Below, piece by piece: positions 1-64,000 of a DNA stretch of 64,000 nt (within the stretch, counting starts at the first letter, position 1; every line of letters starts with the position of its first letter). The translations under genes were made by a program, and so were the position numbers. Where the stretch lies: assembly GCA_000708835.1 (NCBI GenBank), contig DF237055.1:124001-188000 (forward strand). The letters run 5' to 3'. The notes under the pieces are model-generated. The model was not told the DNA's origin. It did not search any database and saw nothing but the letters and a program-made list of their open reading frames with translations. This DNA is from Klebsormidium nitens (taxonomy: Eukaryota > Plantae > Klebsormidiophyceae).

Positions 1-116
1 ACGTTCTGCGTCCAATCGAACGTGCAATCCGCAGATCGATCGTGCTCCCATTACAAAAGACTGGGAATCACGGACGTCAAGTGATGACTTGCGTTGGCAA
101 AAGAATATGTCCATAC

Positions 117-2645
117 CTGGATGTAGAAGGTGTTGAAGTCGTTGAAGCCCTCCTTCTTGTAGTGTGGGGCGTCCCGGTCCAGGCGGGCCAGCGTGCCAGC
201 GAGAATGGACACCTGGCAGAGAGAGGGGGTTTCGGAATTTGAGGTTGTTGGAGACAGAACGAAGTAAAGATCATGTCCTTCCGCCGACTCGCCGGTTTCC
301 AAGATTCGGATCAGAAAAATATATGCACTATCAAGTGAGTACGTCTCAATTGCTCATCTCGTTTTGGTCGTTACTTTTCTTTGTCCACTGTACGGGTGCT
401 GTACCTGGTTGCTTGTCGCTTCTCCCCACTTGATTTGAATTTGGTGTCCTCTATCGACTGTTGAAATTTGCGTAATCTGTTTAGAGTTCAAGACAGGTGT
501 GACCCTGACGGAGTGATTGGCTCTGGTCGGGGCGTTCCATCAAGGTGGAACGCGGCATGGAAGATCCATCAGATTCTCCTCTGCAATCGAGGAGCCATTG
601 ATTGCAGAGGAGAAAGGGAGCACGGCATGAAGGAGATCAGCAGGGCCGCACCTTTTCTCCTGAGTCGTTCCCAACGACCCTAATTTCCAGTCCAACAGTG
701 GCAGCTTCCGGCACGAGCGGTACCTCTTCCAGGTCCATGAACTGCACTGCTGCCGGGTCGAAGTGCATGAAGCCGAAGTCGTGAACCGGGTCCCGGTACA
801 GCGGGTGCACCGGGATCTCTTCACGATCCAGGAAGACAGCCTCTGCCACGACGGGGCCTGGGAAAATCCAAGAAATGGCATAAGGATATAATTTTTAAAA
901 AAGAGTGAGTATTGATAGAAATAAGTACGGAGGGACTTTGATAGAGGGACTTTCATGGTCCACCGGGTGCGCTGGGATCTCCTCGCGATCCTAGAAGTAG
1001 GCCTCTGCTATGGCGGGGCCTGGGGCGGGGCCTGGAAAGAGGACAACTAGCATGGGTTTCTCTCCTGGTGGAAGGGGAGGTGAGAAGGGGTCACTGAATC
1101 GGAGAATGTCCAGTACAGGGGTGCACCGGCGTCCCCATACGGTTGAGAAAGACACCCTCTGCCACGAACCCCCGGGGGAAAACAAGAACTAGCATCAAGA
1201 TAGTACCGGTTGACAACTGGAGATTTGAGAGGAAAACGTTTGAAGAGACTTAATGAAGGGGGACGCGGGATCTCGTTGCGGGCCAAGAAGACGGCCTCTG
1301 CAACGACGGGACTGGGGAAGTATACTGCAGCACTGGTTGAGAAGTGGTCTTTGAGAGGGAAGGTTTCAGGGGACTTTTAGGGTCCAGCGGGTGCGCCGTA
1401 CTCTTCTTACAACAGGACACAACTCCAGATCAACAGAACAGAAGCAAGACTTTCTTTGATTCCAGCAAAGAACTTAGCCAACTGCCACGACAGTGGCTGC
1501 TGTGACATCAAGGGTTGTCTGGCAGTGAGGGTTCAGTGACCTCGAATACCCCTGATTGCTACATCTGGATTTGCAGATCTGCAGGTCGTTCTTGGCTGTA
1601 ACTTTTAGCCTCTCCTCCATCAAATCATATGTTTTCAAAGTTATTGGCTGCCAGCCAGCACCTCCAAGTCCCGTTTAGTAGGCATCCATGATCCTGGATC
1701 TTCCAGCGGCGGAAGTGTTTCGTTGGCAAGTCAAGTACTTAAAAGTGCCTGGAGTATAATCACATCCTTGTCCATCAGCTACTATGTGTTCTTCGCATCG
1801 ATTGCCAGTATATCGGGCAAGCCATATTCTCCATTTCGCAGCCGGTGTGGCTCCAAACGGTGTATCAGTGCCTCTTTGCTGCACTCTTGATGACCGACCT
1901 GGTTTGACGACATGCCGGTTGGTGAGAATAAGCCCAAGCTTCTTGTCCACTATAAACCCCGTCGCGTAGCTAGAGGAGGCTGATTCTGTGTCAAACGCAC
2001 GCACCCCAGTGATGCGCAAAACCACCACTGCCGGAACGACCTGCAACACAAGAAGAAGAACTTCTCTGAGGCAGGATTTCTCCAATCCAGAGGCGTTCGT
2101 CTACCCCAATATGTGATGCTGCCAGTACGTTACAATGAGACTGCTTCTTCAAGTGGATTAGATAATGGAGTCTAGTCATCTTCTGTGACTGTGCAACTTG
2201 AAGAACGAGTCTGATCTGTTTTTTTCAAGGAATCACAGCAAGATCTCAACGAAGGACTCATCAAGCGGTCGTCAATCATTCCCCAGCGGCTCAGCCTCTA
2301 TTGTCAACCCAGAAGAGGCGTGTGCATCGCAATCAGGCACACTTCTACTTGACTTGAAGAAATGCTAGATAGACACGCTATGCCAACATCATTGTCGCCA
2401 TTCATTCGTAGCAACTCATCTGAAACCTATCCAAAACCACCAAAAACGCGCCACCACCAAGGTTGTTAAAACCCCACCTTAGCCAGCGCCTTCCGCCAAT
2501 CTTCCGCTGTCGCAGAAGCCCCTGGCCTCAGGCCATCAATTTCATTGAGGAGTTCCTTCGCAGCCGCCCGCTTCTTCTGGAAGTCATCGACGCCAGTGTC
2601 TGCATTCCCATCCATTGGGTGCGCACTGCCCGCTGGAGAATCCAT
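117..2645 (-). CDS. DEG7: DEG7/Nma111-like HtrA/DegP serine protease, 5' part (continues off the window start)
   Basis: Exons 2645-2478, 2040-1899, 857-652, 212-117, all GT-AG, join in frame to ...[89 protein letters not shown]...[32 protein letters not shown]. This closely resembles plant DEG7. Catalytic His (TNRHVV) and Asp (HDFGF) are seen; the Ser motif lies outside the window. Confidence 0.93.
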
Positions 2646-2861
2646 ACTTGCAGCTCCAACACTCCTGAAACCCTTGCTCGTTGTGCGATTGACAGAAAAT
2701 TGCGCCCTACTGAAGGACTCTAGGCCTCAAGAAACTGAAGGATTTCAGCAAAGTGGTGACACGGAGTCCAACAGACTGGTTGGTTGAACTTGAAACCCTG
2801 CGCAGACTCCGAAGAGTTGGCAGAGCTGAGGCTGAACAGTAAACTTGAAAACGACCATGAA

Positions 2862-2872
2862 TTTTAGGGTTT
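2862..2872 (-). promoter_or_regulatory. Telo-box (AAACCCTAAAA) in the ~580-bp divergent DEG7/QTRT2 promoter
   Basis: TTTTAGGGTTT at 2862-2872 lies between ATGs at 2645 (-) and 3222 (+). Confidence 0.45.
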
Positions 2873-3221
2873 GACTTTGAGTGCACGAGCATTGAGAAGA
2901 AGCATTTTGTCAATTTCGATCTGAGAGTCAAAGGAGGAGGACGCTCGCAGGCTGGCTTAGCTGAGCAATCCTCTGAGTTCCGCAACAATTGCCTGGACGT
3001 AGGAATCAGGGTGCTGGACGGCGACAATGTCTGCATGAAGAATTCAAACTTCTGTGACGTAAGTACAGTGAGTTGTTGGAGTGTCTCATTCAAGCCCCGT
3101 TGATTGTTGTTCCAATAAGGCCAATCCCAATGCACACGCTGCATGGTGGCGCTTCCTGATGACCCCGTGGAGGCGCCTACGGAGCGCCGCCCTCCCAAGT
3201 CAAACCCTGACTGCACTCAAG

Positions 3222-6200
3222 ATGCTGAGCTTTGCCATAGACGCCAATTCTGGGGGCGCCAGAACAGGCGTTCTTAGTTTTCCCAGCAGAGGTCTCACCC
3301 TGCCTACCCCAGCACTTCTTGTATACACCAGGAAGGGGCTCCCTCTCAACCTGATGCCGGACTTGCTCGATGAGTTGAAGGATGACGGCGTGACGACGTT
3401 GCAACTGAACACGATGCATTTGTGAGTTGGTTCACGTTTTACCACCACTTGATCGAAGGGTGCGGAACTGCGGAGGGGAATTGTTGGATGTGAGAAGCGC
3501 AGATTGCAATTAAAAGCGTCTGTTTGTGAGTGGTTTCACGCTCTACCACCACTTGGTTGAAGGCCGCTGAAATGGGTCAGGGAATCTGTTGAAAGACTAG
3601 CAGTTCGCTTTGAAAAAACTCATGAGCAATTGGCTTTTGACCACCGTGCAATAAAAGTCTGGGGACGAATCAAGGTAACTTCTATCAAGTAGAGAACCGC
3701 TAATTGCAGCTGAGTATGATGCAACTGTGAGTGGTATGCAACTACCACCTGTTCATCAACGCTTTGACTGTGGTTAGACAGATCTTCTGATGCAAACTGT
3801 TTTTGCCTTCCTTGGATTCAATAGCATCTCAGAAGAAAAAGCGCTGCCTTTTCAGAAGCCACTGTCCATATGGATTCAAGAACTTTCCATCCTATGTCAA
3901 CCTCCCACCACCAGAACCCTCCTCAATTCTAACCTCTTTTAACCCACATCTCTGCTGGTTCAGTATACTGGGTGTCACAAACTCTTTAACTGCGCGCAAG
4001 AGGTTAGAGTCTAGCTCTTCAAATCTGCAGCATTGAGGGGCCCAGCGCAGACACTGTCAGGAAGGCCGGGGGCGCTCATAACTTCCTGGGCGTACAAGAC
4101 TACATCCTATTGGCCTTGGGACGAGACGCTATGAACTTTGAGGGGGGCGGCCCCGCCAGTGCCACCTATGCCTCATTTGACACCCCCTCAGGACGCCGTC
4201 AGGTAGGGCTATTTTAACGAACCTTCTTTTGACTTTCTTCGTCGCCAGCTTGTGCTTTTACCTGCAAGCTTTTTGCCTGGGCAGAGAGACATCTGCATCT
4301 TTCCTTCCTTGACTGTTTCCTCAGTCTGCTTGCGTGCTTCCCTGCAGAAATGCATTGTAACTATATTCTAATCGACAAAATTATCTAAAAAGCTGCCCTT
4401 TCCAGGAGCCCCCGTTGCCTCCTTTGCTTGATCATGAAGGTATGGTACCGGAAACGACAGCTGGTCCGGGGTCAACCTTCGATGAAGTTCAATGGACTCC
4501 TATGACCCTAGAAGTTACCAAGAGTTTAGCACGCAGGGCACCTTCAAGTCCTATTCTTTTGGTTTCGACCAATCAAAGAGTTCTTTGGATTCCTGGATTG
4601 CAGGTGACGCCAGAAGCGTATGCTGACATCATCGATGCCCTCCGGCCCGACATCTTCGTACCCCTGGCTGACGACATACCCTCCACATCGGGACGGAAGC
4701 GGGTGAAGCAGTCAGTGGACCGTTCGCTCAGCTGGTTAGACGAGTGCATCGAGAGGAATGTAAGCCAATGATCGCATTTTCCGTCCCCAACAAACATAAC
4801 GAACTCGTTCACCTAAAATCTGGGCCCTGATCAGAGGGGCCGTAGTGAAGGAAAGTGACAAAGCACAGTCAAAATTGGTCAACTGGAGCAATAAAAGACG
4901 AGCTTTTATCTGAACTTGTAATGTTGAGGTTGGTGATCTGGCGATGTATTTTGAGAACCATCTTGAGTTCAAGTCGAGGAAGCCAGAGTCCTTGTTTTGT
5001 GTTCCGCAGAAGCAGGGTATTCCGATCTTTGGTTCCGTACAAGGCGGAAGCAACCTGTACGAGCGGCCGCGATCGGCAGAGGAGACGGCGGTGCGGGATG
5101 TAGCGGGTGAGAGAAGGGTTTCACCAAGTGCTGGAGCATCTCAAGAAATGCTACATTACTAGATGCGAGGCAATCCAAAGATTGGGCTTGAAGCTTACCC
5201 AATCCAGACTGGCGAATGATGGACTTGTGCATCGCATCCGATTCCGAATGTTCCGTGCTACCGAACGTTCTTGCCAGTGATTCCGCAGTCCCTCATAGAA
5301 GACATTCGTCGCATCTAGTAGGCATTGGAAGGCGTCATCCTTGGACTTCAGGGGATCGTAATTGCTTCTCTTTGAAATTTAACATTGAAATCATTATTCT
5401 CACCACCCTGACAATGTTGACCAGCGATTGCGAAATGCTCGATGACCGGGTTCTATCACGGCAGCTTCACAGGAGAGAGTCTTCTTTGACGGACGATTGA
5501 TGTCGTATTGATACTTCACTGTCACAGGATTCCATCTCGGCGGCTTTGGACTGGGCGAGTCCTTCGATGAGCGGCCGACTCTCCTCGCTGCAGCAATCGC
5601 AAGTTTCCTGCTTCTGTCGACTGCTTCAAGGAAACAGGTTTTTCAAGTCTTTGAGATGTGGTTGTAAGAACCAAGTCCATGGCTTTTTGCGTCCGCGCCG
5701 GAGGATTGGCTGCTCTGAGGGGTGGGCTTCCACTTCAAACCACGCCATGTAACGAGCTCCAGCTACGAAAACCCCTAAGCGTTCATTTGCAAGTAGACCT
5801 CCGATAGATTCTCCCGCCTTCAACCAATGACTGTATCTGTAGAATGCCCCCTTCCGTCCTTCGCAAAGTCAAGAGGTTTGGCTGCTGAAATTCTCAGCCC
5901 ATCACAAGTCGATAGACCTTGGTTAAGCAATTGACGGCTGCTTATCCTCCGTTTCTTTCGCTGTAGTGCAAATATGTCCCGTTTTCAATCATGGCCACGG
6001 CAAGAGATATATTTGCAAAACAGTTGTCCACATCCCAAGAAAGTCTGGTTGTAGGCCAACAAATGCGCAACCACGCTGCGTTACCTGCGCCGAAATCCAG
6101 CATCGAGCTCTGAACTCTTATTTGCAAACAGAGAGCAGAAGTCTCCGCTTTGTCAGTACTTCAGGGTTAGATGTGTAACCAATTCTGAGCAACCTTGTAT

Positions 6201-7603
6201 TCGCCGCAGGACAAGCTCCCCCCCTCCAAACCCCGCCATGTCAGCGGCCTTTCAGTCCCCGAAGAAATCCTACAAGGCGTCGCTGCGGGAGTCGATCTCT
6301 TTGACAGCGCCTACCCTCTATCACTAACCCTCGCCGGGTTAGCAATGACCTTTCCGGTCAGTCATGAGTCCCCGGAAGTAGGGTCAGCGGACGGAATCGG
6401 AAGCAGCGGAGCAACGGAAGGCGAGGGACCCGCCTTGGGGGCGGACTGCTCGAAGCTGAACCTGCTGTCCCTGGCTCTCAGGTGAGGCGGGAGTCCGGGT
6501 TCTTGCTTTTACCATTGACGATCAGAAGACAGCAGGCTGAGGCAGAGGTCTGGTTGTATGTTTGAGTTATCGTGCCTGGCAATTTGGCACGCCAATCTAC
6601 TCGAGAGAAAGCACACAGGATGCGAATGCATGAAGATCGATGGATGCGAACATTATGTTCTAAAGCGAACCAAGGAAACGTGACGAAGTGAAAGGCTCCA
6701 GAATTCTGTAAGGTTGCTCGACTTGGCATACCTGGCCACTGCCTGCAGAGAGAAGAAACTACAATCAGCCAAGATAATAATAAGTTCTGACTAACACTAG
6801 AATACCCCGACCCAAAGAGGTACCTGCTCCGCATCCATACCCACCCTAAAACCACCAAACCAATCCTACCCGTCCCAGTGCGGTTACCTTATCAACTATC
6901 TCGGCTTACTATTATTCTACTTTATTACGGTTGCAGAGAGGATCCGCGCCCGCTGCTCCCCGGCTGCCAGTGTTACACGTGTCGGAATCACACACGGGCG
7001 TATTTACACCACCTCCTGAACGCGCACGAGATGCTCGCGCAAGTGCTCCTCGAAATGTGAGCCGCCCAGTGCGCAGCTTGTCTTGGAAAGAGCGGACTCC
7101 GTGCTTCTTTTCACGTCTCACGTTTGAATCTCACAAAAATTCTGCTCGGGCGTGTTCTCAAAAAGCTGAATGTTCATGGCAGCACAAAGTTGACCTTCTC
7201 CGAGACTATTGTTCTTGTTTTCCTTTCTTTCTATCGCTCCCTGTGTTTCGGAACCACCGAAATACTGAGTGCAGACTCTGTTGAGAAGCTTTAGCTTCCT
7301 GACGGATTGCCAGTGCAGCGGGCTCGTCGATGTCGTCTGCCAACCGTCTGACTGGACTATGCACGTGTCGTCCGTATAATTCTGGCTCTAACGGTCAACT
7401 TTTTCTGCAGCCATAACACACACCACTACACTCGATTCTTTCGGGCGATTCGGCAGTCCATCATTGAGGACAGGTTTGACAGGTTTCGGCAAGCTTTTGT
7501 TGACAGATGTAGAACGACTCAAATAGACGTAAAGCCAATGGCACCGAAACCATCTGGGAGAACTTCTCGCATAGATGGAGTCCATGAACTGGAAAAATGC
7601 TAA
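3222..7603 (+). CDS. QTRT2: Queuine tRNA-ribosyltransferase accessory subunit (QTRT2/QTRTD1-like)
   Basis: Eight exons: 3222-3421, 4031-4202, 4604-4759, 5010-5106, 5528-5598, 6210-6481, 6937-7056, 7411-7603. TGT motifs present: [36 protein letters not shown] and Zn site [17 protein letters not shown]. The catalytic-subunit DSGG motif is absent, which favours the accessory subunit. Confidence 0.88.
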
Positions 7604-9273
7604 GCCATCCTTATCCCTTTAATTGTTAGTACCTCGGAAGCACGCGTTGAGCCATTGTATCTATCTTACACACGACAAGGTTCCTTTGCGAATAAGAGAT
7701 CCATAGGTAAGACGGCTTCAGGCCGTGCAAGCCAGTCTGCAACAGGTATCTACGTCATCACGTTGGATTTTGAGCACTTGTATTCTACGGAAGTGGTACA
7801 CGTCTTTGATATGGTCAGGATCCGAGTACGGTACGTTTGTCAAGCATGTACATATTGCATGGTGGCCATATGCATCCGATCGTCTTGCACTTTGAGTACA
7901 GGTCGGACTCACAGGCTCGAATTCAGTCACCTTTATAGTGTATTAGTATACTACTAATAGGGACAAGCTTGCAGACGGTTGCACAGGCATGGCAGTGACT
8001 CAGGTGGCCCCAGTTCAGCCTCGGCGGGCTGCAGCATCTTGTCATATATACCGTCTTGGCCGGGGATCGGAGTCAATTTCAGCCTCATGGCTAGCTCGCC
8101 GTCGGCGGCCCGGCGTTGGGCTGTAGGTTGTACTGGCACCGGGAGCTCACTGACAAAGTCGATCATATGCGTTCGATCGCTGATACATGGACGATCACTC
8201 CGCGGGCGGCCGCCGTCTCTGTTCAGATTGCACCGTCAGACAGGCTTTCATGAGTGCAACCGGCCTGGTTTACCGTGATATGAGGGTAAATGCATTCATG
8301 AGAATCATTAGACATTGAACATTATCGATCATCGATTGAAGTATAGATTCCCGGCGCCATCGGAGCCTGTATACATATACTACGATAATGCACTAGGATG
8401 CTCGCCTCTGCACCCGCGGCATCGATATGCGGCGGCAGCGGTCGACTCGCGAGCGAATGATTGAGAAAACATCGATCGGACCCCGGGTCGCCGGATGTTG
8501 AGTCTCGCTAGGGCCATATGTGCATGTGCATTCAATACAGGCTTGTTTACTGCATGCATGCCGCTTGAGTCAGACGGTGGCCGCCAAACATGCAGGTAGC
8601 TTCGCCTTTCAAAACTGATTGAGCAGGACTCAAGGGCCGGCCTTCAACTAATATCCACAGGCTTGGTACTCAGTGGGCATGTGCTCCTAGCTAAACTTAG
8701 GATGCAGCAAGAAAAAAGCATTGAATCTTCCGAGAATTTGCACAATGCGGCCCGGTCAGAAGAACTGGCAACCAACTTCATCCAGCAACCTACTAATTGT
8801 AGGATTCAACGTAGCCGCCACGAATGACCAGCTCTGACTTTCCTGCAACAAAACTCCAATTTGAAAATGTCGCATGACACGTTTGAATGTTTGCTAAATT
8901 AACTTCAGCCCTTAGTGCACTCGGTCAACGAAACCACCACGTTACAGCAAGAATCAACGCTTGGCGAACTTGCACTTTGCTCTACAATCAACCTTCTCCC
9001 CTCTATTAGGTATACCAATAAAGAATGTCCTACGTATTCTTGTCTACTTAACACTAGAGCTTTGCATGAATTGGTCCTCAATGACCAGCTCACAGCAAAT
9101 ACGTTAACCAAATATACATTACATACTAAGCCACTAAAGTACCACCCTGTATTTCAGAGCGCCTTCTTACAGGATTGACTGCATTTCCACGATGCTCGAA
9201 CTAGCAGAAAACCCTACCTTGTCGTATAAACTAAACGTCAAGTCAATGCTCTGGGCGTATCCAAAGCCATGAC

Positions 9274-12200
9274 TCATTCCCTGATCCCGATCCTCAACGC
9301 TCTCAAAATCTTGGACTTTGCTCCGAGCCAATTACGCCGGTGCTTCCTCGGCTCCTCTTTATTAGCAGGCAACTCGGTTAGCCACACCCCATCCGGGCTT
9401 GGGACGTCTGCAGCCAACCAATCGTGCACTTTCATTCGACTCTGTTCCTCCGGCGCTGATGCAGCCTCTAAGCTTCGCCTCATAACCTCCAGCCGGTCCT
9501 GTTGCCTCTTCCAGGCGCTCAGTGACATCGACTGGCCCAAAGACTTTTCGCTCGCGAGCATAGACAGTGGGGGTTTGATAAAGGAAAACTCGGCGTCCGC
9601 AATCGAATCCGGGGATGCCCCCATTTTGTTCGGGGGAGAAGGCGTCCCGAGGGGTTGTAATTCCGCGGGAGGCGCCATTGACTTTCTATGCACCGTCCGC
9701 AGGCGCACTTCCGGCGCACGTGACGGCGTGGGAACGTCCCACGAATCTCGGCTTATTTCGTTCTCGTTCTGGTCCGAAAGCGGCCGAAGGTGCCGCCCGA
9801 GGCGCCTCCGGACGTCCGCAACTGTTTCCCCGGACGCGAAAGTGAGCTTCAATGTGCCCACGATCCTTCCGTCACGGACCCGCATCTGCAGAAAGGGGGA
9901 AGCCCGCATGAGCAATGAAAGTCGACTGCCATCTGGAGCGCTGCTCCGACTTGTTGCATTAGGACAACCCGCCACGATGCAATCAGAAAGGTATAGAAAG
10001 AAATCCACTTCTGACATTGCAAGATTGCGAATGCCCGCCTGGCTTAGCTACCCAACCAGCTCCTTCCGAGCACCTTCGAATTACAAAAGTAGAAAACGGG
10101 GTGTGATTGGCAGGACGGAAATTGCACAGAACAATCTGTCAAGTGCCTTTAGAAAACGTTTAGACACAAACTTCCGCACCTGCTGCCCCTTCCAAGCACG
10201 CCGCAGAATACAGTCAGCCTTACACTGCCACTACTACCGATAGAAGGTGTGCATCATTCTCGTGTTAAAGTTCAAGCCTTGCTCGGACACGGGAGGTTTA
10301 CCGTTATGGCTCTGCACTCGAACATTCCTTACCAGCTTGATCTTCCGCTTCTTCCTGTTTCCGTTCTCCTGTCCGTCCTCCGGCGGGGGTGATAAGAGCT
10401 CCGGATGGAACTGCTGCACCCTACCCTCTGACGATGTCCCATAGCTTATGGAGCGGAGCAAGCTGCTAGAGGGGGCCACATGGAGGGTGCTATCATGGGA
10501 GACCGCTGCGTCCCATAAGAGCCACGCCTCGTCCAAGGTCTTCCCATTGAAAGTAACCTGGCAGCAAGGGGAGGCGAAGACTTAACGACAGAGTCTAGGA
10601 TGCGTCAAGGCGAAATGCACCACCTTTCGTTTCTTGTTGTATCATGGCATAGCATGCAGCAAGAAAAGCCATGAGAACGTGTTTAGATCCAACTGAAGGG
10701 GAATGCTGTTGCAGGCTGTTCGAACTGTGAAGGTCAGCCTGGGCAGCGAGCGAGGCGCAAGAACGAAGGGAAGGCAGAATATGAAGATTGCCTTATGTGA
10801 CCGGCTCATCTGAGCTGTGTCACATGCTCAAGTAGCCGCTCAAACCAGTGACCTTGACCACCTCAGAACATGCATTCCGAGTATCACAGATCCTACTCTG
10901 GCTGTCTTGAGCCCAAACCTCAACCAGCGCAATATAGTGACAACACGCACTCACTTTCTGCTGGTCCGCCGGCAGCCCCGTCCGATTCTCCACCGCTACC
11001 ATCACGTCTCGAACGCGATCCCTTCCAGACACAACGACCGACACTTCCCGGCCGTCCAAGGTGCTGACATGGACAACCATCCGGCGGTGGGCGCGCTCCT
11101 TAGGAGCATCCCCCGTGCAGCACAGATCGAGGACAGAGTCGGCGTAAACGGCGTGAAGGCCTTCGAAGTCCGCCATTTGCGCGTCATCGTGCATGATGCA
11201 CCCGGCGGAAGAGAGGGTTTGGTGGTGGACGGGGGTGCTGAGCAGGGAGCAAAGCATCTGGACGGGGGATGAAAGTGAAGGGTTAGGAGAGAATAGCAAC
11301 AGGGTTTGTGAGGAATATCGGACCGGTACTCAGAGGTTTCTCAAAAAAACTGAAAACATGGCTGACCTTTCTGCTCCTTGATAATGCATTTCGGAGTCTG
11401 ATGAACCAAGCAGAAGAGTAAATGACGAGGCGTTCGAAAAGGTGGTGCTACAGCAGTGGTTAACAGAGAGTGCTTGAAAGGGGTTAGGAGAACATTGATA
11501 CCGGGGGTTGACATTAGCCACTATTCACGATGTTCAGAATGCGACAAGGAGAAGGGGGCTTTGCGAAATTGGAAAGAGCAGGTGCGTCATCAAAGCAGTT
11601 CTTTCTTTGCTGACGTAGATGCTATTGTTGTCTGGGTGGGGAAGACAAGGAACCATGCATATACCTATTGCAGTGAAGCGAGGTGGTCTAGGGGATCAGG
11701 TTCTCAAATTTTTTGGGGTCAGGATGTGCCGGTCTTCAGAAGCAAAACTAGCGGACCACATCAAACATCTACCAATCTGGAGAGATTGCATTCCAACATG
11801 GTTCTCTCACATTCATTTCCACCAATTTGCCGCCGACAACCACTCCAAGTGAACCGACTTCAGCAGCAGAGCCGCTCTGCTTTTCCACAGTGTTTTCTTC
11901 AAGTGCCTAATCAGAAAAGAGCGGGATCCACCTACCTCTTTCAGAAACCGGACCCTCGTCGTGGGCCTTATCCCCAGCAGCGGCAGCAGCCCCGCCTTTG
12001 TCTCAACAAACACGCGCCCTCCATCGTCCTGATCCAACAGCGCCGGAAGCACTCTCAACCTCAGAACCGCATGGTCTACGATGTGCTTCTCTGCTAATCG
12101 GTCATCATCAAAAAGCTCAATCTGGCTCGCTGCGTGCGCGCCCCAGAGAGACAGCGAGTCCTCGTCGACGAAGAGTTGGGAGGTTTCGGCGGATGGTTCG

Positions 12201-14218
12201 CAGAGGAAGGCGTGCGGAAGATATGTTGCGGGCTGCGAGTCGGCGAGCTCTTCGAAGAGGGGGGCGGTCAGCTCCTGAAGAATTGAACGGGGTGAAAACA
12301 TTTTAGCAGATTTTCCGGATGAGAACTACAAATGCTGGAAACATTTTGGTTGAGGTCATCAAGGGACAGAAGATCAACGGATATATGAGAAGGATGCGGC
12401 TCGCATGGCAATGCAGGCACGCAGGTGCTAAGTGATAAGCTGGTCACAAAGCGCAACTTCCACAGAAAAGAAAACTTTTTAAACAAACAGGCCTCAACCC
12501 GCGCCAGCAGCTGAAGCCTCCTGATTTGAGGCCATTGTTGAAAAGCGTGTTAAAGGCCAGTGAAACCTGATGTTCAAATGCAGAGAGCCTTGAAGACAAA
12601 CTCTGCTTTTATCTTCATCTTCAAGTGTCCATTGACCCATGCAAACCAGCAGCGATCAGCTCCTATTGGATCATGATTTTCTTCGTCGGTAATGCAGGAT
12701 GACATAAATAATGTGGGGGACAAAGAATTTGAGAGGTTACCAAAACCAAAGCTCTGGAGCACGTAAATCGGGATGAGCGGAAGGAGCAAAAGCACAATGA
12801 CTCGTATGCTCCTGAACCAGTGCATGTCTTGGGCAGTCCAATCAGCTACAAACTCCTGGAAGGATGCTAACCCCACAATGTTAGGTATCCATATCAATGC
12901 TGTCGCCCATGAGTGGATAGCCCAAGCTAAAAACTCCTTGCTTTGTTAACACGGACACTGCTTCTTATCTCTGACAGGATCGGGTAAAAGAAGAAGGCTA
13001 CACTATCGCCAAAGCGAGTTGCGCTGATCAAGACAAAGTCTGTTTTCGAAAGTACGGCTGTGGCAGACCTCAAAAATAGGTCTGCACTGCGAGCAAGTAG
13101 ACAATCCAAATCTCCTCAATCAAATCGTACCCAAGCCAATGCCAAGCACAGGGGTTCGCGCACAAGGAAAAGAACTGAAGCCAACAATATTGCAGGGGAG
13201 CTCAAGTTTGCTGGGTTGGGTTGGGTTTGACCAACCGAGCCAGCTTGGGTTGCAACTGCAAATGGTTGTATAGAATGTGTATACAACCTCGCAGGATTTC
13301 GGACATACCGATGGCATGCACTATTCTCTGTTTAATGAATCTTCCAACAAAGCAAATACAGACCATGCAAGCATAAAGTTGGGACCTTTTCCCTTCCCTC
13401 CTTCCCCTGTTGGAAGATGGTTTGAGCAGCAAGAATACAGAAACCTTACAGAAAGCGCGTGAAAGCAAGGTGGGATTCCAGTTACACTACAACTCATCGG
13501 GTCTGTCTGTCCGCTAATGTCCTTCACCAACGTCAGCCCTCACGGACTGGAGGGGTGGTTAACAGCAATGTAAGAACAGATCACTGCAGATCCCTGATGA
13601 AACACAGAATACGCCTCACAAAAACACAATCAACATTGTGTTTGAGTGATGCGGTAAAAAAGGAAACGCAGCTTGCCCTTCAAGAGGGGATCCACAATAT
13701 TCAGAATCAGAATTTGGGAACGGAATTGTATTTTGAGACGAGGAGCTCTGCAAAGAGTTGTGTGCCTGAATTGAAGGACTCCACGTTGTGAGCTCACACA
13801 AGCTTTGAGACAAAATCGCTGACCAAAGTCAGAGACTTCAGCTCAACCATCTGTTGAAAGTGGTCAATCTCAGACTTTCAGGTTAAACAATATGCAATCA
13901 CATCATGCATGAAAGTGACAGAAATACTTGGCCTGCGACTACACAGGAATGTAGCGAACACTTTGCAGCAATCCCTTGCCAACAGGTCAACTGGCAAGAC
14001 TTTGAAAGTTTCAACTTGTTGTCAGAAGGTGATGCCCAGAGTCGTACCTGCAGATCAAGCGGCACCCCAAGTCTCTCCTGCACAAAGCCCTTGATCTGCT
14101 CGCCCACCGTCCCCCTGGGGTCCACATTGGGAATCACAATCCTCTGATCTGCCGGTGAAACCACCAACTGCCCCTGCTGTGCCGTATGATAGACCTGTAG
14201 CAGGACAGTGATCGCCAT
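9274..14218 (-). CDS. Protein with tandem divergent ubiquitin-like domains and a basic NLS-like motif
   Basis: Exons 14218-14048, 12274-11936, 11257-10955, 10557-10333, 9885-9274, all phase 0 GT-AG. UBL-like segments include MVVHVSTLDGREVSVVVSGRDRVRDVMVAVENRTGLPADQQK|VTFNGKTLDEAWLLWDAAVSHDSTLHVAP and RVFVETKAG...FLKE|MLCSLLSTPVHHQTLSSAG...DSVLDL. RKKRK precedes a fourth, partial UBL-like start. The 5' exon assignment is less certain. Confidence 0.72.
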
Positions 14219-14617
14219 ACCCCGCGGCGCTAATTTACACACAAACACCTCTTTTCTCAGCAGACCCAGACCACGATGCGCCTGCTGTCAGCTGGACTCC
14301 ATTGCCGGAGGAAAGTCCACGTCTTGTATTCATCCCTCGTCCATCTCTTGATCAGCTCAACCCTTGTGGTTGCAGCCGACCTTTTGCAGCTTCGAAGCTT
14401 CTGAAGTCTAGCAACCGCGAACAAGCTCAACAGCAGTTGCTCAGATACCGGTACCTACCGTACACGGTACAGAACACAGTGCACATGCACCCCGGAACGG
14501 TACCGTCTGGTCCAGTAGCGTAGACACGGACCACGGACCTCCACGCCGCACGGTACAATGTTCTCCGGTCCATCGTACGGTCGCTGTGCTTACGATACCG
14601 TACCATAGGTGATAGAC

Positions 14618-15172
14618 ATCAAGTTTACGACGCCCAAGGCTACGTTGCCCAATGGTAGCTACGATTTTCAACATTTGCCGCGATTCGGCGAAGGACCCCC
14701 CTCTCTGCCTAGACAACATTGGGGCGCTCGGGTGGAGGTCCCAGCGTTTCAGCGGCGGCCGGTCTGGGTCCAGGCCCGTTATCCAACCAGTAATCGGTGC
14801 TCCGCAAAGTGGCGCCGGTGACGATCGGTCGTACAACGTACAAGAGATGCCGGCCAACAAAAGCACCCGGGAGATTGAAGATGTCCACCGAGCCTGGAGG
14901 CCTGCGTACCAGGCGCTTAAGTCTACCGCGGTACGTACTGCCGAATTCACCGGGCCGTAGTGTCTAGAAAAGACATGCTCGGTAACCTGGAATTGTTGTT
15001 CCCCTTGGTACAAAATAGCGTGCAGTGAGGGTCTAGCCTTGAACCGTCAGATGACATCCGCTATCGATCGGAGGGCTCAAGTAGGCCACGCTGGCAAAAG
15101 CAGTGGCACGTCATCCTGTATCGAATCGTGACCAAGTTTGGGCGTCGTAGCCTTGGGCGTCGTAAACTTGAT
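14618..15172. mobile_element. MITE-like non-autonomous DNA transposon (~555 bp, 34-bp TIRs)
   Basis: ATCAAGTTTACGACGCCCAAGGCTACGTTGCCCA (14618-14651) is the reverse complement of 15139-15172 with 2 mismatches. No transposase is recognisable inside. Confidence 0.65.
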
Positions 15173-16489
15173 ACCTGTATCTATAATTCCAGCTCCCTGC
15201 CACCTGGCCCCTGCGCCTGTAATGTAGAAACAGGTACCGCGGGCCTTCACATCCCCGCCTGCAGGCCCGCTGGGGCGTGCGCAAACCCCTCGTAACCAAG
15301 TTGTCCACGTGGTCAGAATAGAGAGCGTTCATCGGCCTGACGATCTAGAAAACACGAAATGGGTTTGGCCATAACCAGAATGTAAGGTATCCAGCAGAGC
15401 TAAACGGTAAGTACCTTCTGAAGTACCGTAGTACGTGACCGGTATCCGGATTCCGAAAGTCATCCATTGCTGTGTGCACGGCTCCTGCCAGCTCGCTGCC
15501 TGGGATGCACGGTACCGGTAACACACATCCAATAGGTAGGACGGTAGGTACCTGGTGGACTCAGCCTTATACGGTACACCTAAAGCCGCCCGCTTTTCGC
15601 ATACGGTATAGAATTCAGAATGCAAGACAGACGGTAGAGTCGGGGAGACTCGGCTACAGCACTGAGCAGCTACCTAGTAGGTATACCTACCTATATCTCA
15701 TTAACCAATATGAGATATACCTATACGAAATGATGAGAGTACACGTGTCAAAGGGCGCCAGGTATGCCAACCATATGCCAGATGGCCACTTCTGAGCCCC
15801 AAAGTCCGGATAAGCAGGGAAATCTCGTTACAAAGCTCTCTGAATCGTCATGATGTTTGTGACCTGTCCTCGGGAAATTTACCGTACGGCAATGGGCAAT
15901 GATTACTCAAAGGGTAGCCGGCCGGCTCCGAGGCTCCGGAGTCCGGACGTTTCCCTAACTAAGGCCTAATGCTACCCGCGTTAATTAACGTCTTTCTGGC
16001 ACGCTTTCGGCGGCTGCGTGCGATCAGTTTGTATCCATGATCACTGGCATTGGATGATCTGTGATCATTCTAGGCCTTCCAAGCCTAATTCAAAACTCCA
16101 CACTACCGTCGGCAGCATGGTGAGCTAGCTGAGTGAAAACGTCTTCATCCCTTCCAAAGTAGCCGATTGTCGCAAATTGCAACACCACGAGCTCAATTTG
16201 TGCAGATGAATAGCCCAGAGTCATTCGCCCTTTTGAAATCCCAATGGCTTGTTCCAACTGTATTGTAAGTTGAAGTCAGCATTAATTTGCGCCTGAATCC
16301 CAACCAAAAGTCAGTTGAAGTCCTAGTCCCCTTAGACAGATGTAAACTGGAACTTGCATGGATGTACAAAGGTTAATGATACTCCGACCACAATCCACAC
16401 ACATTGGAATCATCCGGATTTGAGAGCCTGGTATCCGATCTCTGCTAGGACAACGCTTTTCTTGCTTTCCTTGCTTCTTCAAGAGTACT

Positions 16490-19400
16490 CTAGTCTCTCA
16501 GTTTGAGGAACATTCTCTTGAGGATCCTTGCTTCTTGCGAAACGGTCCTTGGGGCCGATTCACCCTCCCCTCGTCCCGCACCTGGCGCCCCGTAGCCGCT
16601 GCCTGGGTCGCCGTTGGTTATGCGGGTGGGAATACTCTTCCCGTGCAGGTCGGCCGCGTCGAGAAACGCCATAATCTCGGTGAAAGTCGCATCCTAGAAA
16701 TAAAAAGGAGCGTTAGACTCGGAGGCTGGCCTGAGCGAGAAGCTAGTTTCGGATCGAGGGTAATTTGACATTCTTCCGCAGGATCCGGCGATGATGGTTT
16801 GAACCAGACGCCATTTTCTTCAGCAATACTTTGTGTTTGGGCGGCTTTCCGGGCTGTTTGCAGAAAACCGAGAAAACACCTGGCCGATCAAAAGGAAGCC
16901 TCAACGAATAATTTTTGAACCCCCACGAGCATCCTTTGGGTGGTGGGATAAATTGAATACCTGTGGCTCGAGGCCTCCCCATCAGGCGCACATAAGACCT
17001 CCAAAAGTCAGGACGCACAAAGGCGATCCGGTTCGCGGAAATTGAACGGATCGCGGTGCAGCCCATAACACGGATACTGAGAGCAGCGAATCCTGGGATA
17101 GAAACGAGTCGTCGCTCACCTTGCACACGAGCATGTGTTTGGAGACGCTTTCTATGAAGGCCAGGAAGCACCGCTTGGCGTAGAACCACGTGTCCGTCTC
17201 GATCTTCTTTGCGTACGGCTCGAGGCTCTTGATGATCCGGCTGATCCCGAACTCGAAGTTTTGCTTGGCGCAGTACAGCGTACCGATCACCAGGTTGACG
17301 ATGCACAGGTGGAAGCATAGCTTATACGGGTCCTGCGACTGGACCTTCTCCTCTTCCTTCTCGATCTTGCGCATCAGCTCCTCAGCCGACTCGTTCTGCG
17401 GGGAAGCCAAGAGGATTTTAGGGGAGCGGGCAAAGCGTGTCAGGAACCGGAAGCTGTAGGGGTGGTTGACGATTGCAAAGAAGTCTCGTTGGCGCTTTGA
17501 ACAAGCACCGTGTTTGGACGTGCTGAGAACGGCTGCGCAATTATTATGAACCAATGGTGGATAGAGTGTTGTCATCCGGTGCGGACACACTTGAGTTGAA
17601 CGGAGCGCGGACGCAAAGGATTCAGCGTGAGCCAAATCCTCCGAAGTGCGGACAAGTCACAAGGACGGATGCGGACGGGAGCAGACGAGAGCGGACAGGA
17701 CCTGAGGCGGACGGAACGGGAACGGAACGAACTTGCCATCCGACATTAGCGGGCAAAAGCGGACGGGATGCGGACGAAAGCCTGAAACTTATGCATCAGC
17801 AACGCAGGCGCTACTGGACGGATTGGCGACGGCAGCGGACAAACTGCGGACAAAGTGCGGATGCGATAGAGATGCTTCAGAAAAGGTTTGGATGGAGCCG
17901 GACGGATGCGGGCGGGTTGCAGAGGTTCGTACCTGGCTGGTCATGATGTAGGAGACGCAGAGGTTGGCGAGAACGATGGCACTGACGCTGAGGATGTTGT
18001 CCGTGTGCTTTTGGACGATCATCTCGTAATACTTGAGCGCCTCCTTGAACTTGGTCTCCTGTACAAACGGAAAGGAAAAACGGGGAATGAGTTGAACAGT
18101 CGAAGAGGGATCAAAATGATTGGCATTGAGGAGTGCGAAGCAGGCGGCTGAGAGGGTCACATGATCGTCCCGTAGTCGTTGAGCGCCTCCTTGAACTTGG
18201 TCTCCTGTGACAACGGCAATCGAGGTTGGGAATCTCAAGAACGCAGACTCCTGACGTTATTGTCGAAGTACTAAAAGGCTTCCTTGAACCTGGTCTTCTA
18301 TGGAACAAATATTGAAGTCACTCATTGGAATCCTTATGTAAGTCGAAGATGACAGGGCTGCGGGGTTTGAAAAAGGGCGTCTGAGCAGGCAAGCCAATTC
18401 CTTCGTAATACTTGAGCGCCTCCTTGAACTTGGTCTCCTAGGGATGCAAGGAGGAGGGTCAGTGGCCGAAGTCTGAGAGTGTGAGGCGGCGGCTATAGAA
18501 AGGGGTGGAGTATTTTAAAGAGGGGGTCAGATTCCAAGGTGCCCGCACTTGAGACCTACGAGAAAGAGTCATCCACGGCCCACACTTTGCGTCGAGACCT
18601 TCGTCGGCGACTCAGCTAGTCCCGGAAGGATCAAGTTGGTCGCCCAGAGGATCGGGATCTTTCTAGGGCTGCCTGTCTGCGCGGCGCCTTCCTTTCGCAA
18701 CGAAGGCACTCTATGACAACGAATCTTTTGATTCTCACTTGGGTTCAATCTCGTCGCCGACTCCCAACAAGCGTCATGCAGGAAATGGCAAAGAAGCATG
18801 CCCCAAGCACAAGCAAGCAAAGCTCGCGAACCGCAGAGTGCATGGAAAACAAGCCACGTGTGCACTGACCTGCATGAAGAACGTGTGCGCGACGTTGAGC
18901 TTCCACGTGTCGTGCTCGGAGCAGAACTCGGCGGACTGGCGGAAGATGAGCTCCACCTGGCTGTAGTTCTCCAGGTCCCAGTAGATGCGAGCCATCGCCA
19001 TCAGCCCAGGAATGTAACTCTGCGGAGAATGGAGTTCAAGTATTACCACTCTATGATCAACGGCTGATGCCCCTCTTGAATAGTCGTCGAACCGCTGAGG
19101 AATGTCTTACCCACATCTATCTGTTGAGACTACACTTGCAGTCGAGAAGCCAATTCACGAGCAGACCTTTTATCACGATTGGACCTTGAAAATTCAGAAT
19201 CCCCTTTTAAGAAACAATCATCTCAGACTCCCACTTGAGTTTGACTCCCGCTCACCTCCAGTGCCTCGTCGTACTCGTTGATTGCCTTCTTGATTGCTTC
19301 GTTGTCCCTCGCTTTTCGGCCGTCCTGGATCGACTTGGTCAGCCGCCGAAGGACGTCCACGTGGCGGCTCGCCAGCTCGTCGTACTTCCGATACGCCTCC

Positions 19401-22400
19401 TGCAGCCGTCCGATCGACACGTAAGTGCCAGGACAAGGGTTTCAATTCCCCTGCGTGCTAGAGAAAGAAAGTTGAAGCACAAACACTCTGAAGCAAGCAC
19501 TCCCTTCAATAGTGATCGCGGAGACCCGCTCAAGATCCCCCTGGGATTTTTGAACGTAGACCTCGCAACAATGTTGGACAGTTGTTTGGAAGCAAGCTGC
19601 CAAGTTGAAGCTTCGAAGACGTTGACGCCTTCGCATGACGAGACGCGACGAATGAGATTATGCGCTTTCCGAAGCTACTGCGTTTACGCATTTCAGCGCT
19701 CCAGGGATATGGCTTTAAAGTAAAATGTTTAGAGGTTAAGAGTCCAGGAAATATGAGTTTAGGGTTCAGGGTTAAGCGCACCTCCGGCACGGTCTGCCGC
19801 AGAATGGTCGCGTCCAGGTAGTCGTACAGGTCACGTGACAGGTGCGTGTACGTCAGGTGCGTGTTCTCCGCCATGACGTCAGCGGCCAGATCGTAGAACT
19901 GGTGCGTCGGCTTGCAGTAGAGCAGCAGCAGGTTGCCGAACGTTTCAGGGGGAAACGGAGGGTTCTGCAAGGGGAGTTTGGGGAAGGACGAAGTCAGAGA
20001 GACTTGCAGGGGCAATAGTAGGGGCAAGCGGCAACGTTTAGTTGGCCGCTGTTACACGGGCCCATTACATTGAGAGGGAACGAAGCCACAGGTTTTCGGG
20101 CTTGGCTCGAGAAACCTTGAAAGAGCGCCTGAATGTCCAGCGTCGCTTGATTGTCGGTTTGCTGTGTTAACTCTCAGATCTGCTCTTAGGCGCTCACGCG
20201 CCTGGAGTCATCACCGCTCGCTCACCCACCTCAAGACGGTGAAATGCTTATAGGCCCATACCGGAAGAATAGAATAACCGCGCACTAAACCCCACCTCAT
20301 GGAAAAGATTGACTTTTCTGAGTCCGGTGGTCGGACCCTCGTCCATGCACATAAGCTCCTCATGGTCACTGGTTCAAAGCTTACCTCAAAATTGCTTGTA
20401 AGCTCTTGCTGATTTACCCGAAGTGATAAGCGCTCGCTAACCCACCTGAAGAAGGAAGTCAAGCTTCCTAAATCCGGTCGTCGGGTCCTCGTCCATATAC
20501 ATAAGCGCCTCGTTGTGCAACGTCACCAGATCAAAACCCGCCCCTTAAGCCCTCAACACTGCTCATAAGCGCTCACTAAATCTTATTAACCGCTCACTAA
20601 CCCACCTGAAGAAGGAAGTTGAGTTTCCTAAACCCGGTGGTCGGGTCGTCGTCCATGTACATAAGCGCCTGATTGTGCAGCGTCACCGGATCGAGCTCCT
20701 CCTCTGACCGGGGCGGCATGTCGTTCAGCGCTTCCTTAGCCGCGTCCGTGCTTTTCATGACGTATTCGATGGCGGCCTTCAAATTGAACGCCTCGATGAG
20801 CGCGCTCTCGCGCAGCGTCTGGCTGTTGCCCACGCTGCGGACCTCCAGGCCGTCCATGTAGCTGCGGACACAAATTGGACGGTCAATTCGGACGGTTTTC
20901 TAGTCCAGGCCGTCCAGTAGCTGCGGAGGGATCACAACGGGCGTTCGATTCGGGCGTTTTCCAATCGAGGCCGTCCAGTTGCTGTGAACGGACACAAAAT
21001 GGACGGTCGATTCCAACACTTTTCAAACCAGGCCGTAAAGTGTAAATTTGATTTTAAAGCGGACGGTCGATGCGGACGCTCCTTGAAGTGTCTGGCTGTT
21101 GCCCACGCTGCGGACCTCCAGGCCGTCCATGTAGCTGCGGACACAGATCGGACGGTCAATTTCGGAAGTTTTTTTATCCAGGCAGTCCAGTAGCTGCGGA
21201 AGGACCACAACGGACGTTTGATTTGGACGTGTGTCGATCCAGGCCGTCCATGTAGCTGCCGACGCAGAACGGACGGTCGATTCAGACGTTTTTCAAACCG
21301 GCCGTGAAACTTTGCTTCGGTTACAAACGGACGGTCAATGCAGACGCTCCCTAAAGTATCTGGCTGTTGCCCACGGTGCGGACCTCCAGGCCGTCCATGT
21401 AGCTGGGGACGACAAATCGGACGTTCGGATCGGACGGGTTTGGATTATTGGCCTCCACTTAGCTACGGACACAAGACGGACGCTTGATTTCGACGTTTTG
21501 CGACTCAGGCCGTCACTTAGCTGCAGATGGAGACGAAACTGACGGTCATTCCGACCTTTTCAATTCGGCCATAAATCTTTGCTTCGAATACAAAACGGAC
21601 GGTCAATGCGGACACTCCTTCAAGTGTTTGGCTGTTGCCCACGCTGCGGACTCCAGGCCGTCCATGTAGCTGCGGACACAAAACGGACGTTCATTTCGGA
21701 CCATTTTCAAGACGGGCGTCGTGAGACCTGTAACGCTTTGGCCACCAGATTGCCCGCATGCAGTATTCCGGGTCGCTCGGACCTCAAGGGCATCCATTTA
21801 CGTACCTGCCCAGACAAAACGGACCTTCGATTCGACAGATCTCTTCAGGCCGTCCACTTAGTTGCGGACACAAAGCGGACGGTCACTTGGGCAGTCTTCT
21901 AAGGGCGTAAAATGGATGTTTAAATTGGACAGTCGAGAAATAGGCGTCTCTGATCCAAACTGCGGTTGGAACCGGATAGGTCGAGACTTGGGAGTAGCAC
22001 GACGTGTCTACGCCCCCTCATGCACAGTTGAAAGGTCACGGACGTAGCCGAGCGTTCCATCCCGAGTATTGGACCGTTGAACCCGGTAGATGCGCATTTT
22101 GAGAGATTGCATTTTAGACGCCACTTCAAAGCTCGGCATCACCATAATCTCGTATCAAAGGCATAGGAGTGTTGAAGGGTCAAAAGAAAGGGGTATTCTA
22201 GGCAGTGGACGCCACTGGGGGGCCAACGTGTTGTTTCCCTCGAAGAGAGTCTTTTGACCAACCCAGGGCCGCCTTTCGAGCGGGGGCGGTTTCGCATCTT
22301 TTCAGAATGCGATTTGTTCTGCCCGGTCAAATATTCTGCAAAATCCACATGCTAGCTTCAACGGCCAGCGCAATTGTGGATTTCGAAGAGACTCACCTGC

Positions 22401-25400
22401 CAACACTCAACTCCGGGTGATCCCTCACGCCCTTTTCGATGATCTCGGCGACGTGCTTGAGCGCCGGGCCGAATTGCTTCTGGCGGTAGTAGCAGAGAGC
22501 GATGTTGTACGTCAGTTCCGGCTGGTCGCCTAAAACCGACGCCGCGTCCCCAAACCTGCGGTTTAGATTCGGGTTAGCGACGTAACTAAGTGCAAACCAA
22601 CTGCTTCTGGCGGTAGTAGCACAGCGCAATGTTGAACGTCAGCTCCGGCTGGTCGCCCAGAACCGACGCCGCGTCCACAAACCTGCGGTTTAGATCCGGG
22701 TTAACGATGGTTTTGAGGTCCATTTATACGAGACTAACAAGCTGGATTGGGAGCGAAAGAGTGAAAGACAAAGGCGTTGGGAGGACTCGAAGCTTTCTCT
22801 TGACGGAGAGTGCCTCGAAAAGGAATCAGACGTCTTAGTGGGGTCGCAGGCGGAATAAGTGGAGCAGTGTCTTTGGGTGCCGGTGTGTTTTTCTGACAAT
22901 CAAAATTGAGGAACTTCAATCGTCCTTTTCAAAAACTATATGGCAACTACCCAGGTTTGAGCTTCGTCTTTGACCCTTCGCTTAGACATTCAATTGAGGC
23001 AACTGCTTTTAACAGACGGAAACCTGCTTATCATTCTCGATCGCTTTGATGGACTCTTGCATCGAACCCTGGGCTTTCGCAGATCAAAGACGTTCAGCTT
23101 GCGAGGTCTTCAAGACTCGCACCCGAAGGAGGACCTTTTCAGATAGGTAGGCCCTTACTTGGCGTGCGCCTCGGCGTACTTGCCCTCCTTGTACAGGACG
23201 CACCCCATGTTCACCGTCACGCTGACGTCATCGGGCGTGCACTGCTCGAGCATCATCTTGCAGCCTGCGTTCATAGTCGTCTGCTTTCGTCAAGGTGTGA
23301 TTCAAGAACCCATAAGCTATGGTCATTCACGGGTTTCTGTAACGGATCGTGACTGAGGCTATGTGCCGTCGATAGCAGCAGAGACGTCTACGAGTAGCCA
23401 TAAGCTATGGCTGTGCTCAGGCTGTGCAGTAGACTGCGGCTGCCCTTTGAAAGTTGAACAAAGCATTGCAAGGATTATGACTATCCTCAAACTCGCGTCC
23501 ACCCCCCTTTTACCTTCCCTCATCTTTACCCCCCTCGCAAGCTCTTCCTCGTTACCTCCGAGTCCGCCTCTACGTCCGTATCTTATCTGCCTAATTACGG
23601 ATTCCTCGTACCTCTGTTCGCAAGCCCTTGTAAGTCTCGTAAGCTCTGGCGCGCTGCATAATGCAATCACGAACCTCTGTGCATAAAGGCGTACCTGGAA
23701 TATCGTCCTGCTCATACTTGATGCACGCTTGCAGGTTCATCATCCGTTGCCGGAACCCGTCGACGGCCGCGCCAGCCTTTGCAGCCTCCGGAAACATTCC
23801 TGCCTGCATGAGACAACCTTACTTAACTAAGTGATTATGTGAATTATGAACCGTCAAACGAAAGGAGAAAAACCAGTCAAGAGCCGAGTTAGTAAGGATG
23901 ACTAGGAAGACTGGACCGCATCATTGGGGGACTCCAAGAATGCTTCGGTAATGTGAGGTCGGGGCGCTGCAAGTATGCACTGGAATGGATATCTTCAGAA
24001 CTACAGGCTTGTCCTTTGACAACCCGTTTCCACGGCTCTGCCGGAACCTCCTCAGTCAATTCAAAAACTCTGAGTCCAGTAACATCTAAAGCCGTTTCTC
24101 CAGCCAACCCGTTCATGCGGATTCTAAGTCCTCCCCCAAATCGATCCCTGAAAGCCTACCTTGTACAGAGACTTTGCATAGTGCACTTTGTAGTCGTCGA
24201 TGTCGGGATGCAGCCGAATGAGCTGCTCATACATAGACGCTGCCTCGGGGAACATTCCGAGGTAGTAGTAGCAGTAACCCAAGAGGGACAGCGCGGCGCG
24301 GCTCTCGGGATTGAACTGCAGCTGCTGTTCCAGTACTCTGCAAAAGGAAAGAACAAGACTTCTTTGATTGTTCCATGCTTTGCAAGTGGAAGGAGAAGAC
24401 TTGTTTGTTACCGGACGCTGCCTCGAGGAACATGCTCAAGTAGTAGTAGCAGTATCCCAAAAGGGACAGCGCTGCGCGGCTCTTGGGATTGAAATGTAGC
24501 TGCTGTTCCAATACTCTGCAAATGGAGAAACAAGACTCTGTGTGATTGTTTTTTAACGTGCAACCGGAATCAGAAGACTCTCTGGGATTGAATCTGACCT
24601 ACTGAAAGGCGATTCGTTTCAAAGATCCGTTACGTTGCTTACTTAACATTGGAAGCTCGCAGGTGTGACTCACGATTGCTTCGCCCGGCAAATATAGCCG
24701 GACGCTTTAATCTGGGCTCTATTCTGGGACACTTTCTGTCCCAATGAATGATGTTCTCAGAATGAGAGTCATTTGACAAATGTTTGGAAAATGTCGTATG
24801 TTGGTTCCTTATTGGGCAGCATCTATTATGATAAGGTGGTTGAAAAAAAAGTAAAGTGGCGAGGGCGTTGCGGTGTTGTAAGACACTGCTGGACGTGCAT
24901 TTTTGAAGGCAGCTTTATGTCTCCAGGTAAATACAATGATCAAATACATGACCAGTATCCCAGCCCTTTGAATGTTTGGCATACTCTTTCTTAGTTTTGG
25001 AGAAATCTCTGCGTAGTAAGGCATCAAGATCCATGTATTGGTGCTTGCCGTGATAGAAAGCACATCGAAGAAAGCACCACCACTGCAAACTGATTCAGCG
25101 CCTCCGCAAGGCGCCCGCATTCAATTCTTGGTACTGAGCCTTTTTACTGATTTAAGACAACTTCTGAAGTGCTTAAACACACCTGCTTCTTGGAGAAACA
25201 AATCGTTTCTTATGCATTGAAACAATCCAAATTTTATGTGGCCGCTTCAGAGACCATCAATAGTCACACGAGGAGAAAGTCTTTCCCTCCGCTCCTTAGG
25301 TTAGCTGATACTGCTCTTGATAGTGCAAAAGGTGCCCCACCAGCGCAAATTGTGAGAACTATCTTTCTTAGACACACCACCACTCGAAATGCATAACACT

Positions 25401-25832
25401 CCTTGACCAGTTCCACATACGTGGGGCTCAGCCAACTCAAATTTATAGCAGGCTTACTGACAACCACAACCACCTCAAGACATTCCCAATGAGTTACAAG
25501 TAGACAGGAACCAGAAGATCAAATTGAGCACGATAAAGAGCTGCAAGAAGTGCGCTAGGCAGTCTGCCACCAAGGACTTGTTCCTTTCAGACTTTTTAGG
25601 GTTTGCACGCCACCGTCCAGCTCTAGTTGCTAGCTCCAGATTGATGAAACATGCATTGAACAGAAGGAAGTGAGACTCACTGAGCAACTTCTTTGTGTTT
25701 CCCGTCTTTAATCATGCCGTACACGCTGCTCGTGACCTGCCCGTCCTGTATTCGGACCGGGGGTGGCCCGCTCCCCAGGCCCCCAGCCAAGGGCCCCCCC
25801 ATGCCCATAGCTGTCCCCGGGGGGCCACTCAT
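16490..25832 (-). CDS. IFT70: Intraflagellar transport protein IFT70 (TTC30/fleer/DYF-1), ~680 aa
   Basis: Twelve exons: 25832-25681, 24337-24160, 23803-23695, 23264-23159, 22555-22397, 20861-20606, 19964-19782, 19399-19256, 19019-18870, 18058-17933, 17395-17120, 16693-16490 (sum 2043 nt, frame consistent). Diagnostic motifs: SRAALSLLGYCYY, EAFNLKAAIEY, DMPPRSEEELDPVTLHNQAL, NPPFPPETFGNLLLLYC, HLCIVNLVIGTLYCAK, DTWFYAKRCFL. Confidence 0.96.
17560..17925. repeat. Degenerate GCGGAC/CGGA-rich low-complexity tract in an IFT70 intron
   Basis: More than 10 occurrences of GCGGAC/GACGG within ~360 bp. Confidence 0.55.
20875..21885 (-). repeat. Higher-order tandem array of duplicated IFT70 3' splice site plus exon-6 start
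   Basis: GCTGTTGCCCACG recurs at 20822 (true exon), 21095, 21363 and 21631 (spacing 273, 268, 268). Shorter CAGGCCGTCCA..TAGCTGCGGA sub-copies lie between them, giving ~11 copies in all. Confidence 0.9.
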
Positions 25833-26582
25833 GCTGAGCTGCCTCCTTTACCAGCTCAATCTACGGTCGCTGACCATTAGTTCGAAACTACATAGCTCTT
25901 GCCTAGCACTCTTCGGTCAAAAGTGTTCCGCAGCTTTGAAAAGGGCTCCGGAACGGCGTCCCAAACTCCTGCCAATCAACGTTGCCTGCAAAGCTTTGTA
26001 ATTAGCTTCCTCTCAAAAAATACTGCTTGCAGGTTTTGGAACTTGCTGCAAGCACATTCGGGAGCTTTCTGTAGGTACCACATGCATCAATTCTACGAGG
26101 TCGACCGAGAAGCATGTATCACAATCAGCTACTCCAAAATCTCCTCAAAGTTCAAACAGATTAGCAGGTTATTCCACTTTGCTGTAGACCTGGAAGGCCC
26201 GTCTTTTGTCAAAGAACTTGCTGGCAGTCATTGCTCTTGGCAAAATGCGTTTTTGACGTTTTTTGTTCAAAGTACCTACTTCGAAGCGCAGCAAGAGAAG
26301 ACTCGGAGAAGACTGGGAGATGCCGGCCTGCAGGGGGCCTTGCGCCGGCGGCCTGCCTGCCGATTGATTCATCTCGGCAAGGTGACGCACATTTTTGACG
26401 GACCGGATGAGCGTTTACATATCATCGAGCGGTTGTGACTCGCGCCCTTGAAGAGGGGGACGGTCCATTCGACATTGGGACCACATGATCGATGCACCGT
26501 CATTGCAGGGTATAATACTATTGGTATTACCAGGTACGGTAGTATTTAAGTAGTATTAGCTTTTGCCTCTGCAGCGCAAGGG

Positions 26583-29500
26583 ATGGCGCTTCCTGTGAGC
26601 TTTGGTGACTGCTTGAAGCTAGTGCACTCAATCCAGCAGATTGCTGCTGACGTTCAGGTAAACAAGAATCTCTCCCGGCAGCTTGCTTGGTGGGCCGGCA
26701 TTGTCCATGGCGTGCTGTCTGAGGCGCAGAAGAAGGCAAGCTGAGTGCAATTGCCCAAATTGCAACGCTTAAATCGGTCCTCACCGATGCGCAGGCCCTC
26801 CTCATAGAGTTTGCGGGCACAAAATGGATGCGGAGAATGTGGACAAGGGCGAAGGATTTCCAAAGTTTTCAAAACATCCATCTTCAGTTGGATGCGAGCG
26901 TCCAGGCTTTAGCACTGGAACTGATGCTTAACATTGCAGTTCCAACGGTTAGTGTTGAGGAATTAGAGGAGAACGAGGAGGCAGACCTGGAGGAGGACAG
27001 CGTCACAGTCAAGCGGCTGCAGGAAGTGGCCAATGAGTTTCCTAGTCAGGATGGGAAGATGGAAGCTTTGTTGGCAGAGTGGTCGGAGGTCCTCAGCATG
27101 AGGCAGAGCGCTCCGAGGGCAAGCAAGGTCCCTGAACTTCCTGCAGGTTTGAAAAGGGAGGAGCTGACAGTTGGATCTAGGATTGGGGCGGGGGGATTCG
27201 GCATTGTGTATGAGGGGCAATGGAACGGCACCCCCGTCGCTGTCAAGGAGCTCCCCTACGGTGCAGACCTTAGCGAGGATGAGAGGTATGCCTTCAAGAA
27301 AGAGGCTGCTTACCATGCCGATCTCAGGCACCCTCACGTCGTTCAGGTCTTTGGGACGTGCACAGACGACCACCCATTCTACATTGTTATGGAGCTCATG
27401 AGCGGGGGCAGCCTGGCGAGCCTCATTAAGAGGAGAATCAGCGGGCATGCGGCAGGGGGGGCGGGGAGCCCTTTTCAGGTGTAGGTGGCCCGTGACATAA
27501 TGCTCCAAATTGCCAGAGCCATGGTCTATCTTCACAGCAGGCAAATTATCCACCGAGACTTGAAGGCGGCAAACATCTTGGTCAGGGTTCTGGATGAGAG
27601 CACTGGAGCGTGCGATGTCAAAGTTGCAGATTTTGGCTTGGCCACAGTGAAAACAGCAACTTCAGTGCACATGTCAAGGGCTGGCACAGGCCGCTGGATG
27701 GCCCCAGAGGTTGCTGACGACGGACCCTACTCAGGGAAGTCCGATGTTTACAGCTTCGCGGACCTGCTTCGAGATCCTGAGTGGGGGCGTGCCTTTCAGC
27801 AGCCTGAAGACAGATATGGCCGTCATGAGGGCGGTTGACAGGGGGGTGCGGCCGGAGCTTCCTGAAAGCTGCCCTGCCGAGCTGCGGGCGCTCGTCGAAA
27901 GCTGTTGGCAGCAGGACGACAGGGTGCGGCCGGGCTTTGCAGAGATCTGCAGCAGGTTGGTAGAAATGGGGGCGCTCGATAAGCCAGAGGGGGTTGTTCA
28001 ACCGGGCGGCCAGGTACTTCCACTGGCAGCCACAACGGAAGGGGAGCTGGAAGGCAAAATCCCAAGCGAGACGGCGGTTGAGAGCCTAGACGATGTCAAA
28101 CGGAGGGCTGCGGGAGGAAGTCCGGGAGCGCAGTACGAGCTGGCGCTGTGTTACTACGTTCCTCGGTTAGGTTCTCCTCTAGATTTCAGCCAGGCGGTTG
28201 AGTGGTTGAAGAAAGCGGCGGATGGAGGGGTGTCAAGAGCTCGTGCATTGCTTGCGAGATGTCACTTTGATGGGGTCGGGCTTGCAAAGGATGAAGTGAA
28301 GGGTGTCCAGTTGGCAAAGATGGTTGAGGAGGACCCCCTGGCAAAGTGCGTTTTGGGAGGGGCTTACTTGGTTGGCCAAGGGGGTGTCGAAAAGAGTGAA
28401 GCAACTGCAGCGACTTTGTTTGCCTCTGCAAAGGAGCTTCTGGAAGTACTTGCTCAAGACTCTGAGGTAAGGGCAGAAGTGCATGTTCCGGCAGATTCGT
28501 TTGGCCTGCTCCTTATTGTGGGCATTGTTGCTTGAAACATAAGTATTCATTGTGGGAGTACACAAGCACTACTTTCTGTGGACCTGCAAGGGTGACTGCA
28601 AAAGTCAGGTGTTCTGCTTTCTCATCCATTGAAGCTGACCTTCCGCTTATAATTTGATGCAACAGTTTCAGCAGTAGAGCACTTTTTGCCACGTTACTAC
28701 TTCACAGTAGTCAGCATGCGACTTACTACTTGCCTTGCATCAAGCACACGTAGCACAACAAAAACAGAAGCGATCAGGTGCCCCTTCTTACGAGTATGCC
28801 AGAATCCTGTGGCTCAGTGATGGTGCGGTATTCCTTCTGGCTATGGGTTCTTCCTTTAGATTGTCAACCCAAAGTCCTAAGAAGAGTTACTTGTCAGCTT
28901 CCTTTTCTGCTAGAAGTCATGCAGAGGGCCTACGCAACCTGCTGATTTTTAATAATTGAGCTTGGGTTGACAATTTCTCTTGTGATCCTCCAAACCTTTG
29001 ATTTCATATATGAAATCAAAATGTCCAGCAATTCTTTTCGCCCAGGTCTCCCAACCTCTTCTTACATTGCTCTTGGATCTTGCGCAGTCATAGTCTTAAA
29101 GAAACAGAGAACTGTAAGTCTATGTTTTTGTCACTCCTCAAGGACTTCCTTGAAAAAGCTGATGCTTGTTCCGGTTAGTTTTCTCTTGGTACACTTGATT
29201 CAACGTGCGCGTATGTCGCTTAGTCCAGAAAATTAACTCGTTGTTTCTTATCGAAGGGTTGTGCTGACGGACCCAATGCTTTCCCCGCCGTAGGCACCAG
29301 ACCTCCCCGTGATCCAGGCGAGCCTTGGAAACTTCTTTTTGTACGGGCGCGGGACACCGACAGACTCCGACAAGGCCTTGGCATTGTACGAGAGGGCTGC
29401 CGAGCAAGGGCATGCTGCCGCGCAGTCTGATCTCGGTGATTGCTACTTCATCGGCCAGGGAACGGAGCAGGACGAAAAGGTAGCCGTAGCATGGTACGAA

Positions 29501-31432
29501 AAAGCCGCCGAGCTAGGGTTTGCAGGCGCCCAGTTCCACCTAGCCCGATGCAAAGAGCGCGGCCGGGGCACCTCCCAAGACGCGATCGGAGCTTCCCGGT
29601 GGTACTCCACTGCTGTGGAGACATGGGGCAGAGGGGATCTTGCCCGGTGGTTCCGTCAGAACACCCGTGCGGGCCTTGGCGACGCACTCAGGGTCGACGC
29701 TTTCAGCAGGGAGTTAGTGTGGAGAGTTTCTCAGATGAGGCTTGCATGCTTGGGTCACTGTTCTCTCAACACGAAGGTTCTGGCGGCCACTTTGCAGCAA
29801 GGAAGCCCTGCGTTGCAGATGCTGGACCTGAGTAACAACGAGATTGGAGCGCAAGGGGCCCTCAAACTGGCGGCTGCCCTAGAGCAGGGGTTCCTCCCAG
29901 GGCTGCAAACGCTCCACCTTGGGTGCAACAAAATTGGGGAGAAAGGGGCCCAAGCGCTGGCAGGCGCCCTAGAGCGAGGATCCTTCCCGGCGCTGCGGGT
30001 TGTGGACCAGAACGAGATTGGAGTGCGAGGGGCCCAGGCGCTGGCAGTCGCTCTAGGACGGGGGTCCTTCCCGGTGCTGCAAACGCTGAGTCTTCGGAAG
30101 AACGAGATCCGGGAGGGGGGCGCCAAGGCGCTGGCGGCCACCCTAGAGCGTGGGTCCTTTTTGGCACTGCGGGCATTGCACCTCAGTTGGAACATGATAG
30201 AAGCGCAGGGGGCCCAAGCGCTGGCGGACGCCCTTGAGTGGGGATCCTACCCAGCGTTGCAAGAGTTGGACCTCGAATCAAACACGATAGGAGAACTGGG
30301 GGCCCGAGCGTTGGCGGCTGTCCTAGGGCGGAGGTCCATTTCGTTTCGGCTGAAGGTCTTGAACCTCGGTATGAACGAGATTGGAGTGCAGGGGGCCCTT
30401 GCACTAGCGGGCGCCCTAGAGCGGGGATCCTTCCCACAGCTGCGGGCGCTACACCTAATGGCCAACGCGATTGAGGAGCAGGGCGCCCAAGCGTTGGTAC
30501 TAGCACTCGAGCGGGGGTCCTTCCCAGCAATGCGAGAGTTGTCCCTCAGTAAGAATAAGATCGGAGCGCTGGCGGCCCAGGTGCTGGCAGGCGCGCTACA
30601 GCGGGGCTCCCTCCCAGCGCTGCAGGTAGTGGATCTTGGCGAGAATAATATTGGAGCGCGGGGGGCCAGAGCGCTGGCAGACGCCCTAGTGCGGGGGTCC
30701 CTCCCGAAACTGCAAGAATTGGACCTCAATTGGAACGACATTGGCGCGCAGGGGGCCCAGGTGCTTGCAGCCGCCCTAGGCCGGGGGTCTTTCTCGGCGC
30801 TGCAAACGCTAAACTTCGGGGGAAACGGGATCGGGGCGCAGGGGGCCCAAGCCCTGGCAGGCGCTCTCGAGCGGGGTTCTTTCCCGTCACTGCAGACGCT
30901 GCATCTACGGACAAACGCAATCGGGGATCAGGGGGCCCAAGCGTTGGGGATTGCCCTAGAGCGGGGGTCCTTCCCAGCACTGCAAACGCTCACCCTTTGG
31001 AATAACGAGATTGGAGCGCAGGGGGCCCAGGCGCTGGCGGCTGTCCTAGAGCAGGGGTCCCTCCCGGCGCTACAAATGCTGGACCTCGGCAAGAACGAGA
31101 TCGGAGTGCAGGGCGCCCAAGCGCTTGCGGCCGCCCTAGAGCGGGGCTCGTTCTCGGCGCTGCTCGACCTAAGGCTCTCGGGCAACGGGATTCGCGAGGA
31201 GGGCGCCGAAGCGCTGGCGGCTGCTTTGAAGCGGGGTTCCTTCCCGGCGCTGCAAACGTTAAACCTTGGGGGAAACGAGATCCGGGAGCGGGGCGCCCGT
31301 GCGCTGGCGGCCGCCTTGAGAAAGAGACCCTGCCCAGCACTACGAAGCCTTACCCTCTGGCACAACGGGATCAAGGAGGAGGGGCGTCTCATGCTGGAGG
31401 CCTCACTCCCCGGTGTCGCTATAGATTGGTAG
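26583..31432 (+). pseudogene. MLKL-like 4-helix bundle + TKL kinase + Sel1 repeats + 18 LRRs; disrupted
   Basis: ATG at 26583; N-terminal helical domain (VQVNKNLSRQLA...LKSVLTDAQALLIEF...WMRRMW...FQNIHLQLD). Kinase motifs GAGGFGIVY, VAVK, HRDLKAANILV, DFG, WMAPE. About 6 Sel1 repeats. Intron 28467-29293. LRR ORF ends 31432. Lesions: 1-nt frameshift ~26735, TAG at 27482-27484, frameshift ~27761. Confidence 0.82.
29801..31400 (+). repeat. Coding tandem array of 18 LRRs, mostly 90 bp / 30 aa
   Basis: Consensus GSFPALQxLxLxxNxIGAQGAQALAxALER; unit 3 has a 2-aa in-frame deletion. Confidence 0.93.
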
Positions 31433-33679
31433 TGCACCCGTTTGTATGACAGGTTCGTATTCACGCTCCAAAGCAAATCTTTGACTCGAATTGCTTTTCC
31501 ATTTAGACGCTCGATTCATCACGTCTTAAGGAAGCAGGCCATTGCGCGAGGATAAGATCAGGTCCGTTTTGCTTCACAATTGCACACGCGGATCATGATC
31601 GCAAGCGTATGTGTACACCCTTTGTTCTTTTCTTTTCGCATGTGGAGAGCCCACACCCTCTCATTTGGAAAGGGTTTGCTTACGGAATCGTGATTCTCTA
31701 GGTAGTGGCTCGGACTGGTAAAACACCGGATCCGTCCCCGGAATCATCATTAGTTTTCGGTCGATTTCTTACACAGAGTTTCATAAAGAAGTGTCTCTGA
31801 CCTTTCCGAGGGGCCCTGAACAATCTCTGGGTTTGGTCGCCTCAATCATATTCTTGGGTAGGGGTAACAGTTTTTGCCGAGTCTCCCTAAAGCCAACTTC
31901 TGGGTCGGTCGATGGCAGTCGATTGCTGTCGATCGTTCTTAAGGTGATTTGCGGCTTGACCATAAGGTCGGATCTTGTCTCCAAACCAGTTTTCTGAGCT
32001 GACGGTTAAGGAGTCTTGGCAGCGACGGTCGCAGTCTTCGCGGACTTCAGAAACAACGTGTAAATAACTTTTCAGCTTTCAGTGCCCGGTATTTCGCGAA
32101 CTGGAATCTGAACAACAAAGCAAAGGGAAGCTACTAAGGTGTTACTCTCGAAAAAGCGCTTGTTCAGAGGTTTCCAAAAGCATTCAGTACTACTTGGAGC
32201 ATAGGACTGCCCTCTGCGAAAGTCGAGACCCTTCTAATGACTAGATCTTTCTTGAGTTTCTTTCTGGTACGCTAAGCGTTGATCAGAACCACAAACGTCG
32301 TTGTTGATCGACCCCTAGTCTCTGCTCCGCACTGAAAAGGACCCCCGCCCTTCTGCAGGAAACTGTCGCTGCCTGACGTCATTGCGTCTGCATTGCTGTC
32401 GAGGATCTGGTGGAGTTAACGTTAAGTTTTGCACAGGTGCTTGGTGTGCATAGTCAGTGGTTCTTTATCTATTATGTCAGTGTTCGAGGCTTGTAGCTTG
32501 TTGAAAGTGGCCTTCGGAACGCTTGAACACCTTCGAGTGCACCAGATGAGTGCGTGGGACAAAGTAGCCCCACTGTAAAATCTACATTATATGCTGTTCA
32601 ATAGGTATAGGCCTAACCCTGACGTACCAAGCCTAGGGTGGCACACTAAATTCGGGTTGCTTGGTTTCTCGGGTAAAGCATACAAAGCCGTTTTAGATAG
32701 ATCTGTTTGTCACCCTACGAGTACCCTGTACATCACAGAAGGCCAAAAGCTGGTCACAATTCGGTCGTCCATCGCAGCTGCCGGTTTTGACTGCATTAGC
32801 ATAGACCCGCCCCCATTCAACATGACTGGCACGGTACTAAGTATTTAGATCCACGTGTACGCTGATGCCGTGTATATAGACAACTATACGTGTACCGTAC
32901 CGTTCGTGCAAGGTGTTTTACAATGGTGGCTGCGCGCGGACCGGCGGCCGCATGCGCGACTTGTTTGTTTCCATAAATGATATAGGAACGTCTGATCATG
33001 CCATTTTGATGTGTGACTATAGCGAAGTGCGCGACCGTCGTGCATGCATATATGCCCAATATCCGGAATATGAAAGTATTGATCAAGTCGATCTCCAGCA
33101 TGACTATAGTGCTAGTGTCACTAATTGAACATGTTGTCCCGACTCCTGAACAGGGACTTACTGCCCAGCGCACGTATCATTACGTCCGACCGACCAGCTC
33201 CGAGTCGATCCACGTCGCGAATCATTCGCGCTGACGAGATTACTTGCCGGCATTGAAACTTAGGGTGCAGCTTTTGTCCTTGGGATTTGTCGAATCCATA
33301 TAACTGCTTCATGATGCACTGAGCGCAAGAATCACCAGTACAGGCTCAGATCGACGATCCTGGCTAACGAACATGGCGGTCTGGTGTTCCAGATCCCCCA
33401 TTTCAGCGAGCGCAGTTGGAGATAAGATATACCATTTCCTCAAAGAGCAGAGAGCTCGCTAGGGCATCGAAGGTCCATCAGTGGAGTTAAGGGTTGCATC
33501 CATGTTGCCTTGATAATTCCAAGCACCGATTTTCGCTTCCAAGTTCCTTGATTCATGACCACTGTTTCCGTGCATTTTTGCCAGGAAAGGCCCCTTACCT
33601 ACGTAAATACATCTCAATAGCATAACAAGTACCTAGCTAAACCACTCTTCCGACAAGCTTTATGCGATTCCCGGACACA

Positions 33680-36600
33680 CTATGAGCCATATGCTTGCTG
33701 CGCCGGCGGCCGAGTCCCTCCCGCCCCAGACACGTCTTTCAAGGCCCCGGAAACTCTTTCTAATATCTCGGGTGTGTTGCGCTTGTCAGTCAGCCACAGG
33801 ACGATCTCGCGGTTCTCCTTGTTCACGAAGTCGGGCGCCTTCTCATTTCTCTGCAACAGTAGATAAAAGAAGCCTTTCGAGTGCCAAGCGAAGGATGCTT
33901 TTGATCCCAAATTCTAACACGCCTTCAGCTATTGTGATGAGTCGACTTCGAAGCACTTCGCAAACGCAAGTAGAGACGAGCGTGTTCCACTGCTCATCGA
34001 CGCTTTCTGCTTAGCAGTCATACACCTCAAGGTAAGGGCTTGAAATAAAAAACACCTTCGAAGCAAGTCAAGACAAGGAGAAATATGACCAAAGCATGGA
34101 GCCGCAAGTCCCTTGCCCCTTTCTCAGCAACGACAACGACCCTTGAAAGCTAGCAAGCCATACGCGATACGACACCGTGCCCTTAAATTCCTTTCATCCT
34201 GCTCAATCCGTACGGGGCCCAGACTGGGCTCTTACCTTGCCGACCCGGTTGTCGTACCAATTGTGCGGGTTCTTGAAAACGTCCTCCCACAGATCCATGT
34301 ACTCTTGCCGCTCCATTTCGGCGACGTACGCAAACCTGGACCAAAGATCGTTGTGACGTAAGTTCCTCTAAATGGCGGGTCAAAGGAGTGACGGTTTCCT
34401 CTGTGCATCTTGCAAAAGATTCCTCTGAATTGATTTGGGTCAGTACTCGGAAAGCGGCAACATAATCAACAACCAGGACATTCGAACGGAACGCAAGACG
34501 GCGCTAAAGCCGGGACGTGTGCCTATCTTGGCAAGCTTAAAGAGGACGATGCGCTGAGATTTTGCTGAGGTGTCAAGAATTGCAACACCTGTTTGACAAC
34601 GGTGCGATCGACGACACGTCGCAGTCGTTTTGGGCGTGCGACCAATCGTTAATTCTATTTTGGAAGCTTCGGAAGCTCTCGCGCTTTAATTGACTCACAT
34701 GTTTTATCCAACACAAACAATTCAAGTGTCTTCGAGATAATTTTCCTTGTTATGGTTTCCTCCTCACCTGCCGTCTAAGTCTTCCAGCGCTTCTCTTGAC
34801 ACCAGGTAGTCGGGCGCGTTCGGGTCGCTGATCTTGAGGCCTTGTTTCGTCTCCCGGTGCGTGAAGTCGGGGGCGTCCGGGTATTTCTGCGGGCAAAACA
34901 AGGCCTTAGAAACCTGCCGGGTCTACTCCGTTTAGAACCGCTACTCTTCAGAAGGATTGCTTGTCCCTCACCCATTAGACTTTCTGTTCCGAGTAGACTT
35001 GGCTTTGTCTGAGGCCAATTCGGGTTAGCAGGCACATCAGTAGATACAGAATCTGCCGCGCAGGAGATAGAAGGTTCAAGTACGACGTTGACAGGTCATA
35101 TATTTGTCACAAGTGAAAGGAGGCAAATCATGTGCTAGTATGATAAGTCCGGCTTTCAAATGTTCTAAGACCTGAGGTTGTAATTTTAGATTGTTAAGAC
35201 GGAATCCTTAAGGCCTCGAGATGTCACAGCTGCGGGCCCATATCGTCATTCGAGAAGCGCTTGTCATGCTCGCTGGGATACCAACAACTAGAAGGAGGAG
35301 ACACAATAAAAGGAAAGAGGAAACACCCGCTGGACAAGATGGTAAAACCACCATGGAAGATTCGCGGAGGTATCAAGTGGAGAGCTTGAATCAAAATCAA
35401 ATCAAGTCACCGGAAGCCGCACTCAAAGAAAGGGAGAAGACAGAACGAAACACGAGAATACGAAGAAGAGGAACTCAACTTGTTTCTCCAATTGTTCCGT
35501 ACTGTCATTCGACCAAGCCGGTCTTCAAAGGTGCGCACCAGCATGAAAACCGATGAGCAGATGAAGGGACCGCAGAGAACGAGGACACCTAACAACCGCA
35601 GAAGTAGGTGCTATAACGGCAGTCCGAAACCAACTCAGTAGATGAAGACGAGGGTAATAAGCCAACCTTGTTTCTCCGGTTGTCCCACCACAACCAATAA
35701 AGATAACAAAGTCGGAAAGAAGAGAGATACAGAACGAGAGAACGACAGACGAACAGACCAAAATGAAAACGTTCAAAGCCCACCTTGTTTCTCCGGTTGT
35801 CCCACCAGGACCCAGGGTCTTCGTACAGGTTCTCCCACATTTCCTCGAGCGTCCAATCCATTTGAGGCCCCGCTGACGGGGTTTCCTCCGCCAGGCGGGT
35901 CAGGACGTACGGGGGCGTGCGCCGGTCGTCGATCCACAGGGCCTCCTTGGTTTCCTTGTGCTTGAAGTCGGGGGCGCGCGGATTGGTCTGCAACCAAGAA
36001 AATTTCGTTAGGACTTTAAACTAGTGGCCTCAGAAGGGGACTACGAAAACAATTACCACTTGAGACAGGAACTCTCCGGATCTTGTAAGTGGCTGGAGAC
36101 TGTTTGGGCAGGGAATGAAGAAGACGGAAAGTCAAGAGAGAAAGGGAGAGAAATATGAGCTTGTGAATCAGGGACAATTTGCATGATTCCGGTTTCGAAG
36201 TCGACTAGAAAGCCTCCAGGTTTTGATCAAGTCGGAGGCCGCAATTCAATTGAGCGGAAGATATCCTGAGGGCCAAAATCGCGAATAGCTAAGTACTGAA
36301 GAGATCTCTGTGACCAGGTGACGTGAAACGCAAAGATCTTTCCCTCACGCGGACTTTGCTATATCAAAGCTGCAAATCCTGATCTCGAAACCCTCTCTCC
36401 GCCCCCAAGCGCTTATGTTACCCCTCGGTCCAATCAGTGCAAAGACCCAAACCTCAAGCCAAAAGCCCAAAACCCAGAAACCGGACCCAAACCTTAAAAC
36501 CCCAAACCCCAAACCCCGAATACCAAACCTTGGACCCTCACCTTGCCCTGCCGGTTATCCCACCACTGCGACGGGTCAGCGAAGTAACTCTCCCACATCT

Positions 36601-39600
36601 CCTCCTTGGTGCGTTGCCCTAAGGGGGCGCTTGTAGCAGGGCCGGCGGTTGAGGTGGAGGCGTAACTGGACCCCCCCGAACCGAAACCCCCTCCTTGGGA
36701 GGCGTAACTAGGCGCCGCTTGAGAGTTTTCCATGCCCATAGGTTCCGCGACTAGGGCCAAGTCGTCAGCCACGATCTGGAAACGGGGGGTGAGAGGGTAT
36801 TGGCGGTTTGCTTTTGAAAGCTGGGATTGAAAGACGTGAAACTGAGCTCTCCGATGTACCACGCTTGAAGACTTCGTAAGTCCACTTTCGCGGACTGCTT
36901 TTTCGTCACGGTTTGAACGACTTTGCCAAGGAAATTTGTACAAAGTAGAGTAATTTGCAGCGGTGAAGTAAGTACGGATTTCATACATCCCGCGACTGAA
37001 GTCTCGGACTTTCGCCATGGAGAGTCCAAAAAAAATGCCAGTCTCGCTGAGCATCAGCGCTTCTCTCGTATCTGCGCCCCAACCAGGGCCCCAAAGATGG
37101 GAACGTCATCTCTGCTCAGCGCAGCAAAGCATTTCATGGGCGAATGCCTGATGGCCTTCCACAAAAGGATGCAGCAATACAAGACACGCAGCCTGAGCTC
37201 AATCCCCCTTTTCGCATCCGGAACAACCTTCCTTTCTACCAACTGTCTGTAGACCCAAAACCAAAGAGCCGACTTCAGAGAAGAGTGGAACTATGCTGGC
37301 CATTCGCGCGAGCGTCTCATTACACGGGCGCAAGTTCCGCTTCCAAAGCGGGCGGCTGGACACCATCTCACGAACTCGCATTGCACAGAGAGGAGGCAAC
37401 GCCAGGACACACTTGCAAGGACGCTCAGTTCGGCATATACGGGGTACTGAATCTCCGACACAAGATCAAGGGAGCTAAGCTCGTCATAAGCAGAACCACA
37501 AAAAGCCTTTAGCAGCCATGACCCAATCCATAAGGGCACGTATCGGACCACTATGACCAATTGGAGACACCGAACATGGACTGCTTGCCAAAGGGCGGGT
37601 TGATCAGCTCCGGCCACCAAAAGGATGTGCATGGAGCCATTGCATTGGTTCCAGGCGGTTAGTGGGTTTGTCATTGCTGCGGGCGCACCTTCTTCGACCC
37701 TCCCAGATGCTCGAACCTCAACCGATTGCAACTTCAGCAATAGCATGACAGCACCGTTGGCACGGGTCTCGAGGCACGACATTGTTATAAACAGCACGTG
37801 CTGCGGACATCAGACAGGACTCCAGACGTTCGTTTGACTTATCACCTAAAATACGTTTTCCATGATATGATTCAAAGGCCACAATTATGACTGAAGACTT
37901 GGTCGCCACCACTTCGTTGGCTCCACAAGATGCGCACTGTGCTTCCTGCAGGAATGCGAGGTATACTGGCCAATGCGCGCCAGTCTTCGCAAATCTCCTC
38001 ATAGCAACCCTCCAAGCACTCTAGCACAGGAAGCAAACGCAATCAAGCAGAGTTGAAATCTTCCCCGCAAATCGAGCGACTCGACCCCGATTTGGTTGGG
38101 GCTGCTAGGTTTGGCACCGAGTCTGGATGAATTGGTCACTGCTCCAAACGTGGTTTGTTTGTGCCCGTGTTTTAAATCTGATAACGTTGAACGGTCACCC
38201 AACGCCAATCGCACTTTTGGCCCCTGTGTGATGCAGCCAACAGCAAACGCTTGTTGAACAAGTATTCGGCATGTCTGACACTCAATGCTGAAGGCAAAGC
38301 TTTTGCAACAGAGCAGCCACCGCTGTGCCAGAACGTTTACTCTCTGCTACATTTTCCAATCTTGACTTCAAACACGTTTCTAGCGGCATGATATTGACCC
38401 TGCTTTTTTGTAGGGCTCAGCCTGAATGGCTAACACACAACCCAGATTCCAATCAAAGGATTGAAGGCGGGAGAAGAAAAACAGTTCGGTGATTGTGCGG
38501 CATCCATGTGGTTTTGCAGAAAAGACGTCATCTTGCTGCTCAGACCTTCGGAAGCAAGCTCCATTGGCACAGTGATACGGAAAGTGCCAGAGCGCAAAAG
38601 TACATCATTGCGCACCCTGGCATCTCTCGACCCAGCTCTTGAAGCACGGTCTAAAAGACCAGTACAACCGACCCAAATTTTTTTTGATGGGCCAAAAGCA
38701 TCCGAACAAATCCCACGCTTTTTAGACCGGTGACTGCTCACTTACACAAATCCTAGTGCACTCCAATCTGATTCCAGAGATCTAAAAACGTTTATGGTAG
38801 CCTAAGGCGCCACCGGTTTCAAATGCAACGACAAAATATGACAGATTTGTTGGGTGGCAATCGAAGCACACTCACATACAGGGCATCGCCAAGACGGCTC
38901 ACTGTGCGGCTTCGCAAGCAAGAGTCAGATTCTGCATTGGGATTAGACCATTTACTGATCTCGATCTGCTCACGTGTTTCGACACGGGGCTCAGCGAGCG
39001 AAGCGACATCCTTCTGTCTGTCAAGTGCAGTTGCCAGTGTTGAAGCGGCCCATCGCTGCCCATCTTAGAGAAACCTAACAAACGGCAAACCCCTGACAAA
39101 GGTGCTGCGGGAATGTTAGCATGGCATCTTGACACGTGCCCACAAAGGGCGGATAATCGTGAAGGGGACAGAAAGCCAATTTTTTGTCAAAAAAGGGACT
39201 ATGCAGGAAGTACGGCCTCCGACAGGCTGATACTCAACTTCGCAAGGCAATACGCAAGCACAGGAACACGGGATCGGACACATTGTGCAGAAGAGTAAAG
39301 AAGGCAAGAACAACGTGGGTTGGGAATAACAAGATGGTTGAAGGATTGTCCACCTCTATATGCAGATTACCAACGGCGCTTCACCGACCAGAAAGTCAGG
39401 AGTCCAACGATTGACCCCCAGATAACACAAGATGGAATGCAGCCAATTCACGCTACTCAAGTAAATGTGAAAATCAATCAGTGTGTTGACCCGCTCCTTC
39501 CCGCGAGGCAGAGGACTACTTGAATACGTGAGCCCCAGAAGTAAGACCCAAAGGGGAAGGGTTTGATGCGGCGCAGCGCCCTCTGAGGACGGTTGAAGAA

Positions 39601-42600
39601 CTAGACTCCAGGTAACCGGCAAAATTAGCTCCTCTTCTCCGTCCAAACCGGGCTTCAAGCGCAAGATAAGCCCAATACCGAAGTTGCTTTGCAAAACACA
39701 AGCGCACAAGTCAAAGCGTCTCAGCATCAGCCCGTGATAAGAAAAAGGACACACTCTGCCGGGATGAGTGCGATACGTGCCCATCACTGGACCGCAGACT
39801 GAAAGATCGTAAACCAGCCGTCGCTTGGCACTTGCAAATATTCAGATTTGTCGGACCCTGCGAGACCACAGTATTCGAAACGCCCCGTGACGGCAAAGGC
39901 TCGACAATAAAACGGCGATGGCGCGTATCGCGCCATCTCAAACTCCGTCATTGCTCTTGGCCCTGATATGCGTCAGCAAGCCAACTTCCTTCAGACAGCT
40001 ACATCTACGAAACCCCCACACGAAATATACGAAGCCCATGCGACCAGCAACTGAGGCGTCGTCTCAAAGCCCTTCTTGTCGACTTTGATATGCGACATAC
40101 ACGAGCTTCTGGTGGTCTCTTTTGAAAAGACGGATCAGTGGAGATAACCGGAAGTCGATCAACAAAACGACTATGTTATGTATGTAAGTACGGCAAGGAC
40201 TTGATTCGGAGTGAGAAGGCATTTCGGCAGAGGTGCCATCTTCCGTCGCAAAATCCTGGAGCAAAGTTCGCCTGGTTGTCGAAATCAGGGCGCAATAGAA
40301 GTTCTACACACATCGACCATATCTTCAACTTCGAACTGAAGTTTATCTGATAGATCGTCTGATTGTGATCTTTTTTCAAAATCAGACGAGCATGGGCAAA
40401 CACAGAACACAACAAACGAACAGCCAGCTAACCCACGACTTCTCACCTTGGGCTTGGTTTTCGTCTCGCCGCTCGTCCGGTCCTGCCACTTGTCGATTTT
40501 GAGCCGCCCCTGGACCGCCACTCTAGTTCCCTTCCGCAGCTCCGTTGCCGCCAGCGTGGCAAGCTCGTTGCCCGGGCTATCCCAGCTCTCGACATCAATC
40601 CTGCATCAAAAATGTCCCTTTTGTTAAGCCCGGGTGTTTTGTTTCCGCATACGGTGGAAGCTGATGCGGAACTTCAAGGAGGCTGTAGGGCTACTCCGAC
40701 TTTCAATATGTCTCCGTCGGAGAGAACGGTCTGAGTCGAAATCTGGGCGCTTTCCAGAAAGGGTTAGGTCCCGCTGTATACAAAGAGTGGGGGAGCTTGA
40801 GAAGTCCCAAACCTCTGACTTCCTATTCTGAAGAATGTCGTTTTCTGGCCGGCACCCAGATAGCATTCCAAGACGCCTTTGAGAAAAAGCAGAAAGGAGC
40901 TTTGAGTCCCTTACGTGGCTGATTCGGAACGGGATTGTGATCACTTTGAGATTGAGGCGTGACTCGTATCAAGTATGACGCTGATTTACCATAAACCAAG
41001 TCTTCCAATTCGGTAATTGCTGCGTGGCACATTAGGATTGTCGACTCCAGGTTGCGGTGGCGCTCCAAACTTGACAGAACGAGCGAATTGACGTATCCAA
41101 TCTTTCGGGGCCCAGCTTCCAATCCTTTCAATATGCCAGATACATTACAAATGGAACCCACGGAAACACCCAACTGCAACATGACAATCTACCTCCCAAT
41201 CAATCTGGTTCCCAGCAAAAGAGAACAAGTCAAACAGGGTTATGCCCCAGGTTGTGGCAAAAGATTCGATGCAAGGGCCGAGTCACGCACCATTCGGCCT
41301 CATCTGGGCTGTCCGAGTTCACGCTCTTGGGCTTGCTGAGCGCGATGCGCATCTTGGTCACGGTGCGCCCCGTCTCGAGGCGCTTCAGCTCGGGATCGAA
41401 GCCAAGGCGGCCCATCACGCGGATGTGGTTCGTGATGTCCTTGCTGAACGGAACCTGCAAAGCCAGCGGAAGTTGAGCGGATATTTTCAGGGGTATAGCG
41501 GAATTCAACGCAAACGAAGCCGAGGCGGCCTATCACGCGGATGTGGTTCGTGACATCCTTGCTGAACGGAACCTGGAAGAAGGAGCGGATTGCAAGCGGG
41601 ATTTGGAAACAGCAGCGGGATCCGGACGAAACAAATCCAGGTCGAAGCCACGTAAGGCACGTCAAGCGGATTTGGCTCATAAAGTTTCTGCTAAATGGAG
41701 ACTGAAAAAAGGAAGAGACACGCACTTCATCTGAGTGAGGTTATTAAGGAAAGGACTGAAGAACGGAGCGGCCGTACTTCATGGCGTTTCTGATGGAAAA
41801 GTGGAGAAGTGGATATGAGGAAGAAAAGCTGAGGGGAAGCTGGGCGCAATGCCAAGCGTCCTGATAGAAGGAGTTGACAATGAGACGGCCCCTGACGAGG
41901 TCAAACGTTGCTGATGTCCTTGGTGAAGGGAAGTCAAAAGCACAAGCACAAGCGGAGCGGGGGTGAAACAAATTCATGACTATGTGTAAGTAGGATGGAA
42001 AGATTCCAGTACCATCATGCACGACATGGACCTTCGCATGTGCAATCCTTCTCTCGGGCTTCTACTTCCTTGGATAAAACAAGTCACATTCACTTTGGAA
42101 AAGCAGGTTAGATCTTGAACATGACGGTATTAAGAACATGGCACTAGATCTTGTTACCCCCTTGATTGAACAAGAGCCCGTCCTTGGTGTTAAACTAAGT
42201 ACTGACCTCACGAAGGCCCCCTTTGCCGCTCTGACTGGGAGGGCTCGCTTCTTCCTGTTGGGGGGGCTGGGCATATCCTACGTTCTGCCGGAATTTCCCC
42301 GCGAATGATGCCAAAGTCCGGGCTCCATTTGCAGTCCCTGGACGAGTAAAAACTTTACTCTAGTTTCCAGTTCGGGGTCACCTTCACAGACCTTGTGCTT
42401 CTAATCCAGATCTTGAGACTTGGACTTAACAAAGATCTGCACTTGCTGTCCCTCCATAATCTCATACGAAAAGTTAGAGAAAGTGGGTAGCGCACAGTCC
42501 ACTTGGGAAACTCAGGAGGGGTACCTGCTCATATCAATTGGCATGCGCCCTAGATTGAAATCTTACTGCTCAGCTTTTCTGGTATCTCGAAGTCAGAAAT

Positions 42601-43394
42601 ACTCTAAGAAGGTGTCCGGGCCGAATTTACACAAACCCAATGAATTACAGAGCATGAAAGCATGGATGGTGCAATGAAAGGCCTCGGAACGAGTTGCAAA
42701 TGCACTGACAGCCTGGACAAGGAGGCAAGAGCTTGAACTGGTCATGATTTTTGTGACTTGCAGCATACACTTCTCTAAACGTCGCACTTAAGCTGGCCGC
42801 AAGAATGAGAGCGCATGAGAGGACGAGGGAACTTGCAAGCCGCAGAGGTGAAGAGCTTTGTTAGTGGTTTGCTTGAAGAAACTTGAAGGAACTTGCACAG
42901 TCTTTTGAAAGAAGTGGCCCTTGCCGCCACAAAGTGCTGAAAAGAGCATCTGAAGCGGCCCTACAACGGCCTTACAGTTACAACAAAATGCTGGGAATTG
43001 TGCGGATTATTGGCTTGCCACATCACCAGTTATTTTTGACAGAGAGAGAGAATTGCAAAGCTAGCCCGAGAATCAGAGTGTTTGTTGTCACAATTGTTCA
43101 AGATGAATGGTGCAGAGAGAAGCTCAAACACGGCCGCTTGCCAGAAACAGAGAATGAAAATCCAGCAAAACATATGATTGAATAGAAAAGACATTACTCA
43201 CCTAAGACCTCGGTTTTGAGGCTTGAGAGCTGCAGACTTCTCCCCAACTGGGCGCCCAACCGACCGAGCATCTTTGAGCGCAACAGTGGTGCGGCAACCA
43301 CAGGAACCGAGGAGGCTTTGCAGAGCAGATTGGAGGAAGAGAGGGGGGTCAGGGCCGATGCCTTGCTCAGAGAAGCGTTCAAGGAAGCGGCCAT
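33680..43394 (-). CDS. Organellar single-stranded DNA-binding protein: transit peptide + SSB OB fold + repeated PDF motifs (OSB-like)
   Basis: Exons 43394-43202, 42277-42207, 41454-41291, 40600-40447, 36775-36542, 35987-35784, 34886-34768, 34335-34236, 33850-33680. SSB fold: NHIRVMGRLGFDPELK...WIDVESW...RVAVQGRLKIDKWQD. PDF motifs: WWDNRQGK|TNPRAPDFKHK, WWDNRRNK|KYPDAPDFTHR, WYDNRVGK|RNEKAPDFVNK. Ser/Ala/Leu-rich N-terminus. Confidence 0.88.
36440..36535. repeat. Degenerate AAACCC telomere-like tract in an OSB intron
   Basis: aaagacccaaacctcaagccaaaagcccaaaacccagaaacc...aaaaccccaaaccccaaacccc. Confidence 0.5.
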
Positions 43395-43518
43395 TCTCAA
43401 CAGTTGCTTACGACTTACACCACCATGACCTTCTGGCAAATTAGGAGCTGGCCGAGTCGATCACAGCGCGCGCGGCTTGATGCAGGGTTTTGGCGCCAAA
43501 CCCTTCTGAACCCCTTGG

Positions 43519-43527
43519 AAACCCTAA
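43519..43527 (+). promoter_or_regulatory. Telo-box AAACCCTAA in the ~600-bp divergent OSB/NOC2 promoter
   Basis: Exact AAACCCTAA upstream of a ribosome-biogenesis gene, a context where plant telo-boxes are typical. Confidence 0.5.
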
Positions 43528-43666
43528 AACCCCTGAGCAAGCTGCATATCCTGCCTCCACCAGGAAAGTTGTCAACAGTCGAGGCGTGCTGTAGCAACCC
43601 TTTTCGCCCGGGGGCTACTTGGAGGTCATCAGCAGATCGCCGGAGAGAAGGTGCAAATCATGCAAC

Positions 43667-43753
43667 TGGCGTCGCAGCCAGGATTTGAACCCGCGATCTA
43701 TCGTGAGTCGATGTTCGCAGAGTCCCTCGGTCTTACCACTAGACCATCCCCGA
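43667..43753 (-). other. tRNA-derived element (tRNA pseudogene or SINE head) with intact Pol III A and B boxes
   Basis: Minus strand: A box TGGTCTAGTGG (43746-43736) with a perfect GTCT/AGAC D stem, and B box GGTTCAAATCC (43691-43681). The acceptor and anticodon stems do not pair. Confidence 0.55.
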
Positions 43754-43990
43754 AGAGGGGTTGCCACCGGGCCATTCATTCAACGTAGTGTACCATGCAT
43801 TGGCATGGCATTGCGTGTTCATACTTCGTCTTGTGAACAGCATCGCTATTTGCAATTGGCGCAACAGGCAAAAGCTAGGCGAGAAAGACGAAGGAAGCCA
43901 TGCTTTGAGCAAGCTGAAGAGCATTTCACATCTTGTCTGAGGGTTGAACAGATGATGCGGTGAGCAGCGGTGTCTTAAACTTCGTTCACA

Positions 43991-46900
43991 ATGGGGAAGA
44001 AGGCCAAGAAGGCTACCAAAAAGTTTCAGCGGAAGGAGTTGGGCAAGGAAATACAAAAACGCAGAGCTCACAAGATCATCAAGGGACAGAGGGAGAAGGC
44101 GACAAAGCAAAGGAGGCCCGATGAAGGTGGGATCACATCTCCCTTGCTTTCATCGCTTGTGGTTGTGAAAGGTTTGGAGTTTGCTGCCATCTTTGCAAGA
44201 ACTGCAGCTTGTGAAGAAGCAGCTTATAAGAAGAGCTGCATTTTAGGCGTATCCAATCAATCTGCCTGGAGAAGCTGCGAGTTGTGAAAGCATTCTCTTA
44301 CACCAATCGCAATGTCGCATTGCAGATGACATGGAGATCATACGGGGCCAGGACGGCATTGCAAAGAAGTCCGGCAAGATGGCCCCTAAAAAGTAAGGGT
44401 CGAATGACTTTACCATGTTGAGCTCACATATGTTTGTTCGATGCACAATCTGGAAGAGCCGTATACCATTACCGCCACGGATGGCTGTATTTCAGATCCA
44501 CCACCCCAGCATCGGCGCTGTTCGAGTTGTTTCTTCCATTGGTTCGTCGTCAGCGAGCAAGCAACAGGTTGGCTGTCTTGAGTGTCGTAGTCACGTCTCT
44601 ATATATGCACATTTTACCACCATTTTCTTCGTATGTCAAAAATAATCCATCAGCAGCACCAGCGATCGCATGGGTTCTCAGTTTTCCTGGGTGGTTTGTG
44701 AGCACTTCTGCATGGTTTGAATAGTGTTTCCTGTCTGAAAACAGATTTGTGGACAGAAGACTATTCTGCTGACCCTTTTTAGCACCACCTTTCAATGCAA
44801 ACTCTTTCGTCACTCATGCTTCATTTCTGTATTTCATTGTCTTCTTGTTATGGTGGCAGAGGGGTAGGATGATCAAATAGTTATCCCTGTCCGAAAGCAA
44901 ACATGTGGACAGATTACTACGGTGCTGACCTCTTGCACCACCATTACGTTGTATCATCAGGAAAAGCATTTGGTTTTCTACCTTTTTCTCTCGTGTCGCT
45001 TCTCCTTTTTTCGCCAACAAAGTGTGCGTCTTACAACATTTGTCAAATGTTAATCGAGAAGACTTCAGTTTGGTATGGGGCGTGATGACCAAATAGTTAT
45101 CCCTGTCTGAAAGAAGACGTGTGGACACATTACTACGGTACTGACCCCACCTACAATCAGTAGCTCTCTTTATTCCCGTTTTTTCTGGAGATGTGCGGTT
45201 TGCTCAATTGCTTGAGATATATTGATAAAAAGATTCTATACTGCTTGTGTTCTGGGGAGTGATGATCAAATAGTTATCCCTGTCTGAAAGAAGACGTGTG
45301 GACAAACCATTGGTACTACTGACCCCAATATCAACCACCCGCTTTTGTTTCATTTTTTATCGCTTCTCTTGCACTTCCTTATACGCATTTTACTCCAAAC
45401 CAGTAACCGTCAAGAGACGTTTCTTACTCTTCTGCTGAATCATGGGGGCGTGATGATCAAATAGTTATCCCTGTCCGAAGGAAGACATGTGGACACATTA
45501 CTACGGTACTGATCCCCACCATACTACCGTCAAATCCACTTTCTTCACGGTGCAAAGTTGCTCATGTGCAAAGTCTTTCTTCATTGCAAGCAACGGGTTG
45601 CTCCTTTCCCTCTTAGGAACACGAGAGGGATTTCTGTATCTGCTGTTGAAGAACGTTGGGACAGATCGCAAGCAGACCGTCTTTTCCTCTTTGTTGTCTG
45701 CCTATCTATTCTGAGCCCGTTTGAAATCAATGTTGACATCCTGGAGCATTGGTGTTGCTTGGTTAAATGCAAGTGGGGAGTGATGACCAAATAGTTATCC
45801 ATGTCTGAAGGAAGACATGTGGACACATTGTTCTATCTCTGACCCTCGCTGTGCCAGCCAAGCTTCAACATCCCTAAACATCCCTGAATATTCTGTTGAA
45901 GTTACCAGTTTCCCCGACAGGGTCATGGTCTGACTGTGGCTATACGGAAAAGTATCATGAGGTGACTCGTTAGCAGATGGATCTCATTTGGGCTGCTTTT
46001 GTCGCGCACTGCCCGGTAAGAAAATGTCTTGGGCGTGTTTTTCAAGCTCTCTACAATCTGTCCAAATGCAGCGCACTCTTGAATCCAACCACCAAGCGAA
46101 CTTTCAGTGTCGCCTCCTTGAGTTCCTAGCACATTATCTGGATAAGAAGAAATATCAAATTTGTAAAGAGGAAAGTTTCGATATCTTTGTGTGCTTTGTG
46201 CGATCGCAGGCCGGTGGCGGACCTCGATGTGGACGAGCTGATGAAGGGCGACTTTCTGGACGGGAGCGCCTCGGACGACGAGGAGCTGTCCGAGGAGGAC
46301 GCTGCAGCAGGGGAGGATGACGACCTGGATGACGTAAGCAAACCAGTGTCTTTGTCGTTGAGCTCCCGTCAAGTCCGCGATCAATCGTATGCTTCTTCTC
46401 CTGGATTGTCGGAAGTACAGGCATCTTGTAATTCAAGATCCCAAGTCTGACTTTACGGATTGCCTGATCTACTTCAGGACTGGTGAATGCCAGAAGCCAA
46501 CTTACTACGGCCAAATGTCTCAGCCTTCTGAAGACTCATTTTGTGCTTGTATTTTATCAACTGGATTTGCAACCACGTGTTGGATTCAACGTTCGTCCGT
46601 TAGCGTGGGACCTGCAGAGTGTCAGTCGATCCAGCGGCTGCCGTCTGTTTTGCTATACATCTTTAATGAGGGTTAAGAAGCTTCGGAACTGTCCCAACTG
46701 ACCGAAACCTGCGGCGGATATAGCTTTTCCTCCAACGGTTGAAGATACGAGACTCGAAAGGATCTGAGAAACCAAATTGATTTTGTTGCAGGTCGAAGCT
46801 TCCGACGACGAGGACGCCCTGGCTGACATCCCCCCCGCGGAGGAGCCCGCCTCGGACGACGACCTGGGCGAGGGCGAGTCGGACGTCCGGGGCCAGAATC

Positions 46901-49900
46901 GGACGCTCAAGTCCGAGATCTCCCAGCACAAGGCGCAACTAGAGGCGCTGAAAAAGAAGGACCCCGAGTTCTATAAGTACCTGGAGGACTATGATAAGGA
47001 GCTGTTGGACTTCGACGAAGAGGAGGAAGAAGGGGAGGGGCCGGAGGACGAGGCAGAGGAAGAGGGGGGGGAGGAAGAGCACGAAACTGAGGGGGTGGGC
47101 GCGGGAAAGGGAGGAGAGGAGCTGGTGCTGACGACGGCAATGGTCGACGCGTGGTGTAAAGCCGCCAAGGAGGTGGGTTTCTGCAGTGTCTGGAGATATC
47201 TGCTTTCTTCCTTTTGAGTCGATCTTCTGTTTTCAAGACTTACTTGACCGAAGTTGTTGCATTGGAGAGAGGGGCACTAGTCTGAAATGAAATAGCCGAG
47301 TCGTGGGTGTAAACCGCCCCGCCGCGTCTCCTCAATCAAACCTGCTGAGTGCAGATTCTTTATCCATTTTTGAGCTGGAATTCCACACAGCGTAGGTTCT
47401 GAAGTTTTTTAATAAGAGAATTGTTACCCTTCAGATTCTGCAGAAGCGTTGCAAATATTCTCTGTTGTCGATCCTTCAATGTTCGTTGGAATTGATGTTA
47501 TACCCAAGGCCTGAAATTTGTTGAAGAAGGTTAAACATTCTCAACCATTTGACTTTTGCAGAAGCATGCGTTTGGCGCAACCAAGAACCTGCTACGCGCT
47601 TTCCGCGCCTCGTGCCACTACGGCGATGGGGACGGCGAGAACCTGACGTCACAGATCAGCATTGCGAGCAGCCACGTGTTCAACCGCGTGATGCTCTTCG
47701 CGCTGCGGGAGATGGACGGCATCCTGCGCGCGCTGCTCGGGATCAACGGCCAGGATGAAAAGACGAAAGTTGCTGACGTGGCAAAGCTCCCGCGGTGGCG
47801 GAAGGTGGAGCCGCTGGTGCGCTCGTACCTGGGCAACGCGCTGCACGTGCTGAACCAGGTAGGGTCCTGACGTCATATTTGCCGACTTGATTGAAATGGC
47901 CGTCGTCAGTCTGACGTTGGATTCCGGTATACTTTGGTTTTTTAGGGTCAAAGAGGATGCGGTTGAAAGGGCCATGGAGGCTGCAGGCAAAGCTGTTTTG
48001 GAAGTTGAACAGATTGTGCTTCCAACACTTTCTCCTACCGTTGACAAGTAGCAATTGGTGCTCCGCATTGATAGGAGCTGAAGATCTTTGGCAGCTGTAC
48101 TGAGTGTGCTGGGCAGCGTCGTCAACTTCGGTAAGCTGGATTCGAAGCCTTGTTGATTGGCAACAATCAGATGGTGAAGACGACAACATTGGGGGTTGCA
48201 ACGGTTTTCGACAGGCCTTGACAAGAGACACGGTTCCTTCGAAGAGCGAAGTAATCTTCTTTGTTACAACACTTGTACCCTCAGTGCGGGAAGAGAATCT
48301 GGTATTGAAACGGTCCGAACCTGTGATCATCTTTGCCCATAAGCAAATGGTCTTGCTTCGTGCAGATGACGGACACCGCCATGATCGCCTTCACTCTCCG
48401 TCGCCTCAAGGCCTCCGTTGCGCTCCTCTCCCCCTTCCCCAAGTTCTCCAAAAAGTACCTCAAACTAGTTCTCCACTTCTGGGCCGGCTCCGAAGACTCC
48501 CTCCGTCTCCTTTCAATCCTCTTCCTGCGGGAGATGGCGGTGCAACTAGATGGCGACTTTTTGGACCAGTGCCTGAAGGGGATCTACAAGACGTACGCGT
48601 CGAACGTGAAGTTCGTGAACGTGGCCGCGGCACCGCGACTCGCCTTCATGTCTAGTTGCATAGTCGAGGTGGGTACAATAAGTTGCCGGTCTTGACTCTC
48701 AAGGGATTCCGTACCGGTCTGATATTTTGGGGCCTTCTGTCTTGCCGTTTCTACCTCCATCAGCGCCTTCACTTCTTCGCAAGTAGCCCGTATTTCCGGT
48801 TCAGGTCCATCTTCTGCAGTCGCCGTACCGATTGGTTTATCGGGCAGCAGCACGCCATCTCCCAAGCAAATCATTGCCGGTCTAGAAATTAAGTACCCTG
48901 AATCATGCCTGCACGCCTGCCTCTGACCTCTGACATCTGAATCAACCCTAGGCGAAGTGTGAATCAAAACACCTGAAAGAAAAGTGCAGAGTGATATAGC
49001 CGCATAACGTGTCTTTAGCCTCTTCAACTCTGACTCTGATTGCTCGGTATTTGTCGACCATCTATGAGGCTCAAAAGCCATCTTTCTCACAGCAATTTCG
49101 AATCTGAGTTCGTTGCTAGAACGCTTAAAATAAGAAAGTTTCAGTACAAGACGCCGAAATCCTCTCTCCCGCAGCTGTACGGCCTCAACCCGGCCGCTTC
49201 CTACCAGCACGCCTTCGTGTTCGTGCGCCAGCTGGCGCTCGTTTTGCGGACGGCGCTCAGCACTAAGGGCGCGGACGCAAGGAAGACGTCCGAAGCGTAC
49301 CGCCAGGTCTACTGCTGGCAGTTCGTCAAGTGCCTAGAGGCGTGGGCCAACGTGCTCGCGTCACATTCTGACAAGGTGGGCGAACATTTTAACCAAGTTT
49401 GAAGTCTTTTCTTTCTGAGTGTTCCTGGTTCTGCCTATTTGACTCTTTGTCGTCCTTAGCAGCGTGTTAAGAGCAGCTTTTAGAAAGACACCGCCACAAT
49501 TTCTTTACTTGGCGAAGTGGTCGCTCAATTGTGACTATAACGTGTTATGTGCTTTGACGCGCTGCCGAACATACCTCTTTGTTCTCTGAGATCTTTCCCT
49601 GACATTCTGGCTCACAAGTCGGTCTCGGCGAAGTTAGTTTGCCAAAGTTTCAAGCTCTGTGAATGCTTCGGGGAAAACACAGAACAGTCAGGGCGCGAAC
49701 AGTTGATGTCCAAGGAGCTGATTCTGAGGCAAATTTTTCTTTGATTGAGAATGAATCGATGGTTGAGGAGAGCAAGCCCTTAAACTCGAGGCAGAGAGCG
49801 GCACTGGGCCTACAGTGTGCTTTATATCCGTCTTCGGTAGAAGAAGGAAAAGTGGGTTTGCAGACTGGCGGCCTAAACCAAGCGAGTGAACTTTTAACTT

Positions 49901-52900
49901 GGCTTCCGTTCGGTCTCCCGACGACTTCCGCCCACTCAAGTTAGCGCATGCGAGTTGGAGTTGAAGTTTCATACGGCGGTTAACGACTTGAACTTTCTTT
50001 TGCTCAGCGTCCTTCTTCCTAAGGCGGAATCGCAAACCCTCACTCCTAACCCACCCTTCCGTTCTGGGCAGAACGACCTGCGCCCCCTCGTCTACCCCCT
50101 CACCCAGATCATCACCGCCACTGCCCGGTTGGGTTTAACCTTTGCCTTCTAACCCGATTTCATTCGTGTGCAGGACGACCTCCGTCCCCTCGTCTACCCT
50201 CTGACCCAGATCATCACCGCCACTGCCCGGTTGGTCCCCACCGCCCGCTACTTCCCACTGCGCCTCCAGTGCGTCCGCATGCTCAACCACCTGGCGAACT
50301 CTACCGGACACTTCATTCCGGTCGCCCCCCTTCTTCTCGACGTCCTCCAAATGAAGGAGCTTCGGTCCCCCCCCACGGGAGGCCCCGGCGCGGCGGCGGA
50401 CTTTTACACGATTCTCCGGGCGCCAAAGACGGCGCCCAAGACGCGCGCGTTCCAGGTCAGGGGGCCGCTTTGGTTTCTGGGGTATTATCAGAATATCAGG
50501 TTTACACCAGGTTCTTGGTCCTTTCTGACTTTTACATGGTCCTCAGAACGTCAAAGTCTGCTCCCAAAACACGTGCGTTTGAAGCTAGGGGCCCCTCTAG
50601 GCCTTGTGGAACATCTGCACAATGATAGAAGCTCAAAAGTTCGCTGACCTCAGTTTACTTCGATTTCGAGTCTGAGCGACGTCCCTCTTCGGCCTGGCTT
50701 GTACTCGGCAGATCACATGCATCTCCGGTCGGCGTACGGCATGTATGCGCCGTTTATTACTGGACTTCCGGTCAAGTGCCCACCAGCATGTGTGCGTTTG
50801 AGGCAAGGTACGCACCTGCCTATCAAAGATCCACCCGTGTCTCTTCCGGAGTTGAAGGTGCTAAAGGCAGGCAGTTATCTGATCAAATCCGATTTCTGAC
50901 ATCTGCTTTCCCGTTCCAGGAGGATAGCGTCAGTCTGGCTTTGGAGCTGCTGTCAGAACACCTGAGCCAATGGGCGTACTCCGTGGCCTACCCCGAGCTC
51001 GCGTTGCCAGTTTTGATACAGGTGAGCGTCCGAACCATGCACTTCTGGACGTCGAAGTGTCGAAGACAAGCGTCCCAATGATGGGACCTCCTGCGATTGG
51101 GCATTTTCTTACAGCGTACCCCCAGCTTGCAGTGTCAATCCTTATGGAGGCAAAGCTTAACCCAAAAAACGGACTGCTCAAACACTTGTACTTAAACATC
51201 CGTCTCTGGTTTCCTGTTACCAGGCTTTTGAAGTTTCTCCATCCTAGAGTTGCGCGAGCTCTACGAGGACTACGCTCCACTCAATCAGAAACCAACCTTT
51301 CAACGTTAAACCAGAAGAAGCGCGTGTTTTGATTAACCAGGGCTTCTCATCTTTCCCTATTCATCCTGCAGCTGCGCAAGTTCGTCAAGGCGACCACGGT
51401 GGACCGTTTCCGCAAGCAGGTGAAGCAGCTGATTGACGCGGCCGAGCGCAACTCGGAGTTTGTCGGGCGGCGACGCGACGCCGTCACCTTCAGTCCCAAG
51501 GACGCTGCGGCAGTCAAGAGCTTCTTGCAGGTGAGATCGCTTTTCGGCAGTGGGCTCGTAAAGAGCTAGGGTTCGCGACCGACTCACGAGAATCATGGGC
51601 ATTGGGAGAGAGAACAATCTTTCGGGGGTGCCTCTTCCGCCCGCGCCGAGGCTGCGGACGTTGAGGTTCCTCCGAAGGGGTCTTTCGGAAGCATTTCATC
51701 GAGTAACACTCTCCGAAGGAGTCGAGTTTGAATTGTCGTGTTGAGTGAAAAGTGGTAGGGTTTCGCGGCCTCTTATCTGCGGGTTCAAATGCACTCGTGC
51801 TCCAGCCGAAAAGCGTGCAAGCTGTTTGCTGACAAAATAGGTGATTGATGGGGGCCTTCCAATCCGTTCGAGAACTGCAGCTGGGCCCTTGCTATTTCCG
51901 GTTGAGGGGGAACGCTAAGCTAACGCTCTGCATTGAACTCAAGTTTTGCGACTGTTTCTGATACGTATTTCAGAGTCAATTACCCTCAGAAGCCTCGATC
52001 AGAGTCATCAACTCCCCCGTCCTTGATGCCATGAGAGACAACGGATGCTGTAACGTTTGACGGATCGAGATACTCCCGATTCGCGTATGCGAATGGGAGC
52101 TTAGGCTCATCTTTTGGTAGAGGCACGAGCGCCACTCAATCTGGTTGGATTAGTCCGAGGTACCTTCTTTTCAAGAAACATACGGGAGCTAGTTGATGAA
52201 CGGTCTCAATTTTGAAACATTCTCAGGTGCAAGAGGGCGTATGTGTGGGCGGAAGTTTCTTCAATCAACTAATCTGAGTTTTGAATTTTGCCGCCTCTCC
52301 CGCAGGCCGAACGCGAGAAGAACCAGAGTCCGCTAGTTCAGTTCCACGCCGGGCTCAAGCAGCGTGCGGACGCCCGGCGGCGGCAGCTCCAGGCGTCGGA
52401 CGTCCAAATCGACGGCCCTCGTCCAACTTCGGACGGGGCTGAAGACTCAGAGGATGAGAACGGGGAGGCGGTGTTTGGCGGGAAGTGGCTACCGCCCGGG
52501 CCGAAGAAGGAAGTCGTGGAGAAGTAAGCGCGAGCGTTTGAGTGTCTGCTGACTTGTTACGCACTTGAACACGATTTCTTGAAGCTGGAGGTTGTATATT
52601 CAAAGAGCCCTTCTTTTGACTATCCAGTCTGTGGTTTTGGTGTGTCAGCGCTCCCTGCTTGCTGAGTGCTTCTTCCAGTCTGAGAGTACCCGCATGACAT
52701 TGACACCAAGGGTAGCATATCTTGAGGGGCGTCCATCATATGTGACTCAGTGTTCCTTATTGTTACTCAGGATTGTGTTTCTTGCTTCGTATGTATGCCG
52801 TGGAATGAGTAGAACATTCCGCTCTGTGTGCCTGTTGACAAACTAGCCTGGTGGACTTTTGCAGGCCAAAGCTGAGAGAGGAGCACCCGTTCGATTCGGA

Positions 52901-53279
52901 CGACGAGGACGCCGCGGACCTGGTCGAGGACCTTGTGCTGTCCGAAGACGAGGACGAGCCAACCGCCAACGGTGCGGCGTTTGGGGATTCGGACGAAGAG
53001 CCTTCCGGGTCGGATCGGGATGACTCGGATGGGAACGAGAGCGACGATGACGGTCCGATGCCGAATGTGTCCAAACAAAAAGTGAACAGCAAGGGGAAAT
53101 TGGGAAAACCGAAACAACTAGGAAAGGGGAGGAGTCCAAGTGGCGGGAGTAAGAAGAGTGGTGGCTTTAAAAAGAAGGGTGTGGGTGTCAGGGCAACTCC
53201 TGGGGTTAAGAGGAGGAAAGCAAAGGGGCCAAGCGCTGGGCCAAAGGGCCCTCGGCCGAGCAAAAAGGGGAAGCACTAG
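43991..53279 (+). CDS. NOC2: Nucleolar complex protein 2 (NOC2/NOC2L)
   Basis: MGKKAKKATKKFQRKELGKEIQKRR start; exons include 43991-44126, 44326-44392, 46210-46333, 46792-47172, 47562-47858 and further exons to the stop at 53279. Motifs: LKKKDPEFYKYL, FRASCHYG, SHVFNRVMLF, VRSYLGNALHVL, LRPLVYPLTQII, YFPLRLQCVRMLNHL, WAYSVAYPELALP. Acidic and Lys-rich C-terminal tail. Confidence 0.94.
44866..44928 (+). ncRNA. Box C/D snoRNA, snR38/SNORD1 type, copy 1
   Basis: C-like AGGATGA, guide AGTTATCCCTGT, D' CCGA, D box CTGA, flanking terminal stem; located in NOC2 intron 2. Confidence 0.75.
45082..45144 (+). ncRNA. Box C/D snoRNA, snR38/SNORD1 type, copy 2
   Basis: GTGATGA-ccaaat-AGTTATCCCTGT-CTGA...ATTACTACGGTa-CTGA with a TGGGG/CCCCA terminal stem. 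The guide pairs with LSU rRNA ACAGGGAUAACU (yeast Gm2815 site). Confidence 0.88.
45259..45322 (+). ncRNA. Box C/D snoRNA, snR38/SNORD1 type, copy 3
   Basis: GTGATGA, AGTTATCCCTGT-CTGA, terminal CTGA, GGGG/CCCC stem. Confidence 0.85.
45450..45512 (+). ncRNA. Box C/D snoRNA, snR38/SNORD1 type, copy 4
   Basis: GTGATGA, AGTTATCCCTGT-CCGA, ATTACTACGGTa-CTGA, GGGG/CCCC stem. Confidence 0.85.
45780..45842 (+). ncRNA. Box C/D snoRNA, snR38/SNORD1 type, copy 5 (one guide mismatch)
   Basis: GTGATGA, AGTTATCCATGT-CTGA (C>A within the guide), terminal CTGA. Confidence 0.7.
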
Positions 53280-53699
53280 GACTACAGTGTTAGCTGCAAA
53301 GGACTATGTGTTGCTTCATGGGTTACCATGGGGTGCACCTTCAACCAAAATTTGGGTTTGGTTCATACCCTCGACTAATCAATCAACTGTTGTATATTTT
53401 CCAAGTAAATGCATCCATGCTTCTGCGGAGACGGCTGCTTGTACATCCTCGTGCACACGAAGTGACCAGTTCCCCACTAACAGCGGGGCGGCCCGTGCAA
53501 ACCCTCTTGAGACCATATTGTATGATCATGCAAGGTTTTCAAAAGCTCGAGAAGAGTCATGCATTCATGTCAATCTACTTAGCCACCGTGCAGTTTCTTG
53601 ATCAATGATAAGCGTTCAGTGCATTTGCTCACAAAGCTTGAGCTTGTGCAAGGACCGGTAATTCCGCCACTGGACATCCGAGAAAAGAAGTCGGCCCCT

Positions 53700-54330
53700 C
53701 TTGAGTCTTGGAGTTGCAGTCTCGACTCGAGATAGTGAGTCGGTGACATTGTCCAATAATGGCCCCTGCACGCGAAGTTGCGGACCCATGTGCTCCCCAC
53801 AGTACCCTGACGTGTGGGCGTTTTCCCCCAGCACTGGAAAAACGGAATGGCAACAGCCGAGCTTGTTTCTGACACAAAACGGACCCTGTCAGATTTGCAC
53901 GAGCAAAAACGCTACAACCCCAATAACGAGATCAATCCGCAGCTGCCACGTGGGTTTTTGCAGATATTGCCTATGATGATCCGTACACAGGCCTCCGTAC
54001 TGATACTGGTGCTGGTTGCGCAACTAGTGCGCTGCTCGCATGAGAACTTGTCCAGGTGGCAAGAGATGTCTCCTTTGTCCAATCAGTCGTTGCCAAGTCC
54101 AAAATCGATGCGGGTGTAGATTTTGGTTTTGTGGCCAGATAGCCCTGCCCACGTGATTTGACGATCCGGCGATGACGCGTCTGAGATTTTTGCGGGATTA
54201 CAATTTACGATTTCGGTCGATTATATCTGAGGTTCGAACTTATGTGTTGCTGACTCCTGTGATTTGCGTATCCGCTGTTGACCAGCGCGTATGCACGTGT
54301 TCCCCCCAGATATACCAATGCCTTATGTGA
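53700..54330 (-). mobile_element. Decayed LINE (L1-like) endonuclease remnant
   Basis: Minus strand ~54175-54070 reads DRQITWAGLSGHKTKIYTRIDFGLGND*LDK, resembling the plant LINE APE motif FTW...RIYSRIDR..GN..W. A GLCTDH (SDH-like) motif follows in another frame. Stops and frameshifts are present; boundaries are approximate. Confidence 0.45.
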
Positions 54331-55547
54331 GGATGCGGATGGTGAAATTTGCTTGCTGCCAGCCGGGAGATGAAAGTGCCGGGCATAGCTGGCCGGACCG
54401 TCTGTCATTCCACGGCCGGTAGGCAGCCCGGGGCAATGCTGGACCGGGCGATTTGCTGGCCGGCAGGATCCGGCCTAGATTGAGATCTTGTTTATGTGTC
54501 TCTTTACCCGCAGGGAGATACAGTATCCCTGAAGATATATTTGAGAAATATAATGACGATTGATACCTGTAGGTCAAAGTAGCAAATTGGTCAAAATTTG
54601 GCGCTTAGCAAGAGGATCCCGGGTGGCAGCTTCCGAAATATCGGGAAGGGTTTGCTTCACACAGGTTAGCCAGGGTCCGGTCGCGAAGATTCTTACCGAC
54701 CCCGAAGCCAACCACAATCGCAGACTCTACAGAGGCCGGGGACATGAGCCAGGATGGTTTCAACCGCCTGGCAAGTTGGAACGGCAATACAGAACCGACA
54801 AAAAGGGTTCCGAATTCTTCGGACACCGGGGAGAGCCTGGCACAGCTGGTGACTTCCAGGATTGTTCTGCAGGGCAAACTTGAGCAGTTCAGAGGTGCTA
54901 TCTGACGTAGCTGCCTGTCACCCGCGCTGCCTAGGCAGCCATGATCCCAAGATGATGTTACCTGGCTAGCTAGATCGGATAGCTAGGTAGCTCCTAGGAA
55001 CCTCTAGAGATATCTAGACAGCCAGCTAGCTGATCCGAAGGGGGTACAGCTACAAATGTCCGGGCTGGGTCTGTAGGTACATTGCTTCATGGAAGCGTTT
55101 CAAGTTCAACTTCAAGTCTCAAGGACAGGTTTTAATAATAGATCTCAAACAAGAGCGTGATGGGTGCCGGATTGCAAGTGTGCACGATGCATGAATGGTG
55201 GTATTTGCGTTTCTTATTGGACGAAGGGCCTAGGGGTGCGGCTCACATTGACAGCTGTCATCCGAGTCTTCAAGTTCAAGATTGATGGGATCTCGCATTG
55301 ACCTTGTGCGAACGGAAGGGCGGTGGAGCTGGCGATACGATTCGTCGCTGGGGTGCTCCCTCTAATAATGTTCGCATTCTTGCTTCTTTCAAATAAGCAG
55401 CCAGGGCTTCGACAGCTGGCGGACGGGGGTGATGCTCCAAGTCCTAAGGGTTTGAGCCATGGGCTTCGAGTGGGTTGATACAGCTGCGAGCTGGGGTGAA
55501 AGCGAGACCACAGCTCATTAGAACAACGCACGCAAGGACGTGTTACG

Positions 55548-64000: not shown

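Follow-up and report, generated by a model that had tools for sequence, protein, structure and literature searches.

In animals MLKL carries out necroptosis, and in seed plants it has a part in immunity; in both, its kinase is dead and its activation depends on other proteins. The animal protein is a pseudokinase that is activated by a separate kinase, RIPK3, and it ends after the pseudokinase domain. Plant MLKLs are described across seed plants as proteins without the canonical phosphotransfer residues and with a serine-rich tail (Mahdi et al., bioRxiv 10.1101/681015). The gene described here lies in a 64,000-nt stretch of Klebsormidium nitens contig DF237055.1 (the window) and belongs to a family of this streptophyte alga in which, as in animal MLKL (structures 4BTF and 2MSV/6UX8), an N-terminal four-helix bundle and brace are followed by a kinase fold of the TKL group, although the algal proteins keep the VAVK, HRD, DFG and APE motifs and add Sel1 repeats and leucine-rich repeats (LRRs). 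With the plant MLKLs (AtMLKL2, 6LBA; AtMLKL3, 6KA4) the family shares a HeLo bundle, a multi-helix brace and a kinase-like domain, but the seed-plant and moss MLKLs have neither Sel1 nor LRR modules. The NLRs of the CC/RPW8-NB-ARC-LRR type also combine an N-terminal helical-bundle executioner (NRG1 CC-R, Z 10.7) with a C-terminal LRR, whereas the algal family has a protein kinase in place of the NB-ARC/NACHT switch; it differs from the ROCO/LRRK kinases in the absence of Roc/COR and in the order of its modules, kinase and then LRR. The four-module architecture is real and unusual. No description of an MLKL-kinase-Sel1-LRR protein was found in the literature searched, and the accessible part of the NLRtracker survey, which covers 33 plants other than Klebsormidium, contains no MLKL-kinase-LRR class.

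All four modules are on the + strand, and Pfam searches of the separate pieces bear out the positions given for them in the initial annotation, with matches to kinase, Sel1 (PF08238) and RI-type LRR (LRR_6) families in the pieces 26828-27481, 27485-27835, 27711-28532 and 29309-31429. A short 5′ UTR (26557-26582) is defined by the start of RNA contigs from runs X6 and X12 at 26557, and is followed by the first part of the four-helix bundle (26583-26737, in the frame of 26583), which alignment with the paralogs identifies as helices 1 and 2, about 52 aa. The second part of the bundle, helices 3 and 4 together with two brace helices, is in a shifted frame at 26741-27160, as judged from the Pfam MLKL_N match and from the model of the K. 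subtile relative P0001. The TKL-type protein kinase (PF07714/PF00069) occupies 27167-27959 in three frame pieces, and a first block of Sel1 repeats (28113-28466, E 1.4e-13) closes exon 1. Beyond intron 1 a second Sel1 block (E 1.7e-22) with a linker to the LRR spans 29294-29770, and approximately 18 RI-type LRRs of about 30 aa each follow at 29771-31429 (LRR_6, E 2.4e-66), where the listing of repeats and a single tblastn frame indicate one open frame that ends at a TAG stop codon (31430-31432). A further ten long ORFs in the window match no Pfam family.

The locus had been proposed to encode a sensor-kinase-executor protein, a claim that is not supported for this copy, since its reading path is broken by three disabling lesions that are present in the mRNA too. 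Each was defined against four paralogs by a nucleotide alignment of five sequences and by tblastn. Lesion 1 (26738-26744), inside the four-helix bundle, is the absence of 10 nt after position 26737, which shifts the frame, as seen from the tblastn frame change, and brings a TGA at 26742-26744 into phase. Lesions 2 and 3 are inside the kinase: an in-frame TAG at 27482-27484, where all four paralogs have GAG (the TAG is read in DNA and RNA contigs alike); and, in the alignment with the paralogs, the absence of 2 nt between 27760 and 27761, after the residues DVYSFA, which introduces a second frameshift. The 10-nt deletion would end translation after 53 codons, and the nonsense codon and the 2-nt deletion would break the kinase further, such that the four-module protein could not be made from the window copy. 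With indels of this kind the default worry is that the gene is intact and the breaks are errors of assembly or sequencing, but no support for this was found: one DNA run and the RNA contigs of three separate studies show all three lesions in the same form, without variant letters or indels anywhere along the gene, and since these contigs match the window exactly the lesions are not assembly errors, so that an origin by error is extremely unlikely. The locus is thus most probably a transcribed, correctly spliced and recently inactivated pseudogene of a small Klebsormidium MLKL_N-kinase-Sel1-LRR family.

The claim that the four modules lie in one path holds for the transcript and not for the reading frame. 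RNA contigs from the three studies run, each as one contig, from 26557 to 28464, skip 827 nt with GT..AG borders and continue from 29292 to 31453; the corresponding intron 1 (28467-29293) is in phase, and its joint is found in RNA contigs from X4, X6 and X12 and is absent from the DNA run X1. A further intron of about 906 nt (31453-32358) is present in the 3′ UTR, where the RNA contigs depart at 31453 and resume with letters that match from 32360 on, and the last exon (32359-32780, with an approximate end) is defined by contigs that run 411-426 nt past this joint. Three disabling lesions that are real in DNA, together with RNA and two spliced introns, are the features of a transcribed unprocessed pseudogene. 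The gap of 827 nt between two large frames could suggest that kinase and LRR are separate adjacent genes, which only a reading across both would seem to fuse, but single RNA contigs bridge the gap and carry both parts, the GT..AG joint preserves the frame, and the K. nitens gene model KFL_010600040 unites kinase, Sel1 and LRR, all of which makes two genes a very unlikely arrangement. A transcript of the window gene was found in every RNA run examined, with contigs at a word depth of 90-114, which is a poor gauge of expression. We note that a stop codon so early should target the mRNA for decay, yet RNA contigs at this depth are present, an observation that counts against the pseudogene reading.

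Translation past the lesions could be imagined if a cryptic intron removed lesion 1, the stop codon were read through and ribosomal frameshifting dealt with the 2-nt loss. A splice between the GT at 26658 and the AG at 26739-26740 would indeed restore the frame at lesion 1, but it is implausible that a single mRNA should undergo three separate recoding events, and we give this scheme hardly any credence. The 83-nt intron itself (26658-26740) was rejected: its joint is in no RNA contig, and its removal would delete helix 2 of the bundle.

A search for intact paralogs of the same architecture, as the initial annotation had proposed, recovered two, the K. nitens gene KFL_010600040 (P0152; locus L004) and the JGI locus L003 (P0151), which have an intact frame and the same module order as the window gene, belong to the same family and are about 57% identical in amino acid sequence to P0001. 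The genome that carries KFL_010600040 is most likely the one that holds the window gene, and the contig of this paralog stops inside the LRR. The window copy is itself 74-86% identical to P0001 (86% over residues 1-57, the first part of the bundle, and 76% over the kinase). A single cytosolic chain encoded by the intact members combines the bundle and its two brace helices with a TKL kinase, followed by several Sel1 repeats and then by about 18-25 RI-type LRRs; the LRR_6 match in L003 has an E-value of 1.3e-89, and its C-terminal repeat array is shared with the window gene (E 2.4e-66). Virus-like proteins adjoin L003, and have no counterpart at the window locus, L001, L002 or L004. The public model of KFL_010600040 starts at an internal methionine and omits the bundle, and because of this the family has been hidden from domain-based surveys. 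A word search that started from the Sel1 region of L003 and covered proteins of 536-1704 aa returned KFL_010600040 and otherwise only generic, mostly bacterial, Sel1 proteins, with no annotated full-length four-module protein among them. Two further paralogs, L001 and L002, each carry independent lesions of their own. Pairwise dN/dS among the paralogs is 0.14-0.20 at dS 0.8-1.2, which indicates that the family has long been constrained and that the lesions are recent. An ortholog of the window locus in another strain was not found by exact look-up or by scans of metagenome contigs: the 218-aa window ORF had no record, a scan for the exact flanks across lesion 1 gave 0 matches, and the only relatives of the locus in these contigs were distant kinases.

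The coding sequence is about 4021 nt long and the lesions all fall within its first 1180 nt, a clustering that has a value of 0.025 under random placement, although this figure is post hoc and comes from three events only. Given this clustering, and a 953-codon Sel1-LRR frame that is still open, some product of the window copy may still be under selection. Such a product would be shortened and begin at the ATG at 27744, through re-initiation or the use of an internal start site. It would consist of a remnant of the kinase C-lobe, Sel1 and LRR, and could pair with intact family members either as a sensor alone or as a decoy. The freedom of the Sel1-LRR part from stops and frame changes over about 2.8 kb, with every lesion confined to the first 1.2 kb, and the presence of the transcript in all RNA runs fit with this, but the mRNA has 26 ATGs upstream of 27744 and neither the contigs nor their joints point to an internal start, and we regard a useful shortened product as rather unlikely. 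Because the pseudogene that we favour is a dead copy, an intact paralog is the one to use for experiments.

The four-helix bundle had been called from its helical pattern, and the intact paralogs, profile searches and a structural model all sustain that call. In the window gene the N-terminal piece at 26738-27130 has only a weak MLKL_N match (E 1.2e-4, profile positions 57-141 of 142, and 22 bits against a cut-off of 27 bits), and the intact K. nitens paralog (L004:9605-11170) and P0151 score 45 and 46.7 bits over profile positions 2-141/142. The family profile A1 matches mouse MLKL (4BTF) with an E-value of 1.4e-14 and the human MLKL N-terminal domain with 2e-13, and a profile of Klebsormidium sequences only matches the latter with 0.002. 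An AlphaFold2 model of the ortholog-like P0001 (pLDDT 76) likewise has MLKL executioner domains as its best structural matches (4BTF, Z 12.8; 6UX8, Z 12.7; AtMLKL2 6LBA, Z 12.2; AtMLKL3 6KA4, Z 11.1), although Z-scores of 12-13 alone are within the range reached by chance among helical bundles, and the case for MLKL homology therefore rests mainly on the sequence profiles. The model has bundle helices at 62-117 and predicted brace helices at 128-155 and 161-185, and its alignment to AtMLKL2 and AtMLKL3 reaches residue ~175, with 164-166 residues aligned, the brace among them. A fold search with a 475-residue model gave kinase structures as the top matches (Z ~32), and an ESM Atlas feature search yielded nothing above threshold, its leads to MLKL_N, MCAfunc and RPW8 clusters scoring 0.75-0.78.

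The initial annotation allowed for a frameshift in the bundle and described the kinase as intact. The kinase motifs are indeed readable in the window copy (VAVK, HRDLKAAN, DFG and APE), but the frame is broken by the TAG and the 2-nt loss; an uninterrupted frame for the whole catalytic core is absent here and present in L003 and L004. The motifs VAVK/VAIK, HRDLKAAN, DFG and APE occur in the window pieces, P0001, P0151 and L004, so that the family lacks the pseudokinase character of MLKLs, and among solved kinase structures the nearest are those of the active TKLs MLK, Roco4, B-Raf and TAK1. The animal, seed-plant and moss MLKLs are by comparison degenerate, as the initial annotation held for animals and plants; in the moss relatives P0154 and P0157, HRD is replaced by HGE or HGD and a second kinase-like domain is present. 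The predicted lack of an NB-ARC/NACHT domain also agrees with Pfam, which finds none in the pieces of the window gene and none in the intact paralogs, and no match to Roc/COR in the same set.

From domain content we infer for the intact members a sensor-kinase-executioner role, perhaps in immune surveillance, that would operate without NB-ARC/NACHT. For the LRR/Sel1 part we envisage ligand binding or a restraint that keeps the protein inactive; the kinase might phosphorylate in cis or in trans, in the manner of RIPK3 for animal MLKL, after which the bundle, freed by the brace, could act on membranes or take part in signalling. A family with an MLKL bundle, a brace, a complete kinase and its own LRR/Sel1 suggests a one-protein sensor-to-executioner device without the nucleotide switch of NLRs, and is a candidate for the ancestral state of plant MLKLs. 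A fuller and quite speculative proposal, which we would sooner doubt than accept, is that the intact members work inside the cell as self-contained switches for death or immunity, with the LRR/Sel1 sensor in control of an active kinase that frees the MLKL-type bundle in cis; that they preserve the ancestral active-kinase state behind the pseudokinase MLKLs of land plants; and that the window copy, L001 and L002 are recent casualties of birth-and-death turnover of the immune-gene type.

Other MLKL_N-kinase-repeat proteins are encoded in public assemblies, namely P0119 (with Sel1), P0073 (with two kinases and TPR) and P0067 (with ankyrin repeats). Like the algal family, all three have an HRD/DFG kinase and a C-terminal repeat array, and P0119 and P0073 match MLKL_N (with 59-63 bits), but they differ from the family in their repeat types, and the identity is 29-33%. 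The contig that carries P0119 is gene-dense and bacterium-like.

The locus (26583-31432) is a string of open pieces along the + strand of the window. Pfam recognizes a protein kinase across three of them, 26828-27481, 27485-27835 and 27711-28532; Sel1 repeats close the third of these and open a 707-codon frame (29309-31429), the remainder of which is taken up by RI-type leucine-rich repeats (LRRs; LRR_6, E 2.4e-66), where approximately 18 units of 30 residues each can be listed in a single frame throughout. A weak match to MLKL_N, over positions 57-141 of the profile, lies 5′ of the kinase (E 1.2e-4; 22 bits, where the cut-off is 27), and a Pfam search of the pieces found no NB-ARC, NACHT or Roc/COR domain. 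Contigs from three runs, belonging to three different studies, join 26557-28464 to 29292-31453, and these runs are very likely RNA, since the spliced joint is present in them and absent from the DNA run. The 827 nt that they skip have GT..AG ends, and reading the contigs against the sequence places the intron at 28467-29293, with the Sel1 frame kept across it. Past 31453 the contigs once more cease to match the window, until about 32359; this gap is a second intron, of 906 nt (31453-32358, + strand), which lies in the 3′ UTR and begins 21 nt past the TAG stop codon. As the RNA contigs span both the kinase and the LRR parts, these belong to one gene and not to separate ones. The initial annotation had described an MLKL-type four-helix bundle, kinase, Sel1 and LRR in one reading path; the four modules are indeed on one transcript, but an open path is absent, the frame being broken three times, and the kinase motifs that it listed are present although the domain is not translatable as one unit. 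We regard that observation as real but overstated.

The closest protein to the window copy in public libraries is P0001, a K. subtile transcript ORF (555 aa, 74 % identity), which is uninterrupted through the bundle and kinase and relative to which the window copy has two frame changes and one in-frame stop. The positions of these lesions on the + strand follow from a nucleotide alignment with four paralogous loci. The window copy lacks 10 nt after 26737, a site in the bundle that separates helices 2 and 3, and next has a TGA at 26742-26744; it has TAG at 27482-27484, a codon that is GAG in each of the four paralogs; and it lacks a further 2 nt after 27760, directly past the motif DVYSFA. Neither the DNA run nor any of the three RNA runs shows a differing letter or an indel relative to the window, and the lesions are therefore real and carried in the mRNA. 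From its 5′ end the mature mRNA contains frames of 53, 218 and 112 codons, and a 953-codon frame from 27744 lies behind 26 upstream ATGs. The window copy is a pseudogene, with loss of function as the simplest reading. All three lesions fall within the first 29 % of the coding length (chance 0.025, a post hoc figure) and 2.8 kb of Sel1-LRR remains open, so a shortened, sensor-only product is kept as a rival, albeit an improbable one. With its early stop at 26742 and an intron in the 3′ UTR, the mRNA is an expected target of nonsense-mediated decay, despite which the contigs of this gene have word depths of 90-114 in the three RNA runs.

A search for intact paralogs of like architecture yielded two. 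L004, on K. nitens DF238009.1, encodes the bundle and kinase in one uninterrupted frame within a paralogous stretch of 2735 nt (9605-12339), the contig ending within the LRR; L003, on a JGI contig, has two long frames, of 525 aa (bundle and kinase) and 974 aa (Sel1 and LRR). The NCBI model of L004, KFL_010600040, joins the kinase, Sel1 and first LRRs by splicing; it begins at an internal Met and leaves out the bundle, so that the MLKL_N domain is hidden in the public annotation. We note that the open frame extends 132 codons upstream of the annotated Met (L004:9605-10000), and that these codons encode the MLKL_N bundle (45 bits). The JGI-contig paralogs L001 (647-4807) and L002 (9573-13590) have the module order of the window copy, and each is interrupted by two frameshifts and an in-frame stop, none of them where the window copy has its own; L002 also has HFG in place of DFG. 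Of the five known copies, three are thus independently disabled, two of them (L001 and L002) on JGI contigs that may be from another organism. Pairwise comparison of the paralogs gives dN/dS of 0.14-0.20 at dS 0.8-1.2, and on this basis the copies are old and spent the greater part of their history under purifying selection, their disablement being recent. P0001 aligns with the family only as far as the first Sel1 repeat, diverging over residues 495-555, and ends at 555 aa, which could represent a bundle-kinase-only isoform, a retained intron or a further lesion.

As far as computation can tell, by both sequence profiles and a structure model, the N-terminus of the family is an MLKL bundle. 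L004:9605-11170 and P0151, the L003 protein, match MLKL_N with 45 and 46.7 bits respectively, both above Pfam's own threshold and covering positions 2-141 of the 142-position profile; P0001 scores 26.8 bits. In PDB profile searches, a profile of the N-terminal 200 residues built from ten sequences matches mouse MLKL (4BTF, E 1.4e-14) and human MLKL N-terminal domains (approximately 2e-13), and a Klebsormidium-only profile has human MLKL as its top match (E 0.002). The AlphaFold2 model of P0001:1-200 (pLDDT 76) shows a helical bundle and, after it, two long helices; the best true Foldseek matches of this model are MLKL executioner domains (target-normalised TM 0.66-0.72). VIA-align gives Z of 12.8 for 4BTF, 12.7 for 6UX8, 12.2 for AtMLKL2 (6LBA) and 11.1 for AtMLKL3 (6KA4), the last two alignments covering 164-166 residues and including the brace, that is, the two helices between bundle and kinase; next comes the NRG1 CC-R domain, with a Z of 10.7. 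A Z of 11-13 is not by itself decisive for helical bundles, and it is in combination with the sequence profiles that the case for MLKL homology is convincing. The four-helix-bundle call of the initial annotation, made on helical pattern, is thus borne out for the family, as is the proposed layout lacking an NLR-type domain, although the copy in which both were proposed is itself a pseudogene.

Outside Klebsormidium, the bundle-brace-kinase unit is also found in the moss proteins P0154 (from Ceratodon) and P0157, with 28-32 % identity and 81 % of the query covered; these have HGE/HGD instead of HRD and carry a second kinase-like domain. Seed-plant MLKLs are described as pseudokinases with a serine-rich tail (bioRxiv 10.1101/681015). 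Among solved structures, those nearest to the Klebsormidium kinase are active TKL kinases. MLKL_N and a kinase having HRD and DFG occur together with Sel1, TPR or ankyrin repeats in three uncharacterised proteins from public assemblies, and the theme of an MLKL bundle, a predicted live kinase and a repeat array therefore extends beyond this alga. One of them, P0119 (648 aa; MLKL_N, a putatively active kinase and Sel1), is encoded on a 4772 nt Logan contig (SRR22388013), where 20-28 nt separate its gene from a same-strand neighbour on either side, one of these neighbours being MoCF_biosynth. This contig looks bacterial, and the bundle-kinase-Sel1 combination may therefore occur in bacteria too. 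In the literature that links MLKL to Sel1, LRR, Klebsormidium or streptophyte algae, we found no description of the MLKL-kinase-Sel1-LRR architecture. For K. nitens, reviews name NLR-like receptors only. The NLRtracker survey (Plant Cell 2024) includes Chara and Chlorokybus but not Klebsormidium, and the available portion of its table has the classes MLKL, MLKL-PKin and MLKL-PKin-PKin, with no MLKL-PKin-LRR class.

The domain content and order, the single transcript, the lesions and the constraint on the family are established, and a mode of action can be proposed. Intact members would be cytosolic: with the bundle at the very N-terminus, neither a signal peptide nor a membrane segment is apparent. 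The repeat region might sense a ligand or hold the protein closed, and the kinase could act on the bundle protein, in cis or between copies, as RIPK3 acts on animal MLKL, with the brace perhaps relaying this action to the bundle.

At the end of the window, a 62 % G+C stretch contains a 634-codon open frame (59438-61342, + strand) for which no Pfam family was found. Upstream of the intact L003 paralog, L003:1-8500 (JGI contig Ga0590114_0002871) contains intron-free ORFs with matches to DVNP (PF19060), EsV_1_7_cys (PF19114) and, weakly, KilA-N; the stretch resembles DNA of a giant virus (phaeovirus-like) and may be an endogenous insert. L003 and L004 are homologous only from L003:8588 onward (90 % at the nucleotide level), and the flanks of these two loci therefore differ.
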